Notes under the pieces: model-generated
What the model was told of the DNA's origin: nothing
What the model saw: the letters and a program-made list of their open reading frames with translations, nothing else
Database searches by the model: none
Shown here: one piece after another, positions 1 through 64,000 of the stretch
How positions within the stretch are numbered: position 1 is the stretch's first letter
Layout of the letters: every line of letters starts with the position of its first letter
Assembly: GCA_946641515.1 (NCBI GenBank)
Contig: CAMPBT010000002.1
Location: 129,471 to 193,470, forward strand
Direction of reading: 5' to 3'
DNA: 64,000 nt
DNA from: an uncultured Bacillales bacterium
Lineage (GTDB): Bacteria > Bacillota_I > Bacilli_A > RFN20 > CAG-449
Translations under genes and position numbers: made by a program

Positions 1-696
1 TACTGAATCATAACCATTAGTTTCTTCAAGCATTCTTCTACTCATTGTCGCACCAGAACCATTAACTCTAGCACTTAATCCAAGAACTTCTTTTCCTCTT
101 CCCCCAAATCTAGAATCAAATGCATAGAAGAAAGCACATGCTTTAGTAAAGAAATTTTGATTACCATTAATTGCCCCTTCATAAGGACGAGCAAAGTCTA
201 CTCCACTTTGATATGCATCATTCATAAGCTGTGAAAATTCAGGATTAATATGATTATCAGCATCTAAATGAATAACAAGTTCAGCATCTTTATCATTCTT
301 TAAAATGTAATCAATGCCATATTTTAATGGATATGCCGCCATATGATGAGCAGGATCTGGATCATTATGAATTAATACAATTGCGCCTGCTTCACGTGCT
401 AAATCTGCAGTATTATCTGTACAGTTATCTGCAACTACATAAACATCAAATTTATCTCTAGGATATTTTTGACTTTTAATGACATCTTCTACTGTACTCT
501 TAATAACGCTAGATTCATTATAAGCAGGAATTACATAAGCAATTCGAGCCTGTTTATCAGATTTTTTAAAATCAATTCTCTTATGGAAGAAAGCTGCAAA
601 AACTTCAATAAATTGTAAAAGAAGTGGGATTCCAAAGAACCCAATAGCAATATAATTAATAATGCTTAAAACTCTATATAAATATTCGTACCACAT
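1..696 (-). CDS. Family 2 glycosyltransferase, membrane-anchored (PgaC/IcaA-like architecture); N-terminal part only, gene continues past window start
   Basis: Minus-strand ORF starting at an ATG (plus-strand cat at 694-696) and running off the window edge. Translation begins MWYEYLYRVLSIINYIAIGFFGIPLL (TM helix), then IAYVIPAYNESSVI, VYVVADNCTDNT and HLDADN, the typical GT2 DxD-type motifs. Confidence 0.6.
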   Translation of the reverse strand, partial: MWYEYLYRVLSIINYIAIGFFGIPLLLQFIEVFAAFFHKRIDFKKSDKQARIAYVIPAYNESSVIKSTVEDVIKSQKYPRDKFDVYVVADNCTDNTADLAREAGAIVLIHNDPDPAHHMAAYPLKYGIDYILKNDKDAELVIHLDADNHINPEFSQLMNDAYQSGVDFARPYEGAINGNQNFFTKACAFFYAFDSRFGGRGKEVLGLSARVNGSGATMSRRMLEETNGYDSV

Positions 697-785
697 ATGA
701 TTAAAGTATAACTTTAATATGCTCTTATTTCAACAATTTAACACTTGTATTTTTTTGTACCAAAAAAGCGAAGTAAGTAACTCCG

Positions 786-1472
786 CTAAAAAATATATTT
801 ATTATTTATTGTTTCTTCATAAAAGACGTCAATGCTTTCAATAGGAATAGAATATGCATAAGGGTTAGATTCTAAGGTAAATGAAGTTATTCCTACTAAT
901 TCATTATTTAGATTAAATAACCCACCTCCAGAATTACCTGATGAAATTAAATTATCACTACAAATATATTCTTTATTATTAACTAAAACTTTATTTAAAC
1001 TAACTATTCCTTTAGATAAAGTTAAGCCTTGATTAGACACATTTCCTAAAGAATATACTTCATCACCAACATTAACTTTATTACTACCAATCAAAACTGG
1101 CTTATGTTTATTGTCATCTACTTTAAATATCGCTAAATCAGATTCTACATTAACGTTTATTAATTCAAATTTAGTATATTCATCTTCATCTGCATACCTA
1201 TAAGAGAAATCAGTATATATATTTTCTCCATTATTATCTAAATTTACGACATGAGCATTAGTTATAAAATAACTATCTTTATAGCAACAAGCAGTACCAT
1301 ATGAAATGATACCAAATGTTGATTCTGCTTTTATTTCAACAACTGAATATAGATTTTCTTTATAATAATCGATTTTATATTCTTTAGAATTTAGTTTAGT
1401 AATTAAATAAACCGATAAACATATATTAAATACAGATAATACTGATAAGATTGTTATTAACACTTTTTTCAT
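786..1472 (-). CDS. Membrane-anchored trypsin-like (S1/HtrA-like, no PDZ) serine protease
   Basis: N-terminal TM helix. Catalytic triad motifs TNAHVV (His), DLAIFKV (Asp) and GNSGGGLF (Ser). Start chosen at MKKVLIT, which has GGTGAG upstream; the alternative MGEK start at 1484 has no RBS. Confidence 0.6.
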   Translation of the reverse strand: MKKVLITILSVLSVFNICLSVYLITKLNSKEYKIDYYKENLYSVVEIKAESTFGIISYGTACCYKDSYFITNAHVVNLDNNGENIYTDFSYRYADEDEYTKFELINVNVESDLAIFKVDDNKHKPVLIGSNKVNVGDEVYSLGNVSNQGLTLSKGIVSLNKVLVNNKEYICSDNLISSGNSGGGLFNLNNELVGITSFTLESNPYAYSIPIESIDVFYEETINNKYIF

Positions 1473-1720
1473 TTTCTCACCCACGATAAGTTATAAATAT
1501 TAATTCTTTTCAATTGCTTCCAAAGAATCTGCTTGGAACATAATGCAGTGCATATACTCGTTTAATAGCATAACAAAATATATTTCACCCTCATACTTTA
1601 CAAGATTAAAATCTAAAACAACATCTAATAGTTTCATTCCAACCAACTTTTTGTTATCCAAATATAAATTTGTTGATTGCTCTTTTCTTATGATAAAACT
1701 AAGAGATAACATAAATACAA

Positions 1721-2464
1721 TTACAAATTAATCTCTTCCCATTCCTTTTCATCTCTTTTCTTAAAATTATATTTATATTCATGATGAGAAGGATAATCTT
1801 CTTTCATAGCTTTTTTATGACATATTAATAAATCATCTACATAATCCAATTTTTTCTCTTTACAAAATTGAATTAACATTTTCATTGCAGGTTGTAAAAA
1901 CAGGCCATATTTAGGATAAACTTTATTAATAAATATTTTCATTAATCTATCAAACACGTCCATTTTATTTGCATTATATAAATCCGGAAATAGACCTATA
2001 TACCATTCATCTAAAACTATTATCTTTTTTCCATCCAATCTACATTTTCTATCTGTCCCTATATACATTCTATTTCTTTCTCTTTCAGAATTAGTATGAG
2101 TACAATTCTTAAATGTATAAAAGTCAAAGATATCATATTCTAATGCAACATCATAAAGATGTTCTAGTTCATTATATACTTCCGGTTTAGCATTTCTATA
2201 TGCAATGGACAAAATAAATAAGCCATTAATACTCTCTAAATTCGATAATAATTTATTATTATAATTATCATGCCAAAATTCATTTTCTTCATTTATTAAT
2301 CCTACATACTGAAAAAAATTTTTTTGCATATTAAATTGTTTTTCAGTTCTCCATTCTAACAACATTTCATCAGTAATATGGTAATAGTTTCTTTTTTCTT
2401 CATCAATAATGAAATCATCTCCAAATCCACTATAAATTTCTTTTAATTCTTCTAAAGTTAGCAT
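1721..2464 (-). CDS. Hypothetical 247-aa cytoplasmic protein, paralog A of a duplicated pair
   Basis: ORF with strong RBS (GAGGAGATAAATAAATTTATG). About 85% identical to the ORF at 3372-4115: N-terminal 77 aa and C-terminal ~90 aa are identical, the middle is variable. Confidence 0.65.
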   Translation of the reverse strand: MLTLEELKEIYSGFGDDFIIDEEKRNYYHITDEMLLEWRTEKQFNMQKNFFQYVGLINEENEFWHDNYNNKLLSNLESINGLFILSIAYRNAKPEVYNELEHLYDVALEYDIFDFYTFKNCTHTNSERERNRMYIGTDRKCRLDGKKIIVLDEWYIGLFPDLYNANKMDVFDRLMKIFINKVYPKYGLFLQPAMKMLIQFCKEKKLDYVDDLLICHKKAMKEDYPSHHEYKYNFKKRDEKEWEEINL

Positions 2465-2691
2465 AAATTTATTTATCTCCTCGTTGCTTCTTCCTTAGGT
2501 ATTGTTTGGCAATTCCACCTATATCCAAAACTATATATTGTTGCCAATTCTTTTGAATACATAGGTATATATTCCATACCATGATTTAATGGTGTTCCTG
2601 TACTATAATCAATATATCCAATTGAAGGTGTTACTAATACAAAAGTAGCATTCTTAATTATTCCCATTATTATCCATATATAATTTAATAC

Positions 2692-3345
2692 CTATACTTT
2701 GTCATAATTTCTACCACATACATTTTCAGTTAAATCTTCCCAACCTTTTTTATCTATAAAAAATGTAAACATATTATTTGATATTTCACGATAGCCACTG
2801 TATTTTATTTCATATTGTGTTGATCCAATATAGATTCTAATATTATTGCTATTATTGTTTAAAAAAGTTGCAATAGATACACCTGTCATCTTAAGTATCC
2901 ATTCTTGTACTTTTTCTTTTGTCCAACCATGTTTCTTCATTAAATCTTTAATACCTTCATTATTAAACAAATCATCTTCGGTTGGATTTTTATATGTATC
3001 ATTATAAGTATTATTATTTGTATTAGTTTGAGTATTTGTTAGTTCACTTGCTGTTTTAGCAGCTACATATTGTTGAATTAAAGTACTTACCCAATAAATT
3101 AGAGGTGTTAATATATCTCCTCCTGCTCCAGCACCACTTAATGCACCATCTGAATTAATTAAGCCGCCTCCACCCATATTAATAGGATCTAACTTACACA
3201 TTGCAGCTTCATTTATTTCTTCATCAATACTTCGTTCAATAATAGTAGGTTCACTAATAGATACATCATTACTATCTTTAGGCATTACTACTATGCTTAA
3301 AAGAATAGAAAATAATAGTACTATAATTTTTAATTTCTTTTTCAT
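2692..3345 (-). CDS. Secreted Gly-rich protein of unknown function (signal peptide)
   Basis: MKKKLKIIVLLFSILLSIVVMP signal peptide, GAGGGGGG RBS, and a Gly-rich segment MGGGGLINSDGALSGAGAGGD followed by a hydrophobic LTPLIYWVSTLIQQYVAA stretch. Confidence 0.55.
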   Translation of the reverse strand: MKKKLKIIVLLFSILLSIVVMPKDSNDVSISEPTIIERSIDEEINEAAMCKLDPINMGGGGLINSDGALSGAGAGGDILTPLIYWVSTLIQQYVAAKTASELTNTQTNTNNNTYNDTYKNPTEDDLFNNEGIKDLMKKHGWTKEKVQEWILKMTGVSIATFLNNNSNNIRIYIGSTQYEIKYSGYREISNNMFTFFIDKKGWEDLTENVCGRNYDKV

Positions 3346-3371
3346 TATTCCCCCCTCGTGTAATAATTTAA

Positions 3372-4115
3372 TTACAAATTAATCTCTTCCCATTCCTTTT
3401 CATCTCTTTTCTTAAAATTATATTTATATTCATGATGAGAAGGATAATCTTCTTTCATAGCTTTTTTATGACATATTAATAAATCATCTACATAATCCAA
3501 TTTTTTCTCTTTACAAAATTGAATTAACATTTTCATTGCAGGTTGTAAAAATAGACCATATTTAGGATAAACTTTATTAATAAATATCTTCATTAATCTA
3601 TCAAACACATCCATTTTATTTGCCTTATATAAATTTGGAAATAAACCTATATACCATTCATCAACTATTATCGTTTTCTTTCCTTCTTCTCTATACCTAT
3701 AATCTTTACCGATATACATTTCATTTCTATCTCTTTCAGAATTAGTATGAGTACAATTCTTAAATGTATAAAAATCAAAGATATCATATTCTAATGCAAC
3801 ATCATAAAGATGTTCTAGTTCATCATATACTTCCGGTTTGGCATTTCTATATGCAATGGACAAATCAAAAATAACATTAATTCTTTCTAAATTAGATAGT
3901 AATTTATTATTGTAATTATCATGCCAAAATTCATTTTCTTCATTTATTAATCCTACATACTGAAAAAAATTTTTTTGCATATTAAATTGTTTTTCAGTTC
4001 TCCATTCTAACAACATTTCATCAGTAATATGGTAATAGTTTCTTTTTTCTTCATCAATAATGAAATCATCTCCAAATCCACTATAAATTTCTTTTAATTC
4101 TTCTAAAGTTAGCAT
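3372..4115 (-). CDS. Hypothetical 247-aa cytoplasmic protein, paralog B
   Basis: Same RBS and start context as paralog A. Differs only in a clustered mid-region, e.g. GTDRKCRLDGKKIIVL versus GKDYRYREEGKKTIIV. Confidence 0.65.
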   Translation of the reverse strand: MLTLEELKEIYSGFGDDFIIDEEKRNYYHITDEMLLEWRTEKQFNMQKNFFQYVGLINEENEFWHDNYNNKLLSNLERINVIFDLSIAYRNAKPEVYDELEHLYDVALEYDIFDFYTFKNCTHTNSERDRNEMYIGKDYRYREEGKKTIIVDEWYIGLFPNLYKANKMDVFDRLMKIFINKVYPKYGLFLQPAMKMLIQFCKEKKLDYVDDLLICHKKAMKEDYPSHHEYKYNFKKRDEKEWEEINL

Positions 4116-4331
4116 AAATTTATTTATCTCCTCGTTGCTTCTTCCATAGGTATTGTTTGGTTATTCCACCTATAATTAAATCTATATATTGTTGCTAGTT
4201 CTTTTGTTTTGTCACTATTTTTATTATTAATTACAAAATACCATAGTTCTTTTAACAATTCAATTAATTTTGTAACAATAGTAAATTTGCAAAAAAAAGG
4301 CAACTTTTCAGTTGTCTTCAATATTACATAA

Positions 4332-4407
4332 TGGTGGAGCTGAAGAGGATCGAACTCTCTACCTCCTGAATGCAAATCAGGCGCTCTCCCAGGTGAGCTA
4401 CAGCCCC
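4332..4407 (-). tRNA. tRNA-Ala (anticodon UGC)
   Basis: Reverse complement reads GGGGCTGTAGCTCACCTGGGAGAGCGCCTGATTTGCATTCAGGAGGTAGAGAGTTCGATCCTCTTCAGCTCCACCA. It folds as a cloverleaf with the G3:U70 Ala identity pair and an encoded CCA. Confidence 0.9.
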
Positions 4408-4448
4408 ATATGTATATCCACAGTCCGCGAGGGACTGATGTAATTAAA

Positions 4449-4525
4449 TGGTCGGGAAAACAGGATTTGAACCTGCGACACCCTGGTCCCAAACCAGGTG
4501 CTCTACCAAGCTGAGCTATTTCCCG
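4449..4525 (-). tRNA. tRNA-Pro (anticodon UGG)
   Basis: Reverse complement reads CGGGAAATAGCTCAGCTTGGTAGAGCACCTGGTTTGGGACCAGGGTGTCGCAGGTTCAAATCCTGTTTTCCCGACCA, with anticodon loop TTTGGGA. Confidence 0.9.
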
Positions 4526-4533
4526 AAATTGCA

Positions 4534-4610
4534 TGGCGCGCTAAGCAAGAATCGAACTCGCAACCTCCAGATTCGTAGTCTGGCACTCTATCCAGTTGAG
4601 CTATTAGCGC
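4534..4610 (-). tRNA. tRNA-Arg (anticodon ACG)
   Basis: Reverse complement reads GCGCTAATAGCTCAACTGGATAGAGTGCCAGACTACGAATCTGGAGGTTGCGAGTTCGATTCTTGCTTAGCGCGCCA, with anticodon loop CTACGAA. Confidence 0.9.
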
Positions 4611-4692
4611 AATGCTTGTTAATAGTACAACTTCTAGATATTTTTTTCAAGAGTTTTTCTAAAGAATTTTTAGGTTTCTCACTTATTTGTAA

Positions 4693-4767
4693 TGGAGGTT
4701 CCTAACGGATTCGAACCGATGGTCATTGAGTTGCAGTCAATTGCCTTACCAACTTGGCTAAGGAACC
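4693..4767 (-). tRNA. tRNA-Cys (anticodon GCA)
   Basis: Reverse complement reads GGTTCCTTAGCCAAGTTGGTAAGGCAATTGACTGCAACTCAATGACCATCGGTTCGAATCCGTTAGGAACCTCCA, with anticodon loop CTGCAAC. Confidence 0.88.
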
Positions 4768-4844
4768 ATTTCCATCAGCGATATTAATATTATCAAAACG
4801 ACAATATTAATGCAACTAATTTTTATCAAAAATAAATAAAAAAT

Positions 4845-5165
4845 TTATATACCCAAAAATAATTTAATTATAGTGATGATTAATATGACTATTCCAATTG
4901 ATATACCAATCCAGTTTAGTTGAATATTTTCTTTCTTTTTAGCCTTAGATAAACCAACAATCCCTAAGATAATGCCAATAATCCCGCCCAAGCAGCCGAA
5001 AACAATTGATAAAATACCGCAAGTTCTTGCAGTTTTTTCATCACTAGATTCAGTAGAAGATAAATTGATATTTGAATTTTCTACTGTAGAATTTTGTTTC
5101 ATTCCACAATAAGGACAGAAAGCATCATCTTCTCTAATTTCTTTTCCACAATTTGAGCAAAACAT
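4845..5165 (-). CDS. Zinc-ribbon (CxxC..CxxC) membrane protein, CD225/dispanin-like
   Basis: MFCSNCGKEI...CPYCG zinc ribbon, then hydrophobic segments (TCGILSIVFGCLGGIIGIILGIVGL and IGISIGIVILIITIIKLFLGI). Confidence 0.5.
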   Translation of the reverse strand: MFCSNCGKEIREDDAFCPYCGMKQNSTVENSNINLSSTESSDEKTARTCGILSIVFGCLGGIIGIILGIVGLSKAKKKENIQLNWIGISIGIVILIITIIKLFLGI

Positions 5166-5179
5166 ATAATTTCTCCAAA

Positions 5180-5518
5180 CTAGAATTCTTCATCAGGAAT
5201 TAATAACATAAATAATCCAGCTAATAATCCATTAAAAATTAAGCAAACAATTCCAATACCTACTAAATCATCTCTATTATTCGCAGAATTTAATTTGTTT
5301 AAACCGATAATACCTGTAATTAAAGGAATAATCATCCAGAATTCAACTATAATACTAAGGATTAAAAAAACTTTAGCAAGAGTGTGGAATGTAGTAGGTT
5401 TATTTCCACTATAAGATACATCAATAGTTTCTGATGCCTTATTTACAGCTTTTCCACATGACGGACAGAACTTTGAATCTTCATCAAGTAATGCACCACA
5501 ATATCTACAATATTTCAT
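5180..5518 (-). CDS. Zinc-ribbon membrane protein, tandem paralog of the preceding gene
   Basis: MKYCRYCGALL...CPSCGK zinc ribbon plus hydrophobic helices; same architecture as 4845-5165. Confidence 0.5.
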   Translation of the reverse strand: MKYCRYCGALLDEDSKFCPSCGKAVNKASETIDVSYSGNKPTTFHTLAKVFLILSIIVEFWMIIPLITGIIGLNKLNSANNRDDLVGIGIVCLIFNGLLAGLFMLLIPDEEF

Positions 5519-5580
5519 AATATAAATCCCCTCACGTAAATACTTTTATTTATAATAACACATTTATTTTATAATCAATA

Positions 5581-6393
5581 CTATTTTATATAAGCCTTAT
5601 AAAGAACTTTTTCAAATTTAACACCATATGAATGGTCTTTATCAAGTTTAGTATCGTTGATGCAATCAACAATAAATTGAGTTGCATCATCTAAAGTTTC
5701 TTGCATTGATTTATTATTTAATAAGTTACCGATGATAACTGAGGAGAAAATATCTCCAGTACCGTGATATGATGGTTCAACTTTCTCTTTTAAGGAGATT
5801 ACTGTGTTTTGATTAAAACGTGCAATTGCACCAATCTTATTACTAACTTCATAACCTGTTAAAATAACATTTTTTGCACCTAAAGCAAGTAATTTGTCAA
5901 GTAAAGTATTAATGAATTCTTCATCTTGCTTTTCTTGATAAGGAGTATCAGTTAAAAAGCAAGCTTCAGTAATATTAGGTAAAATATAATCCGCGACAGA
6001 ACAAATTCTTCTCATCCCTTTAATAATATCTTCACCTAGTCCATAATACATCTTTCCATGATCTGCCATAGCAGGGTCTACAAAGAATAATCCATTCTTA
6101 GTTAATAAAGAATTTTTAACATCTAAAATATAATCAAATTGAGAAGAAGCACCTATATAACCTGTATATAAAGCATCTAATTTAATATTTTCACTCTTCC
6201 AATGATTAATAATTTTTGGCATTTCATCTGTTAAATCATGAACAGTAAAGCCTTTAAATCCACCAGTATGTGTAGATAAAATTGCAGATGGTAAAATAAC
6301 AGTTTCATGACCATAGCTAGATAAAATAGGTAATGCTACAGTAGTAGAGCATTGACCATAGCAAGATATATCTTGAATAGTTAATATTTTCAT
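5581..6393 (-). CDS. pdxK: Pyridoxal/pyridoxine/pyridoxamine kinase (PfkB-family vitamin B6 kinase)
   Basis: MKILTIQDISCYGQCSTTVALPILS...HTGG..VDPAM..GTGD pattern typical of PdxK/PdxY. RBS GAGGAAAC present. Confidence 0.7.
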   Translation of the reverse strand: MKILTIQDISCYGQCSTTVALPILSSYGHETVILPSAILSTHTGGFKGFTVHDLTDEMPKIINHWKSENIKLDALYTGYIGASSQFDYILDVKNSLLTKNGLFFVDPAMADHGKMYYGLGEDIIKGMRRICSVADYILPNITEACFLTDTPYQEKQDEEFINTLLDKLLALGAKNVILTGYEVSNKIGAIARFNQNTVISLKEKVEPSYHGTGDIFSSVIIGNLLNNKSMQETLDDATQFIVDCINDTKLDKDHSYGVKFEKVLYKAYIK

Positions 6394-6449
6394 AAGTTTC
6401 CTCGATTTATGTTCTCTATATATTTTTTATAACTTAGAAAAGGAAGATA

Positions 6450-7379
6450 CTATTTAAGTACCTTTCCTAAAATTTTTGCACCATTAATAAAGGATTTATA
6501 ATCCATAATGTTTTTACCTTGTTTTTGAACTTCAAGTAAAGAAACAATTCCATCTTTTAATTGAAGGTATAAACCGCCTTTATCACATCTAACAATTTCA
6601 CCAACTTGGCCTAAAATTTCATCACTAACAACTTCTGCTTTATAAATCTTAAAGACAGTTTCATCAAGTAATAAATATCCTCCAGGTGTATTAGCAAGTC
6701 CTCTAACCCAATTAACAAAATTAACTTTGTTGTCTAATGATAAATGTTCATCTTCTTTACTGATTTTTGAACATTTAGTAACAAGATTTTCATCTTGTTC
6801 TACACCTTTAATTTTGTTATCAAGATAATCTGGTAACATTTCAAGTAAAGCCGAAGACCCAGCTTCAGTAATCTTCTTAGTTAATGAAGTATAATTATCA
6901 TCTTTTTCAATCTTTACTTCTTTCTTATAGAACATCTGTCCTGCATCCATTTCATAAATCATTTCCATGATAGTAACACCAGTTACTTCATCTCCATTAA
7001 TTAATGAACTTTGAATAGGAGATGCTCCCCTATATTTTGGAAGTAATGATCCGTGTACATTAATACATTTATATGTAGGAATATCTAAGACTTCCTGAGG
7101 AACTAATTGACCATAAGCACAGGTAATAATCAAATCTGGCTTTAATTCCTTTAAAAAGTCATATTCTTTACGAATACGATGAGGTTGGAAAACAGGAATA
7201 TTATGTTCTAAAGCTTCTTCTTTAACAGGAGTAGGCTTTAAAATAGCCTTTCTTCCAACAGGCTTATCTTCTTGAGAAACAACGCCTACAATGTTATATC
7301 CTTCAGTAATTAAACTATGGAGAATACTTCTAGCAATATCTGGAGTACCCATAAATACAATTCTAATATTTTTATTCAT
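6450..7379 (-). CDS. fmt: Methionyl-tRNA formyltransferase
   Basis: IRIVFMGTPDIA...VVSQEDKPVGRK...INVHGSLLPKYRGASPIQ motifs. Start set at MNKNIRIVF (the longer ORF's N-terminal extension looks spurious). Confidence 0.85.
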   Translation of the reverse strand: MNKNIRIVFMGTPDIARSILHSLITEGYNIVGVVSQEDKPVGRKAILKPTPVKEEALEHNIPVFQPHRIRKEYDFLKELKPDLIITCAYGQLVPQEVLDIPTYKCINVHGSLLPKYRGASPIQSSLINGDEVTGVTIMEMIYEMDAGQMFYKKEVKIEKDDNYTSLTKKITEAGSSALLEMLPDYLDNKIKGVEQDENLVTKCSKISKEDEHLSLDNKVNFVNWVRGLANTPGGYLLLDETVFKIYKAEVVSDEILGQVGEIVRCDKGGLYLQLKDGIVSLLEVQKQGKNIMDYKSFINGAKILGKVLK

Positions 7380-7440
7380 TTTATCACCAGAATCATTGTA
7401 CTTAATTATATAAATTAAGTAAATATTTAAGTATAAAAAC

Positions 7441-7469
7441 GTTGAAACAACATTCAATATATGCTATCA
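7441..7469 (+). promoter_or_regulatory. Putative sigma-A promoter of rpsT (TTGAAA, 17-nt spacer, TATCAT)
   Basis: Hexamers read from the sequence ~30 nt upstream of the rpsT RBS AAAGGAGA. Confidence 0.35.
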
Positions 7470-7498
7470 TTGACAAGGTTAACGAAAGGAGATTTACC

Positions 7499-7765
7499 AT
7501 GGCAAATATCAAATCACAGATTAAGAGAGCTAAAACAAATGCAAAAACAAATAAAGCAAATTCTTCATACAAAGCAGCAATGAGAACTGCAATCAAAAAA
7601 GTTAACGCAGCAGTAGTTGCAGGCAACAAAGAAGAAGCAGCAAAATTATTACCAGTTGCATTCTCTTACATCGATGCTTCAGTTTCAAAAGGCATTCAGC
7701 ACAAGAACACTGCAGCAAGACAAAAAGCTTCATTACAGAACGCTGTTAATGGCTTAAACAAATAA
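7499..7765 (+). CDS. rpsT: 30S ribosomal protein S20
   Basis: MANIKSQIKRAKTNAKTNKANSSYKAAMRTAIKKV, with RBS AAAGGAGATTTACC directly upstream. Confidence 0.9.
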   Translation: MANIKSQIKRAKTNAKTNKANSSYKAAMRTAIKKVNAAVVAGNKEEAAKLLPVAFSYIDASVSKGIQHKNTAARQKASLQNAVNGLNK

Positions 7766-7789
7766 GTCTTCTTAAACAATATAAAAATT

Positions 7790-7816
7790 AACCAGTCAAT
7801 CGACTGGTTTTTTTGT
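7790..7816 (+). terminator. Rho-independent terminator of rpsT
   Basis: Hairpin AACCAGTC-AAT-CGACTGGTT followed by TTTTTTTG. Confidence 0.75.
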
Positions 7817-7835
7817 ACTCTATAATCCTTATATA

Positions 7836-7866
7836 TAATAAAAGGTACCCTCTTTCGAGAGTACCT
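7836..7866 (-). terminator. Rho-independent terminator of the nusA-infB-rbfA operon
   Basis: Hairpin GGTACCCTC-TTTC-GAGAGTACC immediately after the rbfA stop, followed by a U-run on the minus strand. Confidence 0.6.
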
Positions 7867-7872
7867 ATTTTG

Positions 7873-8211
7873 CTATTTACCGTTTAATTCTTTTAAAACT
7901 TCTTCAATTCTAGCACCTTTATCATAAGTATCATCTTTGATAAATGTGATTTCAGGAACTTTGTAGATGTCCATTCTATGAGCAAGTTCACTTCTAATGA
8001 AGCCTTTTGCTTTATTTAATTGTTCAACTGCTAAGTCTACTTTCTTTAAATCTAAGTGGGAAACATAAACTTTACAATATGAATAATCATTAGTAACATC
8101 ACAAGAATTGACAGATACTAATTTCATAACTGGATCTTTCATGTCAAACATGATGATATCAGAAATGTTCTTTTGAATTAGAGTAGCAATTCTTTCTTTT
8201 TTATTTGCCAT
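7873..8211 (-). CDS. rbfA: Ribosome-binding factor A
   Basis: MANKKERIATLIQKNISDII...CKVYVS..; size and position after infB fit rbfA. Confidence 0.85.
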   Translation of the reverse strand: MANKKERIATLIQKNISDIIMFDMKDPVMKLVSVNSCDVTNDYSYCKVYVSHLDLKKVDLAVEQLNKAKGFIRSELAHRMDIYKVPEITFIKDDTYDKGARIEEVLKELNGK

Positions 8212-8212
8212 A

Positions 8213-10072
8213 TTACTTAACTGGAACCTCTCTCATTTCGTAAGCTTCGACAATGTCGCCTTCTTTGATATCATTGAAGTTCTCAATAGTAAAGCCACAT
8301 TCAAATCCTTGTGCAACTTTTGCAGCATCGTCTTTAAATCTCTTTAAAGAACCAAGTTTACCAGTATAAGCAACTACACCATTTCTAATTAATCTAATTG
8401 ATGAATCTCTAGCAATATAACCTTCAGTAACCATTGCACCTGCAATAGTACCAACTTTAGATGCTTTGAATAAGGATCTGATTTCTGCTTGTCCAATGAC
8501 AACTTCTTCTTCCTTAGGTTTTACTAACCCCTTCATAGCAGCTTCAATTTCTTCAATTAAAGCATAGATAATTGTGTGTAATCTAATTTCAACTTTTTCT
8601 TCTTTTGCTTTTGCTCTAACTGCAGCATCAGGTCTAACGCTGAAACCATAAATTAAAGCATTTGAAGCACTTGCAAGGATAACGTCAGATAAAGTAATTG
8701 CACCAGGTGCAGATCTAATAATATTAATCTTAACGCCTTCAACATCAATCTTTTCAAGTGATGCCTTAACTGCTTCAACTGAACCTTGAACATCAGCTTT
8801 TAAGATAATGTTAATGCTCTTGAGTTCGCCTTCTTTAATCTTATTAGCAAGATCATCAAGAGACATAGCAGCAGTCTTGCTGAATTCTTTTTGTTTAACT
8901 GCTAATTGACGTTTTGTTGCAACGTCTTTTGCAACTTGTTCTTCAGCGAATGTCATGAAGTGATCACCTGCTTGAGGGACATCTTCAATACCTGTAACAA
9001 CAACTGGAGTTGATGGACCTGCTGATTTTAATTCTTGCTTATATTCATTAGTCATCTTTCTAACACGGCAGAAGTAGTTACCAATGACTACGAAGTCACC
9101 CTGTTTTAAAGTACCATTTTGAATAAGTAATGTAGCTTTTGGACCTTCAGCTTTATCAAGCTGAGCTTCAACAACTGCACCAACAGCATATCTCTTAGGG
9201 TTTGCTTTTAATTCTTTTAATTCTGCAACTGCAAGTACTGTTTCGAGTAAATCATCGATACCAATATTCTTCTTAGCAGAAATTTGTTTGAAGATGACGT
9301 CTCCGCCATATTCTTCTGGAATGACACCTTCTGCCATTAATTCTTCAGTAACCTTCTGAACGTTAGCAGTTGGTTTATCAATTTTGTTAATTGCAATAAT
9401 TAAAGTTACACCTGCAGCACGTGCGTGGTCGATAGCTTCTTTAGTTTGAGGCATAACACCATCATCTGCAGCAACAACAATAATTGCAATATCTGTTAAT
9501 TGAGCACCTCTAGCTCTCATAGCAGTAAATGCTTCGTGACCAGGAGTATCTAAGAAAGTAATCTTCTTTCCTTTAACTTCTTTTTGGTAAGCACCAATTG
9601 CTTGAGTAATTGCGCCAGCTTCGCCAGCAGCAACATTTGAGTTACGAATTGTATCAATTAATGTAGTTTTACCATGGTCAACGTGACCCATGACAACGAC
9701 TACTGGAGGTCTTTCTTCAAGATCTGCAGGATCATCAATGATTTCAATTTCTTCGAAGTTTTCAGCATCGACAATCTTTTCTTTCTTAAAGTCATAACCG
9801 TAGTTTAAACATAATTCACCGATAGTTTCATCATCGAGAGTTGAGTTTAATGTAACCATCATCTTCTTATTGAGGAATAAGTATTTGATGATATCAGATG
9901 CAGTTTGACCTAACTGTTTTGCAAGTTCGGTGACTGTAATTTCACCTGTGTAAGTGAAGACTCCACCGTTTACCTTATTTTCAGGCTGTTTAGACTTATG
10001 ATTAGGATCAAACTTTGGAGCGTTTGAAAGACGGGAGTTATTGCCTTTTTTATTTTTTAAGTTTTTTGCCAT
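8213..10072 (-). CDS. infB: Translation initiation factor IF-2
   Basis: G-domain motifs GHVDHGKTTL and DTPGH, and the C-terminal IF2 domains. Start set at MAKNLKNKKG. Confidence 0.92.
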   Translation of the reverse strand: MAKNLKNKKGNNSRLSNAPKFDPNHKSKQPENKVNGGVFTYTGEITVTELAKQLGQTASDIIKYLFLNKKMMVTLNSTLDDETIGELCLNYGYDFKKEKIVDAENFEEIEIIDDPADLEERPPVVVVMGHVDHGKTTLIDTIRNSNVAAGEAGAITQAIGAYQKEVKGKKITFLDTPGHEAFTAMRARGAQLTDIAIIVVAADDGVMPQTKEAIDHARAAGVTLIIAINKIDKPTANVQKVTEELMAEGVIPEEYGGDVIFKQISAKKNIGIDDLLETVLAVAELKELKANPKRYAVGAVVEAQLDKAEGPKATLLIQNGTLKQGDFVVIGNYFCRVRKMTNEYKQELKSAGPSTPVVVTGIEDVPQAGDHFMTFAEEQVAKDVATKRQLAVKQKEFSKTAAMSLDDLANKIKEGELKSINIILKADVQGSVEAVKASLEKIDVEGVKINIIRSAPGAITLSDVILASASNALIYGFSVRPDAAVRAKAKEEKVEIRLHTIIYALIEEIEAAMKGLVKPKEEEVVIGQAEIRSLFKASKVGTIAGAMVTEGYIARDSSIRLIRNGVVAYTGKLGSLKRFKDDAAKVAQGFECGFTIENFNDIKEGDIVEAYEMREVPVK

Positions 10073-10367
10073 TATTCTCATCCTCCTTTATTTCTTTGAC
10101 AATTGCTTGGGCCATATGACTATCAGTAAAACCAAATGCTGATATTTCACTTTTTCCTAAAAGCGACCCAAGTTCTTCTTTAGAACATACTTCTAGGAAT
10201 TTAATATTTAGATACGACAATTTATCTTCATACATTTTTTTTGATCGAGGTGAAGCATCCTTAGCAATAAGTACTAACTTTGCTTTCTTGTTAATGCAAC
10301 TCACTCCAAGAAGATATTTTCTTGACGCTAAAGAGAATCTAATGAATGTTTTAATTTTTTCTTGCAT
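10050..10367 (-). CDS. ylxQ: L7Ae-family RNA-binding protein YlxQ
   Basis: Small protein between ylxR and infB; KLVLIAKDASPRSKK...L7Ae-like pattern. Confidence 0.7.
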   Translation of the reverse strand: MQEKIKTFIRFSLASRKYLLGVSCINKKAKLVLIAKDASPRSKKMYEDKLSYLNIKFLEVCSKEELGSLLGKSEISAFGFTDSHMAQAIVKEIKEDENNGKKLKK

Positions 10368-10617
10368 TAGCTTCTTTAATCATCGCTTCAAATACCTGTT
10401 CAGGAATTTCAGCTTCTAATGCTTTCTCTAAAACTTTTTTCTGTTTAGCAAGATTAATTGCATCGACATCACACTTAATGTATGCACCGTGACCATTTGC
10501 TCTAGATGAGTAATCAAAAATTACATTACCTTCAGGTGTTTTAACAACACGGAGTAATTCTGCTTTTGGGCAAAGTTCTCCGGTTGCTAAACATTTTCTC
10601 ATTGGAATTTTTTTCAT
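10351..10617 (-). CDS. ylxR: YlxR/DUF448 RNA-binding protein
   Basis: MKKIPMRKCLATGE...RVVKTPEGNVIFD....GRGAYI-like motif, directly after nusA. Confidence 0.75.
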   Translation of the reverse strand: MKKIPMRKCLATGELCPKAELLRVVKTPEGNVIFDYSSRANGHGAYIKCDVDAINLAKQKKVLEKALEAEIPEQVFEAMIKEANARKN

Positions 10618-10625
10618 TTTAACGA

Positions 10626-12311
10626 CTAGTTCTCATCATAATATGAATCGTATTCGGAATAATCGATATCGTCATCATATTTGTTATCGTCGTAATCTTC
10701 TTCTGCTTCAATTTCTTCGAGTTCTTCATCAGAATAAATTGGCATTGTATTTTCTGCTGGTTTAACAACAGGTTTCTTTTCTTCTGGTTTTTCTTCAGCA
10801 GGTTTTTCTTCTGCTTTCTTGTAAGATTTCTTAGCTGGTTGAGAAGCTTTCTTCTTTTCTTGTTCAATTTGTTTTTCAAGTTCTGCTAAAGAAACAACTG
10901 GTTTAGAAGGTTCTTTGATTTCAACTTTAATATCTTCAAATTTTTCTTCTGCAACTGGTTCTTCAGTAGCAACTTCTTCAACTGGTTCGCTAGCTTCTTC
11001 TGGAAGAGGTGCAGCAGCATTAACTTCTGCTTCTACTTCATAATCATATTCTTCTTCATCAACACGTTCTGCTGCTTGAGCTTCATGAACTGCTTTAAGA
11101 TCTTCATATAATTTGAGGTTTTCTTCTTGTTCTTTTCTTGATTGTTCAAGTAAGTATTCTCTTCTCTTAGCGTTGATTAATTCTTCATCAATTGGCTTCA
11201 TTTCTGCTACTGTCATATATTCTAAACCTTGAGCAGCAGCTTGTTCTGAATCGATAACATTAATCTTCCAGCCAGTTAATTTAGATGCTAAGAAAACGTT
11301 AATACCACGTTTACCAATTGCAACTCTTAAATTTTCTTTATCTACAACTGCTGTAGCTTCTTTGTGTTCTGGTTCTTGACCATCTTCACATTTTGGTAAT
11401 GCTACACCGAGAACTTCACCTGGTTTTAATGCTTCTGCAATGTATAAGCCTGGGAATTCATGATATTCGATAACATCAATCTTTTCTTTACCTAATTGAC
11501 CTGTAACTTTAGAAATCTTTGTTCCTCCAGGGCCAATACATGAACCAACTGGATCAACGTTAGGATCAACTGAGATAACTGAAACTTTTGTTCTTTCACC
11601 TGCATTACGTGATGCATTCTTAACAACAACTGTTCCATCATAGATTTCGTGAATTTCTTCTTCCATTAATCTAACAACGAATTCAGGGTTAGAACGTGTA
11701 ATCTTTAATGTAGGTGCACCTTTATCAGATGAGATACCTTGTAAATAAACTTTGATTGTTTGACCTGTTTGGAATTGTTCATCACCAATCATTTGTTTAT
11801 TGAATAATGTACCTGTTGCTTTGTTATTGAAGTTAACGATTGTGAATTGTGGTTCAACTTTTTCAACTTCACCAACAAGGATTTCATCTTTTTTATCTTC
11901 GTATTGAGCTTGCATTAATGCTCTTTCAGCTTCTTTAATCTTTGAAGCGAATGTTTCACGAACATATTTGATTTCTTTTGGTGTGAATTCGTTTAAGTCT
12001 TGTTTTAATCTTAACTGATCACCAACTTTAAGACCTTTGCCTTCTTCATAATCTTCAAGTTCATCAACAGGAACCATTGTATTATCATTAAAATCTTCTG
12101 CTGAATCATCTGCGACTACATCTTTAAGAATGAATACTTCGATGTCACCTTTGACTAAATCAAGGTTTACTTCTACCATTGTGTCTTTGTATTCACCAGT
12201 CTTGAATGGTGCTGCAAATGATGCCTTTAAAGCTTCAATTGTAGTTTCTCTTGCAATACCTTTTGCTTCTAGGTCATCAATAGCGCCTAGTAACTGTTTA
12301 AAATCTACCAT
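10626..12311 (-). CDS. nusA: Transcription termination/antitermination factor NusA with a long acidic low-complexity C-terminal extension
   Basis: N-terminal domain, S1 and KH regions (GPGGTKISKV, IGKRGINV), then ~180 aa of an E/D/K/P-rich tail. Confidence 0.9.
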   Translation of the reverse strand: MVDFKQLLGAIDDLEAKGIARETTIEALKASFAAPFKTGEYKDTMVEVNLDLVKGDIEVFILKDVVADDSAEDFNDNTMVPVDELEDYEEGKGLKVGDQLRLKQDLNEFTPKEIKYVRETFASKIKEAERALMQAQYEDKKDEILVGEVEKVEPQFTIVNFNNKATGTLFNKQMIGDEQFQTGQTIKVYLQGISSDKGAPTLKITRSNPEFVVRLMEEEIHEIYDGTVVVKNASRNAGERTKVSVISVDPNVDPVGSCIGPGGTKISKVTGQLGKEKIDVIEYHEFPGLYIAEALKPGEVLGVALPKCEDGQEPEHKEATAVVDKENLRVAIGKRGINVFLASKLTGWKINVIDSEQAAAQGLEYMTVAEMKPIDEELINAKRREYLLEQSRKEQEENLKLYEDLKAVHEAQAAERVDEEEYDYEVEAEVNAAAPLPEEASEPVEEVATEEPVAEEKFEDIKVEIKEPSKPVVSLAELEKQIEQEKKKASQPAKKSYKKAEEKPAEEKPEEKKPVVKPAENTMPIYSDEELEEIEAEEDYDDNKYDDDIDYSEYDSYYDEN

Positions 12312-12320
12312 GTTTACCTC

Positions 12321-12794
12321 CTAAAATTTAACAGCTAGATTTGCTTTAGTAATATTTGATACAGGGATTTCAACCTTCTTAGTTCTTGTCTTTACCCTGT
12401 ACTGAAGAGTAATGGATGATTCATTAGCATCAATTAAATCTCCAGTGTAATCGTTCAAACCATCAATTGGATTTCTTAGTTTTACGAAGATGTATTTACC
12501 AACGTATTTAGGGAAAGTTGAGAAATCAGTGATTGGCTTTTCCGCTCCAGAAGTTGAAACGTCGAGAACGTAGTTTTCACTTATTAAATCAATTTCATCT
12601 AACTTAGCAGAAATTAAATCAGAAACCCTTACTACATCATCTAAGTTAGCGATGTCATCTTCTTTTTCGATGTAAACGACAAGATAATTTTCTCTACCTC
12701 TTCTTTCGAAATCAAAGCGATCAAGTAATAGGCCAGATTCTTTAACTACTGGTTCAATGTAAGATCTAACTTTTTGCAATAACTCTTTATCCAT
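12321..12794 (-). CDS. rimP: Ribosome maturation factor RimP
   Basis: MDKELLQKVRSYIEPVV...YLVVYIEKEDD; first gene of the nusA operon. Confidence 0.85.
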   Translation of the reverse strand: MDKELLQKVRSYIEPVVKESGLLLDRFDFERRGRENYLVVYIEKEDDIANLDDVVRVSDLISAKLDEIDLISENYVLDVSTSGAEKPITDFSTFPKYVGKYIFVKLRNPIDGLNDYTGDLIDANESSITLQYRVKTRTKKVEIPVSNITKANLAVKF

Positions 12795-13018
12795 ATGCCT
12801 CCTTCAAAAAGAAAAGTGAACCGATGGCTCACTTCGATAAATCAATGAGTTTTATATTAAACATAAGTTTAATACACCATCAAGATAACATTATTTTGCC
12901 ACTTTGACAATATAATTTGGTTAAAATAATTATCTTTGATGTTAATATTAAGAAAAAATCCTATAATTAAAGTAACAAATATATCTATATTTGGTTAAGT
13001 TTTATTGAGGTATCACTT

Positions 13019-14929
13019 ATGGCAAATTACGAAGATAACAAAATTGTCGATTACGAATCAAATACTTCTCTATACAAGATGGATGAAAAAAAAGATAAGA
13101 AACACATAGTAAAAGAAGTTTTATTTTGGGTCTTCTTCCCTATAGTATTCTTACTATTAAGTGCGATTCTTATTTTCTACATGGATTTAACAGATGGTCC
13201 ACTCATCTTCTTCATTTTAATGTTACTACTCTTAGTAACGCTTGCAGTACTTCGTATCATCTTTAGAAAAAAGAAATGGTATATCGGGGTTGCCACTTGG
13301 ATAGGATTTATTGTATTAAGCACTTTAATTCTAGATTTTTCTAAACCAGGTCTAGAATATAGACCTGCAGTATTAAATGCAAGTCCAGAAAAGACCGAAG
13401 TACTCTCTTTAAAAGATGGTAAAGTTCAAGGCGTTTATAACGAAGATAAATCAGTAATGGTATATGCTGGTATTCCATACGCTAAAGCACCTATTGGTGA
13501 CTTAAGATGGAAAGAGCCTCAAGATGTAGAGCCTTGGAATGATGTACTAGATTGTTCATATTTTAGAGCCAAATCAATGCAAAAAACATATGATTCAGTT
13601 ACTAATAATTTAGTAGATATATACGCTCAAAAATCATGGCATCCAAATTATTTAGAGCAAAAGATTGAAATCTCATCTGAAGATTCTCTCTACGTCAATA
13701 TTTGGAAACCTAATACAACTGAAACTAATTTACCTGTTCTTGTTTATATCCACGGAGGTTCATTAACTACCGGCTCTCCTTCATTTTATGCATATAATGG
13801 AGAAAATATGGCCAAAAACGGCATTATTCAAGTTAATATTTCTTATCGTCTTGGAGTATTTGGTTATCTAGCATTAGAAGAACTTCAAAATGAATCTCCT
13901 AACCATACTACTGGAAACTATGGATTACTCGATCAAATCAAAGCTCTTGAATGGATAAATGAAAATATCGAATCCTTTGGAGGAAATAAAAACAATATCA
14001 CTATTGCAGGTGAATCTGCAGGTTCTTCTTCAGTAAGCGCAATATGTGCTTCTCCACTTGCAAAAGGTTTATTCCAAAAAGCTATTGGAGAATCTTCTTC
14101 AGTAGTTCTTACTACTCCTCCACATACATTTAGAACATTAGAAAGTGCTAAAGCAGTAGGAAGATCCGTCTTAACTGAATTTAATTGTAAAAATGTCAGT
14201 GAATTACGTAAGATTTCCGCGGACGAATTAGTTAATACAAAATCCACTAACTCTTCAATGACAGTTGATGGTTATGCTCTTCCTAAAACACCATATCAAC
14301 TCTATTTAGATGGAGAAGCAAGTGATGTCCCATTATTAAATGGTTTTAACTCAATGGAAGCAGATGCATTCACTGTTCCAACATATTTATCTTCTGGTCA
14401 ACCAAATGTTTCTAACTCTAAAGCTAGATTAATTACAGTATTTAATGATGAAGATATCGTTAATAAAATGATGGCAACTCAGTCTTGGAATAACGACGAA
14501 GAAGCATTTAGATCATTTAACAATATTATTGCAACATACTGGTTTGCTCATCCTCATTATTCTTGGAGTAAAGCAATTAAAGAAAATTATTCTTCACCAG
14601 TCTACACATATTATTTTGATAAAGAAAATGGATATTATTCAGGCTACCATTCAGGTGAACTTCCATATGTATTTAATACATTAAGTCGTAATAAGAATTT
14701 AACTTTCGCATATGATGAATCTGATTACAATCTAGCAAAAACTATGAATTCAGCCTGGGCAGCATTCATTAAAACCGGTAACCCTTCAACTTCATCATTA
14801 ACTTGGGAAGAATGGGACAAAGACCAAACTAACGTTATGCATTTTGGTAGCACTGTTGAAATGATGAAAGATAAATATTCTGATTTATATAAAATCTTTG
14901 AAGAATATTATTCTAAAGCTTCAGTTTAA
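13019..14929 (+). CDS. Type-B carboxylesterase/lipase family protein with N-terminal multi-TM anchor
   Basis: Oxyanion-hole motif VLVYIHGGSLTTGS and nucleophile-elbow motif GESAGSSSV (GxSxG). About 110 N-terminal residues form 3 hydrophobic helices. RBS GAGG. Confidence 0.75.
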   Translation: MANYEDNKIVDYESNTSLYKMDEKKDKKHIVKEVLFWVFFPIVFLLLSAILIFYMDLTDGPLIFFILMLLLLVTLAVLRIIFRKKKWYIGVATWIGFIVLSTLILDFSKPGLEYRPAVLNASPEKTEVLSLKDGKVQGVYNEDKSVMVYAGIPYAKAPIGDLRWKEPQDVEPWNDVLDCSYFRAKSMQKTYDSVTNNLVDIYAQKSWHPNYLEQKIEISSEDSLYVNIWKPNTTETNLPVLVYIHGGSLTTGSPSFYAYNGENMAKNGIIQVNISYRLGVFGYLALEELQNESPNHTTGNYGLLDQIKALEWINENIESFGGNKNNITIAGESAGSSSVSAICASPLAKGLFQKAIGESSSVVLTTPPHTFRTLESAKAVGRSVLTEFNCKNVSELRKISADELVNTKSTNSSMTVDGYALPKTPYQLYLDGEASDVPLLNGFNSMEADAFTVPTYLSSGQPNVSNSKARLITVFNDEDIVNKMMATQSWNNDEEAFRSFNNIIATYWFAHPHYSWSKAIKENYSSPVYTYYFDKENGYYSGYHSGELPYVFNTLSRNKNLTFAYDESDYNLAKTMNSAWAAFIKTGNPSTSSLTWEEWDKDQTNVMHFGSTVEMMKDKYSDLYKIFEEYYSKASV

Positions 14930-16919
14930 TAGTTCCCTCTTCATCAGTTCTTCTATAAGGTAAATTTAATTTTTCTAAACGTACAACCACTTCTTTATTC
15001 GGGTGGTTGTATTTATTTTTTAAGCCACAAGAAATAATACTTATTTTTGGTTTATATGTATTTAATAATTCATATGAAGATGATGTAGATGAACCATGAT
15101 GTCCTAGTTTTAATATATCTACTTTTAATTTTGGATAGTCGTTAACTATCTTTTTTTCTATGCTCGTAGGTGCATCTCCCATTAACATAATCCCTTTATT
15201 ATTAATTGAAGTATATAAAACTAAGGAATAATCATTTTCTTCTTTCCACATTGATGAATAAGTATTTAGATTAAAGAATTTAATATCAGTAAATGATTTT
15301 ACTTTAAAATTATTTTCTTCAATTATTTCTCCTATATAAAAATGTTCTTTTAAAGATTCTAACGCTCCAAAATGGTCATAGTCATGATGAGTAATAAAGA
15401 CTGCATCCAGTTTATATATTCCGTTCTTCTTAAAATAAGGAATTAATGTTTCTAAGGCAAGATCTATAGAACTAACTCCTCCAGTATCAATTAGATATGA
15501 CTTACCTTTATTAACAATTAAGGTTGAATCACCTTGTCCTACATTAATAAAAGAAATATATGAGCTATATTTATTTTCTATCGGTAATAAAGAAATTAAT
15601 ATTAATGTAGTTAATCCTCCTAAAGAATATAAAGTCTTCTTTTTTCTTTTAGTTTCAATAAAATAAATACCTAAAAATAGGAATAAATAATATAAAATAA
15701 CAAGACCTATATTAAATCTAGAAGTATAGATTTTTATATTAACTTTATCAAAATTTACTAGTAAAAAATAAAAACCATTAGATAAGATTTTAAAGATTGG
15801 CCATAAAGGTATAAGAAGGCCAATTAAGCCTAAAATAAAAATTATTAAAATAAGAGGACTAATTACTAATGCAAAAGGTAATGACAATAAACAAAAATAA
15901 CCATTACTAATTAGTAACAAAGGAATGAAATATAAATTGATAATAACAATATAATAAAACTTTCTTTTATCAGTTCTAAAAGTTAAGGCTCCCTCTTTAG
16001 AATACATTAGTAGTAAATATAATGGTAAAGAATAATAAAAATTAATAGATGAAAAATAAGATGGAAATATTAATCCTATAAAAATATAAGTTATCCCTAG
16101 CAAATCTATTTTAGATAATTTATTTTTAAAAAAATTATAATTTATAAAAACTAATATTTTTAAGAGTACTAATTTAATTAATGACAATTTATAATTTGAA
16201 ATAATTAAAAAGAAAATACTAAAGAAAATACTCACTTTATTTATTGTCTTTTCTTTACATTTTATACCTACTATTTTTTCAATAATCTCAAGTAAGAAAT
16301 AAACGTGGAAAGATGATATTGACAAATAATAACTAAGCGAAGAAGAATATATTAAAGACGAATAATCTTTTGATGAAGATAAATTAAATAATAAAGTCGA
16401 TAGGATAGATTTAGTATTAGTATCATATAAACTTAAATTATTATTTATTAAATGTTTGATTCTAAATAACGATAAAAAATGTGGAGTAATTGATGCATTA
16501 TTAATCATCTTTTTTACTCCATATGTTTTTAAATATTCATTAAAATTAAACTGACTTTCGTAATAAGTAAATGCTGCTTTTTCAACTTTTCCATCCACAG
16601 TTAAAATATCAAATACTTCATAAGTATTTAACTCGTTATAAACATAATATCTGCCGCTTATAGTTTGAAGGATGAAATAGGAATTTTTAGAAACAATTAC
16701 CACTCCAAAATGTGAGTCATAACTTAAATAAATTAAAGTTAAAAGTTCTAAAGATAATCCAAGGATGAAGAATATGCATGATAATATTATACTTCTCTTT
16801 GTAGATTTACAAAAATAACTGAAAACAAAAAGCAAGACTATCCCTAGAACTTTTATATACCAATGGTTAAGAAAGCTGACTCCTAACCAAAAGTAAGCAA
16901 AGAATAATAAGAAATTCAT
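14913..16919 (-). CDS. comEC: DNA internalization competence protein ComEC/Rec2
   Basis: Polytopic membrane region plus C-terminal metallo-beta-lactamase domain (VGQGDSTLI, ITHHDYDHFGAL). Confidence 0.85.
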   Translation of the reverse strand: MNFLLFFAYFWLGVSFLNHWYIKVLGIVLLFVFSYFCKSTKRSIILSCIFFILGLSLELLTLIYLSYDSHFGVVIVSKNSYFILQTISGRYYVYNELNTYEVFDILTVDGKVEKAAFTYYESQFNFNEYLKTYGVKKMINNASITPHFLSLFRIKHLINNNLSLYDTNTKSILSTLLFNLSSSKDYSSLIYSSSLSYYLSISSFHVYFLLEIIEKIVGIKCKEKTINKVSIFFSIFFLIISNYKLSLIKLVLLKILVFINYNFFKNKLSKIDLLGITYIFIGLIFPSYFSSINFYYSLPLYLLLMYSKEGALTFRTDKRKFYYIVIINLYFIPLLLISNGYFCLLSLPFALVISPLILIIFILGLIGLLIPLWPIFKILSNGFYFLLVNFDKVNIKIYTSRFNIGLVILYYLFLFLGIYFIETKRKKKTLYSLGGLTTLILISLLPIENKYSSYISFINVGQGDSTLIVNKGKSYLIDTGGVSSIDLALETLIPYFKKNGIYKLDAVFITHHDYDHFGALESLKEHFYIGEIIEENNFKVKSFTDIKFFNLNTYSSMWKEENDYSLVLYTSINNKGIMLMGDAPTSIEKKIVNDYPKLKVDILKLGHHGSSTSSSYELLNTYKPKISIISCGLKNKYNHPNKEVVVRLEKLNLPYRRTDEEGTIKLKL

Positions 16920-17473
16920 TAATTAGACAAGATTATATAATCACGGATTTTTTCAAATGTTTTACTACCTATGCCTAATACATTTTGGATTTCTTCTAAC
17001 ACTTTAAATTCACCATTTGCTTCTCTATATGCAACAATTCTTTCCGCTAAAGTTTGAGACAAACCTGGAATTGAAGCAAGTTCATTTGCAGTTGCAGTAT
17101 TAATATTTACTTTAGTATCTGTATCATCAATAACACAACTTTGGGTATAACCACTTACTGCAGGAACATAAATAGTAATACTTTCATTTAAAACATAATC
17201 CTCATTCACACCTCTTTTATCTGCAGAAGAAGTAAGCCCTCCTGCTTTTTCAAGTGCATCAGATAATGTTTGTCCTGGTTCTAAAGTATATGTTCCTTCT
17301 TTAATTACTTGTCCTTTTAAAGTAACTGCAATACTACCTTCATCTAATGAAGTGATGTTAGGATCATCTGAGTCATATGATTTGTTAATTTTAGGGTCCA
17401 ATGTCATAAGTCCAGCGACCACAATGAACAAACCAACTATTCCTCCAATAATAACTTTTACAATTAATGCCAT
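16919..17473 (-). CDS. comEA: Competence protein ComEA (helix-hairpin-helix DNA receptor)
   Basis: N-terminal TM, SLBB-like region, and VNINTATANELASIPGLSQTLAERIVAYREANGEF HhH motif. Confidence 0.85.
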   Translation of the reverse strand: MALIVKVIIGGIVGLFIVVAGLMTLDPKINKSYDSDDPNITSLDEGSIAVTLKGQVIKEGTYTLEPGQTLSDALEKAGGLTSSADKRGVNEDYVLNESITIYVPAVSGYTQSCVIDDTDTKVNINTATANELASIPGLSQTLAERIVAYREANGEFKVLEEIQNVLGIGSKTFEKIRDYIILSN

Positions 17474-17533
17474 AAAAAAACCTCCCTTCTATTTAATCTA
17501 TTAGGGAGATTTTCTAAAAATACCAAAAATTTT

Positions 17534-18028
17534 TTATTTAATTTCTTCAGCTGTGACTTTAAGGATTGTTACTTCGTAAGGTCTAATAGCTTTAATTTGA
17601 ACTGTTTCACCAACCGCTTTACCTAAAATAGCTGCTGCTAAAGGTGATTCGTTTGAAATCTTGTGTGCGAGTGGATCTGTTTCAGTTGAACCAACAATCA
17701 TATAATGAGCATCTGATAACTTGCCACCTTTGTTAACTTTTAAGTAAACATAGTAACCATTTTTAACGATGTTTGATTCACCAGTTGCATCTTCAATGAA
17801 TTCAACATTGTTGATCATGTATAAGATTTCTTCAAGTCTCTTATTTAATTCAACTAATTTATGTTTGTTTGAAGTATAGTCAGCGTTTTCTGATAAGTCA
17901 CCATATGATTTAGCAACTTTAACAGCTTCGTCTGTTGCTGGAATTTCTACTTCTACTAATTGTTTCTTTTCTGCGAGTAATTCTTCATAACCTTTGTGTG
18001 TTAAGAAAACTTTTTCCTGTTTTGCCAT
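17534..18028 (-). CDS. greA: Transcription elongation factor GreA
   Basis: MAKQEKVFLTHKGYEEL...GDLSENADY...; correct size. RBS GGAGAA. Confidence 0.9.
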   Translation of the reverse strand: MAKQEKVFLTHKGYEELLAEKKQLVEVEIPATDEAVKVAKSYGDLSENADYTSNKHKLVELNKRLEEILYMINNVEFIEDATGESNIVKNGYYVYLKVNKGGKLSDAHYMIVGSTETDPLAHKISNESPLAAAILGKAVGETVQIKAIRPYEVTILKVTAEEIK

Positions 18029-18112
18029 AGATTATTCTCCTTCAATTTTGAACGCCCTTAATTATATCATAATTTTGTTTAAATACTAGATATTTGATTA
18101 ATTATTGTTTGT

Positions 18113-19078
18113 TTATTTCTCTTTTACTTCACTTTTAGTGAATACTTTATTCTCTTTGTGCACTTTTATCCATTCATTTAATGGTAATTGAGCAAGAACA
18201 ACTGCACTAAAAATAATTATACAGCCAATTAATTCTGCAGTATGCATTTCTTGTTTTAATACAAAGACACCAAAGATTAATGAGAAGACACTTTCTAAGG
18301 ACATAATTAATCCTGCGATAGTTTCTGGAATATATTTTTGAGTTACGTTTTGTAATGTATATCCTATTGCCGCGGAAATTACCCCAATATAGAATAAAGA
18401 AGGTGTCGCGTTTAATATCCCTTCCCAAGTAACTTGACCTTTATCCACAAATAGAGCAATTAAGCCAGAAATAATACTTGAATAGATTAATTGAACTAAG
18501 GATAAATCGACTGGATCTAGATGCTTTTCATTTACTAAATAATTAACACACATAATTTGAATAGCATAAGAAAATGCACTTCCAAATAAGATAGAATCAG
18601 ACCATTCAAAAGATAGTCCTCCATCTGTACATAGCAAATAAACTCCACACATTGCAATCACTACTGCTAGATAAGTATTCCACGAACTATATTTCTTAAA
18701 GAAAAGGCTAATAATAGGAATAATTAAAATATAGGATGTAGTAATAAATCCAGTCTTTCCTACTGTATGATAGACAAGTCCATATTGTTGTAAAACACCA
18801 CCCGCACATAGCATTAATCCACATATAAATCCACCAACAAGAAGATCTTTAGAAAAGAAATTATTCTTATTATTACCCTCTTCTTTATCATCTTTCTTTT
18901 TATGACAATGTCGATAAATTACTACAGGAGCTAAAGCAATACTTGCAAATAAGAATCTAATAGCAGAGATAGTAAATGAAGGAATATATTTAATTGCAAT
19001 ATCTTGAAACACAAAAGCTAGTCCCCAAATAATAGAGACTAGTAATAATATCGAAGATGCAAATATTTGTTTTTTCAT
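18113..19078 (-). CDS. EamA/DMT-family transporter
   Basis: Ten hydrophobic helices in two EamA-like halves. Confidence 0.65.
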   Translation of the reverse strand: MKKQIFASSILLLVSIIWGLAFVFQDIAIKYIPSFTISAIRFLFASIALAPVVIYRHCHKKKDDKEEGNNKNNFFSKDLLVGGFICGLMLCAGGVLQQYGLVYHTVGKTGFITTSYILIIPIISLFFKKYSSWNTYLAVVIAMCGVYLLCTDGGLSFEWSDSILFGSAFSYAIQIMCVNYLVNEKHLDPVDLSLVQLIYSSIISGLIALFVDKGQVTWEGILNATPSLFYIGVISAAIGYTLQNVTQKYIPETIAGLIMSLESVFSLIFGVFVLKQEMHTAELIGCIIIFSAVVLAQLPLNEWIKVHKENKVFTKSEVKEK

Positions 19079-19146
19079 AAATAAAAATTGAATCCAACCT
19101 TATTCATTCTAGTAAGAATGAGAGTCAAATTCAATCTTTATATTAA

Positions 19147-19863
19147 TTACTCTTCAATGTAGTCAAAACGTTTTGAATTCATTTGGATATTTAAATTACC
19201 ATTGATTGCACGTAATTCATCAATTAATTCTTTTTGAGAAACTCCATTTTTAAGTTCAATTGTATAAGATAAAGTAAACATTGTACCTAAATCTGAAGTT
19301 CTAATTTTCTTTAAGAATACCTTATTTGTATATTTCTTAAATGTATCTACAAAGCATGTTTCATAATCAATATCTTCTGGAATAGTAACTTTTAATGAAT
19401 ATTGATTTCTTGAAACAAATGGGAAGTTGATAAATTTTAATACAACTAAGACAACGATTAATAGGGCAACAATAATTACTGCATATCCTACAAAGCCTAA
19501 ACCTAATGCTGTACCTAAAGCAGTCATAAAGAATAAATAAGTTAATTCTTCTGAAGATCTAGGAGCACTTCTCCATCTAGTCATTGTGAAGATGCTTGCA
19601 ACGGCTACCCCTGCTCTTAAAAGTTTAGCCTCTGTATCTGTCGCACTTAATACTCCAGTTAAATAGAAAGCAATTAACATAAGTGCAGTTGCAACAAATG
19701 GATAAATAACTAAAGTAATTGTATATTCTCTAGAATAGCCTTGTTCTTTCTTTAGTAATGCATAAACTACTGAGAAAACAAAACCTAAACCTAAAGAACT
19801 AAGTAATAAGACAATAATTTTCCAAGCTTCGATTGTCTCTAAAGATAAAATTGATCCAAACAT
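19147..19863 (-). CDS. DUF4956-like membrane protein (partner of VTC-domain protein)
   Basis: N-terminal TM helices and a C-terminal soluble domain, immediately downstream of the VTC-like gene. The family assignment comes from the remembered gene pairing, not an alignment. Confidence 0.4.
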   Translation of the reverse strand: MFGSILSLETIEAWKIIVLLLSSLGLGFVFSVVYALLKKEQGYSREYTITLVIYPFVATALMLIAFYLTGVLSATDTEAKLLRAGVAVASIFTMTRWRSAPRSSEELTYLFFMTALGTALGLGFVGYAVIIVALLIVVLVVLKFINFPFVSRNQYSLKVTIPEDIDYETCFVDTFKKYTNKVFLKKIRTSDLGTMFTLSYTIELKNGVSQKELIDELRAINGNLNIQMNSKRFDYIEE

Positions 19864-19867
19864 ATTA

Positions 19868-20590
19868 TTACTCCTCTCCACATAATTTGCTATTTACGTA
19901 ATAGTTCTTATATTCAGTACCATATTTTGAAAAAGATTTTGGTCTAATTGAACATTCATTAAGTGCTCGTGCTAGCCATAAAGGATAATTACTAACATAT
20001 TTTATTTCTAAGATATATTTATCTTTATCAAGTAAATTATCCTCATAATCTACACATTCAAATGATGGATTATCTCTATTTGTATGAATGTTGTTATCAA
20101 AAGTAATTCTTAATTCACTATTAGTTTTATCAAATAACGCTAAGCGATCATAAGATAAATAAACTTTAGGAATTAATTTATATCTTTTTAATACCCAACC
20201 AATTTCTTTAACTGCTTGTTGTTCTTGAAATGAATTTCTAACAGGTTCAACATTATCATTTATAAATGAATCAAGTTCATCACCTGAAAGAGTTATTCTT
20301 CTTTTACCAACAACACCGTTATATTTCTTTTTAACTTCAAGGAAGTAATTATTCATTCCTGTATATTTTCTAACTCTAATCTTTTCTTTATATTCTGGAC
20401 TTTGCAATGATTTACGAATCAATAAATCATCGGAGGTATCGTAATATACATTATGAATTGTATAAGTTTTTTCATTTTGACAATATGGATCAAAATCCAT
20501 ATGTGCAAGTAAAATACGTAACAAAGCATTCTTTTGCTCTTCAGTTACGATATACTTTTTTTCTACTCTACGGAATGATAAAAGTGCCAT
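19868..20590 (-). CDS. VTC (polyphosphate polymerase)-domain-containing protein
   Basis: FRRVEKKYIV...VYYDT..LLIRKS...PEYKEKIRVRKY pattern, as seen in bacterial VTC/CYTH-like triphosphate tunnel proteins. Confidence 0.55.
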   Translation of the reverse strand: MALLSFRRVEKKYIVTEEQKNALLRILLAHMDFDPYCQNEKTYTIHNVYYDTSDDLLIRKSLQSPEYKEKIRVRKYTGMNNYFLEVKKKYNGVVGKRRITLSGDELDSFINDNVEPVRNSFQEQQAVKEIGWVLKRYKLIPKVYLSYDRLALFDKTNSELRITFDNNIHTNRDNPSFECVDYEDNLLDKDKYILEIKYVSNYPLWLARALNECSIRPKSFSKYGTEYKNYYVNSKLCGEE

Positions 20591-20648
20591 ATTATTACCT
20601 CCTTTCGATGTTATAAAATATGTACAACTTAAAAATTATTTTTATTGG

Positions 20649-21266
20649 TTAAAAAATGTTTTTTAGGTCTAATAAATTACAAATTATGTAATCTGATACA
20701 CCTTTTCCAAACTTGTTATCTTGGTATTTAGCAAAGCCATTTTTAAGCCAAACTGTTGTAAAACCTAATTCTTTACTTGGAACAATATCATTTTGAATAA
20801 TATCACCAATCATTACTGATTCACTTGCCTTAGCATTAGCCATATTTAAAACTCTAATAAAGAATTCTTTATTAGGTTTATTTACGCCCATTTCAGCAGA
20901 AGAACCTACAACATCAAAATAATCTCTAATACCATATGATTTTAATCTATCTTCAGTACCTAGAGGTTGATTAGCGATAATTCCGAGTTTATATCCTTTA
21001 TTCTTTAAATATTTTAAAATCTCTGGTGCTTCATCTAGTAAAACATCATATTCACTAGGCCAAGGAGCTTTTTTTAGTTTAAAATATTTTAAAGCTTCAT
21101 CTTCTCCATTTAGGCCTAATTTTTCTAATTCCATACGCTTTTCTTTATATTGATCAAAGGTAATACTTGTTCCTTTAATCATATTTTTTGCGCGTTCATC
21201 ATATGTTCTTTCTTCATTAACTAAAGTAGAACCAATGTCAAAAAATATCCATTTAATATTATTCAT
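20649..21266 (-). CDS. HAD-superfamily hydrolase (subfamily IA-like)
   Basis: Motif I FFDIGSTLV and motif IV VMIGDIIQND. Confidence 0.7.
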   Translation of the reverse strand: MNNIKWIFFDIGSTLVNEERTYDERAKNMIKGTSITFDQYKEKRMELEKLGLNGEDEALKYFKLKKAPWPSEYDVLLDEAPEILKYLKNKGYKLGIIANQPLGTEDRLKSYGIRDYFDVVGSSAEMGVNKPNKEFFIRVLNMANAKASESVMIGDIIQNDIVPSKELGFTTVWLKNGFAKYQDNKFGKGVSDYIICNLLDLKNIF

Positions 21267-21344
21267 ACAAATATAATAATGAATTATTTAGATTAAAAAA
21301 AGAGTTAACTTCAACTTCGAAAAGTTTAAAGTTAACTCTCTATC

Positions 21345-21893
21345 TTATATAGCTTCTTCTAATTCTTCATCTTTATTATCTACAAAGAACTTAATCATTG
21401 GTTTCTTTAATGCAAAATATAAAGGAATACCTACTCCATATATAGCAAGAGCTTCTCCTCCGCAGACAACCCCAAAAGTAAGCCAATATGCTCCAGGATT
21501 ATTTTCAATAAATCCATAAATTAAAAATGTGACTGGGACTAAGAAAGCATTCGCAATTACTGCAACTAAACCAAATAATGGTAATCTAAAATAATCTTTC
21601 TTAAAGAATTTACCAACAAGTATAATCCATACTCCACCTAAAATAGTAGCGCTTGTTCCAATTACTGCGTCCCAAGGACCAATACCACCAAGTAATAAAT
21701 TGAATAAGAAGCAACCAACAGAGCATCCAATTACTACTTCTGGAACAAATAATCCAAGTACTAATAAGCCTTCAGCAAGTCTAACGTTAACCATAAATCC
21801 AGATGCTAAAGGCCCTTCAATAGCACACATTGCGAAATATAATGCTCCAATGAGTGCACTTAGTGTCATTCTTTTAACAATACTTTTCTTCAT
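21345..21893 (-). CDS. Small 6-TM membrane protein, ECF-transporter S-component-like (QueT-like family is only a guess)
   Basis: ~183 aa, almost entirely hydrophobic. Start at MKKSIV with RBS AAAGGAGA. A structured leader lies upstream. Confidence 0.4.
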   Translation of the reverse strand: MKKSIVKRMTLSALIGALYFAMCAIEGPLASGFMVNVRLAEGLLVLGLFVPEVVIGCSVGCFLFNLLLGGIGPWDAVIGTSATILGGVWIILVGKFFKKDYFRLPLFGLVAVIANAFLVPVTFLIYGFIENNPGAYWLTFGVVCGGEALAIYGVGIPLYFALKKPMIKFFVDNKDEELEEAI

Positions 21894-21898
21894 ATAAA

Positions 21899-21937
21899 AA
21901 ATCTCCTTTGTGCCCAAATTGAAAACATAGGAGATTT
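21899..21937 (-). promoter_or_regulatory. SD-sequestering hairpin in the leader of the 21345-21893 gene
   Basis: Perfect 9-bp inverted repeat AAATCTCCT...AGGAGATTT with a 21-nt loop. The 3' arm contains the AGGAG ribosome-binding site 8 nt before the ATG. Confidence 0.5.
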
Positions 21938-22059
21938 ATTATATAAAAATAAAAAATAGTCCTAGTTTTGTTTAAAGGAAGGATGGTTCATGAACTCCCT
22001 AGTCTTACGACTTTATATATCATAACTAATACATTATTATTTTTCAATAAATTTAAACT

Positions 22060-22205
22060 TGAACAGAAAAACTCCCTTCGCCAAAGCAAAGGGAGTTCTC
22101 CTGAAGTTTAAATGCCCATCAATCAAGCATTAGCACTTTGCTCCTATCGAAGTAAGTTGCTGGTGGATCATGAGGCTTGCCCCTCCCCACACTCTTAATG
22201 GTAGT
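22060..22205 (-). ncRNA. Candidate small RNA or riboswitch-like element of unknown class, with its own promoter and terminator
   Basis: Locally GC-rich core (GTGTGGGGAGGGGCAAGCCTCATGATCCACCAGCAAC) in an AT-rich intergenic region. It starts just downstream of a minus-strand TTGCTA-16-TATAAT promoter (22208-22235) and ends in the hairpin AACTCCCTT-TGCTTTGGCG-AAGGGAGTT plus a U-run (22062-22098). A second promoter-like TTGAAA-17-TATGAT lies between it and the downstream gene. Confidence 0.35.
22062..22098 (-). terminator. Rho-independent terminator (ends the candidate small RNA and czcD read-through)
   Basis: 9-bp GC-containing stem followed by TTTTTCTGTT on the minus strand. Confidence 0.6.
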
Positions 22206-22207
22206 TA

Positions 22208-22235
22208 TATTATATAATAGATAAATCAAATAGCA
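22208..22235 (-). promoter_or_regulatory. Putative sigma-A promoter (TTGCTA, 16 nt, TATAAT) driving the candidate small RNA
   Basis: Hexamers read on the minus strand. Confidence 0.35.
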
Positions 22236-22286
22236 AAGGATAAAAACATATTTAATCAATGTTTGTTAGACAAGAACAAATAATCT

Positions 22287-23192
22287 TTATTTCTCACGAT
22301 ATGGATTAACATGAATTTGACAGTGTTTAATATCTGGATAAGTAGCTTCTAAATAATCATGAATAGAATCCGCGATTAAATCAGATTCAATTAAAGTAAG
22401 ATTCTTATCTAAACAAATATCTACATCAACATAAATCTTATTCGCGAATTGTCTAGTTTTTAAAGTTTGAATTTCTTTAACATCTTTAAACTCTTCAATA
22501 GATTTTTTAATTTTACTAACAATCTCATCTGGAGCAGCTTTATCTACTAATTGATTAACTGCTTCTTTTTCAATATCAAATGCAACTTTTAAAATAAATA
22601 AGCAAATAATTAAAGAAGCAATAGGGTCAAGTAAAGCAAAGTTTCCACCAATCATTAAACCAATTACACCAAAAGTAGAACCAATTGAAGATAATGAATC
22701 AGATAAATGATGGAAGGCATCTGCCTTTAATGAGCAAGAATTAAGTTTTTTTGCAATTCTATATGTATAAATGAACATAAAGCCTTTAATAAGAATAGAA
22801 AGAATTGCGCTAATTAAAGCAAGATACGCTAAATTACTAGGCTCAATCTTTTCTCCTTGAACAAAAGCAATAATTGTTTTTACTCCAGAATACCCAATAC
22901 CTAAAGCAGTTATAGCAAGTAATATGCCTAAAAATATAGAAGCAATAGATTCAAATCTTTCATGACCATAAGGGTGGTCAACATCACTTTCTTTTGAAGC
23001 AATACGTGCACCAATCATCACAATGAAAGTAGTAAATACATCAGATAAAGAATGAACAGCATCAGAAATCATAGAAGAAGATGAAGCAAGTAAACCTGCC
23101 ACAAATTTAAGTGCCGATAAAACAACATTCCAAACGATAGTTACTATCCCTACTTTATGAATAGTTTGTTCATACGATAATACTTTTTTCAT
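22287..23192 (-). CDS. czcD: Cation diffusion facilitator family divalent-metal efflux transporter
   Basis: Six TM helices with HSLSD and H..D CDF metal-site motifs (SDAVHSLSDVFTT, AFHHLSDSLSS) and a C-terminal cytoplasmic domain. RBS AAAGGAG. Confidence 0.8.
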   Translation of the reverse strand: MKKVLSYEQTIHKVGIVTIVWNVVLSALKFVAGLLASSSSMISDAVHSLSDVFTTFIVMIGARIASKESDVDHPYGHERFESIASIFLGILLAITALGIGYSGVKTIIAFVQGEKIEPSNLAYLALISAILSILIKGFMFIYTYRIAKKLNSCSLKADAFHHLSDSLSSIGSTFGVIGLMIGGNFALLDPIASLIICLFILKVAFDIEKEAVNQLVDKAAPDEIVSKIKKSIEEFKDVKEIQTLKTRQFANKIYVDVDICLDKNLTLIESDLIADSIHDYLEATYPDIKHCQIHVNPYREK

Positions 23193-23199
23193 AAATAAA

Positions 23200-23350
23200 A
23201 AACTCCTTTCCCTTCGCTAGAATAAGGAGTTCTATATATTATATTGATATATAAAACACCTATGAGATATATCCGTCCCACAGGTGTTATTATTTCCTGT
23301 TGCCGCTAGGCCCGACTGCATGAATAATCATCGTCTGATCAGATTGTAAT
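23200..23350 (-). promoter_or_regulatory. Candidate NiCo (czcD-motif) metal riboswitch with terminator-type expression platform in the czcD leader
   Basis: On the minus strand: GC-rich structured element (TGCAGTCGGGCCTAGCGGCAACAGG...CACCTGTGGGACGG) ~100-150 nt upstream of the czcD ATG, then hairpin ACACCTGTGGGACGGATATATCTCATAGGTGT plus a U-run, then a second helix AACTCCTT...AGGAGTT that pairs with the RBS. The czcD motif is known to precede CDF transporter genes in Firmicutes. Confidence 0.45.
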
Positions 23351-23511
23351 GTAGCATATAGCATTGCAAAGAGATGCCATTATCATATTGTGAATTTTCT
23401 AACTTGTCAATATGGGCAAAAGATTATCTAAAAAGTTAGTTTTTGCTAATTATTGTCATAATTATATTATTAGCATTATAAATAAATATGTTATACCAAA
23501 AAGCATTGGAA

Positions 23512-24036
23512 CTAAACCCCAACGTCTAATAAACTATTTCTTTGATTATTGCTACGAATTCTATCTGTAATATTATCAATTGCAATTACTAATGATAAAT
23601 AGAACATATAATGTTCTTCATCATCAATATGAAGGACAAATGAGTCTCTTAATGAAATCATTCTAGATACATGGCCTACTTCTTTACCATTAAGAACAAT
23701 ATGATAATCAAAACCAAGAATATTACCAGTAATTTCCATATCACCGAATTCACATTTTACATAATATTTACTATGTAAGAAGTTAAAAATTCTTCTCTTA
23801 ACAACCGCAACTTTTTCATGTTCACTTGAGTCATAGACAAATGCGCTGTATCTAAATAATCTCCAGAACTTATTTCTAACAACATATTTAGTGTTACCAT
23901 TTAAGTCTTGAACATATTTTTTACTAGTTACTGTCCAAAATTTACCTTTAACGAAAGCAATATCATTTTCGTTTAAATCTTTAACAACAGTTGAACCTCT
24001 TAAAGAAATCCATTTATTTCTGATTGCTATATCCAT
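23512..24036 (-). CDS. LURP-one-related / YxjI-like (tubby C-terminal-like, DUF567) protein
   Basis: 174-aa soluble protein with an alternating hydrophobic pattern (FWTVTSKKYVQDLNGNTKYVVRNKFWRL, EFGDMEITGNILGFDY) reminiscent of the family. Assigned from memory only. Confidence 0.4.
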   Translation of the reverse strand: MDIAIRNKWISLRGSTVVKDLNENDIAFVKGKFWTVTSKKYVQDLNGNTKYVVRNKFWRLFRYSAFVYDSSEHEKVAVVKRRIFNFLHSKYYVKCEFGDMEITGNILGFDYHIVLNGKEVGHVSRMISLRDSFVLHIDDEEHYMFYLSLVIAIDNITDRIRSNNQRNSLLDVGV

Positions 24037-24294
24037 ATATTATATCTCCTATTACCTGTTACTTTTATAATAAAAAGAATTTCAAAAAAAGGCAATATGC
24101 TAGAATCATTGTTGTTTTTGCATAATGGAGTTTAAAAACAATTTTAAGCATCTATTCATAATTTAATTTTTTTGTTATTAATACATATTTTAAATAATTA
24201 AAAGAGATGAATCCAAACACTCTAACTGTCAAGTGAATGAATAAACATCTCTATAACAATGAAATAACATATTTAGTAACGCTACATTTTGAAG

Positions 24295-24630
24295 TTATTT
24301 AAAAGTATCTCTCCATCTATATTTAGGATTTTCTTTTAATTTGTTTTGGTATTCTTGTTTTAAAATATTAACAGTTTTTTCATTTCTATCACCAATAGCG
24401 TCATAATCCAAAACTTGTTTCAAATCATATACCCATCCACAATGGCTACAATGAACATTATATATTTCAATCGGATCAGTTATTCTAACTTTTTCTCCAT
24501 TAGTTGGATCTATTCTATAAGTCTCGACCTCATCATCTTTAGATTCGTTAATAAACCAATCTAAATCATCAAATTCTTCTTTGTCACACACTGGGCATTT
24601 AAATGGGAATCTTATTTTTTCTTTTTCCAT
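24295..24630 (-). CDS. Cysteine-rich zinc-ribbon protein (CPxC...CxHCGW, CPCC-family-like)
   Basis: FKCPVCDKEEFDD and VHCSHCGWVYD motifs in a 111-aa protein. A palindrome GTGTGACACAC sits ~20 nt upstream of its RBS. Confidence 0.4.
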   Translation of the reverse strand: MEKEKIRFPFKCPVCDKEEFDDLDWFINESKDDEVETYRIDPTNGEKVRITDPIEIYNVHCSHCGWVYDLKQVLDYDAIGDRNEKTVNILKQEYQNKLKENPKYRWRDTFK

Positions 24631-24723
24631 TGTATTACTCCTTTCTTATTACGTGTGTCACACTGCCATAAATACAACAAAAATTTTTAAAAACAGTTTT
24701 GATGCAAAGCCAAATTAAGAATG

Positions 24724-25770
24724 TTATTTTAATCTAATATAATATGTTGACTTACCAACGCCTTCTTTTCTTATAACGCCTGAATCACATAATTCTTTTA
24801 AACTTCTTTCGATACTAGTTGATGATAATGAAGGCACGAGTTCTAGTATATCTCTCTTTGTAAATTTTCCCAGTTTTGAATTAACTGCCATTCTTACCAC
24901 TTCAATACTAGGCTTCTTGTCTGACACTAATTCTACTCTTTCTTCAAAATCATTATATGCACTAACAATTGTACTTAACAAATATTTAATAAATGGAGTA
25001 GCGTCATCTTCATTTTCGTGCCATCCAATTTGAGAATCATATAATGCATCATAATATAAATCTTTATTCTTAGCTATCTTAGCTTCAAGTGATATATACT
25101 TTCCTACATAATAACCAGAACGATATAGAAGCAGTGTCGTTAATAATCTTGACATTCTTCCGTTCCCATCAATAAAAGGGTGGATACATAAAAAGTCATG
25201 AATGAACAGCGGAATTAAAATAAGTGGATCTACTACTCCTTCACCAAGAGCTCTATTGTATTCATCGCATAATTCTTGCATTGCGATTGGTGTCTCAAAT
25301 GGTGATAATGGAGTGAATAAAGTATATGACTTACCATTTTCATTAGTTGCACTAATATAATTTTGGACATTCTTATATTTTCCACCATACGAAGTTGATG
25401 TATGAGACAACAATACTTTATGTAATTGAAGAATAAAATTAGGGGTTATAGGAATTGAATCAAAATTTTCATGTACAATGTTTAGTGCATCTCTATATCC
25501 TGCAATTTCTTCTTCAGCTCTATTTTTAGGAGCCGTTTTTTCATTCACTAATTGTTTTAGTCTAGTATTAGTTGTCCTAATACCCTCAATTTCATTAGAT
25601 GATTCAGTACTTTGTATTTTTGCAATAATAACTAATTTTTCTAATTCTTCAGGCTTTTGCTTTAAGAACAATTGTTGTTTACCTTTTTCTTCATGGATTT
25701 GAGTCAAATAATTAATTATCTTGATATCCCAAGTTTTATTTTTTAAGTTTGAGTAGTTAAATTTCTTCAT
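24724..25770 (-). CDS. Fic/DOC family protein (putative AMPylator) with N-terminal inhibitory motif and C-terminal winged-helix
   Basis: Canonical Fic motif HPFIDGNGRMSRLL. An SNEIEG segment fits the class-II inhibitory helix consensus (S/T)xxxE(G/N). The C-terminus ...ILELVPSLSSTSIERSLKELCDSGVIRKEG looks like a winged helix-turn-helix (wHTH). Confidence 0.8.
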   Translation of the reverse strand: MKKFNYSNLKNKTWDIKIINYLTQIHEEKGKQQLFLKQKPEELEKLVIIAKIQSTESSNEIEGIRTTNTRLKQLVNEKTAPKNRAEEEIAGYRDALNIVHENFDSIPITPNFILQLHKVLLSHTSTSYGGKYKNVQNYISATNENGKSYTLFTPLSPFETPIAMQELCDEYNRALGEGVVDPLILIPLFIHDFLCIHPFIDGNGRMSRLLTTLLLYRSGYYVGKYISLEAKIAKNKDLYYDALYDSQIGWHENEDDATPFIKYLLSTIVSAYNDFEERVELVSDKKPSIEVVRMAVNSKLGKFTKRDILELVPSLSSTSIERSLKELCDSGVIRKEGVGKSTYYIRLK

Positions 25771-26335
25771 TTTTCTCACCATCCTTATTATTTACGCACC
25801 AATTATTTCACTTTTGGTGGGAAAAATCAATTATTCGTGCTTTTTTGATAATAGTTTATTATATAGATGCTCGCATTTTTACAATCTTTCTCGTAAAACT
25901 GAATACCAAATGAGAGAATAAATAAAATTTTTTCTCCTCATATCAGTGAATTTCTCGTCAATAACATTATTTTTGGTGCGTAAACCCTTTTTATAATTAT
26001 ATTTATAAACTCTAAGTTTATATGTTATCATTGCAAAAAATAAAATTACACTCTAGTCTATAAGGCTAGAGTTTTTAATTTGTAAAAACTGTCACGATTG
26101 TCACGTGTCACGTGGGGGTATTTATAAAAATTTATATTTCTTCTCTTATATATAGTAAATAGTAGTTTAACGATTAATAATAATTTAACGATTTAATTTT
26201 GTATATAAATGCTATATATACTACTACTGCTCTATTTATTGTAGAAATACCCTATGAATCATTATTATTTGCAGTATTTATACCTAAAAAAGAAAAAATA
26301 GCCAATACTTACGTATCAGCTATACTTAACTCTAA

Positions 26336-26409
26336 TGGTGCCCCAACGCGGAATCGAACCACGAACGGATCCTTACCATGGATCTGTTATGCCATTTAAC
26401 TATTGGGGC
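26336..26409 (-). tRNA. tRNA-Thr (anticodon GGU)
   Basis: Reverse complement reads GCCCCAATAGTTAAATGGCATAACAGATCCATGGTAAGGATCCGTTCGTGGTTCGATTCCGCGTTGGGGCACCA, with anticodon loop ATGGTAA. Confidence 0.85.
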
Positions 26410-26481
26410 AATAGCACTTAAAATTGTAATTGTTCTAAGTGCCTATGTCAATCTATAAACTTCCGTTTATAAAGTTAAAAA

Positions 26482-26988
26482 TTATTCACTTAAATAGTCT
26501 TTAATTATCGACCATTCTCTAATTAATTTATCTAAGTTCATCGCTGCATTTGCAGGGCTAGAAGAAGATAGTTTTGTACATATTGAAACTAAGTCTTTAT
26601 TATATTTAACAAAATATTCAAAAGACTTATTTCCTAAACAAAAGATTCTTTTAACCTTTGTTCCTTCAATTAATTTTTGTATATCTGTAGGAATTACATT
26701 ACTAATAGAAGAATCGTCACTATCTTTAATATCACATTCTTCAATAACATCATATAAACCAATGTGATGAGAAATAATGAAATCTTTCTTTTCTTCAATA
26801 TTCATAGAATAAGCATCTACGTTAAATAAGGCACCTAACACCTTCCAAAATCTATTTTGAGGATGCATGTAGAAGAATGAATATTCTCTTGATTTTACAC
26901 TTGGAAAAGAGCCTAAAATTAAGATTTTAGATTCTTTATCAATCAATGGAGGAAACTCATGAGTTTGATGAATTAAATTAGTCATCAA
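26482..26988 (-). CDS. UDG-superfamily DNA glycosylase (DNA-deoxyinosine/hypoxanthine glycosylase-like)
   Basis: ILILGSFPS motif near the N-terminus, ~165 aa. Confidence 0.55.
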   Translation of the reverse strand: MMTNLIHQTHEFPPLIDKESKILILGSFPSVKSREYSFFYMHPQNRFWKVLGALFNVDAYSMNIEEKKDFIISHHIGLYDVIEECDIKDSDDSSISNVIPTDIQKLIEGTKVKRIFCLGNKSFEYFVKYNKDLVSICTKLSSSSPANAAMNLDKLIREWSIIKDYLSE

Positions 26989-28294
26989 TTAAGACTCCGT
27001 ATAAGTTGTAATGATCACAAGAAGTAATCTTTACTTTAACAATATCACCTGCTGCTAAAGGTCTATCTGATTTAAAGATAATCTTTCCATCAATATCGTC
27101 TGGAGCGTTAAAGCCACTTCTTAAATAATAGACATTGTTTTCGAAATTATAATCGATAACAATACCTTGATGAATTTCACCTTTTCTCTTCTTGTTATTT
27201 GATAGAGAAATAGCTTTTTGAGTTTTCATGATCTTATTGTATCTAGCTTGCTTAACTTTTTCATCAACTTGGTTTTCATAATCATATGATTTAGTACCTT
27301 CTTCACGTGAATAAGTAAAGGCACCTAAATGATCAAATTTTTCTTTCTTAATAAATTCTACTAAGTTATTGAAATCTTCATCAGTTTCACCTGGGAAACC
27401 AACAATTAATGTAGTTCTAATAATTGCATCAGGAATTCTCTTTCTAATTCTATTAATTACATCTTCTGTTGATTCACGAGTATCGTGTCTTAACATAGAA
27501 CGTAAAACTCTAGTTTCACTATGCTGAATTGGTAAATCAAAATACTTAGTTAATCTAGGTTCACTAGCGATTAAATCAATTAATTCATCAGTAACTTCCT
27601 GAGGATATAAATAAAGTAATCTAATATATTTAAATTCTGGATATTCAAGTAATGATTTAAGTAAATCAACAATATCAGTCTTGATACCTTGCTTTCTTAA
27701 ATCCATACCATATTTAGTAGTATCTTGAGAAATGACTACTAATTCTTCAATACCTTGATCTCTTAAATGTTCTGCTTGTTTTAAGATTTCTTCTTTTGGT
27801 ACTGATCTAAAGTTGCCTCTAATTAAAGGAATTGCACAGAATGCACATCTATTGTTACAGCCTTCTGAAATCTTTAAATATGCAGAGAAAGGACCTGTAG
27901 TTAAAACACGTCTATCTAAATCAATGCTGCCTTGCATAGTCATAGAAGGATATTTCTTTTGGATAGTATCCTGAATCATCTGTGCCATATGTGGATAATC
28001 TCTAATTGAGATAAATAAATCGACTTCTGGGATTTCTTTTTCAAGTTCTTCTTTATATCTTTCAACTAAGCAACCTGTTACGATAGTAATTTTATTAGGG
28101 TCAACATATTCAAAAATAGTATCGATAGATTCTTGTTTAGCGCTGTCAATAAAGCCACATGTATTAATAACGACAATATCTGCTTCTTCAGCATTATCAA
28201 TAATTTCAAAATTATTTCTCTTAAATAAAGAAATAATCATTTCTGAATCTACTAAGTTCTTGGAACAACCAAGTGAAACAAATCCTACTTTCAT
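26978..28294 (-). CDS. rimO: Ribosomal protein S12 methylthiotransferase RimO (radical-SAM MTTase)
   Basis: KVGFVSLGCSKNLVDSE, radical-SAM CNNRCAFC, VGFPGETDEDF and a C-terminal TRAM domain; collinear with E. coli RimO. Confidence 0.8.
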   Translation of the reverse strand: MKVGFVSLGCSKNLVDSEMIISLFKRNNFEIIDNAEEADIVVINTCGFIDSAKQESIDTIFEYVDPNKITIVTGCLVERYKEELEKEIPEVDLFISIRDYPHMAQMIQDTIQKKYPSMTMQGSIDLDRRVLTTGPFSAYLKISEGCNNRCAFCAIPLIRGNFRSVPKEEILKQAEHLRDQGIEELVVISQDTTKYGMDLRKQGIKTDIVDLLKSLLEYPEFKYIRLLYLYPQEVTDELIDLIASEPRLTKYFDLPIQHSETRVLRSMLRHDTRESTEDVINRIRKRIPDAIIRTTLIVGFPGETDEDFNNLVEFIKKEKFDHLGAFTYSREEGTKSYDYENQVDEKVKQARYNKIMKTQKAISLSNNKKRKGEIHQGIVIDYNFENNVYYLRSGFNAPDDIDGKIIFKSDRPLAAGDIVKVKITSCDHYNLYGVLIDD

Positions 28295-28807
28295 CTATTT
28301 ATCCTCCATCATTCTTTTTGCTTCTTTTAGAATTGGTAATTCTCTTCTTTTAACAAGTAAAGAGACTCCTTTATCTTCCATGTTTTCATATAATTTAATA
28401 ACTTCATCAATATCTAACCATAATATATCTTGAATTAAGTCATCTCCATCAGAAGCATGATGGATTATTGTTTTACCAATAACTCTTGCAAGATAATAAT
28501 TATTAATATTGTGACGAGATATTAAATTGTAATAATCATCTACTACTCCAACTTTATCAAGAATTTCAGTTTTAACACCGACTTCTTCATCAAGTTCTCT
28601 TTTTAATGCAGTAACTTCATCTTCACCTTCATCAATTCCTCCTCCAGAGGTTTCGTAATAGCTTTGATTGCCAAATGCATCATCTCGTTTAATTGATAAG
28701 ATACAAATTTTATTTTCTTCATTAAAAAGAATTCCTCTAACTATCTTTCTAGTATGAGGAGTTCCTTTTGTTTCAAATTGATCATCTTTTAAAAATAAAT
28801 TAATCAT
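28295..28807 (-). CDS. NUDIX hydrolase
   Basis: Nudix box GGGIDEGEDEVTALKRELDEEVG. Confidence 0.75.
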   Translation of the reverse strand: MINLFLKDDQFETKGTPHTRKIVRGILFNEENKICILSIKRDDAFGNQSYYETSGGGIDEGEDEVTALKRELDEEVGVKTEILDKVGVVDDYYNLISRHNINNYYLARVIGKTIIHHASDGDDLIQDILWLDIDEVIKLYENMEDKGVSLLVKRRELPILKEAKRMMEDK

Positions 28808-29955
28808 TAAACTCTCTTTTTCTGACCTTTATAATAAATTTCTTCAATGATACCTCCACCTAAGCAAATATCATTTAAATAGAAAACTGCAGCTTGTCCT
28901 GGAGTAACTGCTTTATAAGGTTCATCATAAATTAATTCAACAGTAGTATCATCAATAAATCTTAAAGTGACCCCCTGATCTTTTTGTCTATATCTAAACT
29001 TACAACCAACATGTAAATCACCTGCTGGTTTTTCTTTATATGTCCAGTTGACATCTTTAATAATTGCGCGGTCTGATTTTAAATATTCATTATCTTCACC
29101 TTGGCAAACATATAGAATATTCTTTTCAATATCTTTGGCTACGACAAACCAAGGTTCATCACTCTTACCTTTAACTCCGCCAACACCAAGTCCCTTATGT
29201 TGACCAAGTGTGTAATATAAAATGCCATCATGTCTACCAATCTTATCACCAGTAGTAATTTCTACAATATCACCTGGTTTAGATGGTAAGTAGTTCTTTA
29301 AGAATTGCTTAAAATTTCTTTCACCAATAAAGCAAACACCAGTTGAATCTTTTTTAGTTGCCACTTCTAAATCAAGTTTAGCAGCAATCTTTCTAACATC
29401 TGGTTTATCAATATCACCAAGTGGGAATAAACATGCTTGTAATTGTTTTTGATTAACTTGTGATAAGAAATATGTTTGGTCTTTATTTTGATCAAATGAT
29501 TTATGCATTTCTACATAATCATCACTAACATCTACTCTTTTTGCGTAATGGCCTGTTGCAATATAATCACAACCCATAGATTTAGCAAATTCTAAGAACT
29601 TATCAAACTTAATGTACTTATTACAGAAAATATCTGGGTTAGGAGTTCTTCCCTTCTTATATTCATCAATGAAATATTGGAAAACATAATCCCAATATTC
29701 CTTAATGAAATCAATACGATATAGAGGAATACCTAATTTTTCTGCAACTTTAACTGCATCATCATAATCTGTTTCTTGAGGACATTGTGAATTATTTAAA
29801 GTAGGGTTGCCTAAAAAATCACCATTAGCAATAGCGTCCCAGTTTCTCATAAATCCTGCAACTACATCATATCCTTGTTCTTTTAATAAATAAGCTGCAA
29901 CAGCAGAGTCAACACCTCCGCTTAAACCTACCATAACTTTTTTCTTTTCTGCCAT
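28807..29955 (-). CDS. mnmA: tRNA-specific 2-thiouridylase MnmA
   Basis: PP-loop VMVGLSGGVDSAVAAYLL and the conserved catalytic Cys regions. Confidence 0.88.
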   Translation of the reverse strand: MAEKKKVMVGLSGGVDSAVAAYLLKEQGYDVVAGFMRNWDAIANGDFLGNPTLNNSQCPQETDYDDAVKVAEKLGIPLYRIDFIKEYWDYVFQYFIDEYKKGRTPNPDIFCNKYIKFDKFLEFAKSMGCDYIATGHYAKRVDVSDDYVEMHKSFDQNKDQTYFLSQVNQKQLQACLFPLGDIDKPDVRKIAAKLDLEVATKKDSTGVCFIGERNFKQFLKNYLPSKPGDIVEITTGDKIGRHDGILYYTLGQHKGLGVGGVKGKSDEPWFVVAKDIEKNILYVCQGEDNEYLKSDRAIIKDVNWTYKEKPAGDLHVGCKFRYRQKDQGVTLRFIDDTTVELIYDEPYKAVTPGQAAVFYLNDICLGGGIIEEIYYKGQKKRV

Positions 29956-29957
29956 AA

Positions 29958-30404
29958 CTACAAGTCCTTACTATCAATCATTAAAGTGAATGGTCCATCA
30001 TTTAATAATTGAATTTTCATATCTGCACCAAAGACGCCTGTTTTAACACCTGGTACATATTTTTTAATATATTCAATTGTATAATCGTATAATTTAGTCG
30101 CCTTCTCAGGTCTAAGAGCCTCAATAAATGATGGTCTTCTACCATGAGATACATCCGCGTATAAAGTAAATTGAGAAATACATAATATCTCTCCATGAGT
30201 ATCCATAAAACCTAAATTAGTTTTACCATTCTCATCCGGGAAAATTCTTAAGGAAACAATTTTATCAATCATCTTGTTAATTACTTCTTCGTTGTCGCCT
30301 TCAGTAAAGCCCACTAAAAGTAAGAAACCTTTACCAATTGATGAGAATAATTTGTTATCAATTGTACAAGATGCATTTTGAACTACTTGTAAAACTACTC
30401 TCAT
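29958..30404 (-). CDS. dtd: D-aminoacyl-tRNA deacylase
   Basis: MRVVLQVV...QFTLYAD..GRRPSF; start at the internal Met, which has AAGGAGA upstream. Confidence 0.85.
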   Translation of the reverse strand: MRVVLQVVQNASCTIDNKLFSSIGKGFLLLVGFTEGDNEEVINKMIDKIVSLRIFPDENGKTNLGFMDTHGEILCISQFTLYADVSHGRRPSFIEALRPEKATKLYDYTIEYIKKYVPGVKTGVFGADMKIQLLNDGPFTLMIDSKDL

Positions 30405-30585
30405 AAAAAAATCTCCTTGCTCTTTATATTTTAATATAAAGCAAAGAGATATTAAACTTTTATCTTTTTTTTCGCAAGTGATATAGTCACTAATTAAAAA
30501 ATTGTAGCAATGAAGGTAACGCATGACCTTCAAAAGTAAACAACATCTTTCTCTTAATTATTGTCTTCATAAATAATAATTAATC

Positions 30586-31320
30586 TTATTCACCTAATAT
30601 TTCCGGTAAGATTTTTGTAATATCATCATGGAAAATATAATTAGCATATTCATCTTTATTTGTTTTCTCATAATTAATTAAAACTATCGTTTTTCCTTTG
30701 AAATAACTAATTAATCCCGCGGCAGGATAAACATTAAGTGAAGTTCCTCCAACAATAAGGACATCAGCATTTTCAATAGCATTAACTGCAGATATAATGA
30801 CAGTTTGATCTAATGGTTCTTCATATAAAACTACATCAGGTTTAATCTTTCCTCCACATTTACACTTAGGTACGTTATCTAGTTTCATTATCTCCTCTAA
30901 GCTATATGCCTTATGGCATTTTTCACAATAATTTCTATAAATAGAACCATGTAATTCTATCACATTACTAGAACCTGCTATTTGATGAAGACCATCTATA
31001 TTTTGAGTAATGACAGTTAATTTATGAGGATATTTATGTTCATATTCTGCTAAAGCAATATGAGCAAGATTAGGTTTAGCGTCTAAATGAACCATGCTCG
31101 ATTTATAAAACTTAAAGAAATTAGAAGGATTAAATTCATAATAAGTATGAGATAACATCTCTTCATAGCTTACTCCATATTCGCTTTTTAATTTATATAA
31201 GCCGTCTTTTCCTCTAAAGTCAGGAATGCCTGAAGCAGTTGAAATACCTGCTCCACCAAAAAAGACAATTTTTTTACTATTTTTAACGATTTCACGTACA
31301 TCTTCAATTTGTGTATTCAT
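30586..31320 (-). CDS. cobB: NAD-dependent protein deacylase (sirtuin, CobB)
   Basis: GAGISTASGIPDFRG motif and Zn-binding CxxC...CxC. Confidence 0.85.
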   Translation of the reverse strand: MNTQIEDVREIVKNSKKIVFFGGAGISTASGIPDFRGKDGLYKLKSEYGVSYEEMLSHTYYEFNPSNFFKFYKSSMVHLDAKPNLAHIALAEYEHKYPHKLTVITQNIDGLHQIAGSSNVIELHGSIYRNYCEKCHKAYSLEEIMKLDNVPKCKCGGKIKPDVVLYEEPLDQTVIISAVNAIENADVLIVGGTSLNVYPAAGLISYFKGKTIVLINYEKTNKDEYANYIFHDDITKILPEILGE

Positions 31321-31349
31321 AGTTCCTCCAATGAAAAAAGTCCAGTATA

Positions 31350-32651
31350 TTACTGGACAATTTCATAAATAATTGAATGAGTTGTAACTTCTTTTTCTGA
31401 TAACTTAAATGATTCTTCAATTTCTTTTAAGATATCTTCAAACTTTTCAACATTAGTGTAGACTGTGCATAATAAATCACCTTTAGCAACTTTATCTCCA
31501 ACCTTCTTAGCAAGGATAATACCTGCTGTTGGATCAATTACATCTTCTTTAGTTGCTCTACCTGCACCAAGTTTCATTGCAGCTTCACCAATTTCAAGTG
31601 CGTTAATTTCACTAACAAAACCATCTCTTGATGATCTTACTTCAACAATGTTCTTTGATACTGGAAAAAGTTCTGGATGATAAATATATTCTTTATTACC
31701 GCCTTGAGCTTCTACCATTGCTGCTAACTTATCAAGACCTTCTTTTGATTCAATCTTTTCTGTAATTAATTTAACGCCTTCTTCAAATGTAGAAACACGT
31801 TTTGCTTGTAATAACATAGTTGCACCAGCTTTTGTGCATAATTCGACTAAATCTGCAGGTCCTTGTCCATTTAAAGTTGCAATAGCTTCTTTAACTTCTA
31901 AGTTATTACCAATAGCAAGACCTAAAGGTTCATTCATATCAGTTAAAATTGCTCTAGTATCTCTATGTAATTCATCACCAATATCAACCATAGTACGTGC
32001 AAGAACTCTAGCGTTATCTAAAGTTTTCATAAATGCACCAGAACCAAATTTAACATCAAGTAAAATAGTATCTGAGCCAGATGCTAATTTTTTAGACATA
32101 ATAGATGAAGCAATTAAAGGAATTGATTCGACAGTTCCAGTAACATCTCTTAATGCATATAATTTTTTATCTGCAGGAACAAGTTCTCCTGTTTGGCCAA
32201 TAATTGCAATACCAATATCATTTACCTGTTTAATAAATCTATCTCTTTCAATAGCAATTGATGTACCAGGGATTGATTCAATCTTATCTAATGTACCACC
32301 TGTATGACCAAGTCCTCTACCAGACATTTTTGCAAGTTTAACTCCACATGCAGCAACTAATGGACCAAGAACTAAAGAAGTCTTGTCACCGACACCACCA
32401 GTTGAGTGTTTATCAACTTTAACCCCTGCAATTGAAGATAAATCAATTGTTTCTCCAGAGTGTAACATCTCATCAGTTAAAATACCGATTTCTTTTTTGT
32501 TCATTCCTTTGAATAATACTGCCATAGTAAATGCAGATGCTTGATAATCAGGAATTGAACCTTCTGTATAACCTTTAACGAAGAAATGAATTTCATCTCT
32601 TGTTAATTCTTTTCCCTCTCTTTTTTTGATAATGATATCAACCATTCTCAT
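31350..32651 (-). CDS. pdp: Pyrimidine-nucleoside phosphorylase
   Basis: Starts MRMVDIIIKKREGKELTRDEI...DYQASAFTMAV, essentially the B. subtilis Pdp N-terminus. Confidence 0.88.
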   Translation of the reverse strand: MRMVDIIIKKREGKELTRDEIHFFVKGYTEGSIPDYQASAFTMAVLFKGMNKKEIGILTDEMLHSGETIDLSSIAGVKVDKHSTGGVGDKTSLVLGPLVAACGVKLAKMSGRGLGHTGGTLDKIESIPGTSIAIERDRFIKQVNDIGIAIIGQTGELVPADKKLYALRDVTGTVESIPLIASSIMSKKLASGSDTILLDVKFGSGAFMKTLDNARVLARTMVDIGDELHRDTRAILTDMNEPLGLAIGNNLEVKEAIATLNGQGPADLVELCTKAGATMLLQAKRVSTFEEGVKLITEKIESKEGLDKLAAMVEAQGGNKEYIYHPELFPVSKNIVEVRSSRDGFVSEINALEIGEAAMKLGAGRATKEDVIDPTAGIILAKKVGDKVAKGDLLCTVYTNVEKFEDILKEIEESFKLSEKEVTTHSIIYEIVQ

Positions 32652-32762
32652 ATAAATATTTCCTCCCTTTTTTAAAAAAGATACCTAATATTATAACACA
32701 ATAAAAATATAAGAAAAGATGGTATTTTTATACCATCTCTTGATAGGCCAATTAGTTTAGAA

Positions 32763-33449
32763 CTAGAAGAATTTCCCTCTTGCTTGTTCCTTAATTTCCT
32801 TTGTTGTTGAGAAAGGAATTCTTGTGTGATAACCAGCTTTTGCTGCGACAATTCTATATGCAGGCCAGACGAAGATCATCTTGTTCCAAGTTGCAACTCT
32901 GTCGTTGTATTGTTCTCTTGCTGCAGTAATTTGAGCTTGAGTAACTTGGTTTTCTTTCATAGCTTTTAAAATTGAAGCATGTGATTGTAAATCTGGATAG
33001 TTTTCTAAAGCAACATTAATCTTATGTGCAACGTTTTCAATAGCAGCATTTGCTTCATTACGTGCTTCATCTGCACCTTCAGAAGCAGGATTAATTCCAC
33101 TTCTATATGCTGCAATCTTTGCAAATGTTTCTTTATCTAAATCGATAGCTTTATCAAGTAAGCCAACCATATTTTGGAGTCTCATAACTCTTTCTTCCAT
33201 CATATTATCGATTGTAGAAGCATCTGAGTTGATTTGTTGTTCGATTTGTTCTAAATAAGTTTTAGCGTGCATTTTCTTAACTGCGAAGATGATTCCTGGA
33301 ATAATGCCAAGTACCCATAATGCAATTTCAAAAATATAGGATCCTGCTCCAATTGTTGGAGTCTTTCTTTTGTTGATGACGTGAGTATCTTGACCTTCAG
33401 ATACTGTTGATTCATCTAATTCATCTAATTGTTCTTCTTTTCTTGCCAT
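32763..33449 (-). CDS. LemA family protein
   Basis: N-terminal TM and coiled-coil body, with a C-terminal WPAYRIVAAKAGY..FST tail typical of LemA. Confidence 0.7.
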   Translation of the reverse strand: MARKEEQLDELDESTVSEGQDTHVINKRKTPTIGAGSYIFEIALWVLGIIPGIIFAVKKMHAKTYLEQIEQQINSDASTIDNMMEERVMRLQNMVGLLDKAIDLDKETFAKIAAYRSGINPASEGADEARNEANAAIENVAHKINVALENYPDLQSHASILKAMKENQVTQAQITAAREQYNDRVATWNKMIFVWPAYRIVAAKAGYHTRIPFSTTKEIKEQARGKFF

Positions 33450-33454
33450 AAATC

Positions 33455-35284
33455 CTATTCTCCTTTCTTGTTTTCAAAATAGTTTTTTATTTCCTCAGAC
33501 TTACCTTCATAAGCTTTTGATGAAGGGATAAATCCGAATAGGCCGTTTCTTACTACTGCATTTGAAACAAAGTTTTTAATAAAATTACCTGCTGTTTCAT
33601 TTGAAGATAGTTTTTCTCTAAAGGACTTTTCATCAGTATTGAAATTCATAACTGCGAATGGAGTAACTTTAGTTCTAGGTTCGTAATCAATATATTTAAC
33701 TACGATTGTGTGCATTCTACCATCTCTACCCATTTTAGTAAAGGTTTGGCTTCTTGGGATAGCTTCATAATAATAAGCGTTAACTTCAATTTCATCGATG
33801 TCGTCATCTTTCTTGATGAGTTTAGTTTTTAAAATTGCGCTTGTAGAGCAATCGGAATTAACGAATAACTTATAATCAAGTTCATTAATAAGTGATTCAG
33901 TTTCTTCTGGAGTAACGTTTCTTAATTTTTGAAGTACACCTTTGAAGATATATTCATCAGGTTCATATTCTTGATAATCAGGAATTGCCATTACAGGGGC
34001 TAAATCAAAATATATACCTTTGAAATACTCATTTTCATAATTTAAGAATTTCTGCTTACATCTCTTATAGTCATAATCATAGAAATCTTCAGGTTTTGCA
34101 AAATAATTAAATCTATTAGAATGAGTAGAAGATATCTTATTAATCATTCCTTCTTTAATAAAGTGGAAATCATCTCCATAGTTATCATCATCCATTAATA
34201 ATGAAACCATGTTCTTTCGTGCAAGAGGAGTAAATAACATACGGAATTCAACTTCATCAGTACGATTTGTCGCTTCAAATAAAGCTTCAAATTTTTCATC
34301 ACCCATAAGAGTAAAATTACCGCCATTTCTTGTTGATTTAATTTCTTTTTTTCTTAATTCTTTTGCTTTCTTTGCAACGTATTTTTCAGTTTGCTTCTCA
34401 TTCATTGCATCAACATCTTTACTGTATCTAGTAAAGTGAAGTTTAGGAGCAAACTCATTTCCATAATACATAGTTGTGTAATACCAGTATCTAGGAGCAG
34501 GACGAACTACTTCGGCATATAAAGTATCAGTATGAACACTTACTCTACCTTTAGAATCTCTTGTAGTCCAAGTATAAGTAGTAGAACCTGTATAAGTCTT
34601 ATCAAACAATGCTGTGTTATAAGTTTTTGCAAGTAAGAAAGGTGAATTACCTAAGGTTCCAGATAATACATCATATACTGAAGTATTAATATCAATAAAA
34701 TCTTTCATTCCATATTTTGAATGGAATAATTCATATTTCTTTAAATCAAAGATTTGATCTACTTCAAATGCTTCTTGAATCATCTTAGAAATATCTGCGC
34801 CCATATTATATCTAAACAAATTATTTAATGGAGCCATATTATCCCAGCATGCTTTTAATGCTACGTTAGTTTCTTCTAAAGCTTTCTTATAAGTTTCATC
34901 TCTTGCTTTAATTTTTTTATTAAGAATAGTAGGAATTAAGATAATACCAGTTAGAGCTAAAGCAAATAATAATATTGAAACTATAATTTTCCACATTTCA
35001 GGTTCACTTAGAAACAATAAAAATAATCCAACAACTATAAATAAAATGCTAAATATAATTAATGCAGTTCTAATACCTTTTAAACCATTAAGTTTATTAC
35101 CTAGTCCATCTGAAATAACTTTTTTTTCGTTATATTTTTTTACTAAGCTAGCATTTTCTTCTTCATCTACTTTTGCCTGATCACTTAGCTTTTCGAAATA
35201 CTCTTCTGCAGCGTCGTTAAAATCAGTTTTAAACATCATATTATATTCTTTTAAAGGATCAAGAATTAATTCTGTATTTGCCAC
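33455..35284 (-). CDS. Hypothetical 609-aa protein with a central TM hairpin (residues ~70-125), co-transcribed with lemA
   Basis: Long ORF 5 nt upstream of lemA; two adjacent hydrophobic helices and no recognisable motifs. Confidence 0.55.
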   Translation of the reverse strand: MANTELILDPLKEYNMMFKTDFNDAAEEYFEKLSDQAKVDEEENASLVKKYNEKKVISDGLGNKLNGLKGIRTALIIFSILFIVVGLFLLFLSEPEMWKIIVSILLFALALTGIILIPTILNKKIKARDETYKKALEETNVALKACWDNMAPLNNLFRYNMGADISKMIQEAFEVDQIFDLKKYELFHSKYGMKDFIDINTSVYDVLSGTLGNSPFLLAKTYNTALFDKTYTGSTTYTWTTRDSKGRVSVHTDTLYAEVVRPAPRYWYYTTMYYGNEFAPKLHFTRYSKDVDAMNEKQTEKYVAKKAKELRKKEIKSTRNGGNFTLMGDEKFEALFEATNRTDEVEFRMLFTPLARKNMVSLLMDDDNYGDDFHFIKEGMINKISSTHSNRFNYFAKPEDFYDYDYKRCKQKFLNYENEYFKGIYFDLAPVMAIPDYQEYEPDEYIFKGVLQKLRNVTPEETESLINELDYKLFVNSDCSTSAILKTKLIKKDDDIDEIEVNAYYYEAIPRSQTFTKMGRDGRMHTIVVKYIDYEPRTKVTPFAVMNFNTDEKSFREKLSSNETAGNFIKNFVSNAVVRNGLFGFIPSSKAYEGKSEEIKNYFENKKGE

Positions 35285-35407
35285 AATTATCTCCTCCTTT
35301 CAATTAATTTTTATTATACATTATATTCATTAGTAATGAATATCATTTTTAATATTTGTAAGGTATGTTAATTAAATTATCACACTTTTCAAAAGTTTAA
35401 TAATTTA

Positions 35408-35995
35408 TTATTCATAGATAAAATCTTTTACTAGAACATCATCTTTAGTATAAAGTTTACCTTCTTTTGTATAGAAATTTTCATTACTTGAATCAAGATT
35501 AAAATAGAATACATATCTTGAAACATAGTCAGTTGTCTTATCATCTTTTTTATATTCTGCAACCTCAATATTTGTATCTACATATTTAACAGTTTTTAAA
35601 TACTTAGGTAATGTAACGAACAATTTATAGTTATTTAATATTATTTCATCTCCAAGAAAAGATTTATTTTCATACAAATATTTTTCACTAGTTGAATAAT
35701 AGCTATCAGCATCAGGATATAATTCTTGCAAATTGCTTGACGCTCTAAAAGGAGAAGGAACACCTCTTCCAAAATATCCTCCTAATGTTGTTACATAACA
35801 TCCATTTATTTCACTAGGAATAACATATTCAGTTTTATCCTTATCAAAAGTTATATTTGCAACGAAAGCATCTTTTTTTGCAGTATTATAGCCTATATCA
35901 ATATCCCCTGTTTCCAATTGATAAAATAAGGAGCATGAAGTTAAAGGTAATATACAACTTAACAATGCTAAACAAGAAACAATTCTCTTTTTCAT
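35408..35995 (-). CDS. Lipoprotein of unknown function
   Basis: Signal peptide with lipobox LPLTSC (MKKRIVSCLALLSCILPLTSCSL). Confidence 0.6.
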   Translation of the reverse strand: MKKRIVSCLALLSCILPLTSCSLFYQLETGDIDIGYNTAKKDAFVANITFDKDKTEYVIPSEINGCYVTTLGGYFGRGVPSPFRASSNLQELYPDADSYYSTSEKYLYENKSFLGDEIILNNYKLFVTLPKYLKTVKYVDTNIEVAEYKKDDKTTDYVSRYVFYFNLDSSNENFYTKEGKLYTKDDVLVKDFIYE

Positions 35996-36104
35996 AATCC
36001 ACCCCCAAATGTGTACACTTATTATATATTGCTACTATACATATGTTAAATATTTATAGCAAGGAAACGAAAAAAGTATCCGTATAAACGAATACTCTTA
36101 ATGA

Positions 36105-37481
36105 TTAATTTTTATTTGAATTATCTACTTCATTTTTGACGTCTTGAGGATAATCTTCATATTGCTGAGAAGCAATAGAATCTTCTACTAAATCTCTTAC
36201 GCCAGGTTCTTTTTGTTTATTTAAAAGTTTAAGTAAGATAGGTGAAACTAAAGATGTAAATAAGATTAACATAACAACGAATGTTGAAATTGATGGATTA
36301 ATGATATTAGCGTCTACACCTTTTTGCATACAGACAAGTGCAACTTCCGCTCTAACCATCATACCTACACCAATAGATGCTGATTCTTTCCAAGTAAAGC
36401 CACAAAGTTTTGCAGTTAATCCACATCCAAGTAACTTACCAATAACGCCCATTAAGACAAATAAAATACCAAAGACTAAAAATGATGTATCAATTGCTTT
36501 AAACTGCATTCCAATACCAATATTTGCAAAGAAAATTGGAGCGAAAAAGAATCCACTAAAGATATCAGTTCTTCTATCAATATATTTCTTATCGTAGTTA
36601 TTAGATAGAATTAAGCCTGCTAAGAAAGCTCCTGTAATATCAGCAACTCCGAATACTTCTTCTGCAAACCAAGCATAAACGAAACATATTGCGAATGAAT
36701 AAATAGGAATTCTTCTATGGTGATCATATTTTTTAGCAAAGTAGTTCATTAATTTTGAAATACCTAAGCCGACACTTACGAAGACAATAAAGTATAATGC
36801 AATTGAAATAACACTACCTAATGTTTCATCTACTCCCCATGAAGATAATAAACCAATAACACCTGTTGAAGAATTTGATGCACCATCTAAGCCAAGAACT
36901 AATGATAAGACAACTACACCGATAATATCATCAAGGATAGCAGCAGAAACGACACATGTTCCCATTTCTGAATCTAATTTACCAAGTTCTTTTAATGTTG
37001 CAACAGTTACTGAAACTGATGTAGCAGTTAAAATACATCCATAGAATAATGCTTCTTTATAATTTGTAGCAATGTGAGCAAATCCACCAAAGCATAATAC
37101 CGCCATTAAGAAACCAAGTCCCATAGGAACAATAACACCTGATAGAGTAATAAATAAACTCTTAACTCCAGTAGCTTTTACTTTTTTTAAATCAGTACCT
37201 ATACCCGCACTGAACATAATAAGAATTACGCCAATTTTTGCAATGAATGAAAGACCTTCTTGAGATGATTCATTAAAGACTTGTTGGTTTGGAATAAATT
37301 TAATTAAGGATAATAATATTCCTGCAACTAAATAACCAATAACTTGTGGTAAGCCAATTTTTTGACAACCGATTGATAAAGTTTTACAAACAACTAAGAT
37401 TAATGCAATTGGTAGTAGCACTGAAACAAAGTTAATTTTTTCTGTAGCAGCTTCTGCTAAAAACATAAATGAACTAGCCAT
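36105..37481 (-). CDS. Monovalent cation:proton antiporter (CPA2/Na+-H+ exchanger family)
   Basis: 12-13 TM helices with a Kef-type fold pattern. Start at MASSFMF with GAAGGA RBS. Terminator-like hairpin after the stop at ~36070-36100. Confidence 0.7.
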   Translation of the reverse strand: MASSFMFLAEAATEKINFVSVLLPIALILVVCKTLSIGCQKIGLPQVIGYLVAGILLSLIKFIPNQQVFNESSQEGLSFIAKIGVILIMFSAGIGTDLKKVKATGVKSLFITLSGVIVPMGLGFLMAVLCFGGFAHIATNYKEALFYGCILTATSVSVTVATLKELGKLDSEMGTCVVSAAILDDIIGVVVLSLVLGLDGASNSSTGVIGLLSSWGVDETLGSVISIALYFIVFVSVGLGISKLMNYFAKKYDHHRRIPIYSFAICFVYAWFAEEVFGVADITGAFLAGLILSNNYDKKYIDRRTDIFSGFFFAPIFFANIGIGMQFKAIDTSFLVFGILFVLMGVIGKLLGCGLTAKLCGFTWKESASIGVGMMVRAEVALVCMQKGVDANIINPSISTFVVMLILFTSLVSPILLKLLNKQKEPGVRDLVEDSIASQQYEDYPQDVKNEVDNSNKN

Positions 37482-37586
37482 ATATTCATTCCTTCTTTCC
37501 TCAAATAGTCTACTCTCTAGCAATTTTATTTTCAAACAATATTAATATATTTATTAATAAATATTGGTTTGTTATAATGTTTTTGT

Positions 37587-38876
37587 ATGAATTTTGAAGA
37601 ACATTTAAAGAAATATTTAACAAATGAAGAAATTAGTAATCTTATGGATAGTTTAGATAAAATGTCTACCCATGCTTTATTAGTAAATACAAATAAAATT
37701 GATGATGAATTTCTTCTTAAGAAGTTTCCACATCTAACTAAGCACCCTTTAGTTGATCATTGTTACCTATACGACAACAATGAATATCCTTTAGGTAAAC
37801 ATATTTATTTTGAACAAGGTTTATATTATCTATTCGAACCATGTTCATCATTAATTGCCCATTACTTAAACCCTCAAGAAGATGATGTTATTTTAGATTG
37901 TGCGGCAGCACCTGGAGGCAAAGCTCTTCACACTGCAATTTTAAAGAAAAATAAAGGCATAGTAGTCGCTAATGAAATATCACGTGAACGTTCATTAGTT
38001 TTATCATCAAACGTCGAAAGAATGGGCGTTTCTAACGTTATTGTTACCAATAACTCTCTAGACGATTTTTCCTCGTTTAATGAAACATTTGATAAGATCA
38101 TTTTAGATGCACCATGTTCTGGAAGCGGTATGTTTAGAAAAGAAGATAAAATGAAAGAAGATTGGACTTATCAAAAAGTTCTTTCTCTAGCAGAACTTCA
38201 AAAAACTCTAATCATGCAAGCATATAATCTTCTTAAGCCTAGAGGAATCTTATCTTATTCAACCTGTTCTTTCTCTTATGAAGAAGATGAAGAAACAGTT
38301 CAATATTTGCTAGATAACACAAATGCAGAATTAATTGAAATAGAAGATAGAAAAGAATTCTATAAATCAAAATCTAGAATTGGTATTCACTTATTCCCTA
38401 ATTTATTTATTGGAGAAGGTCATTATCTATGTTTAATTAAAAAACCAGGTGAAATATTTACTACTAAAATCAAAGAACCTAAAGAAGATAAATACGCTCC
38501 AACATTAAGAAAAGAATTCTCTTTAGACGGATATATTTATTCTTTCGATAATATATATTATCGTTTACCACAATATTTTGATTTTAAAAAGCTTAAAGTG
38601 GTAAGAGGTGGTCTTAAACTTGGAACATTAGAAAAATATGGTTTCGATTTAGATCACGCCTTATCTCATTACTTAACTAACTATAAAAACTCAATCAATT
38701 TAAATGACGAACAAGTAACTTCTTACGTTCAGGGAAACTCAATGAACCTAGATGTTAAAGATGGTTACGTCATCATAGAATATGATGATAATGGTTTAGG
38801 ACTTGCTAAAGCGAAGAATAAAAAGGTCAATAATAAATACCCTAAAGGGTTACGAAAAAACCAAATTGTCCTATAA
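37587..38876 (+). CDS. RsmB/RsmF-family rRNA cytosine-C5 methyltransferase (intact motifs)
   Basis: DCAAAPGGKAL (SAM site), DAPCSGSGMFRK (motif IV Cys), YSTCSFSYEEDE (motif VI Cys). Confidence 0.8.
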   Translation: MNFEEHLKKYLTNEEISNLMDSLDKMSTHALLVNTNKIDDEFLLKKFPHLTKHPLVDHCYLYDNNEYPLGKHIYFEQGLYYLFEPCSSLIAHYLNPQEDDVILDCAAAPGGKALHTAILKKNKGIVVANEISRERSLVLSSNVERMGVSNVIVTNNSLDDFSSFNETFDKIILDAPCSGSGMFRKEDKMKEDWTYQKVLSLAELQKTLIMQAYNLLKPRGILSYSTCSFSYEEDEETVQYLLDNTNAELIEIEDRKEFYKSKSRIGIHLFPNLFIGEGHYLCLIKKPGEIFTTKIKEPKEDKYAPTLRKEFSLDGYIYSFDNIYYRLPQYFDFKKLKVVRGGLKLGTLEKYGFDLDHALSHYLTNYKNSINLNDEQVTSYVQGNSMNLDVKDGYVIIEYDDNGLGLAKAKNKKVNNKYPKGLRKNQIVL

Positions 38877-38980
38877 AATATTATTTCTTATATAAATATA
38901 AAAAAATATTTGCATTTACTATTTTGTTTTGCTAAACTAATCAAGGTAATTAAACAAAAGCCGCAAAGGAGGTAGAATTT

Positions 38981-39199
38981 ATGGCAAGAGTATGTCCAGT
39001 AACTGGAAAAGCACCTATCAGTGGTAACAATCGTTCCCATTCCTTAAGAGCGACTCGTAGAAGATGGAATGTCAACTTACAACCAGTTAAAGTCAATGTA
39101 AACGGACGTGTTGTAACTATGAAATTATCTGCACGCGCTATTAAGACTTTAAACAAAACTGCTAAGAAATCTGCAAAAACTGAAGAAGTAGCAGCTTAA
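38981..39199 (+). CDS. rpmB: 50S ribosomal protein L28
   Basis: MARVCPVTGKAPISGNNRSHSLRATRRRWNVNLQ; RBS AAGGAGG. Confidence 0.9.
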   Translation: MARVCPVTGKAPISGNNRSHSLRATRRRWNVNLQPVKVNVNGRVVTMKLSARAIKTLNKTAKKSAKTEEVAA

Positions 39200-39232
39200 G
39201 TTGATTCTTAACAACAAAAAATAACCACTCGA

Positions 39233-39258
39233 TTGAGTGGTTTTTTTGTTCTTTTTAA
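39233..39258 (+). terminator. Rho-independent terminator of rpmB
   Basis: AACCACTC-GATT-GAGTGGTT followed by TTTTTTTG. Confidence 0.75.
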
Positions 39259-39320
39259 AGAATCATAAAGAAGTTATTTATTTAGTCATTTTTCCAAAAA
39301 AAGCACCATCAAGGCGCTTA

Positions 39321-39971
39321 TTATAATAATGTATATATAAATATAATTAAGAAGAATAAGAATGATGCAAATACATTAATCCATTCAGCAAGCGCTAAAG
39401 GAAAAACTTTGCCTCGATTATATGTAGTGTTTCCTTTTGAATCACTACTCTTTTTCATCTTCCACCATGTAGTTAAGCTTGGAGCAAGATCAACTATTAT
39501 TAATATTGCCATAACTATAAAACTAGCAATACAAACAAATAAAGGATAAATAGCAAAATTATCTCTTAATGATAGATATCCTAATATAAAGAATGAAGCA
39601 ATATTAGTAACCATGAAGATAGAAACTATACCAACATGAATTTTATAATTAGTAGTATCAAATAAGAATAATGTAAGTAAGACAACTGCATTAATAATTA
39701 AAATTATTGCAAGGAATCTACTTGTAAATATATCGTTATTTACAAAGAACATAACATATGAAGAAAAGATTAATAAAATAACTTCAAGAGATAATACACT
39801 TTTAAAAAGGATATTGAGGTTATAATTCTTTTTACTTCTTAATTCAAATGGGAAATTCCTTAAAAATGAAACTTTCTCTTTTGTATCAACATAATATATA
39901 GCACATCCCAGTGACAAAGTAATCACCATAAAGATGAGAGTAAAAAGTAAGACTAATTGATCAAAACTCAT
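39321..39971 (-). CDS. Hypothetical polytopic membrane protein
   Basis: 216 aa, ~6 hydrophobic helices, no motif recognised. Confidence 0.5.
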   Translation of the reverse strand: MSFDQLVLLFTLIFMVITLSLGCAIYYVDTKEKVSFLRNFPFELRSKKNYNLNILFKSVLSLEVILLIFSSYVMFFVNNDIFTSRFLAIILIINAVVLLTLFLFDTTNYKIHVGIVSIFMVTNIASFFILGYLSLRDNFAIYPLFVCIASFIVMAILIIVDLAPSLTTWWKMKKSSDSKGNTTYNRGKVFPLALAEWINVFASFLFFLIIFIYTLL

Positions 39972-39973
39972 AT

Positions 39974-40636
39974 TTACCTCTTAAGAATATCGACTCTTTC
40001 TTTATAATTTTCACTTTTTAGAATGTAAGAACCCGCAACTAAAACTTCTGCACCAGCATTTTTTGCTTCTTCACAAGTTTCGTTATTAATGCCTCCATCA
40101 ACTTCAATTAAATATGAATAATTATGTTCTTTCTTTTCTTTAGCTAAATAAGCAAGTTTATCTAAAGCAATAGGCATAAACTTTTGTCCACCTTTACCAG
40201 GAACTACACTCATAATTAAAGCTAAATCAATTTTATCTAAATAAGGTTTTAATACTTCAATAGGAGTATCTGGAGATACTGCTAAACCTACTTCATAACC
40301 TTTGTCATGAACATAAGAAATTAAAGCATTAATATCTTGAGAATATGTTGCTTCATAATGGAATGTTAATAACTTAACGTGTTTCTTCATAAATCTATCT
40401 AAATATGCTTTAACATCGTTAACCATTAAGTGAACATCGATAATAGAATCATTAGTTAAAGCAGAAACAATATCAATTTCTTTACCTGTAAAAGATGTAT
40501 TAGAAACAAACTGTCCATCCATTACATCAAAGTGAATTAAATCACTGCCTGCATTAATTAAATTTGTACAAACTAAATTTAAGTTTTCTTCACTGACTCC
40601 AAGAATTGAAGGAGCAATAAGTGTTTTATTTTCCAT
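39974..40636 (-). CDS. rpe: Ribulose-phosphate 3-epimerase
   Basis: HFDVMDGQFV, HLMV and GG..N motifs; position after rsgA as in B. subtilis. Confidence 0.88.
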   Translation of the reverse strand: MENKTLIAPSILGVSEENLNLVCTNLINAGSDLIHFDVMDGQFVSNTSFTGKEIDIVSALTNDSIIDVHLMVNDVKAYLDRFMKKHVKLLTFHYEATYSQDINALISYVHDKGYEVGLAVSPDTPIEVLKPYLDKIDLALIMSVVPGKGGQKFMPIALDKLAYLAKEKKEHNYSYLIEVDGGINNETCEEAKNAGAEVLVAGSYILKSENYKERVDILKR

Positions 40637-41495
40637 AACGATCCTTTCTAAAGATTAATTCTCCTAACATATGAAGATAATTCTCATAGTTTTCTCTATC
40701 AAACTTACCTTCATTCATAAGTTCAGTAACTTTACATCCTGGTTCATTTTGGTGTAAGCAATTGCCGTATCTACATTCTTCATAATGTTCATGCGCAAAT
40801 GGGAAATACTGAGCAAGTTCTTCCTTAAAAATATCAAGTTCTAATGAAGAAAAGCCTGGAGTATCTCCAATAAACCCGCCATTATATGGAAGTAAAATAA
40901 CTTCTTTAGTTTGATGTTTACCTCTACCTAAAGCTACTGAATATTCTCCGATTTCTCTATCGTATTCAGCGTCGATTAAATTAATTAAAGAAGATTTACC
41001 AACACCAGTTTGACCCATAAAAGCAATAGTAAGTCCCTTGATTCTATCTTTAATAGCGTCAAGACCTTCTAGAGTCTTTGATGAATAAGTCATAACTTCA
41101 ACGCCAAGTAATTCATATTGTTTATAAATATGTTTAATTTTTTCTTCATCAGTAAGTAAATCTCTCTTAGTTAAAACTAATAATGGTTTAATATTACTTA
41201 GATTAAGTAAAGTTAAAAATTTATCAACTAGATATGATGAAAAAGATGGGTTTTCTAAACTCATAACAATAACACCTAAATCGATGTTCGCAATTCTTGG
41301 TCTAACTAGTTCATTTTTTCTTTCAACAATATCATCGATAGTTTTATCAGTAGGATTAATGATAACATTATCTCCTACTAATAACTTAATCTTTTTATGT
41401 TTTAAAATACCACGTGGAGTTAGTCTTAAAACAGATTTATCTTCTAGATAAACCTCATACACTCCTCCAACTGTTGATAAAATTTTTCCTACCAT
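40626..41495 (-). CDS. rsgA: Ribosome small-subunit-dependent GTPase A
   Basis: Circularly permuted GTPase: TKRDL before GQTGVGKSSLIN, and a C-terminal Zn cluster CRYGNCLHQNEPGC. Confidence 0.88.
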   Translation of the reverse strand: MVGKILSTVGGVYEVYLEDKSVLRLTPRGILKHKKIKLLVGDNVIINPTDKTIDDIVERKNELVRPRIANIDLGVIVMSLENPSFSSYLVDKFLTLLNLSNIKPLLVLTKRDLLTDEEKIKHIYKQYELLGVEVMTYSSKTLEGLDAIKDRIKGLTIAFMGQTGVGKSSLINLIDAEYDREIGEYSVALGRGKHQTKEVILLPYNGGFIGDTPGFSSLELDIFKEELAQYFPFAHEHYEECRYGNCLHQNEPGCKVTELMNEGKFDRENYENYLHMLGELIFRKDRYGK

Positions 41496-41497
41496 AA

Positions 41498-42379
41498 TTA
41501 ATCTTTATTTTTTCTTCCAAATAGTCTTTCCCAGAATGATTTCTTTTGAATTGATTCAGGGTCACGAAGAATTCTATCAATATCTTTTCTTAAATCGAAA
41601 ACTGATTTATATCTATTGTTAGGATTCTTTTCACAGCATTTAATAATAATCTTTTCAACAACTACTGGAACTTTAGGATTAAGTTTTCTAACTGAAGGTA
41701 ACTTATCCTTAATATGTTTTAAAGCGACAGTAACTGGTGATTCATCATCAAAAGGAACTTTTCCTGTTAATAATTCAAAGAATGTAATACCTAATGCATA
41801 AATATCTGATTGAGGTGTAGCAGGGTTTCCTTGAGAAATTTCAGGTGCTAAATAATGTACTGAACCAATAACAACTTCTGATCTAGTAACTCTAGATGCA
41901 TTTTGGAATGTTGCAATACCAAAGTCACCAAGTTTAATTGTTGAATCGCCTGTTAAATAGACGTTTTGAGGTTTGATATCTCTATGGATTACTCCATGTT
42001 GATGAGCATGTAAAACTGCTGAGCATAATTGATACATAACATCACAAGCTTCAAGTACTGAGAATTTTCCTCTAACATTTAAGACATCTCTTAAGTTTTG
42101 TCCTTTGATTAATTCGTTAACCATATATGGTCTACCTTCAAAAGTACCTAAGTTTAAGACACGGACAATATTTTGATGATTTAAAGATGCTGCAGCACGT
42201 GCTTCTCTTTCAAATCTAGTTAGGTTAACAGGATTTTTCATCGTATCTTCTTTAATGATTTTGATTGCAACTTCTTTACGCGCAATTAAATCTTCAGCAA
42301 GGTAAACCTGAGCCATACCACCTTCACCTAAAAGTGATTTGACTTTATATCTTTCATCGATAATTTCACCTAATTTCAT
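41498..42379 (-). CDS. Hanks-type Ser/Thr protein kinase, kinase domain only (PrkC-like, lacks TM and PASTA)
   Basis: LGEGGMAQVY...AIK, HRDIKPQN, DFG, APE motifs. The protein ends ~20 aa after the kinase domain. Confidence 0.85.
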   Translation of the reverse strand: MKLGEIIDERYKVKSLLGEGGMAQVYLAEDLIARKEVAIKIIKEDTMKNPVNLTRFEREARAAASLNHQNIVRVLNLGTFEGRPYMVNELIKGQNLRDVLNVRGKFSVLEACDVMYQLCSAVLHAHQHGVIHRDIKPQNVYLTGDSTIKLGDFGIATFQNASRVTRSEVVIGSVHYLAPEISQGNPATPQSDIYALGITFFELLTGKVPFDDESPVTVALKHIKDKLPSVRKLNPKVPVVVEKIIIKCCEKNPNNRYKSVFDLRKDIDRILRDPESIQKKSFWERLFGRKNKD

Positions 42380-43110
42380 TATTTATCCTCCCATAAAGCA
42401 ATTGCGATATTATCTTTACCACCATTTTCATTAGCTAAAGATATTAACGTATCAACTTTTTCATCAGTTGACTTGCTTGTACTCTTTAAGACATTTTCAA
42501 TATCGTTATCTTCAACCATATTGTATAAACCATCTGAACAAAGTAATATCTGTGTAAAATGTCTTTTATATGTTTTTTCAACTACTGTGACACTTGGATA
42601 AGTACCAAGTGCATTCATTAAGACGTGGCGTTTAGGATGAGTTGCCATTTGGTCTTTTGAAATCTTTCCAGTCTTATATAAGAACTGAACGTAAGTTTGA
42701 TCTTCACTAAGCTGTTCAAGAACATCATTTTCAATTGAATAACATCTTGAGTCACCGATATTAAATACACTTAATTTTCCTTTATGAAGCGCCGCAAATA
42801 TCAATGTGGTTCCCATATCTCTATATTCAATTGAGGCATTTCCCATTTCATTAACTAAGTTATTAGCAGCTCTAATCGCTCTCATGATATGCATCTTCAT
42901 ACCAATGTTAGTTCTGAATTTATCTTTTTTAAGGATTCTTTCTTTTAATTCTTTTAAAGCTAAATGAGAAGCTGTTTTTCCTGAAGCGTGACCTCCCATA
43001 CCGTCCAAGACTGCAAGGAAAACGTCTCCGTCTTTATTTACAAAAATATCGCCGGAGTCTTCATTCTTATCTCTCATTTTTCCAATATCTGTCTTGAAAC
43101 AATAACTCAT
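42379..43110 (-). CDS. stp: PP2C-family Ser/Thr phosphatase
   Basis: DIGKMRDKNEDS, LAVLDGMGGH and DN..GG motifs. Confidence 0.85.
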   Translation of the reverse strand: MSYCFKTDIGKMRDKNEDSGDIFVNKDGDVFLAVLDGMGGHASGKTASHLALKELKERILKKDKFRTNIGMKMHIMRAIRAANNLVNEMGNASIEYRDMGTTLIFAALHKGKLSVFNIGDSRCYSIENDVLEQLSEDQTYVQFLYKTGKISKDQMATHPKRHVLMNALGTYPSVTVVEKTYKRHFTQILLCSDGLYNMVEDNDIENVLKSTSKSTDEKVDTLISLANENGGKDNIAIALWEDK

Positions 43111-43112
43111 TA

Positions 43113-44150
43113 TTATAATTTTCCTTCTTCTTTTGCTCTTAATTGACCGCATGCTGCGTCAATATCGCTACCAAATTCTTTTCTAATAGTAGTTTTAACG
43201 CCATGCTTCATTAAATAATCCATAAAAGCTTTTACTTGAGAACTTTCTGCTCTATGGTAGCCATTTTCAAGTACATCGTTATATGGAATTAAATTTACAT
43301 AAGCAAATGTAGGTTTAATTAATTCTACTAATTGTTTAGCACATTCAAGAGTATCGTTAACACCTTTAATCATGATGTATTCGTAAGTTACTCTTCTACC
43401 TGCAATCTTGTTATATTCAGCAATAGCAGGAATTAACTGATCTAAAGGATAAGCTTTATTAACTTTCATTAATCTGCTTCTTAATTCGTTATTAGGAGCA
43501 TGTAAAGAAATTGCTAAGTTAATTTGTAATCCTTCATTAGCGTAATCATAAATTCTTGGCACAATACCTGATGTAGATACAGTAATATGACGAGCGCCAA
43601 TAGCAAAACCTTTTTGTTCATTAGCAACTCTAACGAAATCCATGACATTATCATAGTTATCAAAAGGTTCACCTGTACCCATAACAACAATATGAGTTAC
43701 ACGATTTCCTTCTTCTCTTAACATATCGTCAACAACAACGAGTTCACCAACCATTTCAGCGGCAGTTAAATCTCTTTGTTTTGCAAGTAATCCAGATGCA
43801 CAGAATGAGCAACCCATAGCACATCCAACCTGAGAAGTTACGCAAATAACGTTTCCATAATCATATCTCATTAAAACTGTTTCAACTTTAGAACCATCTG
43901 CAAGTTCTAATAACAATTTAATTGTTCCATCTTTAGAGACCTGTTTTACATAAACACTAGGTTTATCTAAACAATATTTTTCTTTTAAGACATCTCTAAA
44001 AGACTTGGAAATATCTGACATATCATCAAAATTAGTGACATGCTTTTCATAAATCCAAGAATAAAGTTGCTTAGCGCGGAACTTACTTTGTCCTTCGCTA
44101 AGCATCTGTTGTTCTAATTTGTATAAAGGTAATCCGTATAAATTAATCAT
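43113..44150 (-). CDS. rlmN: 23S rRNA/tRNA A2503/A37 C2-methyltransferase RlmN
   Basis: Radical-SAM CAMGCSFC cluster, conserved Cys pair and GTGEP motif. Confidence 0.9.
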   Translation of the reverse strand: MINLYGLPLYKLEQQMLSEGQSKFRAKQLYSWIYEKHVTNFDDMSDISKSFRDVLKEKYCLDKPSVYVKQVSKDGTIKLLLELADGSKVETVLMRYDYGNVICVTSQVGCAMGCSFCASGLLAKQRDLTAAEMVGELVVVDDMLREEGNRVTHIVVMGTGEPFDNYDNVMDFVRVANEQKGFAIGARHITVSTSGIVPRIYDYANEGLQINLAISLHAPNNELRSRLMKVNKAYPLDQLIPAIAEYNKIAGRRVTYEYIMIKGVNDTLECAKQLVELIKPTFAYVNLIPYNDVLENGYHRAESSQVKAFMDYLMKHGVKTTIRKEFGSDIDAACGQLRAKEEGKL

Positions 44151-45429
44151 TTTTTTCTTCTGCTACTTTCTTTTGTTTTTTAAGTCTTGCGTAGTAGATA
44201 CCTTCGCCCTTATATTCATATGGGAAGATTAATTTCTCATCTAAAAGTGAGAAATCTGGGTGAGATTCTAAGAATGTTCTAACTGCAAGGAAACTTTCTT
44301 TCTTGTTTAATGTTGATACATAGTAATCAAGTTCTCCATCATCCTTTAAGAATGTTGAAGCTTCTTGTAAGTATTTTTGTTGTTCTTCAAGATATTTATC
44401 AATATCATCACGGTCTAATTGAAGTAAGACTTCTGGTCTTTTTCTTGCAAGTCCAATATTAGTTGATGGAGCAGCACAAATAACTCTATCTTGAGAGCCT
44501 AATGCAACTGAAGTAATAATTGAACTATATTCTGAGACAAAAAGATTAATTGCTTTTGATTGGAACTTAGAAACAACTTTTGCAGCTTGCAAGTAATCTT
44601 CTTGAGTAGGAGTTGCATAATTAACTTTACCTAAGTCGTTAATACCGCAGATTGTTGCAAGAGCAACTGAAGGATCATTATGTCCCATTAAAAGAATTGT
44701 TTCTGCTTGTTCTAAAGCAAAATCTTCAATCATCTTTTGTTTTGATTGATCCATGACAAAGATTTTCTTTTGTAAGAATAATTGTTCTTCAAATAGTTTA
44801 TCTTTACCAATGAAATTGTATGATGTTGAACATGTATCAGTTTTTTCAAAATTTGCTGATGCAAGTGGAGCATCTACTAACATCTTGTTGATTGATACTG
44901 AAATTGGAGCCCCTTTTCTAGAAAGTGAAATACTCTTAACTGTATTTTTAGTTCCAAAATGTTTTCTCATCATAGTGATTAACCATTCTGGGTAAGAATA
45001 TGTAAGAGCGATTCTTCTAGCAAAATTGTTATTAATTTCATCACTTAATTGAGTAGGTCCTTTTGCTAATGCTTCAATGCATGAACCTGCTTTTACTTCA
45101 TCAATAGCGTTTTCTTCACCTTCATTTAAGATTTGTGATAATTCAACTTTTAAATTACCTAAATCTACTCCTCTAGCATAACGTGCAAACGCTACTGCTA
45201 AAGCCATCTTTTCTTTTTGGGTATCTGAAGCATCTTTAAAATAGTTTGAGATTTCCCAATTTAAGAAATAGAAACGATTGATGTAAGCTTTTAATGTGTC
45301 TTTTACAGGGATTAGATCTTTTGCGTCAATTATCCCAACATTAACTGCCTTATTAATGCAGTAAGCAAAAGTCATTTCCTTGTTTTTAATTTTTTGAATT
45401 AAATCGTATGTGTAAGATAGTATGTTCAT
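44143..45429 (-). CDS. RsmB(Sun)-like protein with NusB-like N-domain but degenerate methyltransferase motifs (possible pseudoenzyme)
   Basis: Occupies the rsmB slot upstream of rlmN. The C-terminus parallels RsmB (YYVSTLNKKESFLAVRTFLESHPDF), but motif IV reads AAPST instead of DAPCS and motif VI reads VSTL instead of TCS. No DxCAAPGGK SAM motif seen. Confidence 0.55.
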   Translation of the reverse strand: MNILSYTYDLIQKIKNKEMTFAYCINKAVNVGIIDAKDLIPVKDTLKAYINRFYFLNWEISNYFKDASDTQKEKMALAVAFARYARGVDLGNLKVELSQILNEGEENAIDEVKAGSCIEALAKGPTQLSDEINNNFARRIALTYSYPEWLITMMRKHFGTKNTVKSISLSRKGAPISVSINKMLVDAPLASANFEKTDTCSTSYNFIGKDKLFEEQLFLQKKIFVMDQSKQKMIEDFALEQAETILLMGHNDPSVALATICGINDLGKVNYATPTQEDYLQAAKVVSKFQSKAINLFVSEYSSIITSVALGSQDRVICAAPSTNIGLARKRPEVLLQLDRDDIDKYLEEQQKYLQEASTFLKDDGELDYYVSTLNKKESFLAVRTFLESHPDFSLLDEKLIFPYEYKGEGIYYARLKKQKKVAEEKND

Positions 45430-45497
45430 AATAGGTACTCCTTTTTCTTATAATATCACGAAAGTGTAACAAATGTGAGCAATTTTGTATATATAAT

Positions 45498-45527
45498 ACA
45501 AAAAAAGGGCACTAAGCCCTAGTTTTT
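45498..45527 (-). terminator. Rho-independent terminator after the 165-aa ORF (bidirectional-looking)
   Basis: AGGGC-ACTAA-GCCCT flanked by A-run and T-run. Confidence 0.6.
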
Positions 45528-46023
45528 AATGTCTTTTTGCTAATTCATCGAATGAAAGTGGTCTTTCTTCGTCTTCTTCTAAATCTTTTTTAACTTTTGA
45601 GAAGATATCTCCAGTGTAAACTTCGACATTGTCGTCATCTTCATATTCACCTTCATCATTAACTGGTTTTGCATTTTCGAAAGTTAAGAATCTTGGATAT
45701 TCATTATTAACTTTCTGATAAACATTAGCTTCTTTGATGTAGTTGAAATATACAGTGATGTGAATTGCTACTTGTGTTAATTCTTCAAGTAATAATTCCG
45801 CTACTGCTTTTTGTTTAGAAGCAAATTTTTCTTCAGCATCAATTCTTACATAAAGATTGATTGAAGTTTGTTCATGTCCTTTGTAGTAGACAAATGAATC
45901 GAAAGCTGAGAAAACAACTTCTTCTTCATTTACGCCAAATGCTTTAGCGACTTTTGTATGTAGTTTTGCACTTACTTCACCTACTTGGTAAAGATCCATG
46001 CCAATAAAAGATACGTTAATCAT
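45526..46023 (-). CDS. Hypothetical 165-aa protein with acidic C-terminal tail
   Basis: ORF directly downstream of priA; no motif recognised. Confidence 0.5.
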   Translation of the reverse strand: MINVSFIGMDLYQVGEVSAKLHTKVAKAFGVNEEEVVFSAFDSFVYYKGHEQTSINLYVRIDAEEKFASKQKAVAELLLEELTQVAIHITVYFNYIKEANVYQKVNNEYPRFLTFENAKPVNDEGEYEDDDNVEVYTGDIFSKVKKDLEEDEERPLSFDELAKRH

Positions 46024-46074
46024 AATTTTTTTACCTCGAAATATAGTATATCTAATTTAAATTAGATAATCAAT

Positions 46075-48279
46075 TTAATAATCTTCATATGGATCAACAT
46101 CTATTTGTATAGAAAGGTTCTTTCGTTTATTAGAGATTTGGATTAAATCTTCTAGTATAGGTTTAACGATAGAATACTTCTTATATTTGATCATGATCTT
46201 ACGATAGAATTTGCCATTTACTTGAGTTAAGAATGGTTCACTTGGGCCAAGCACATCAACATCAAGTGAAGCAAATTTTGCAACCAAATATTTTTTTAGA
46301 TAATCCGCTCCATCAATAACAACATCTTCATCGCTAGAAGAAATCTTAATTAATGTTAAATATCTATATGGAGGATATTGACCTGCTTTTCGATATGGCA
46401 TTTCTTGGTTAAAGAAACGTTGATAATCTTGTTTTGAAGCATCGTAAATTACGTAATTATTTGGTTCATATGTTTGAATAATGGCAAGACCAGGTTTTAA
46501 GTCTCTGCCTGCTCTTCCTACTGCCTGAGTAATTAAGTTAAAGGTTCTTTCTGCAGATCTATATGAAGGAATATTTAATCCTAAGTCTGCAAGAACTACG
46601 CCTACTAAAGTAACATCTTTAAAATCGTGTCCTTTTGCAATCATTTGAGTACCGATTAAAATGTCTGCTTCATGTTTTTCAAAAGCAGTTAAAATCTCAC
46701 TTGTTTTATTACGAATTTGAGTAGTATCCGAATCAAGTCTTAACACCTTTGCACTTGGGAATAATTCCTTAACATTAGTTTCAACTTTTTCTGAACCAAA
46801 GCCAATCTTATAAAACTTAGTATTCTCACATTTTGGACATTTTTTAGGCATATTTGCAACATATCCACAGTGATGGCATTTAAGCATATTATCCTTTTGA
46901 TGGTAGCTTAAAGCAATGGAACAAGTTGGACATTTAAAGGTCATATGACACTTGCTGCACTGAATAAAAGGCGCAAATCCTCTTCTATTAATGAGGAGCA
47001 TTACTTGTTCTTTTTTATCTAATCTATCTTGAATTTGTTCTCTTAAATCAAGTGATAAAATTGTCGATTTTTCATCGATATTTTTATAATCTGACATATT
47101 AACAATTCGAGTTTCTGGAAGTGGTCCAGAATTAATTCTCTTTGTTAAATATAGATGCTTATATAAGCCTTTTAAAGCACGGGTTTCAGTCTCTAAAGAA
47201 GGGGTTGCACTTCCTAAAACAATCTTGCAGTTATGATATTCTTGTCGAAATTCTGCAACTTTAAAAGCATTGTAATAAGGTTGAGATTCTTGTTTATAAG
47301 TCTCAACATGTTCCTCATCAATAATAATTAAGCCTAAATTTTTAATAGGAGCAAAAATTGCACTTCTTGCCCCTACTACAACATTAACTTCACCTCTAGA
47401 AATACGACGATATTCATCATATTTTTCTGCAGGAGTTAATTCTGAATGTAGGATAGCAATATTATCAAATCTTGATTTAAATCTTCTAACCATTTGAACA
47501 GTTAAAGAGATTTCTGGAACAAGTACTAAAACAGATTTTCCTCTTTCGATAAAATCTTCTGCCGCTTGTAAATAAACTTCTGTTTTTCCAGATCCAGTGA
47601 CACCTTGTAATAAATATGTTTTATAGTCTTCATCTAAAATAGAAGATAATGCTCTTTTTTGTTCATCACTTAAGTTTTTCTTTTCAGTCTTTTCCACTTC
47701 TTCTTGAACTAATCTGACTTTTTCTTTTTTTATTATCTCTACTTTCTTCTTTTCAATTAATTTTGGAAGAACTGTAGTTTTTAATGATGATTTTAAAACA
47801 GGTGAATTATCTTTAATTAATCTAAATAATTCTAATTGTTTTGGAGTTAAATCATCTTCATTATCAGTTAATGGTACTAAATAATCATCATATTGAATTT
47901 TAGGTTTAGAAAGTGCTGATTTCTTTGGCTTTAATGATGGAGGTAACATTGTTTGATAAACACTGATTAATGGAGATAAATAATAATCTGCGACTTTTTT
48001 TGCTAATGATTCTAATTCATCATTAAAAATAGGTTCATCATCAATAACCTTAATAATGTCTTTTAATTCAAATGCTAATTCATTTCTTAATTCTTCTTTT
48101 GTTTTATCTACATAAGAAGCATCAATTACATAACCAATAATTTTTCTATTATTAAAAGGCACTAATACTCTAGTTCCTTTCTTTACTACAACATCGCCTT
48201 CATAAGTATAAGAAAAAGGACGATTCAATGTAGAAACGTTGTATTCAATTAGAACACTTAAAATCTGCATATGAGTCAT
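46075..48279 (-). CDS. priA: Primosomal protein N' (replication restart helicase PriA)
   Basis: Walker A LLQGVTGSGKTEVY, DEEH box, and C-terminal Cys cluster CSKCHMTFKCPTC...CHHCG. Confidence 0.9.
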   Translation of the reverse strand: MTHMQILSVLIEYNVSTLNRPFSYTYEGDVVVKKGTRVLVPFNNRKIIGYVIDASYVDKTKEELRNELAFELKDIIKVIDDEPIFNDELESLAKKVADYYLSPLISVYQTMLPPSLKPKKSALSKPKIQYDDYLVPLTDNEDDLTPKQLELFRLIKDNSPVLKSSLKTTVLPKLIEKKKVEIIKKEKVRLVQEEVEKTEKKNLSDEQKRALSSILDEDYKTYLLQGVTGSGKTEVYLQAAEDFIERGKSVLVLVPEISLTVQMVRRFKSRFDNIAILHSELTPAEKYDEYRRISRGEVNVVVGARSAIFAPIKNLGLIIIDEEHVETYKQESQPYYNAFKVAEFRQEYHNCKIVLGSATPSLETETRALKGLYKHLYLTKRINSGPLPETRIVNMSDYKNIDEKSTILSLDLREQIQDRLDKKEQVMLLINRRGFAPFIQCSKCHMTFKCPTCSIALSYHQKDNMLKCHHCGYVANMPKKCPKCENTKFYKIGFGSEKVETNVKELFPSAKVLRLDSDTTQIRNKTSEILTAFEKHEADILIGTQMIAKGHDFKDVTLVGVVLADLGLNIPSYRSAERTFNLITQAVGRAGRDLKPGLAIIQTYEPNNYVIYDASKQDYQRFFNQEMPYRKAGQYPPYRYLTLIKISSSDEDVVIDGADYLKKYLVAKFASLDVDVLGPSEPFLTQVNGKFYRKIMIKYKKYSIVKPILEDLIQISNKRKNLSIQIDVDPYEDY

Positions 48280-48313
48280 CCTTTCTTAATATCTATAATA
48301 GATTATACATTAA

Positions 48314-48886
48314 TTAAAGACGGTTTTTAATAATATCACGAATTTCTTTTGCTGCTCTTTTAACATCATCATTCATAACGTTGTACTGATATTCTGGAGC
48401 TAAATCAATTTCACTTCTTGCTTTAGAAAGTCTAGCGCGAACTATTTCTTCAGGTTCAGTTCTTCTTCCTCTAATTCTTGCTTCTAATTCTTCCATTGAT
48501 GGTGGGAGAAGGAAAATAGAAACTACTCTATCATCATCTTGGAATTTTTCTAAGACTTGTTTTGCACCTTGAACTTCAATTTCAAGGAAGACATTTTTAC
48601 CTTCATTTCTTAATGTTTCAACATATCTTCTAGGAGTTCCGTAATAGTTATCGACAAATTGAGCATGTTCTAAGAATTCTCCATCCTTAATGCCTTTTTC
48701 GAAAACTTGTTTTGATACGAAGAAATAATCTACACCTTCAACTTCCTTTTCTCTAGGGAGTCTAGTAGTCATAGAAATTGAATAACAAAGATTTAGAGAT
48801 TTATCATTAAATACTAGTTTTCTTACAGTGCCTTTACCAACACCTGAAGGACCAGAAAGAACAATTAATAAACCTTTTTTTGCCAT
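48314..48886 (-). CDS. gmk: Guanylate kinase
   Basis: LLIVLSGPSGVGKGT P-loop and GMP-binding residues. Confidence 0.9.
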   Translation of the reverse strand: MAKKGLLIVLSGPSGVGKGTVRKLVFNDKSLNLCYSISMTTRLPREKEVEGVDYFFVSKQVFEKGIKDGEFLEHAQFVDNYYGTPRRYVETLRNEGKNVFLEIEVQGAKQVLEKFQDDDRVVSIFLLPPSMEELEARIRGRRTEPEEIVRARLSKARSEIDLAPEYQYNVMNDDVKRAAKEIRDIIKNRL

Positions 48887-49042
48887 ACATTATCACTCCT
48901 ATTTAACATATATTGTTAATATTTTAATCACATATTTTATAATTTAAAAGCAAAATTGCGTTTTTTATTATTTTTATTGAAAATAGGTTTATTTTTTAGG
49001 AGTTTTGTACAAAATATGGTAATATTTTATAGGTGAAAACTT

Positions 49043-50623
49043 ATGGCAATATCAAATTTTACATTAAATCGTATCTTTAACGAATATCACGATCGCTTAA
49101 TTAATACAAAAATCAGTAAGATAGTTAAAATCTCTGAATATGATTTTTCTTTCTTCTTATTTTCTAATAAACAAGAAAGCTTAATCATCTCTTTAGAACC
49201 TATCCATCCTTACTTAGTTATCTCTTCTTCATATTTTAAAGTAATTCAGGAAACTACTCCTTTCATTGCAAATATTAAGAAGTATTTTGAAGGTGGAACT
49301 ATTTTAAATTTTGAAAAATTACCTAACGATAGAGTAATGATTTTTACTATTAAGAAACTAACACCTACTTACCAAACGCTCATTTCTAAATTAGTCATCT
49401 ATCTTATTCCACATATGACTAATGCAATTATTACTGATGAAAATGATGTAATTATTGATGTAATGAGAAAATCTGCTTCTCTTGAAGATAAAAATCCACT
49501 TTTAAGAGGAGTTAAATTTAGATTTGAAGAATCTGAAAATAAAGATATTACTTTAGAAGATGATATTGAATCAATTAGAACTAAAATTGGTAATACAACT
49601 TATCAAGATATTCTTAAACGTGTTAATGATGGGGAAAATATTAAAGATATCATCAATGAAGGTTTATCTTCTAAAACATATTATGCATATAAGAATGATA
49701 TCTTATCTCTACCTTTAAAATATCAAGAATGCCAAGAAATTGATTTAGAATCTCTTTCTAAAATCTACGAAGAAAAAGCAGAGACAAAATTTAAAAAAGA
49801 TCATTTCGATTTAGTTTTTAAAACTGTCGAACATAAATTAAAAGGTTTAAGAAAAAAACTTATTAATTTAGATAAAGATGTTAAAAAGAACCAAATTAGA
49901 AGTGATTATGTAGAAATTGGTAATCTTCTTTTTATGGGACAAGATTTATATGTCAAAGGATCTTCTTCTATTAATATCGAAGGAGTAGAAATTAAACTTG
50001 ATCCTACATTAGATTTAAATGCAAATGCAAAAAAATATTTCAAACTATATCAAAAATCTAAAACTGCATTAGTAGAACTTGAAAAACAAAAAGAATTAAC
50101 TCGTGAAAAAGTTGAATTCTTTGAACAAATTGATTCTCAACTTCCTTTTGCAACTGTTGAAGATATGGATGATATTATTGAAGAACTTAAAAATGAAGGC
50201 TATATCAAAGATACTGCAAAAAAGAAACCTAACAACAAAAAGAAACAGCCTAAAGTTTATAATCCTCATTATATAACTGCTTCAACAGGAGAAAAGATTG
50301 GCTTTGGTTTATCTTCATATCAAAATGAATATTTAACATTCACTTTAGCAAGAAAGAATCATTATTTTTTACACGTTAAAGATACTCCAGGTCCTCATGT
50401 AGTTATCTTTTCTGACAATCCTTCTAAAGAGGCTATTCTTCTTGCCTCTGAAAGCGCACTATATTTTGCCTCTTTACATGGAGGAGAAATATATTTACTC
50501 GATGTTAAAGATGTTAAAAAGATTCCAGGAAAACGTGGAAAAGTTTCTTTCACAAATTATGATGTAATCTCTCTTGATCACATTCGTGAAGAAAGTATTG
50601 AATTATTTAAAAATGCAAAATAA
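49043..50623 (+). CDS. rqcH: NFACT-family ribosome quality control protein RqcH (FbpA-like)
   Basis: NFACT-N start, coiled-coil middle, and C-terminal NFACT-R/DUF814 (FLHVKDTPGPHVVIF). Location near gmk as in B. subtilis yloA. Confidence 0.7.
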   Translation: MAISNFTLNRIFNEYHDRLINTKISKIVKISEYDFSFFLFSNKQESLIISLEPIHPYLVISSSYFKVIQETTPFIANIKKYFEGGTILNFEKLPNDRVMIFTIKKLTPTYQTLISKLVIYLIPHMTNAIITDENDVIIDVMRKSASLEDKNPLLRGVKFRFEESENKDITLEDDIESIRTKIGNTTYQDILKRVNDGENIKDIINEGLSSKTYYAYKNDILSLPLKYQECQEIDLESLSKIYEEKAETKFKKDHFDLVFKTVEHKLKGLRKKLINLDKDVKKNQIRSDYVEIGNLLFMGQDLYVKGSSSINIEGVEIKLDPTLDLNANAKKYFKLYQKSKTALVELEKQKELTREKVEFFEQIDSQLPFATVEDMDDIIEELKNEGYIKDTAKKKPNNKKKQPKVYNPHYITASTGEKIGFGLSSYQNEYLTFTLARKNHYFLHVKDTPGPHVVIFSDNPSKEAILLASESALYFASLHGGEIYLLDVKDVKKIPGKRGKVSFTNYDVISLDHIREESIELFKNAK

Positions 50624-50644
50624 AAGACTCATTTGAGTCTTTTT

Positions 50645-51136
50645 TCATTCTATATAAGTATCAATCCAACTATTTAAAGTACCTGTATAACCAATTTCAT
50701 AACGAACAATATTTCCATTTTCTATAAGTAAAGTTATCGGTCTTTTAATTGAAATAAAACCATCTTTTGTACTAAAGAAATCCATTTCTTCTTTAGTATA
50801 ATTTTTGAATTCTTTTATTTCTTCTTGAGTAACACTATCTTTATCCACTTTTGCGGCGTATAGCTTAAATTTCTTATTTTTCAAAATATATGGAATAGAT
50901 TCTTCTTCAATCTTTTGACAATAAGAACAACTTTCTGAATATAAGAATGATAAGAAAGTATCTTTATTTTTTATTTTCTCTACAATATTTGATAATGTAC
51001 TTTCAGTCCACTTTTCATCTTCATTTTTTTCAATAATTACTTTATGATCTGGTATTTCATAATTAACTCTATTGCAAGATACAAGTGAAAAAACAGTAAA
51101 GAAGCATAAGATACTACTTTTTATTAACTTCTTCAT
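50645..51136 (-). CDS. Thioredoxin-fold lipoprotein (CxxC)
   Basis: Lipobox LVSC and a CSYC active-site-like motif. Confidence 0.5.
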   Translation of the reverse strand: MKKLIKSSILCFFTVFSLVSCNRVNYEIPDHKVIIEKNEDEKWTESTLSNIVEKIKNKDTFLSFLYSESCSYCQKIEEESIPYILKNKKFKLYAAKVDKDSVTQEEIKEFKNYTKEEMDFFSTKDGFISIKRPITLLIENGNIVRYEIGYTGTLNSWIDTYIE

Positions 51137-51638
51137 TAAGGAAGTTTTCTCCTTTGATAGTTTCAAAAGTCGCTAAACGATAGAAGTCTTGTTGTCTTGC
51201 TGCTTCATAGGTAACGATTGCAACAGAATTTGATAAGTTTAAGCTTCTTGCATTAATTACCATTGGAATACGTGCTAAGTGATCTTCATGTCCTCTTAAG
51301 ATATCGTGGTCAATACCTGTTGATTCTCTTCCAAACATAAAATAATAATCTTTAGAAGGATTTGAATAATCATATGCAGTATATGGAGTAGTCGCGTATC
51401 TAGTAATATAGAAAATTTCTGCATCTTTATTCTTTTCATAGAATTCTTCTACATTTTCATAAACTGTGATATCTACATCATCAATATAATCCATAGAGGC
51501 TCTTAAGACTGATTTATCTTCAATATCAAATCCTAATGGTTTGATTAAGTGTAATCTTCCTCCTAACGCCATAGTAGTACGGATAATATTACCTGTATTT
51601 TGAGGTATTTCTGGTTGGTATAAAACAATATTAATCAT
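51114..51638 (-). CDS. trmL: tRNA (cytidine/uridine-2'-O)-methyltransferase TrmL (SpoU family)
   Basis: MINIVLYQPEIPQNTGNIIRT...SLN.S; SPOUT fold size. Confidence 0.8.
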   Translation of the reverse strand: MINIVLYQPEIPQNTGNIIRTTMALGGRLHLIKPLGFDIEDKSVLRASMDYIDDVDITVYENVEEFYEKNKDAEIFYITRYATTPYTAYDYSNPSKDYYFMFGRESTGIDHDILRGHEDHLARIPMVINARSLNLSNSVAIVTYEAARQQDFYRLATFETIKGENFLNEEVNKK

Positions 51639-51646
51639 ATAATCTC

Positions 51647-51952
51647 CTAATATGCACTTAGTTCATCTTCAAAATCTTCTACCCAAGATTGGATTTCCAA
51701 GTAATTTAAATAGCTTATTTCTTCATACAGTTTTTCTACTGCAGTACGAATGAATTTTAAGCAGCTTTCAACTTCTTTTAAATCATACATATAAACAGTC
51801 TCGGTACAAACATCAAAAATCTCAAGATTAATTGAGTACTGATCTATTATCTCCTGTTTATTCTTTCTTTTTTCTACAACTAAAGTTGCAAAATCTTCAA
51901 AGTCAAATTTAACTACTTGATTGACATGAGTTGTCTTTTTTTGTTCCCACAT
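51647..51952 (-). CDS. Hypothetical 101-aa acidic protein
   Basis: ORF with no assignable motif. Confidence 0.4.
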   Translation of the reverse strand: MWEQKKTTHVNQVVKFDFEDFATLVVEKRKNKQEIIDQYSINLEIFDVCTETVYMYDLKEVESCLKFIRTAVEKLYEEISYLNYLEIQSWVEDFEDELSAY

Positions 51953-51969
51953 AGAATCTCCCTCCTAAT

Positions 51970-52416
51970 CTATAATGAGCTTTTGAATTTAAATTTTATT
52001 TCATCCTTATATGCTTCGATAATTAAATAAGTTCCATCACTTCCATCCCTAGGTCTAGATGTTGAACCAGGATTAACAAAATAATAACCATTAACTTCTT
52101 CTAGTTTATGGATATGAGTATGGCCATATAAATATACTTTACAGTCATGTTCTTTAAGAAACTCAATATTTCCTCTTCCATGAATATGTCCATGTTCACA
52201 CCATATTTTACCATATGGAGTTTCGATAGTTCTATATAAAGGATAATCTATAAAATAATCACAATTTCCTTTAACAGAAATAAATGAATCCATCATATAT
52301 TCTGGTAAACACGAATCTCCCAAGTGAATATATACATCACAATCAGGATTATCGAATCTGATTTTTTCTAAAATATCTATATCTCCATGAGAATCACTTA
52401 CTACACAAATTTTCAT
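51970..52416 (-). CDS. YfcE-like metallophosphoesterase
   Basis: VVSDSHGD, HLGD and GHTH motifs. Confidence 0.8.
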   Translation of the reverse strand: MKICVVSDSHGDIDILEKIRFDNPDCDVYIHLGDSCLPEYMMDSFISVKGNCDYFIDYPLYRTIETPYGKIWCEHGHIHGRGNIEFLKEHDCKVYLYGHTHIHKLEEVNGYYFVNPGSTSRPRDGSDGTYLIIEAYKDEIKFKFKSSL

Positions 52417-52424
52417 ATATTATT

Positions 52425-52455
52425 CCATAAAATAAGCCGCAAATTAATGCGGCTA
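52425..52455 (-). terminator. Rho-independent terminator after the acidic-protein gene
   Basis: AGCCGCA-AATTAA-TGCGGCT followed by a U-run on the minus strand. Confidence 0.65.
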
Positions 52456-52459
52456 ATAA

Positions 52460-53422
52460 TTAATCTTCATCTTCGATATCTTTTTGTTCTGGATTTGAAT
52501 AGTCAACAACTGTATATCTTGCTTTCTTTTGAGTATCTTTTCCTTCACATGCCATATCGATTAATGTCTTGGCTTTTCTTACCGCTAGAGGTGTTCTAAC
52601 TTTTACGACTAATGGTACCATTGCAAATCTCTTTTTAGATGATGCATCTCTTTGATGGTAAATAGCAGAGTCTACTGAAAGAGGATCTAACGCTAAATAA
52701 ACTTTAAGTCCTTTACCTGCGACAACAACTTTACCAATAATATCGTAACCATGTCTAAATGTTTCACATGATTTTGTTCTTCTTGCTTTAACTTTGCGGA
52801 AAGATAAGAATTCATTCTTAATTTCTGAATATTGTTCTCTTAAGACTTCACCAGCATCATATAAACGTTGTTCAAATGTTTTGCCTGGATATTTTTCTTT
52901 TAAAGAAATCTTTTCAACTTCTTCAGAACCTTCTTCGCTTTCTTCTTCCTCTTCGCCTTCAGAATCTTCTTCATCATTTAATTCTTCAACAGGAGTAGGA
53001 ATGATTTCAACATCTTCATTTTCTTCTAAAGGTGCTGTTTCTTCATCAAGTTCTTCTACTGGTTCTGGAAGTTCTTCTTTTAAAGGTTCTTCTACCGGTG
53101 CTTCTTCTACTTTAGCCTCTACTGGTGTTTCTTCTACTACTGGTTCTAAAGTAGGAGCAGTTTCAACTACTGGAGAAGGTTTTTCTACAGCAGGAGCTTT
53201 TCTAACTGGTTTATTTACAACTGGAGATTTTACTTCATAAATACCATCTAAAGTTGGTTCATCTGGTACTTCTAATTCTTTTCCATCAAGTTCAACAAGT
53301 AAAACTTTTCCACGATGTCCATTTCTTTCAACAACATATAATTCTCCTAGTACTAAATCTGGAAGAACTAATTCTAATGGTGTTTCATCTTTTACACCAT
53401 TTGGTCTTTTTTCATCTGCCAT
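52460..53422 (-). CDS. Hypothetical protein with long acidic Pro/Glu-rich disordered linker between two small folded domains
   Basis: 320 aa. Central ~120 aa is rich in P, E and V repeats (PVEAKVEEAPVEEPLKEELPEPVEEL...EEEEESEEGSEE). RBS present. Confidence 0.55.
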   Translation of the reverse strand: MADEKRPNGVKDETPLELVLPDLVLGELYVVERNGHRGKVLLVELDGKELEVPDEPTLDGIYEVKSPVVNKPVRKAPAVEKPSPVVETAPTLEPVVEETPVEAKVEEAPVEEPLKEELPEPVEELDEETAPLEENEDVEIIPTPVEELNDEEDSEGEEEEESEEGSEEVEKISLKEKYPGKTFEQRLYDAGEVLREQYSEIKNEFLSFRKVKARRTKSCETFRHGYDIIGKVVVAGKGLKVYLALDPLSVDSAIYHQRDASSKKRFAMVPLVVKVRTPLAVRKAKTLIDMACEGKDTQKKARYTVVDYSNPEQKDIEDED

Positions 53423-53638
53423 ATGGAATCTCCTTTTTTAAATTATAATTAATGTTTTTATTATATAAGTCTATATCCTTAATTATTATTATATTTGTAA
53501 AAATCTAAATAAACAATACCAAGAGGGGAGTTTTTATACAAAATCCCCCACATTTTTCTTATTTTTTATAGTTTTATTAAAACTCTATAATATACATTTC
53601 ATAGGAAATGGTATACTATTTTTATAGGGGTCTATCAT

Positions 53639-55015
53639 ATGAATAAACAGAAGAAATTTAAATTCTATTTTTCTCTAGTACTATTTTCATTACTTGGTCA
53701 AATTTCATGGGTAATAGAAAATATGTATTTTAACGTCTTTATTACAGAAGAATTCTCTGCAAGTGCAAGTGATGTTGCATTAATGGTTTCTGCTTCTGCA
53801 ATAGTTGCCACTCTTACCACTTTATTAATTGGTTCTTTATCTGACAAAATAGGTAAAAGAAAAATTTTTATTTGGCTTGGTTATATAGCTTGGGGTTTAT
53901 CAATTTGTGCCTTTGCACTTCTAAATGTAGAAAACTTAAGTAAGCTTGTAGGCTCAACTACTAGTGCATGTGCTTTAGGTATTGGTTTAACTATTGTCGG
54001 TGACTGTGTAATGACATTATTTGGTTCTACTTCTAACGATGCTTGTTTTAATGCTTGGTTAACTGATTCTACCGATAATTCTAATCGTGGAAAAATTGAA
54101 GGTATTAATTCAATGATGCCATTAGTGGCAATTTTAATTGTCTTTGGTTTCCTTGCTTCTTTTGCTAAACATGGTTCATGGTGGTTACTATATTTAATCA
54201 TTGGTATATTAACAATGTTCACCGGTTTTATTGGTCTATTTGTTATTGATGAAAGCAATGTTAAGTCCTCGAAAGATGAAAAATATTTTAAAAGAATTAT
54301 ATTCGGATTTAAGATTTCTTCAATTAAAGAAAATAAAACTCTATATTTAACTTATTTATCATTTTGTATTATGGGTATTGCTACTCAAATTTATATGACT
54401 TATTTAATTACATATCTAAAAGTCTATGTACCTGGAACTACTTTAGGTTTTGATACTTATGTTCTTGTTATGGCTCCTGCAATAATAATTGCTGCTATAG
54501 CAACCTTCTTCTACTCAAGACTTTATGATAAATATCATTTTAAAAAAGCTATTGTTCCTGCATTAGGACTTGTTTTGAGCGGCTTAGTACTTCTATCATT
54601 TACTTTCTTAACTACTAATATTGTTTTAATTTTCTTTGGAGCGGTTTTCTTGTTATCTGGTTATTTATGCTCTACTGCAGTATTCAACGCTAAAATGAGA
54701 GACTTAACTCCTGAAGATAAAGTTGGATCATTCCAAGGCATTAAAATGTTCGCGCAAGTTCTTTTGCCAATGTTAATTGGTCCTTGGATTGGTGCAGCAG
54801 CAGTTTCTGGCAACTTCTCTTACAACATTGAAAATGTTCTAGTACCAGAATCTTATGCTTATACTCCTTCTCCTGCAATATTTATTGCAGCAACTATTGT
54901 AATAATATTATGTATTATTTCTTTAATACCTCTATTTAAAAGTGATAAAAGTTGCTCTTTTCTAAAGAATAATGCTGATATAAAATTAAAAACACAAGGC
55001 AATAAAAATGAATAA
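53639..55015 (+). CDS. MFS transporter (glycoside/cation symporter-like)
   Basis: 12 TM helices with MFS-type loop motifs (SDKIGKRK). Confidence 0.7.
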   Translation: MNKQKKFKFYFSLVLFSLLGQISWVIENMYFNVFITEEFSASASDVALMVSASAIVATLTTLLIGSLSDKIGKRKIFIWLGYIAWGLSICAFALLNVENLSKLVGSTTSACALGIGLTIVGDCVMTLFGSTSNDACFNAWLTDSTDNSNRGKIEGINSMMPLVAILIVFGFLASFAKHGSWWLLYLIIGILTMFTGFIGLFVIDESNVKSSKDEKYFKRIIFGFKISSIKENKTLYLTYLSFCIMGIATQIYMTYLITYLKVYVPGTTLGFDTYVLVMAPAIIIAAIATFFYSRLYDKYHFKKAIVPALGLVLSGLVLLSFTFLTTNIVLIFFGAVFLLSGYLCSTAVFNAKMRDLTPEDKVGSFQGIKMFAQVLLPMLIGPWIGAAAVSGNFSYNIENVLVPESYAYTPSPAIFIAATIVIILCIISLIPLFKSDKSCSFLKNNADIKLKTQGNKNE

Positions 55016-56732
55016 GAAAAAGCAAAGACAAATTTTAACTTTAGATGATAAACCTTTAGCAAAGGTTCCTTTAAAAGAATATCCTCGTCCTCAATTTGTA
55101 AGAGATTCTTACATTTGTTTTAATGGTGAATGGGATTTTGAAATCTCTTCTTATTGTGGTTTACCTACTAAATATAACCGTAAAATTATCGTTCCTTTTG
55201 TTCCTGAAAGTTTATTATCTGGAGTTAATACTTATATTAATAAAGGTGAATTTATTTTCTATAGAAAAAAATTTAATTTATCTAAGAAATTCGTTAAAGA
55301 TTTAGTCTTTTTACACATTGATGCTTCTGACCAATTTACTGACGTTTATATTAATGGTCATCACGTTGCGTCTCACTCAGAAGGTTATTTACCTTTAACT
55401 AGTGAAATTCACTCATTTATTAAATACAAAGATAACGAACTAGTTATTAGAGTTAGAGATGATTTATCAAAAGTTATTCCATATGGCAAACAAAGTGAAA
55501 AGAGTCACGGCATGTGGTACACCAAATTCACTGGCATTTGGAAATCTGTTTGGCTTGAATCTGTTAACATTAAACATTTTGAAAATCTTCAAATTCGTAC
55601 AAATTTAGAAGCAGTTAGAATTAGATCAAATGGTATTGGAGATAATAAAAAAGTTATTATTCATACAGAAGAGGGAGATATCATTAACGATTTTGATGAA
55701 GATATTACTATTAAACTTCCTCATCCTCATTTATGGTCTCCTGACGATCCATATCTATATAATTTTGAATTAATTTCAGATACTGACCACGTTAAATCTT
55801 ATTTTGCATTAAGAACTATTGAAGTGGATAAAAACGATAATTCTAGAATTCTATTTAATGGTAAACCTATCTTCTTCCACGGCTTACTTGATCAAGGTTA
55901 CTGGCCTGATGGAATCGTTACTCCAAAAAGCTACAAATATTTTGAAAAAGAAATTAAAGAATTAAAGGCTTTAGGTTTTAATACTCTACGTAAACATATT
56001 AAAGTTGAACCTTTATATTTCTATTATTTATGCGATAAACTTGGAATGTTTGTTTTCCAAGACATGGTTAATAATAATAAATATAGTATTTTTAAGCATG
56101 GTATCCCTCCAGTAGTCTTTGAAAAAATTCATAAAAAGAACTTTGGTAAGCATGATAATCGTGCCTATAGACAGGCTTTTGCAAAGAGTATGGAAGGTAC
56201 AGTTTCGTTACTATCCAACTCACCTTGTGTAGTATATTACACAATCTTTAATGAAGGATGGGGGCAAACTCATCCTAACAGTTTCTATGAATATATGAAG
56301 CAGCTAAATTTAGGTCCTCTAGTCGACTCTACTTCTGGATGGTATTTCGCAGATAAAAGTGATGTTTATTCTTACCACATTTATTTTAGAAAACTTAAAC
56401 TATATAAAGAAAAAGATATCCGTCCAAAACTCATTTCTGAATTTGGAGGATATGTCTATAAAATTCCAGAGCATTCTTTTAATCTTTATAAGACTTTTGG
56501 ATATAAGATTTTTAAAACTCAAGAAGAGTTCCAAAAAGGATTTAAAGATTTATATATGAACGAAGTTATTCCTTTAATTGACCAAGGATTACAAGGAGCG
56601 ATATATACACAAGTAAGTGATGTTGAAGATGAAACAAACGGTCTATTTACTTACGATAGAAAAGTATTAAAAGTTAACAAAAAAGATTGCTTAGACATCA
56701 AAAAAACTATTGACTCTAAAATTGGTCAATAG
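55008..56732 (+). CDS. Glycoside hydrolase family 2-like protein
   Basis: GH2 sugar-binding-domain pattern (VYINGHHVASHSEGYLPLTSEI) and a TIM-barrel region with NEGWG. Overlaps the MFS gene end. Confidence 0.6.
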   Translation: MNKKKQRQILTLDDKPLAKVPLKEYPRPQFVRDSYICFNGEWDFEISSYCGLPTKYNRKIIVPFVPESLLSGVNTYINKGEFIFYRKKFNLSKKFVKDLVFLHIDASDQFTDVYINGHHVASHSEGYLPLTSEIHSFIKYKDNELVIRVRDDLSKVIPYGKQSEKSHGMWYTKFTGIWKSVWLESVNIKHFENLQIRTNLEAVRIRSNGIGDNKKVIIHTEEGDIINDFDEDITIKLPHPHLWSPDDPYLYNFELISDTDHVKSYFALRTIEVDKNDNSRILFNGKPIFFHGLLDQGYWPDGIVTPKSYKYFEKEIKELKALGFNTLRKHIKVEPLYFYYLCDKLGMFVFQDMVNNNKYSIFKHGIPPVVFEKIHKKNFGKHDNRAYRQAFAKSMEGTVSLLSNSPCVVYYTIFNEGWGQTHPNSFYEYMKQLNLGPLVDSTSGWYFADKSDVYSYHIYFRKLKLYKEKDIRPKLISEFGGYVYKIPEHSFNLYKTFGYKIFKTQEEFQKGFKDLYMNEVIPLIDQGLQGAIYTQVSDVEDETNGLFTYDRKVLKVNKKDCLDIKKTIDSKIGQ

Positions 56733-56746
56733 CCTTTTTTCATAAA

Positions 56747-57295
56747 TTATTTAACTTTTTTGATATATCTTACACCTTTAGTAGTTAACCAAGTTCTTAC
56801 CTGTTCAATTTCTTCTTCTGAAGCGAATTGTTGCTTTTCTAATGTATATCCTTGTGCTTTTGCTACAAGTAAGAACATATAATCATTTGTTTCGATTACT
56901 TTGAAGAGTGTTTCATAAGAGAAAGACATTGTGTTATTTCCCTTCTTTTTAAGTTCTTCATTTTCTTTTTCATCTACTCTTCCATATTCAAATTCGATTA
57001 CATCTTTTTTGAATGTGAATTCATAGTAAATTTTATCGAAATAATCTTCTCCACTTCTAATTACTTTTTTAATGCCATTTTGGTACATGACAAATAAAAG
57101 AATTGGGAAGATTACAAACATTGCTCCGAATATTGCAAGCATTGTCCAATTCTGCGCAACGAGAGATAAGATAATACCTATTAAGATTACTGCTTGGAGT
57201 AATGCACTTGACATTAAATTTCTTGTAACCATTGCTTTATTCATTGATACAAATCCGTCTTTACTAAATACTGTTTTATTTACAACTTTTTCCAT
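56747..57295 (-). CDS. YcxB-like two-TM membrane protein
   Basis: Two adjacent TM helices, then a ~100-aa soluble domain. Confidence 0.4.
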   Translation of the reverse strand: MEKVVNKTVFSKDGFVSMNKAMVTRNLMSSALLQAVILIGIILSLVAQNWTMLAIFGAMFVIFPILLFVMYQNGIKKVIRSGEDYFDKIYYEFTFKKDVIEFEYGRVDEKENEELKKKGNNTMSFSYETLFKVIETNDYMFLLVAKAQGYTLEKQQFASEEEIEQVRTWLTTKGVRYIKKVK

Positions 57296-57454
57296 ATTTG
57301 TTCATCCTTTGCCTTTTTCTTCTTTATTATTACATAAATAAAGGGATGATTTAACAACATTTGTTTCAAATCGTTGAAATATCTTTTTCTAAAGTGGTAA
57401 ACTTGAGCCAGTATATATAGATTTATCTATATAAAATTATAATAGGAGGCACAA

Positions 57455-58861
57455 ATGGGCGTTAAAATTGTAGAAACCAGTTTACGTGACGGTCATCAGT
57501 CTTTATTTGCAACTCGTATGACAACAGAAGAAGTTGTTAATGTTGCAAAAGAGTTAGACGACGCTGGTTATTACGCTTTAGAAGTTTGGGGTGGTGCAAC
57601 ATTTGATTCTTGTTTAAGATTCTTGAATGAAGATCCATGGGAAAGACTTCGCGAAGTAAGAAAAGTATGTAAAAAAACTAAATTACAAATGCTTTTCAGA
57701 GGACAAAACATTCTAGGCTATCGTCACTATTCAGACGATGTAGTCGATATGTTTGTCAAAAAGTCTATTGAAAACGGTATTGACATCATTAGAGTATTCG
57801 ATGCTTTAAACGATATTAGAAACCTTCAACAGGCTGTTAAATCATGTAAGAAATATGGAGGACATTGCCAAATTGCTCTTTCTTACACAACTTCTCCAGT
57901 TCACACAGTTGAATACTATGTAGAACTTGCAAAGAAAGTTGAAGAACTTGGCGCAGATTCTTTATGCATTAAAGATATGGCAGGTGTCTTATTACCTGAA
58001 GATGCTAAAAAGCTATTCAAAGAATTAAAGAAAAATACTTCTTTACCTCTTGAATTACATTCTCACTGCACTGCTGGTGTTTGTGAAATGACATATAAGG
58101 CTGCTATCGAAGCAGGATGCGATATCATCGATACTGCATTATCACCATTATCAAATGGTACTTCTCAGCCATCAACTCAGGCATTCAATTATGTTTTCAA
58201 AGGAACTAAATATGATCCTAAGTTAGACAATGATTGCTTAAATGCTGGTGCTGCTAAGTTAACAAAGATCAAAGATAAGTATTTAGCAAATGGTTTATTA
58301 AACCCTAAATCATTATCTGTAAATCCTAACATTTTAAAATATCAAGTTCCTGGCGGAATGCTCTCTAACTTAATCAAACAGTTAACAGATCAAAATGCTA
58401 TGGATAAATATGAAGATGTATTGAAGGAAATTCCTAACGTTAGAAAAGACTTAGGTTATCCACCTCTAGTTACACCTTTATCACAAATGGTTGGTACTCA
58501 AGCTGTTCTTAACGTCATCACAGGTGAACGTTATAAAATGGTACCAAAAGAAATCAAAGCTTATTTACTCGGCCAGTATGGTGCTGCACCAGCTCCAATC
58601 ACTCTTGATCAAGCTATCGTTGATAGAATCAGAGCAGGTGAAGAAGTCATCACATGTAGACCAGCAGATTTATTAAAACCAGAATTTGAAACTTTAAAAG
58701 AAAAATACAAAGATGTTGCTAAGAGCGATGAAGACGTCTTATCAATTGCTCTATTCGAAGCTAACGCTATTGCATTTATCAAAAAGAGAGATTCAGTTGA
58801 ACAGCCAAAAGTTGAAGAAGATGAAGTTGAAGAATTCAACGTTGTCTTAGGAGGTAACTAA
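57455..58861 (+). CDS. oadA: Oxaloacetate decarboxylase carboxyltransferase subunit (alpha; no biotinyl domain)
   Basis: ETSLRDGHQSLFATRMTT motif, the hallmark of the pyruvate-carboxylase/OadA carboxyltransferase (CT) domain. The gene stops before any biotinyl domain. Confidence 0.85.
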   Translation: MGVKIVETSLRDGHQSLFATRMTTEEVVNVAKELDDAGYYALEVWGGATFDSCLRFLNEDPWERLREVRKVCKKTKLQMLFRGQNILGYRHYSDDVVDMFVKKSIENGIDIIRVFDALNDIRNLQQAVKSCKKYGGHCQIALSYTTSPVHTVEYYVELAKKVEELGADSLCIKDMAGVLLPEDAKKLFKELKKNTSLPLELHSHCTAGVCEMTYKAAIEAGCDIIDTALSPLSNGTSQPSTQAFNYVFKGTKYDPKLDNDCLNAGAAKLTKIKDKYLANGLLNPKSLSVNPNILKYQVPGGMLSNLIKQLTDQNAMDKYEDVLKEIPNVRKDLGYPPLVTPLSQMVGTQAVLNVITGERYKMVPKEIKAYLLGQYGAAPAPITLDQAIVDRIRAGEEVITCRPADLLKPEFETLKEKYKDVAKSDEDVLSIALFEANAIAFIKKRDSVEQPKVEEDEVEEFNVVLGGN

Positions 58862-59214
58862 TGGAATCATTATTAATCATTCTCGCTAATGTTGATAAAT
58901 CAACAGCAATGGATCCAGGAACAGGAGCAATCTTCTCATTAGTCGCAATTCTTCTAGTATTTGCAATTCTTGGAATTATCATCGGTATCACAACATTAGT
59001 ATTCAAACTTACTGGATTATTTGAAATGAAGAAACAAATTGAAGCTAAGGCAAATGCTCTTAATAACAACACTACTGTTTCTGAAGCTAAATCAAATGAA
59101 CCAGTTGAAATCAAAGATGACGATATGATGGCAGCAGTTCTTGTTGCAACAATTGACTACAGAAAAGAAATTAACAAAGATGTCAGAGTCGTCAGTGTTA
59201 AAGAAGTAAAATAA
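58861..59214 (+). CDS. Small single-TM subunit of Na+-pumping decarboxylase (OadG/OadH-like)
   Basis: N-terminal TM helix (IFSLVAILLVFAILGIIIGITTLVF) and a charged tail; sits between the alpha and biotin-carrier genes. Confidence 0.6.
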   Translation: MESLLIILANVDKSTAMDPGTGAIFSLVAILLVFAILGIIIGITTLVFKLTGLFEMKKQIEAKANALNNNTTVSEAKSNEPVEIKDDDMMAAVLVATIDYRKEINKDVRVVSVKEVK

Positions 59215-59228
59215 GGAGATTTAATAAA

Positions 59229-59570
59229 ATGAAAAAATACAGAGTTAAAGTAAACGGTAAAGTTTACGAAGTTGAATTAGAAGCAGTTGAAGAAGTCAAA
59301 GGTTCTATCGAAGCACCTAAGGCTGCTGCTCCAGTTGCTGCTGCACCTGCTGCAGGCGACCAGAACATTCTTGCTCCAATCGGTGGCAAAGTTCTTGATA
59401 TCAAAGTTAAAGTTGGCGACAAAGTTAACAAAGGTGACACAGTCGTTATCATCGAAGCTATGAAACTTGAAAACGAAGTTAAATCAGCTTTCTCGGGTAC
59501 AGTTAAAGACGTTAAAGTTACTAAAGGCGCAATGGTACAAAATAAAGACGTTCTTATCGTCTTAGGCTAA
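59229..59570 (+). CDS. Biotin carboxyl carrier (biotinyl-domain) subunit of decarboxylase
   Basis: Ala/Pro linker plus EAMKLEN biotin-attachment motif. Confidence 0.85.
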   Translation: MKKYRVKVNGKVYEVELEAVEEVKGSIEAPKAAAPVAAAPAAGDQNILAPIGGKVLDIKVKVGDKVNKGDTVVIIEAMKLENEVKSAFSGTVKDVKVTKGAMVQNKDVLIVLG

Positions 59571-59571
59571 T

Positions 59572-60798
59572 ATGAACTTTTGGGATACAATCGTTGACTT
59601 CTTAGGAACAACAGGTATTGTAAACTTCTTCACTGGCAACGGATGGATGAACTTAATCATGATTTTGATTGGTTGTGTCTTCCTCTATCTTGCTATTAAG
59701 AAAGATTACGAACCATACTTATTAATTCCTATTGCAGTCGGTATGATTCTTGTTAATATCGCACCAAACATCTACGCTGATTACAATATGTATAACGAAG
59801 CTCACGAAGTCATCGGTACATATTCTTCAATTAACGCTGTTCCACTTGCTCAAAGAGGATTACTTGGCGTTCTCCACTTAGGTGTTGAAGCAGAATTATA
59901 TCCATGTTTAATCTTTATCGGTATTGGCGCAACTACCGATTTCGGTCCATTAATTTCTAATAAGAAAACTATGTTACTCGGCGGAGCTGCTCAAATTGGT
60001 ATCTTTGCTGCATTCCTTGGCGCTCTTGCTTTAGGTAACGGTGGTTTAGGACTTGTTGATTTCACTGTTGGTGATGCTGCAGGTATTGGTATCATCGGTG
60101 GTGCTGACGGACCTACTGCTATCTTAGTTTCTAACGCATTAGCACAATCAAAATATACTGCAGGTATTGCTTTAGCAGCATACTCATATATGGCTTTAGT
60201 TCCAGTTATCTTCCCTCCAATTATCAAATTGGTAACAACTAAAAAGGAAAGACAAATTAAGATGGAACAAGCTAGAGAAGCAACAAAGACTGAAAGAATT
60301 CTCTTCCCAATCATTGTTACATTAGTTTGCTGTATCTTAGTTCCTTCATGTGCACCATTAATTGGTTGCTTAATGCTTGGTAACTTAATTAAGGAATCTG
60401 GTGTAGTACCAAACTTAGTTAATACTGCTGCAAACGCATTATTATATTCTTGTACAATCTTACTTGGTTTATCAGTAGGTGCTACTGCACTTGGTACAAC
60501 ATTCTTACAACTTGGTACATTAATGATTTTCGGTTTAGGTATTATCGCATTTATTGTCGCTGCAATATTCGGTTTACTCGGTGGAAAACTTATGTGTTAC
60601 TTAACTAAGGGTAAAGTTAACCCTATGATTGGTGCAGCAGGTGTTTCAGCAGTTCCTATGGCAGCACGTGTTGTTCACAAGATTGGACAAGAAGAAGATC
60701 CAGACAACTTCCTCTTAATGCATGCAATGGGTCCTAACGTCGCTGGTGTTATTGGTTCTGCTATTGCGGCAGGTATCCTTCTCTCATTCATTGGTTAA
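59572..60798 (+). CDS. oadB: Na+-translocating decarboxylase beta subunit
   Basis: Polytopic membrane protein with OadB/GcdB-type conserved segments. Confidence 0.8.
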   Translation: MNFWDTIVDFLGTTGIVNFFTGNGWMNLIMILIGCVFLYLAIKKDYEPYLLIPIAVGMILVNIAPNIYADYNMYNEAHEVIGTYSSINAVPLAQRGLLGVLHLGVEAELYPCLIFIGIGATTDFGPLISNKKTMLLGGAAQIGIFAAFLGALALGNGGLGLVDFTVGDAAGIGIIGGADGPTAILVSNALAQSKYTAGIALAAYSYMALVPVIFPPIIKLVTTKKERQIKMEQAREATKTERILFPIIVTLVCCILVPSCAPLIGCLMLGNLIKESGVVPNLVNTAANALLYSCTILLGLSVGATALGTTFLQLGTLMIFGLGIIAFIVAAIFGLLGGKLMCYLTKGKVNPMIGAAGVSAVPMAARVVHKIGQEEDPDNFLLMHAMGPNVAGVIGSAIAAGILLSFIG

Positions 60799-60800
60799 TA

Positions 60801-61514
60801 ATGAAATTTAACATTATTGAACTAGAAGAAGTCGATTCAACAAATAAATATGCAAAAGATAACATCGAAGAATTAAATAACTTCGATGTTATTTTTACAA
60901 AAAGACAAACTTCTGGTAGAGGTAGAATGGGCAGAGTCTGGGAAGCTGACAATAAAAGTTTAGCCTTTTCTATCGTTATTAAAGATTCTAAATTATTAAA
61001 CGACTTCGAAAGTCTTTCAATTATAAGCGCTGCAGCCGTTTTTAGGGCTCTAAGCACAAAATGTGATAAAGTATCTATCAAATGGCCAAACGACGTTTAT
61101 ATCGGCTCTAAAAAGGTTTGTGGAATACTTTCTGAAGGTATTTCTTACGATAAACTTGTTGGTATTATTGATGGAATTGGAATTAACGTTAATAATTCTT
61201 CTCTTCCTTTAGATACTGCGACATCTTTATTTATGGAAACAGGTAAAGAATATAATATTAAAGATATCTTATTTTCTGTTTTAAATAATTTTGATGATTT
61301 AATTACTAAACATTTTAATGGCAACAATGAATATTTAGATATCATCAATGAAAATAATTATTTATTTGGCAAAACAGCTTATGCTGAAATAAACAAACAG
61401 AAAAAACTAGTTAAAATCTATAACGTTCTTCCAAATAACCATTTAGTCATTGAATATGATGGCAACAAAAAAGAGATTTCTACTGGAGAAATCTCATTTC
61501 ATCTTAATGATTAA
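60801..61514 (+). CDS. birA: Biotin--protein ligase (BirA, group I without DNA-binding domain)
   Basis: GRGRMGRVWEA and KWPNDVY motifs. Confidence 0.85.
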   Translation: MKFNIIELEEVDSTNKYAKDNIEELNNFDVIFTKRQTSGRGRMGRVWEADNKSLAFSIVIKDSKLLNDFESLSIISAAAVFRALSTKCDKVSIKWPNDVYIGSKKVCGILSEGISYDKLVGIIDGIGINVNNSSLPLDTATSLFMETGKEYNIKDILFSVLNNFDDLITKHFNGNNEYLDIINENNYLFGKTAYAEINKQKKLVKIYNVLPNNHLVIEYDGNKKEISTGEISFHLND

Positions 61515-63228
61515 ATTGTGCGTTATATAATTCGTAATAGAATCCATGTTTTTCAAGGAGCTCTTCGTGAGTTCCTTTTTCTATTACATTACCTTTATTC
61601 ATAACTAAGATTAAATCCGAGTTAACGATTGTGGATAATCTATGTGCTACTACAAAGCTTGTCTTTCCTTTCATAACTGCTTGGAAAGCATCTTGAATCT
61701 TCATTTCAGTTCTTGTATCAATTGATGAAGTTGCTTCGTCTAAAATTAATAGAGGTGGATTTACTAGCATTAATCTTGCAACACATAATAGCTGCTTTTG
61801 GCCTTGAGATAACGCTCCATCATCTTTGATGATTGTATCTAAGCCTTTTTCCATTTGTGAAACAAAGTGCCAACAATGAGCATCTTTTAGTGCTTTTATA
61901 ATCTCTTCATCTGTCGCATCTTGTTTAGCAATTAACATATTGTCTCTTACACTTGCAGTCATTAACCAAGTTTCTTGAAGTACCATACCATAATTATTTC
62001 TTAAATTATGTCTAGAGATATCTCTTATATCTACTCCATCAACTTTAATTGATCCTTTATTTACGTCATAGAATCTCATTAATAAGTTAATTAATGTAGT
62101 TTTTCCACATCCCGTTGGGCCAACGATTGCTACATGTGTTCCATGTGGGATTTCTAAATTTAAATCTGTAATTAATGTTTGGCCTTCTTCATATGCAAAA
62201 TCTGCATGTTCAATAGTTAATGTGTCGACTTTTTCTATTTCTTTTGTATATTTTGGATCTTCTTCTTTTTGTTCTAATAAGTCAAAGACTCTTGAAGAGG
62301 AAGCAATGGCATTTTGTAATTCTGCAACAACACCTGTAATTTCATTGAATGGTTTTGCATATTGGTTTACATAGCTTAAAAATGAAGCGATGATACCAAC
62401 AGTAATAATGCCTCTAATTGCAAGTAAAGAGCATGTTAAAGTAACACTTGCATAAATAAATGAAAGCATTAATCTTGATGATGGATTAACTAAAGATGAA
62501 TAGAAGTTTGCTTTAGTTGAAACTTTTTCTAACTTGTTATTAATTACATCAAACTGTTCAACCATTTGGTTTTCTTGGTTAAATGCTTCTACTACTTTTT
62601 GTGAAGTAAATATTTCTTCTATAAATGCTGTTTCTTCTCCCCTTGCCTGTGATTGACGTAAGAAGTGTTTATATGTCTTCTTTGTAATGAATTTAGCAAT
62701 GACAATTGATAATGGTGTTAATACTACCACAACAATTGCAACCATCCAGTTCATTACAAACATAAATACTAATGCTGTGATGATTGTGACGATTCCACCG
62801 AACAACTGGTTTAAGCCCATAATAATACCATCAGAGATTGATTCAACATCTGAAATTTCTCTATTTAGGATATCTCCTAACGAATTGCTATCTAAATATG
62901 ATAATGGTAATTTATGGATTTTTGCATTAATGTCTCTTCTTAAATCCCTAACAATATAGAATGTCATCTTGTTATTAATAACATAAACAATATATTGGAA
63001 GAGTGCAATAACACACATTGAGGCAACTATAGCAATGCAATAATACAAAATTCCTTTGAAATCTACTTGGTTTACTCCTACCATTAAATCGATTGCTTTT
63101 CCTACAAAGAATGTAATGAGTAAGCTTAAGAATGAATAAATAATTGTCATTATTATCGAAGTAATTAATCTACCTCTATATGGTTTTAAATAAGCGAGTA
63201 ATTTGCGGAAGGCTATTTTATTTTTCAT
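61504..63228 (-). CDS. ABC exporter, fused permease/ATPase (half-transporter B)
   Basis: 6-TM domain plus nucleotide-binding domain with Walker A GPTGCGKTT, signature LSQGQKQLL and Walker B LILDEATS. Start at MKNKIAF with AAAGGAGGG RBS. Confidence 0.85.
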   Translation of the reverse strand: MKNKIAFRKLLAYLKPYRGRLITSIIMTIIYSFLSLLITFFVGKAIDLMVGVNQVDFKGILYYCIAIVASMCVIALFQYIVYVINNKMTFYIVRDLRRDINAKIHKLPLSYLDSNSLGDILNREISDVESISDGIIMGLNQLFGGIVTIITALVFMFVMNWMVAIVVVVLTPLSIVIAKFITKKTYKHFLRQSQARGEETAFIEEIFTSQKVVEAFNQENQMVEQFDVINNKLEKVSTKANFYSSLVNPSSRLMLSFIYASVTLTCSLLAIRGIITVGIIASFLSYVNQYAKPFNEITGVVAELQNAIASSSRVFDLLEQKEEDPKYTKEIEKVDTLTIEHADFAYEEGQTLITDLNLEIPHGTHVAIVGPTGCGKTTLINLLMRFYDVNKGSIKVDGVDIRDISRHNLRNNYGMVLQETWLMTASVRDNMLIAKQDATDEEIIKALKDAHCWHFVSQMEKGLDTIIKDDGALSQGQKQLLCVARLMLVNPPLLILDEATSSIDTRTEMKIQDAFQAVMKGKTSFVVAHRLSTIVNSDLILVMNKGNVIEKGTHEELLEKHGFYYELYNAQFNH

Positions 63229-64000
63229 TTTTTGTCCCTCCTTTTCCAAATTGGAATGAGTGAATTTCTTGATATAAAGAATTGCGTGATAATAATTCTT
63301 CATGTGTTCCTTCATCTACTAACTTACCTTGATTTAATAAAAGAATATTATCGCATCCAAGTAAGGATGAAGTTCTTTGAGAAATAATAAAGACTGTCAT
63401 ATCTTTATTTAATTCTTTAATTGCCCTTCTTAGTTTTAGATCTGTTTCGAAATCTAACGCAGATGATGAATCATCTAAGATTAAGATTTCCGGCTTTTTG
63501 ACTAAGGCTCTTGCAATTGTTAATCTTTGTCTTTGTCCTCCAGAGAAGTTCTTTCCTCCCTGTTCTACTTCTTCATCTAAACCTTTTGTTTTTCCTTTAA
63601 CTACTTCTAAAGCTTGTGCAGTTTTTAATGCTTCATTTATATCTTCTTCTGTAGCATCTTTATTTCCCCAAAGTAAATTGGATCTAATTGTGCCTTTAAA
63701 TAAGACTGCTTTTTGTGGTACTAAACCAATCTTTTTTCTTAATTCAAGAGGTGAATATGAATTTAAATTGTGTCCATCAAAATAGATTTGCCCATCTGTT
63801 ACATCATAGAAATGGCATAATAAGTTGATAAATGATGTCTTACCTGAACCTGTTCCTCCAATAATACCTATTGTGGAACCCTTTTTGATTTTGACATTGA
63901 TATTTTCTAACGCGTAACCATTTCCGTTATATGAAAGATTGACATTATCAAATTCAATATATTCTTTATCTTTTGCGTCTACGCTTTCTTCTGTTTTAAT
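63218..64000 (-). CDS. ABC exporter, fused permease/ATPase (half-transporter A); 3' portion only, gene continues past window end
   Basis: Manual translation of the minus strand gives Walker A GGTGSGKT, signature LSGGQRQRLTIARAL and Walker B ILILDDSSSALD in one open frame to the stop at 63218. It overlaps the start of the partner gene by ~10 nt. Confidence 0.8.
   Translation of the reverse strand: MKTEESVDAKDKEYIEFDNVNLSYNGNGYALENINVKIKKGSTIGIIGGTGSGKTSFINLLCHFYDVTDGQIYFDGHNLNSYSPLELRKKIGLVPQKAVLFKGTIRSNLLWGNKDATEEDINEALKTAQALEVVKGKTKGLDEEVEQGGKNFSGGQRQRLTIARALVKKPEILILDDSSSALDFETDLKLRRAIKELNKDMTVFIISQRTSSLLGCDNILLLNQGKLVDEGTHEELLSRNSLYQEIHSFQFGKGGTKNEK

Follow-up and report, generated by a model that had tools for sequence, protein, structure and literature searches.

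Duplicated genes under concerted evolution beside a broken upstream gene: a candidate toxin/immunity-type locus in an uncultured Bacillales bacterium

Introduction

Two near-identical genes, each encoding a 247-aa protein, lie beside a tRNA cluster in an uncultured Bacillales bacterium, and their products match at both ends and differ in the middle. What do these genes and the ORF between them encode, and how did this pattern arise? A first-pass annotation had proposed that the 247-aa protein is immunity-like and that the two copies bracket a secreted Gly-rich protein. To address the question, a stretch of 64,000 nucleotides (referred to as the window) was compared with about 40 related loci, numbered with the prefix L, from uncultured gut and rumen Bacilli. 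The 247-aa gene is referred to as Y, with copies Y_A and Y_B, and the gene between the copies as X.

Results

Anatomy of the Y repeat

Duplication of the 247-aa gene about 1.65 kb apart, as annotated, was borne out. Two 846-bp repeats with a start-to-start spacing of 1651 each contain an intact Y ORF (Table 1). The two Y proteins are 92.7% identical and differ at 18 residues. None of these lies at aa 1–77 or aa 165–247, in agreement with the annotated identity of the N-terminal 77 and C-terminal approximately 90 residues. The genes differ at 46 nucleotides over 34 codons, every one inside gene nucleotides 204–564, and are 100% identical from about −30 to +203 and from +565 to the stop codon. 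The differences are clustered rather than random, since 0 of 200,000 placements in a permutation test gave so narrow a span. The segment of approximately 90 bp upstream of Y, annotated as containing the ribosome-binding site and as about 88% identical, has indeed diverged (13 of 96 nt differ, 86.5% identity), but it is X coding sequence, consisting of the final 28 codons of that gene and its stop. The Y ribosome-binding site, AGGAG, lies inside the final codons of X. Hydropathy analysis revealed no hydrophobic segment in Y, which is a cytoplasmic, soluble protein of an unannotated family.

Table 1. Positions of the features of the locus within the window
Feature	Position	Strand	Remark
Partial GT2 gene	1–696		
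Membrane-anchored trypsin-like S1 protease, HtrA-like, no PDZ domain	786–1484	−	Trypsin_2 5.7e-20
orf70, small ORF between Y_A and protease	1500–1712	−	gaps 8 nt and 15 nt
Repeat copy A (X 3′ end and Y_A)	1714–2559	−	846 bp
Y_A, intact 247-aa ORF	1721–2464	−	directly downstream of X
Central divergent tract of Y_A, codons 68–188	1901–2261	−	holds all 46 differences
Gene X, pseudogene in this strain, full product 290–291 aa	2473–3345	−	one frame, single internal stop
In-frame TAG truncating X at codon 218	2692–2694	−	TGG to TAG
Repeat copy B (X 3′ remnant and Y_B)	3365–4210	−	846 bp
Y_B, intact 247-aa ORF	3372–4115	−	preceded by X remnant only
Central divergent tract of Y_B, codons 68–188	3552–3912	−	B-type block found in other strains, in other combinations
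Remnant of second X copy, last 28 codons and stop	4124–4210	−	with Y_B ribosome-binding site
tRNA-Cys, -Arg, -Pro, -Ala cluster	4332–4767	−	upstream border of module

Mis-assembly of strain variants could produce a two-copy structure or a mosaic pattern. The window and most comparison loci are metagenome-type assemblies, the latter mostly short-read contigs, and the identical tracts of 180–235 nt exceed common k-mer sizes. Some frameshifts and mosaic alleles could be assembly artefacts of near-identical paralogues, as could L095, which has a single copy, and L008, in which both copies are A-type; these two loci could be collapsed or chimeric. Against this explanation, the Y-X-Y order recurs in assemblies made independently of different samples (the window, L001, L008, L121 and L122) and in the distant lineages L114 and L117. 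Furthermore, each copy has different unique flanks, and the central tracts contain both synonymous and non-synonymous differences. An artefact of assembly is therefore considered very improbable.

X is a pseudogene in this strain

The first-pass annotation placed an intact, secreted, Gly-rich protein of 217 aa between the Y copies. This ORF and a neighboring 64-aa ORF (2473–2667) are instead one frame split by a single TAG, and in this strain a nonsense mutation has made X a pseudogene. The mutated codon specifies W218, a family-invariant tryptophan encoded by TGG in L005, L121 and L122. Intact 291-aa homologues are present in L005 and as proteins P0010 and P0011, and the same TGG to TAG mutation occurs in L001 and L096. 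Recoding of TAG was rejected because TAG is a regular stop codon here, ending 9 of the 42 long ORFs in the window, and because relatives have TGG at that codon.

Upstream of Y_B only the 3′ end of a second X gene is left. Comparisons, among them one with the intergenic region of L003, revealed that the remainder of this copy has been deleted together with its start region. The same 28-codon remnant is found in L001, L008, L095 and L097. The gap between X and Y in the window is 8 nt.

The full-length X product would start with a signal or transmembrane segment, after which come an acidic spacer, a Gly-rich hydrophobic stretch and a linker rich in Asn and Thr. Its C-terminal domain, about 170 aa long (roughly aa 120–291), is conserved and contains the motif KNATFVLVTP. 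In all X proteins a strong hydrophobic segment (Kyte-Doolittle 2.3–2.9) follows a Lys-rich start, a candidate Sec-type export signal or anchor. Two more segments are weakly hydrophobic (Kyte-Doolittle 1.0–1.66). The topology of X is therefore ambiguous, as with these extra segments it could be a membrane protein that has a domain in the cytoplasm. X proteins are homologous over their entire length, and conservation is highest in the C-terminal domain (KNATFVLVTP...YxxEL...GYxW). The variable segments of X are aa 195–215 and the C-terminal tail. This is not the architecture of a classical polymorphic toxin, one of the classes of system that the annotation had named.

X and Y match none of the families searched

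Searches of Pfam, NCBIfam, PADLOC and PHROG returned only noise for X and Y, distant family members included. Pfam matches of 8 X and 14 Y sequences did not rise above noise, and profile searches of the PDB gave nothing below E = 0.2 for either protein. SMI1/KNR4 (SUKH) proteins produced no Pfam or PDB sequence match to Y at E up to 5–10, and there was no credible match of X or Y to the defence models of PADLOC-DB 2.0. In sum, no toxin, immunity, defence or solved-structure family searched resembles X or Y in sequence. AlphaFold2 models built on shallow alignments reached a pLDDT of only 41.7 for X and 51.0 for Y, too poor for use, and the Y model is confident for the C-terminal helices at aa 160–222 only.

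X precedes Y in related loci, and X is lost repeatedly

In 23/23 loci with readable downstream sequence, the gene after X, whether X is intact or broken, is Y, in the same orientation and a few to about 50 nt away. This order persists down to 36% identity in X and 34% in Y. Y also occurs without X beside unrelated housekeeping genes (GlnRS, TsaD, YbaK, PepF and MnmA). It forms tandem arrays in L099, L109 and L105, the last with five or more Y domains, and the paralogues within arrays are 44–81% identical. Fused YY proteins are found in L098, L105 and L113 and in P0018, which is 482 aa long.

X has been inactivated repeatedly while the adjacent Y remained intact. Besides the shared deletion upstream of Y_B and the TAG mutation in the window, L001 and L096, X is frameshifted in L008, has lost an internal part in L003, carries a deletion in L002, and is split or frameshifted in L115 and L093. 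Intact X persists in L121 and L122, both of which have the Y-X-Y order. One apparent counter-example, L006, with X intact and Y internally deleted, was withdrawn when the deletion proved to be a scaffold gap of Ns.

The distribution of the module is sporadic. Only 9 relatives of Y were found among 5.8 billion proteins and 10 cluster representatives among 1.84 billion, and a Y profile search of the contigs of species-representative genomes found none. Neither 80 related species genomes nor the tRNA-cluster region of the closest relatives contains the module. X, Y and the S1 protease are missing from the closest species-level relatives, as expected of the accessory neighborhood that had been annotated. 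Viral contigs, phages and plasmids were scanned and contained neither X nor Y; an origin from a prophage or plasmid was therefore dropped.

The immunity-like role first claimed for the 247-aa protein gains nothing from homology. It gains support from comparative context, namely the X-then-Y order, the solo, arrayed and fused Y genes and the decay of X. Also in line with this role are the hydrophobic N-terminus of X as opposed to Y, the X remnant upstream of Y_B, the sporadic distribution and low GC of the region, and the concerted evolution of Y with replacements crowded into two blocks. The lack of sequence similarity to known families, the conserved C-terminal domain of X, its ambiguous topology and a dN/dS below 1 tell against it. 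We favor the reading that X and Y would form a new module of toxin/immunity type in uncultured gut and rumen Bacilli, disarmed in this strain, and consider the chances of this about even.

The ends of Y evolve in concert around an old divergent tract

Two blocks within the central tract, codons 78–84 and 129–151, are rich in replacements (22 nonsynonymous and 9 synonymous changes, compared with 3 and 12 in the remaining tract; Fisher p = 0.0016). The same positions are the most variable of the entire Y family. They coincide with indel-rich, poorly conserved segments, and the low-confidence model places them in a beta-hairpin. By the Nei-Gojobori method the central tract has a dS of 0.42 and a dN/dS of 0.21. 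The two blocks alone have a dN/dS of 0.34, with dS saturated at about 1.1. As dN/dS is below 1 everywhere, the diversifying selection that had been proposed, and positive selection on Y generally, found no support. Describing the block as hypervariable was likewise an overstatement. Each block has just 2–3 haplotypes in the population, and these are combined differently among strains, which points to recombination or gene conversion. The central block is an old divergent tract between tracts that are 100% identical.

Comparison between genomes strengthened the proposal of gene conversion. Y_A and Y_B are identical over their first 201 nt in the window, in L001 and in L008, yet this segment differs by 4–5 nt from one genome to another. 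L008 has had its central tract homogenised too. In at least two independent assemblies, the window and L001, the 361-nt central tract remains divergent. The persisting divergence suggests either selection for two alleles or conversion tracts that merely stop short.

Ordinary tandem duplication with gene conversion could account for the Y pair without any role in conflict. The central differences would then represent a weakly constrained loop and an imported recombinant tract, and X would have decayed neutrally as a surface protein the cell can do without. The low dN/dS, the small number of alleles per block, and the position of the blocks in poorly conserved segments and a modelled hairpin agree with this explanation. 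It leaves unexplained the strict gene order at 34–36% identity, the recurrence of arrayed and fused Y genes at chromosomal sites that are unrelated, the patchy distribution, and the asymmetric loss in which X disappears and Y is kept. On balance we think it improbable.

An S1 protease accompanies X and Y in several lineages

The annotated neighbors of the repeat, a cluster of four tRNA genes, a membrane S1 protease and a GT2 gene, were all confirmed (Table 1). The protease has an N-terminal transmembrane segment by hydropathy and the motifs TNAHV, DLAIF and GNSGG. It occurs in an operon with X and Y in four lineages, that of the window and three others. Its order is S1-X-Y or S1-Y-X-Y in L089-92, L106/107/115 and L114, with gaps of 17–30 nt. 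orf70 is 91–100% identical in L001, L003-L005 and L008, is conserved within this species only, and has no family match in Pfam, NCBIfam, PADLOC and PHROG scans. The border formed by the tRNA cluster is common to L001 and L003. The GC content is about 25% in the region and about 30% in the window. A promoter and terminator scan was uninformative, with 33 promoter-like sites compared with 35.7 expected by chance.

An alternative is a membrane-tethered stress, signalling or anti-phage module. X would be a two- or three-pass protein whose conserved domain is cytoplasmic and touches Y, the extracytoplasmic protease would cleave the acidic outer loop of X, and the Y paralogues would be diversified sensors or regulators instead of immunity proteins against an imported toxin. 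The Lys-rich N-terminal segment, the acidic loop, and the Gly-rich hydrophobic segment followed by lysine fit an N-in/C-in topology under the positive-inside rule. The operon shared with the protease in four lineages also fits, as does the occurrence of trypsin-like domains in PADLOC defence models, among which the protease matches RT-Protease_XI (5.9e-18) through its generic trypsin domain. On the other hand, the second and third hydrophobic segments of X are below or at the usual transmembrane threshold, and L098 and L112 have no protease beside X although their flanks are readable. X and Y themselves have no PADLOC match, and the scans revealed no phage or plasmid association. Furthermore, Y arrays and fusions that lack X, together with repeated loss of X only, fit a protector better than a sensor that depends on an effector. 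A membrane module of this kind is unlikely.

Discussion

The following history is proposed. The locus would be a degenerate copy of a small operon consisting of X, Y and often a membrane-anchored S1 protease. The ancestral order in this species may have been tRNA cluster - [X-Y] - [X-Y] - orf70 - S1. Nearly all of the first X was deleted, leaving 28 codons that hold the Y_B ribosome-binding site, and in this strain the second X was then killed by the nonsense mutation, with both Y genes left intact. X would be a toxin-like effector with an N-terminal export or anchor signal and Y its immunity-like neutraliser. Loss of the effector with retention of two immunity alleles could protect the cell against kin that still make intact X. 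The Y copies swap sequence by homologous recombination or gene conversion. This exchange holds their ends identical, and the older divergent center persists and is reshuffled among strains.

The protease may process X outside the cell. Taken further, the S1 protease, X and Y could constitute an undescribed system of interbacterial antagonism, with Sec export, maturation by the protease, and new toxin and immunity folds. The Y blocks at aa 78–84 and 129–151 would set specificity toward X variants, and the Y-X-Y loci and Y arrays would serve as a recombining immunity repertoire. This fuller scheme is tentative, and we consider it less likely than not.

Polymorphic toxin systems include homogeneous polyimmunity loci and polyimmunity proteins (Zhang et al. 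2012, PMC3482391). As in those systems, the putative protector gene lies directly downstream of, and co-directional with, the gene for a putative exported effector. Toxin-less arrays of paralogous protectors and fused protector domains occur, and copy number and content vary among strains of one species. Unlike them, Y matches none of the Imm, SUKH and SuFu families in sequence searches and X no Tox or Ntox family, and X does not have exchangeable C-terminal cassettes on a constant stem. No T5/T6/T7SS or RHS is nearby, only the putative N-terminal Sec-type signal or anchor and the trypsin-like protease. SMI1/KNR4 (SUKH) proteins resemble Y in being cytoplasmic, non-enzymatic in appearance, and found in tandem arrays and fusions. 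At about 240 aa Y is longer, and its C-terminal half is helical and conserved.

A parallel for Y_B is provided by the T6SS clusters of Vibrio cholerae, in which orphan immunity arrays arise by effector displacement (Kirchberger et al. 2017, PMC5361080). In both cases a protector (here a putative one) is kept after loss of the effector with a 3′ piece of the effector in front of it, and the clusters are mosaics shaped by homologous recombination. Y_B is such an intact immunity-like gene behind the 3′ remnant of a putative effector gene. The Vibrio cholerae arrays contain unrelated immunity types acquired by horizontal transfer, whereas the Y genes are close paralogues (93%) under gene conversion. 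The Vibrio cholerae clusters belong to a T6SS, and the locus described here is from a low-GC Bacilli-type bacterium without one.

A different two-gene arrangement was also considered. Type II toxin-antitoxin systems consist of two small cytoplasmic proteins, and the antitoxin is usually encoded first and has a DNA-binding domain. Here X is encoded first and has an export or anchor signal, and Y, at 247 aa, has no helix-turn-helix or Pfam domain. X and Y do not fit this class.

If X and Y are a true toxin/immunity pair, they would add one new family of effectors and one of immunity proteins, neither of which current profile libraries can see. They would also point to a possible protease-maturation step in antagonism among poorly known, uncultured, low-GC bacteria of the gut and rumen. 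The series of loci provides compact natural material for the evolution of an immunity repertoire by duplication, gene conversion and effector loss. It spans intact Y-X-Y, variants of X with nonsense mutations, frameshifts and deletions, single Y genes, Y arrays and YY fusions.

If they are not such a pair, the locus is still a clear case of tandem paralogues evolving in concert within an accessory operon. The ends that are identical in each genome, the sharp tract boundaries and the full homogenisation of L008 are typical of that general phenomenon. The central tract kept divergent in the window and L001 sets this locus apart from it.

Organization of the X/Y locus

Two copies of a 247-aa ORF, Y_A and Y_B, flank a gene designated X in a genome of an uncultured Bacilli/Erysipelotrichales-like lineage. 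A repeat finder and pairwise alignment delimited two 846-nt repeat copies with 1651 nt spacing, so the first-pass description of a duplicated 247-aa gene was accurate. The repeat of about 90 bp that it placed upstream of each gene is also real, but it is coding sequence, namely the last 28 codons of X. The Y ribosome-binding site AGGAG falls inside the final codons of X. Upstream of Y_B this X tail alone survives, the rest of that X copy and its start region having been deleted.

Features of the X/Y locus and other positions discussed in the text
Feature	Positions	Strand
ComEC-like gene	14913-16919	minus
Small membrane protein gene	5180-5518	minus
Small membrane protein gene	4845-5165	minus
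tRNA-Cys/Arg/Pro/Ala	4767-4332	minus
85-aa ORF (spurious)	4448-4705	plus
136-aa ORF (spurious)	4124-4534	minus
Repeat copy containing Y_B	3365-4210	
X remnant, 87 nt	4210-4124	minus
Y_B	4115-3372	minus
X	3345-2473	minus
Repeat copy containing Y_A	1714-2559	
Y_A	2464-1721	minus
orf70	1712-1500	minus
Trypsin-like protease (S1)	1484-786	minus
GT2 gene, partial	696-1	minus

The 136-aa and 85-aa ORFs came from a mechanical ORF list, overlap tRNA genes and are spurious; the C-terminal 28 residues of the former are the X remnant. orf70 encodes 70 aa and is tightly packed between Y_A and the protease gene. It is 91–100% conserved among strains of the same species, but the X/Y loci of other lineages lack it, and it matches no family. 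Just upstream of the tRNA cluster lie the adjacent genes of two paralogous small membrane proteins, both of which combine a zinc-ribbon at the N terminus with a transmembrane tail resembling DUF4190; the pair is conserved in related contigs L001, L003 and L008. The lowest-GC stretch of the window (0.22–0.24) is the gene for a ComEC-like 668-aa competence membrane protein and not a foreign island.

X is a nonsense pseudogene

The 217-aa ORF between the Y copies and an adjoining 64-aa ORF form a single reading frame split by one TAG at 2692-2694. Related contigs have Trp at this codon, a residue invariant across the X family, and an intact 291-aa X is encoded in L005 and by the homologues P0010 and P0011 (contigs L121 and L122). 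The genome uses TAG as a normal stop, with 9/42 window ORFs of at least 200 codons ending in it (TAA 33/42, TGA 0/42). Because a single in-frame TAG replaces the Trp of relatives and TAG is an ordinary stop, X is a nonsense pseudogene here. What had been read as a secreted 217-aa protein is X truncated by this codon. L001 and L096 carry this mutation too.

TGA is nearly unused as a stop in the 64-kb window (ORFs of at least 100 codons: TAA 47/66, TAG 18/66, TGA 1/66). No convincing case of a gene split by in-frame TGA was found there, and TGG codes for Trp (131 codons), so TGA seems to be avoided and not reassigned.

Divergence and recombination of the Y copies

Y_A and Y_B differ at 46 nt in 34 codons, changing 18 residues. 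All differences lie within nt 204–564 of the gene, a span so narrow that 0/200,000 random placements matched it. On either side identity is 100%, over about −30 to +203 and from +565 through the stop codon, and the 96 nt upstream contain 13 differing positions. The central tract had been called hypervariable, and diversifying selection had been offered as one of two explanations. Neither proposal is borne out, since synonymous and replacement changes are both present (dS 0.42, dN 0.088, dN/dS 0.21) and 18 distinct 247-aa alleles in public data contain only 2 or 3 discrete haplotypes per segment (aa 1–72, 78–84, 137–151, 161–164 and 208–219), in differing combinations. Replacement changes are nevertheless significantly concentrated, relative to synonymous ones, in codons 78–84 and 129–151 (replacement/synonymous 22/9 vs 3/12 elsewhere in the tract; Fisher p = 0.0016). 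dN/dS in these blocks is 0.34, with dS saturated. They are the most variable, indel-rich segments in the whole Y family, and aa 151–230 form its conserved core.

In the window, L001 and L008, the two copies of a genome share the same first 201 nt, whereas genomes differ from one another there by 4–5 nt. In the central tract the copies are 46 nt apart in the window and in L001, and L008, with two A-type copies, shows 0 nt of difference; in L095 the X remnant leads into one Y alone, which is identical to Y_A. The pattern is one of concerted evolution, through gene conversion or through unequal crossing-over, and supports the gene conversion suggested earlier, with the caveat that the genomes compared are metagenome assemblies, in which identical tracts of 180–235 nt can produce collapsed or chimeric contigs. 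That the locus itself is an assembly artefact is highly improbable.

Comparative survey of X/Y loci

Homologue look-ups and one metagenome scan yielded about 40 loci, which were annotated with X, Y and S1 profiles. Y is the next gene after X in 23/23 loci with readable sequence beyond X, and the order persists at identities as low as 36% for X and 34% for Y. Arrangements include X-Y, X-YY, S1-X-Y(-Y), S1-Y-X-Y (L114), X-Y-X (L094) and Y-X-Y (L117, and with intact X in L121 and L122 from the window's own species). Y without X occurs beside unrelated housekeeping genes, in arrays (L105, with YY, YY, Y and a fragment; also L099 and L109) whose paralogues are 44–81% identical, and as fused YY proteins (P0018, L098 and L113). 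A duplicated gene pair of unrelated function is an unlikely reading, which leaves the X-then-Y order and the arrays and fusions of Y unexplained.

X is repeatedly inactivated beside intact Y: one copy is reduced to the shared remnant, the TAG interrupts another, L008 has a frameshift, L003 and L002 have deletions, and in L115 and L093 X is split or frameshifted. Assembly errors could account for the frameshifts. In L006, which had looked like a counter-example, the cause proved to be a scaffold gap.

None of 80 related species genomes carries the module, the nearest relatives (IF-2 77–81% identical) being among them, and viral, phage and plasmid collections lack it as well; on this distribution it is accessory. 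Searches with Y gave 9 relatives in 5.8 billion proteins and 10 cluster representatives in 1.84 billion; X has 6–8 relatives. Neither matches Pfam, NCBIfam, PADLOC, PHROGs or PDB, and by these searches both are tiny, unannotated, novel families.

A candidate toxin-immunity module

X begins with a Lys-rich start and a strong hydrophobic segment. Next come an acidic spacer, a weakly hydrophobic segment rich in Gly and a linker rich in Asn and Thr, and then a conserved domain of about 170 aa at the C terminus (motifs DD, GW, YRD, KNATFVLVTP and YxxEL...GYxW). No hydrophobic segment was found in Y. On the reading favoured here, X would be an exported effector and Y a cytoplasmic partner that neutralises it. 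The protease has an N-terminal anchor and the His, Asp and Ser motifs. It shares the operon in four lineages but is not universal, as X in L098 and in L112 has no such neighbour. A membrane-tethered signalling or defence module in which the protease takes part is an improbable alternative.

The best explanation, to which we give about an even chance, is a toxin-like X and immunity-like Y module disarmed in this strain. It is suggested by the X-then-Y order, the solo, arrayed and fused Y genes, the asymmetric loss of X, its 3' remnant and strain variation. The same order, Y contexts and loss of X with retention of Y lend support to the immunity-like role first proposed for the 247-aa protein. 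Features of the locus correspond to homogeneous polyimmunity loci and polyimmunity proteins (PMC3482391) and to orphan immunity arrays (PMC5361080), including an effector 3' remnant before an orphan Y. Unlike polymorphic toxins, the module is without one of their defining features, exchangeable C-terminal cassettes, and X and Y belong to no described toxin or immunity family. If the reading is correct, a known type of system, effector plus neutralising partner, would be made of two novel protein families.

In one rumen-type lineage (L099, L101 and L102) a solo Y is preceded by a different protein, cluster c6 (about 1315-2181 in L101), encoded downstream of tsaD and comprising 289 aa with a signal peptide and multi-pass C-terminus; Y could have this protein as an alternative partner. 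In another lineage (L002 6669-7703 and L093 2-781) the X-Y pair immediately follows the gene for a secreted Endonuclease_1 (PF04231), and both contigs have a deleted or frameshifted X.

What the first reader, a model, noticed from the sequence alone, without database searches (positions are those of the whole stretch)
22060..22235. Independently promoted and terminated GC-rich small RNA candidate between czcD and a membrane-protein gene
In an intergenic region that is otherwise >75% AT, a ~140-nt stretch has a GC-rich core (GUGUGGGGAGGGGCAAGCCUCAUGAUCCACCAGCAAC...GGAGCAAAGUGCUAAUGCUUGAUUGAUGGGC). It has a good minus-strand promoter (TTGCTA-16-TATAAT) immediately upstream and a strong intrinsic terminator at its end. 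A second promoter-like element (TTGAAA-17-TATGAT) follows before the downstream gene, so this looks like a discrete sRNA rather than a simple 5' UTR. I could not match it to SRP, 6S, T-box, TPP, SAM, glycine, cobalamin or preQ1 consensus sequences by eye. It may instead be a riboswitch aptamer with terminator platform controlling the S-component-like gene.
Basis: seen in the sequence. Interest (0 to 1): 0.6.

Follow-up and report, generated by a model that had tools for sequence, protein, structure and literature searches.

The report
Orphan SAM riboswitch lacking P4 helix
The GC-rich stretch is a SAM-sensing riboswitch of the well-known SAM-I class, in a natural short form without its fourth helix; it is ordinary in kind but has no gene of its own and sits just upstream of the separately promoted queT gene.

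Summary
On the minus strand, a GC-rich core lies between a sigma-70-like promoter and a strong hairpin with a U-tract.

It is not an unclassifiable sRNA. Rfam SAM-I (RF00162) matches 22204..22113 at 39.5 bits (E 1.5e-7), below the gathering score of 44.4 because the P4 helix is missing. Eleven related P4-less aptamers were found: five metK leaders or MAG loci, all above Rfam's cut-off, and six phage or mobile contigs.

A model built from five relatives, without the window, hits the window once (73.5 bits, E 2e-19). P1, P2 with the K-turn, P3, the pseudoknot and all SAM-contacting bases are kept.

Two things are unusual here:
- **No dedicated gene.** The terminator is followed 17 nt later by queT's own conserved promoter and a preQ1-I-like leader. 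Homologous queT and czcD loci lack the SAM element.
- **Antiterminator lost.** The family's antiterminator pairing is -4.7 kcal/mol here versus -10 to -16 in five relatives. The terminator is about twice as stable (-29 versus -15 to -17).

Best reading: an orphaned SAM-I cassette that makes a ~137-nt terminated RNA and also terminates czcD transcripts. SAM-gated read-through into queT is possible but unproven. It is a new member of a known kind.

The parts
22209..22236 (-). Sigma-70-like promoter of the SAM unit: -35 TTGCTA at 22236..22231 and -10 TATAAT at 22214..22209. The inferred transcription start is near A22202, 1 nt before helix P1.
   Evidence: 10 of 12 positions. Blastn identity with phage locus L035 runs through the -10 box. 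Relatives have comparable promoters 5-30 nt upstream of P1.
22112..22206 (-). SAM-I-class aptamer without P4, a three-way junction. P1 is 22201-22197 with 22120-22116. P2 with the K-turn is 22192-22162. P3 is 22161-22132. The pseudoknot is CAAG 22179-22176 with CUUG 22127-22124.
   Evidence: Rfam RF00162 scores 39.5 bits, E 1.5e-7, with the 17 P4 positions deleted. The leave-one-out model R2 scores 73.5 bits, E 2e-19, as the only hit in the window. Across 12 distinct sequences, 94% of cells are paired and 7 pairs show compensatory change.
22064..22103 (-). Intrinsic terminator: an 18-bp stem (CAGGAGAACUCCCUUUGC / GCGAAGGGAGUUUUUCUG), loop UUUG, and U-tract 22071-22067. It is also the first terminator downstream of czcD.
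   Evidence: -29.2 kcal/mol, versus -14.8 to -17.3 in five relatives. No hairpin with a U-tract lies between the czcD stop at 22287 and the promoter. czcD homologues carry their own terminators.
22019..22047 (-). queT's own promoter (TTGAAA-17-TATGAT). It is not part of the SAM unit but defines the unit's 3' boundary.
   Evidence: Equivalent promoters are conserved upstream of queT homologues that lack the SAM element.
21956..22003 (-). A conserved preQ1-I-like aptamer in the queT leader. It is followed by a hairpin that sequesters the Shine-Dalgarno sequence (about 21937..21899; GGAG at 21906-21903) and the queT start codon at 21893.
   Evidence: Rfam PreQ1 scores 19 bits here and 23.4 bits in L001, against a gathering score of 39. 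The sequence is nearly invariant in queT leaders of homologues sharing 54-64% protein identity.
21345..21893 (-). The queT gene (ECF S-component, queuosine-precursor transporter family). It would receive any read-through from the SAM unit.
   Evidence: Pfam PF06177 QueT, 96 bits.
22287..23192 (-). The upstream czcD (CDF cation efflux) gene. Its transcripts must run into the SAM aptamer and end at the SAM unit's terminator.
   Evidence: Pfam and NCBIfam matches. A NiCo riboswitch lies at 23352..23271.

Best explanation
**Identity.** The element is a SAM-I class (S-box) riboswitch cassette of promoter, aptamer and terminator. Its aptamer is the natural minimal form that lacks helix P4. The same P4-less form controls metK in related uncultured Bacilli/'Mollicutes' and occurs in phage and mobile DNA.

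**State in this genome.** The cassette is orphaned, with no open reading frame of its own. Transcription starts near 22202. The aptamer (P1, P2 with K-turn, P3, pseudoknot) can bind SAM. The transcript ends at the very stable terminator near 22066, giving a ~137-nt RNA.

**Regulation.** The pairing between the P1 3' strand and the terminator's 5' strand acts as antiterminator in the relatives. It has been lost here and the terminator lengthened, so termination is probably largely constitutive.

**Other roles of the hairpin.** It also ends czcD transcripts and insulates queT. queT is driven by its own promoter and a preQ1-I-like translational leader. Residual read-through would add a minor, possibly SAM-repressed, input to queT.

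**Shown:** class identity, architecture, conservation of the ligand pocket, absence from orthologous loci, and the energetic difference in the expression platform. **Inferred:** SAM binding, the transcript ends, constitutive termination, and the orphan history.
For: **Class identity**
- Rfam SAM scores 39.5 bits, E 1.5e-7, aligned end to end with only P4 deleted.
- Model R2, built from five relatives without the window, gives one hit in 64 kb: 73.5 bits, E 2e-19, with no non-standard pairs.

**P4-less relatives**
- L021 and L022 came from the genome scan.
- L029, L030 and L033 lie upstream of metK.
- All five exceed Rfam's cut-off of 44.4 bits (49-60 bits).
- Six more lie in IMG/VR contigs.

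**Structure support** (12 distinct sequences)
- 94% of cells are paired.
- 7 pairs show compensatory change (reached by 2 of 500 shuffles).
- The covariation score is 0.195 versus 0.090 in shuffles (0 of 500 reach it).
- Slid controls pair in 28-46% of cells.

**Ligand pocket**
- J1/2 AAGAG, GCAAC, GUGCUAAU and the P1 A-U/U-A pairs are all present.
- The window differs at only 3 of 51 columns that are invariant in the other 11 sequences. All three changes preserve pairing: A.G to U.G, A-U to G.U, and G-C to G.U.

**Orphan status**
- queT homologues keep the promoter and preQ1-like leader but not the SAM element.
- czcD homologues have their own terminators.
- Only the aptamer is shared with the phage loci.
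- No ORF lies between the terminator and queT's promoter.

**Expression platform**
- The antiterminator duplex is -10.0 to -16.4 kcal/mol in five relatives, versus -4.7 in the window.
- With the terminator's 3' strand not yet made, the antiterminator state is 4-8 kcal/mol better than the P1 state in relatives, and only 1.5 kcal/mol better in the window.
- The terminator is -29.2 kcal/mol in the window versus -14.8 to -17.3 in relatives.

**Literature**
- Natural SAM-I aptamers without P4 exist and can function (PMC12714719).
Against: - The promoter, every ligand-contact base, the pseudoknot and the terminator are intact. The element is identical in four independent contigs of this species that are 99.0-99.6% identical overall. 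That argues for ongoing function rather than a decaying relic.
- An alternative antiterminator exists: J1/2 plus the P2 5' strand pairing with the terminator's 5' half, at -15.9 kcal/mol. However, 63 of 500 composition-matched shuffles do as well.
- All statements about switching come from thermodynamic prediction, not kinetics or experiment.
- No transcript data are available.
Confidence: 0.55

Rival explanations
1. A working heterologous tandem arrangement. The SAM-I unit is a transcriptional OFF switch. Its read-through transcript runs through queT's promoter and preQ1-I-like translational switch. queT and the downstream genes would then get an extra promoter that fires only when SAM is low, with translation still gated by preQ1 (NOR-like logic).
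For: - The unit is co-oriented with queT, only 17 nt upstream of queT's -35 box, with no intervening ORF or second terminator.
- The aptamer and promoter are intact.
- A candidate alternative antiterminator of -15.9 kcal/mol exists.
- Queuosine synthesis uses SAM (QueA, QueE; established knowledge).
- A tandem SAM-I plus preQ1-II arrangement was once reported and could not be re-found (PMC9481103).
Against: - queT has its own conserved promoter.
- The SAM element is absent from all other queT loci examined, so the link is not conserved.
- The family-type antiterminator is lost and the terminator is about twice as strong.
- The alternative antiterminator is no better than composition-matched shuffles (63 of 500). 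It would also require unfolding P2, which is made early.
- An OFF switch at high SAM gives no obvious logic for a queuosine-precursor importer.
Confidence: 0.22
2. A riboswitch-derived sRNA that acts in trans. The terminated ~137-nt RNA would act on other mRNAs or proteins, with or without SAM dependence, as reported for Listeria SreA/SreB.
For: - It is an independent promoter and terminator unit with no cis gene.
- The sequence is maintained intact.
- The precedent of terminated SAM riboswitch transcripts acting in trans is from my memory (Loh et al. 2009), not checked here.
Against: No target complementarity was searched for or found. The element was seen at this locus in only one species. 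Nothing in the sequence specifically indicates a seed region.
Confidence: 0.1
3. A SAM-I look-alike that has switched ligand, for example the spermidine-sensing SAM-I variants or an SAH or other SAM-derivative sensor.
For: - It scores below Rfam's gathering cut-off.
- Rare SAM-I variants with a new ligand exist (PMC10853860).
Against: - The spermidine variants keep P4 and change J1/2 (no AGAG) and the P3 internal loop (GCAAC becomes GG AAA CC). The window keeps AAGAG, GCAAC and GUGCUAAU.
- The low Rfam score is explained by the P4 deletion alone.
- P4-less relatives sit upstream of metK, the hallmark SAM-regulated gene.
Confidence: 0.04
4. A new, unclassified small RNA with no relation to riboswitches, or merely the czcD terminator with a chance GC-rich neighbour.
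For: Own promoter-like site and terminator. czcD lacks any other terminator.
Against: End-to-end match to SAM-I and to an independently built family model. Covariation-supported structure is shared with 11 relatives.
Confidence: 0.02

Closest known systems
SAM-I riboswitch / S-box leader (Rfam RF00162)
   Same: The P1, P2 (with K-turn GGA/UGA) and P3 helices, the pseudoknot between the P2 loop and J3/4, all ligand-contacting nucleotides, an intrinsic-terminator expression platform, and metK association in relatives.
   Different: Helix P4 is entirely absent, leaving a three-way instead of a four-way junction. P1 is short (5-7 pairs, starting 1 nt after the inferred transcription start). The score is 39.5 bits, below the gathering cut-off of 44.4. 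This copy has no regulated ORF and no family-type antiterminator.
Natural P4-less SAM-I aptamers noted in the RF00162 alignment (PMC12714719, citing Trausch 2014 and Heppell 2011)
   Same: The same kind of natural variation: deletion of P4 with an otherwise intact core.
   Different: Those described are chiefly from Actinomycetota. The group found here is in low-GC uncultured Bacilli/'Mollicutes' MAGs and in phage or mobile contigs.
SAM-I/IV and SAM-IV riboswitches (clan CL00012)
   Same: A SAM-I-like binding core without a P4 inserted between P3 and P1.
   Different: They carry a replacement hairpin 3' of P1 that forms a second pseudoknot with the P3 loop. No conserved hairpin or pairing of that kind occurs between P1 and the terminator in the 12 sequences. 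Rfam ranks RF00162 as the best clan member.
Spermidine-sensing SAM-I variants (PMC10853860)
   Same: Rare relatives of SAM-I with a terminator platform and OFF logic.
   Different: They keep P4 and alter J1/2 and the P3 internal loop. The window keeps the canonical SAM-binding bases.
SAM-I riboswitches without a downstream ORF: the Clostridium acetobutylicum antisense-RNA S-box (described in PMC2258182) and Listeria SreA/SreB (from memory)
   Same: A SAM-I unit whose output is an RNA rather than control of an adjacent coding gene.
   Different: Here read-through is in the sense direction relative to the next gene, so it is not antisense. No trans target is known.

Membership tests
SAM-I riboswitch (RF00162) | Score at or above Rfam's gathering cut-off (44.4 bits) | tested here: not met
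   The score is 39.5 bits, E 1.5e-7, and there was no hit in gathering mode. The shortfall is the deleted P4. Five P4-less relatives score 49.2-59.6 bits.
SAM-I riboswitch (RF00162) | Helices P1, P2 (with K-turn) and P3 at the consensus positions | tested here: met
   Full-length alignment to model positions 1-108. 94% of cells are paired across 12 sequences, with compensatory changes in P2a, P2b and P3.
SAM-I riboswitch (RF00162) | Helix P4 between P3 and the 3' strand of P1 (four-way junction) | tested here: not met
   17 model positions are deleted. Only AUU separates the pseudoknot strand from P1. The same holds in all 11 relatives. The literature states that natural SAM-I members without P4 exist (PMC12714719), so P4 is typical rather than obligatory.
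SAM-I riboswitch (RF00162) | Pseudoknot between the P2 loop and J3/4 | tested here: met
   CAAG 22179-22176 pairs with CUUG 22127-22124. All 12 sequences pair here, but the bases are invariant, so there is no covariation.
SAM-I riboswitch (RF00162) | Ligand-contacting nucleotides: the P1 A-U/U-A pairs, the J1/2 G, the GCAAC bulge region and the UGC of P3 (T. tengcongensis numbering A6, U7, G11, A45-C47, U57-C59, A87, U88; recalled from Montange & Batey 2006) | tested here: met
   All are present by direct reading of the alignment. The window departs at only 3 of 51 family-invariant columns, and each change keeps pairing. The identity of the contact positions rests on my memory of the crystal structure.
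SAM-I riboswitch (RF00162) | Binds SAM | not testable with these tools
   Requires in-line probing, ITC or transcription assays.
SAM-I riboswitch (RF00162) | Terminator and antiterminator expression platform that competes with P1 | tested here: inconclusive
   A terminator is present (-29.2 kcal/mol). The pairing of the P1 3' strand with the terminator's 5' strand is -4.7 kcal/mol, versus -10 to -16.4 in five relatives. An alternative pairing of -15.9 kcal/mol is not better than shuffles.
SAM-I riboswitch (RF00162) | Located upstream of methionine, SAM or sulfur metabolism genes | tested here: not met
   The next gene is queT, with its own promoter and leader. Relatives L022, L029, L030 and L033 precede metK.
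SAM-I/IV (RF01725) | A P4 hairpin 3' of P1 forming a second pseudoknot with the P3 loop | tested here: not met
   The linker between P1 and the terminator is 12 nt and unstructured in the window. No conserved hairpin occurs in relatives. After clan competition cmscan reported only RF00162, so RF01725 did not outscore it.
Spermidine riboswitch (SAM-I variant) | Altered J1/2 and P3 internal-loop nucleotides, with polyamine biosynthesis genes downstream | tested here: not met
   The window has AAGAG, GCAAC and GUGCUAAU, unlike the 13 variants in Figure S1 of PMC10853860. No polyamine genes are nearby.
preQ1-I riboswitch (RF00522), for the neighbouring queT leader element | Score at or above the gathering cut-off (39 bits), with the P1 hairpin and an A-rich tail ending in CUAG | tested here: inconclusive
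   Scores are 19 bits in the window and 23.4 bits in L001. Consensus blocks GUUC, AACC, UCC and AAAACUAGG are present. The element is conserved upstream of QueT in every homologous locus whose upstream DNA was held. The loop is 1 nt longer and the tail 3 nt longer than the model.

The most novel reading that the evidence does not exclude
The cassette may be a functional stand-alone regulator derived from a phage-borne P4-less SAM riboswitch, in one of two forms. It could be the first heterologous tandem involving a preQ1-I-type riboswitch, with SAM-gated read-through feeding a preQ1-gated queT. Or it could be a SAM-binding sRNA with no cis target. More broadly, this P4-less SAM-I subgroup may be a mobile 'promoter-riboswitch-terminator' module that phages use to tie small ORFan genes and DNA methyltransferase operons to host SAM levels.
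Probability: 0.2. Interest if true: 0.55.

Novelty: new member of a known kind. Interest (0 to 1): 0.3.

Why it matters
- **Annotation.** A real SAM-I aptamer is missed at Rfam's gathering cut-off only because it lacks P4. A subgroup model such as R1 or R2 recovers it with E around 1e-19 to 1e-21.
- **RNA structure.** It adds low-GC Bacilli/'Mollicutes' and phage examples to the natural P4-less SAM-I forms. These are useful as minimal three-way-junction aptamers.
- **Gene regulation.** It is a clean example of a riboswitch cassette detached from any gene, whose terminator now serves the upstream czcD gene. If it still switches, it would be a previously unlisted SAM/preQ1 tandem.
- **Side observation.** The closest relatives sit in phage or mobile contigs, ahead of ORFan genes and DNA methyltransferase operons. 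This may be the more interesting lead.

Tried and rejected
- **Rfam in gathering mode on the whole window** gave no hit at the locus. Only E-value mode revealed SAM-I.
- **Conserved queT 5' leader element.** Rejected: 20 queT-homologue loci from 8 proteins lack the SAM element.
- **Element travelling with czcD.** Rejected: the czcD homologues in L027 and L028 have their own terminators and no SAM element.
- **Spermidine-type variant.** Rejected by comparison with Figure S1 of PMC10853860.
- **SAM-I/IV.** Rejected: there is no 3' P4 or second pseudoknot.
- **Strict pattern scans** of the genome and metagenome collections found few members. The pattern required AAU in J3/4, whereas many relatives have AAA. 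A relaxed pattern found six more in the viral collection.
- **Integration-site repeats** between tRNA-Thr (26336-26409) and the element: none found. The tRNA-Thr next to queT in L007 and L010 has a different anticodon and orientation.
- **Homology among the small ORFs** downstream of the phage-borne riboswitches: none by BLASTP, Pfam or PHROGs.
- **GenBank phages:** no blastn match to the aptamer.
- **Other homology between the window and the phage loci:** only the aptamer is shared with any phage locus at this site (blastn). One unrelated tblastx match lies elsewhere (L037 with window 14928-15236).
- **Literature searches** for QueT plus SAM riboswitch and for MtaT returned nothing useful.
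- **L015**, whose 5' end matches the window right after the terminator but whose queT is only about 62% identical, is probably a low-coverage chimeric assembly. It was not used as evidence.

Full report
**1. The observation**

Everything lies on the minus strand.
- czcD (23192..22287) is a CDF efflux gene preceded by a NiCo riboswitch.
- The next gene, 21893..21345, is a QueT-family ECF S-component (PF06177, 96 bits).
- In the 393-nt spacer between them, GC rises to 0.43-0.52 at 22110-22199, against 0.18-0.25 on either side.
- A TTGCTA-16-TATAAT promoter-like site lies at 22236..22209, and a second site, TTGAAA-17-TATGAT, at 22047..22019.
- An 18-bp hairpin at 22103..22064, containing a U-tract, folds at -29.2 kcal/mol.
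- The stretch folds better than all 200 shuffles (z = -4.5).

The description is therefore correct. Promoter-like sites as such are not enriched in this AT-rich DNA (14 found, 11.8 expected).

**2. What it is**

Rfam at its gathering cut-offs reports nothing here. In E-value mode, the SAM-I family RF00162 aligns end to end to 22204..22113 at 39.5 bits, E 1.5e-7, against a cut-off of 44.4. The only large departure is that all 17 positions of helix P4 are deleted.

The following features are present:
- J1/2 AAGAG.
- The K-turn (GGA...UGA).
- P2b with a loop whose CAAG pairs with CUUG in J3/4 (the pseudoknot).
- GCAAC and GUGCUAAU in P3.
- The A-U/U-A pairs of P1.

By my recollection of the T. 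tengcongensis structure, these include every SAM-contacting base.

**3. Relatives**

| Source | Loci | Result |
|---|---|---|
| Pattern scan of one genome per species | L021, L022 | Both are P4-less SAM-I aptamers above Rfam's cut-off (49.2 and 59.6 bits). L022 precedes metK. |
| Leaders of three metK homologues (71-79% identical) | L029, L030, L033 | The same P4-less aptamer plus terminator (50-55 bits). |
| JGI metagenome scan | L023-L026 | Re-found only this species and the L022 type. |
| Relaxed pattern in IMG/VR | L034-L039 | Six further members. |

A covariance model built from the five non-window relatives finds exactly one hit in the 64-kb window. It is 22206..22112, at 73.5 bits and E 2e-19, with no non-standard pairs.

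On the 12 distinct sequences:
- 94% of cells pair.
- Seven pairs show compensatory change (reached by 2 of 500 shuffles).
- The covariation score is 0.195, against 0.090 +/- 0.013 for shuffles (0 of 500 reach it).
- Slid controls pair in only 28-46% of cells.

The window copy departs at 3 of 51 columns that are invariant in the other 11. Each change keeps pairing: A.G to U.G in P1, G-C to G.U in P2b, and A-U to G.U. The last one sits at the long-range pair that Barrick and Breaker predicted between the base 5' of the pseudoknot and the base 5' of the P1 3' strand (PMC2258182).

The closest relative is the phage-contig copy in L035, at 81-83% identity.

**4. Comparison with what is known**

- Natural SAM-I aptamers with very short or absent P4 are already noted in the RF00162 alignment. 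The authors state that SAM aptamers can function without P4 at reduced affinity (PMC12714719, citing Trausch 2014 and Heppell 2011). The missing P4 is therefore not new in kind.
- The element is not SAM-I/IV. No hairpin or second pseudoknot follows P1.
- It is not the spermidine-sensing variant. That variant keeps P4 and alters J1/2 and the P3 loop (PMC10853860).

**5. Context: why this copy is odd**

*(a) It has no gene.* The terminator ends at 22064 and queT's -35 box begins at 22047. No ORF lies between them.

*(b) queT has its own regulation.* Loci for eight queT homologues (54-64% protein identity) were retrieved. Every one with enough upstream DNA keeps the promoter and a nearly invariant 45-nt element, GGGAGUUCAUGAACCAUCCUUCCUUUAAACAAAACUAGGAC. 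All but the most distant homologue (P0011; L017-L020) also keep a hairpin that sequesters the Shine-Dalgarno sequence. None has the SAM element. Their upstream neighbours differ: an alcohol dehydrogenase, a tRNA, a GGDEF protein, an asparaginase. The 45-nt element is a sub-threshold preQ1-I match, at 19-23 bits against a cut-off of 39.

*(c) czcD homologues* have their own terminators and no SAM element. Here czcD has none, so its transcripts must end at the riboswitch terminator.

*(d) The expression platform differs from the family's.*

| Measure | Five bacterial relatives (L021, L022, L029, L030, L033) | Window |
|---|---|---|
| Antiterminator duplex (P1 3' strand, GAUGGGA(G), with the terminator's 5' strand) | -10.0 to -16.4 kcal/mol | -4.7 kcal/mol |
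| Antiterminator state versus P1 state | 4-8 kcal/mol more stable | 1.5 kcal/mol more stable, through a global refold that unfolds P2 |
| Terminator hairpin | -14.8 to -17.3 kcal/mol | -29.2 kcal/mol |

The window's terminator 3' strand (CGAAGGGAGU) is visibly related to the family's (CGAUGGGAGC). It has drifted together with its partner strand and away from the P1 3' strand.

A different candidate antiterminator exists: J1/2 plus the P2 5' strand pairing with the terminator's 5' half, at -15.9 kcal/mol. But 63 of 500 composition-matched shuffles do as well.

**6. Mechanism**

The best-supported reading is an orphaned SAM-I cassette.
- Transcription starts near 22202.
- The aptamer folds and can bind SAM.
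- The RNA ends near 22066, giving about 137 nt, largely regardless of SAM.
- The hairpin also terminates czcD transcripts and insulates queT.

Read-through gated by SAM into queT, a SAM/preQ1 tandem, remains possible. Sherlock et al. list the preQ1 classes among those never found in tandem. They could not re-find an earlier SAM-I plus preQ1-II report (PMC9481103). Such an arrangement would be new, but it is seen in one species only and lacks a convincing antiterminator.

A trans-acting role is not excluded.

Intactness argues against a long-dead relic. Four independent contigs of this species carry an identical element. Between the window and L013, six differences cluster in the 37 nt just upstream of the -35 box, and none occur in the next 600 nt. 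At about 1% overall divergence this is weak evidence.

**7. Verdict**

This is a known riboswitch class in a known natural short form, newly recognised at this locus. It is a new member of a known kind, with an unusual orphan context. Interest is modest. The side finding of P4-less SAM-I riboswitches in phage and mobile DNA is worth its own follow-up.

Noticed in passing
L034:4198-4287(+), L035:1035-1128(+), L036:13120-13210(-), L037:2103-2192(+), L038:14396-14485(+), L039:8302-8392(-): Six IMG/VR contigs carry P4-less SAM-I aptamers (83-93 bits with model R1). By eye, each appears to have its own promoter and a terminator/antiterminator. L034 is a phage: the riboswitch plus a 91-aa ORFan sits between tape-measure or lysin genes and baseplate genes. 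In L035 and L036 the riboswitch heads operons of small ORFans followed by C5 DNA methyltransferases. L038 and L037 carry serine integrases. The first downstream ORFs share no detectable similarity and have no Pfam or PHROG match. SAM-sensing control of phage accessory or methyltransferase genes may deserve its own study.
   Followed up: partly
window 21956-22003 (-) and about 21899-21937 (-): The queT leader has a nearly invariant 45-nt element resembling preQ1-I. Its loop is 1 nt longer and its tail 3 nt longer than the model. Rfam PreQ1 scores only 19-23 bits against a gathering cut-off of 39, so standard annotation would miss it. It is conserved upstream of QueT homologues sharing 54-64% identity. 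It is followed by a hairpin pairing AUCUCCU with the Shine-Dalgarno AGGAGAU.
   Followed up: partly
window 23271-23352 (-): A NiCo riboswitch (RF02683, 58.9 bits) with a terminator-like hairpin at 23288..23255 lies upstream of czcD. This is an ordinary, expected pairing.
   Followed up: no
L021:2611-2871 (-) and downstream: In an uncultured Bacillales MAG, the P4-less SAM riboswitch precedes an 86-aa ORFan and then a lipoprotein of more than 830 aa with leucine-rich repeats by eye (not run through Pfam). This is not a methionine or SAM gene. A membrane protein that looks NERD-like by eye (also not run through Pfam) lies upstream.
   Followed up: partly
L039, oriented coordinates 5277-5633: A phage or mobile contig carries a 118-aa ORF matching the N-terminus of MetK ([24 protein letters not shown]...). 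It lies about 2.4 kb downstream of the riboswitch, after a 732-aa highly acidic protein. It may be a split or frameshifted metK.
   Followed up: no
window 22249-22285: Six of the 31 differences between the window and the 99%-identical contig L013 fall in this 37-nt spacer, between the czcD stop codon and the -35 box. None fall in the following 600 nt: promoter, aptamer, terminator, queT leader and the start of queT.
   Followed up: yes
L015:1-60: A 975-bp low-coverage contig joins sequence identical to the window just after the terminator to a queT only about 62% identical at protein level. The switch point lies at the conserved preQ1-like element. This is probably an assembly chimera between two co-occurring species.
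   Followed up: partly
window 23512-26409 (-): Between tRNA-Thr(GGT) at 26336-26409 and czcD lie a Fic/DOC protein (24724-25782), a small Cys-rich protein (24295-24630) and a LURP-one-related protein (23512-24036). In relatives L007 and L010 a tRNA-Thr(CGT) sits directly next to queT, in the opposite orientation. No att-like repeats were found, so an island origin is unproven.
   Followed up: partly
window 19147-21266 (-); L001, L002, L013, L014: The gene order queT, HAD hydrolase, VTC-domain protein, DUF4956, EamA is conserved downstream of queT in L001 and L002. L013 and L014, which run off their contigs, show the first part of it.
   Followed up: no
window 4335-4767 (-): A cluster of four tRNA genes.
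   Followed up: no
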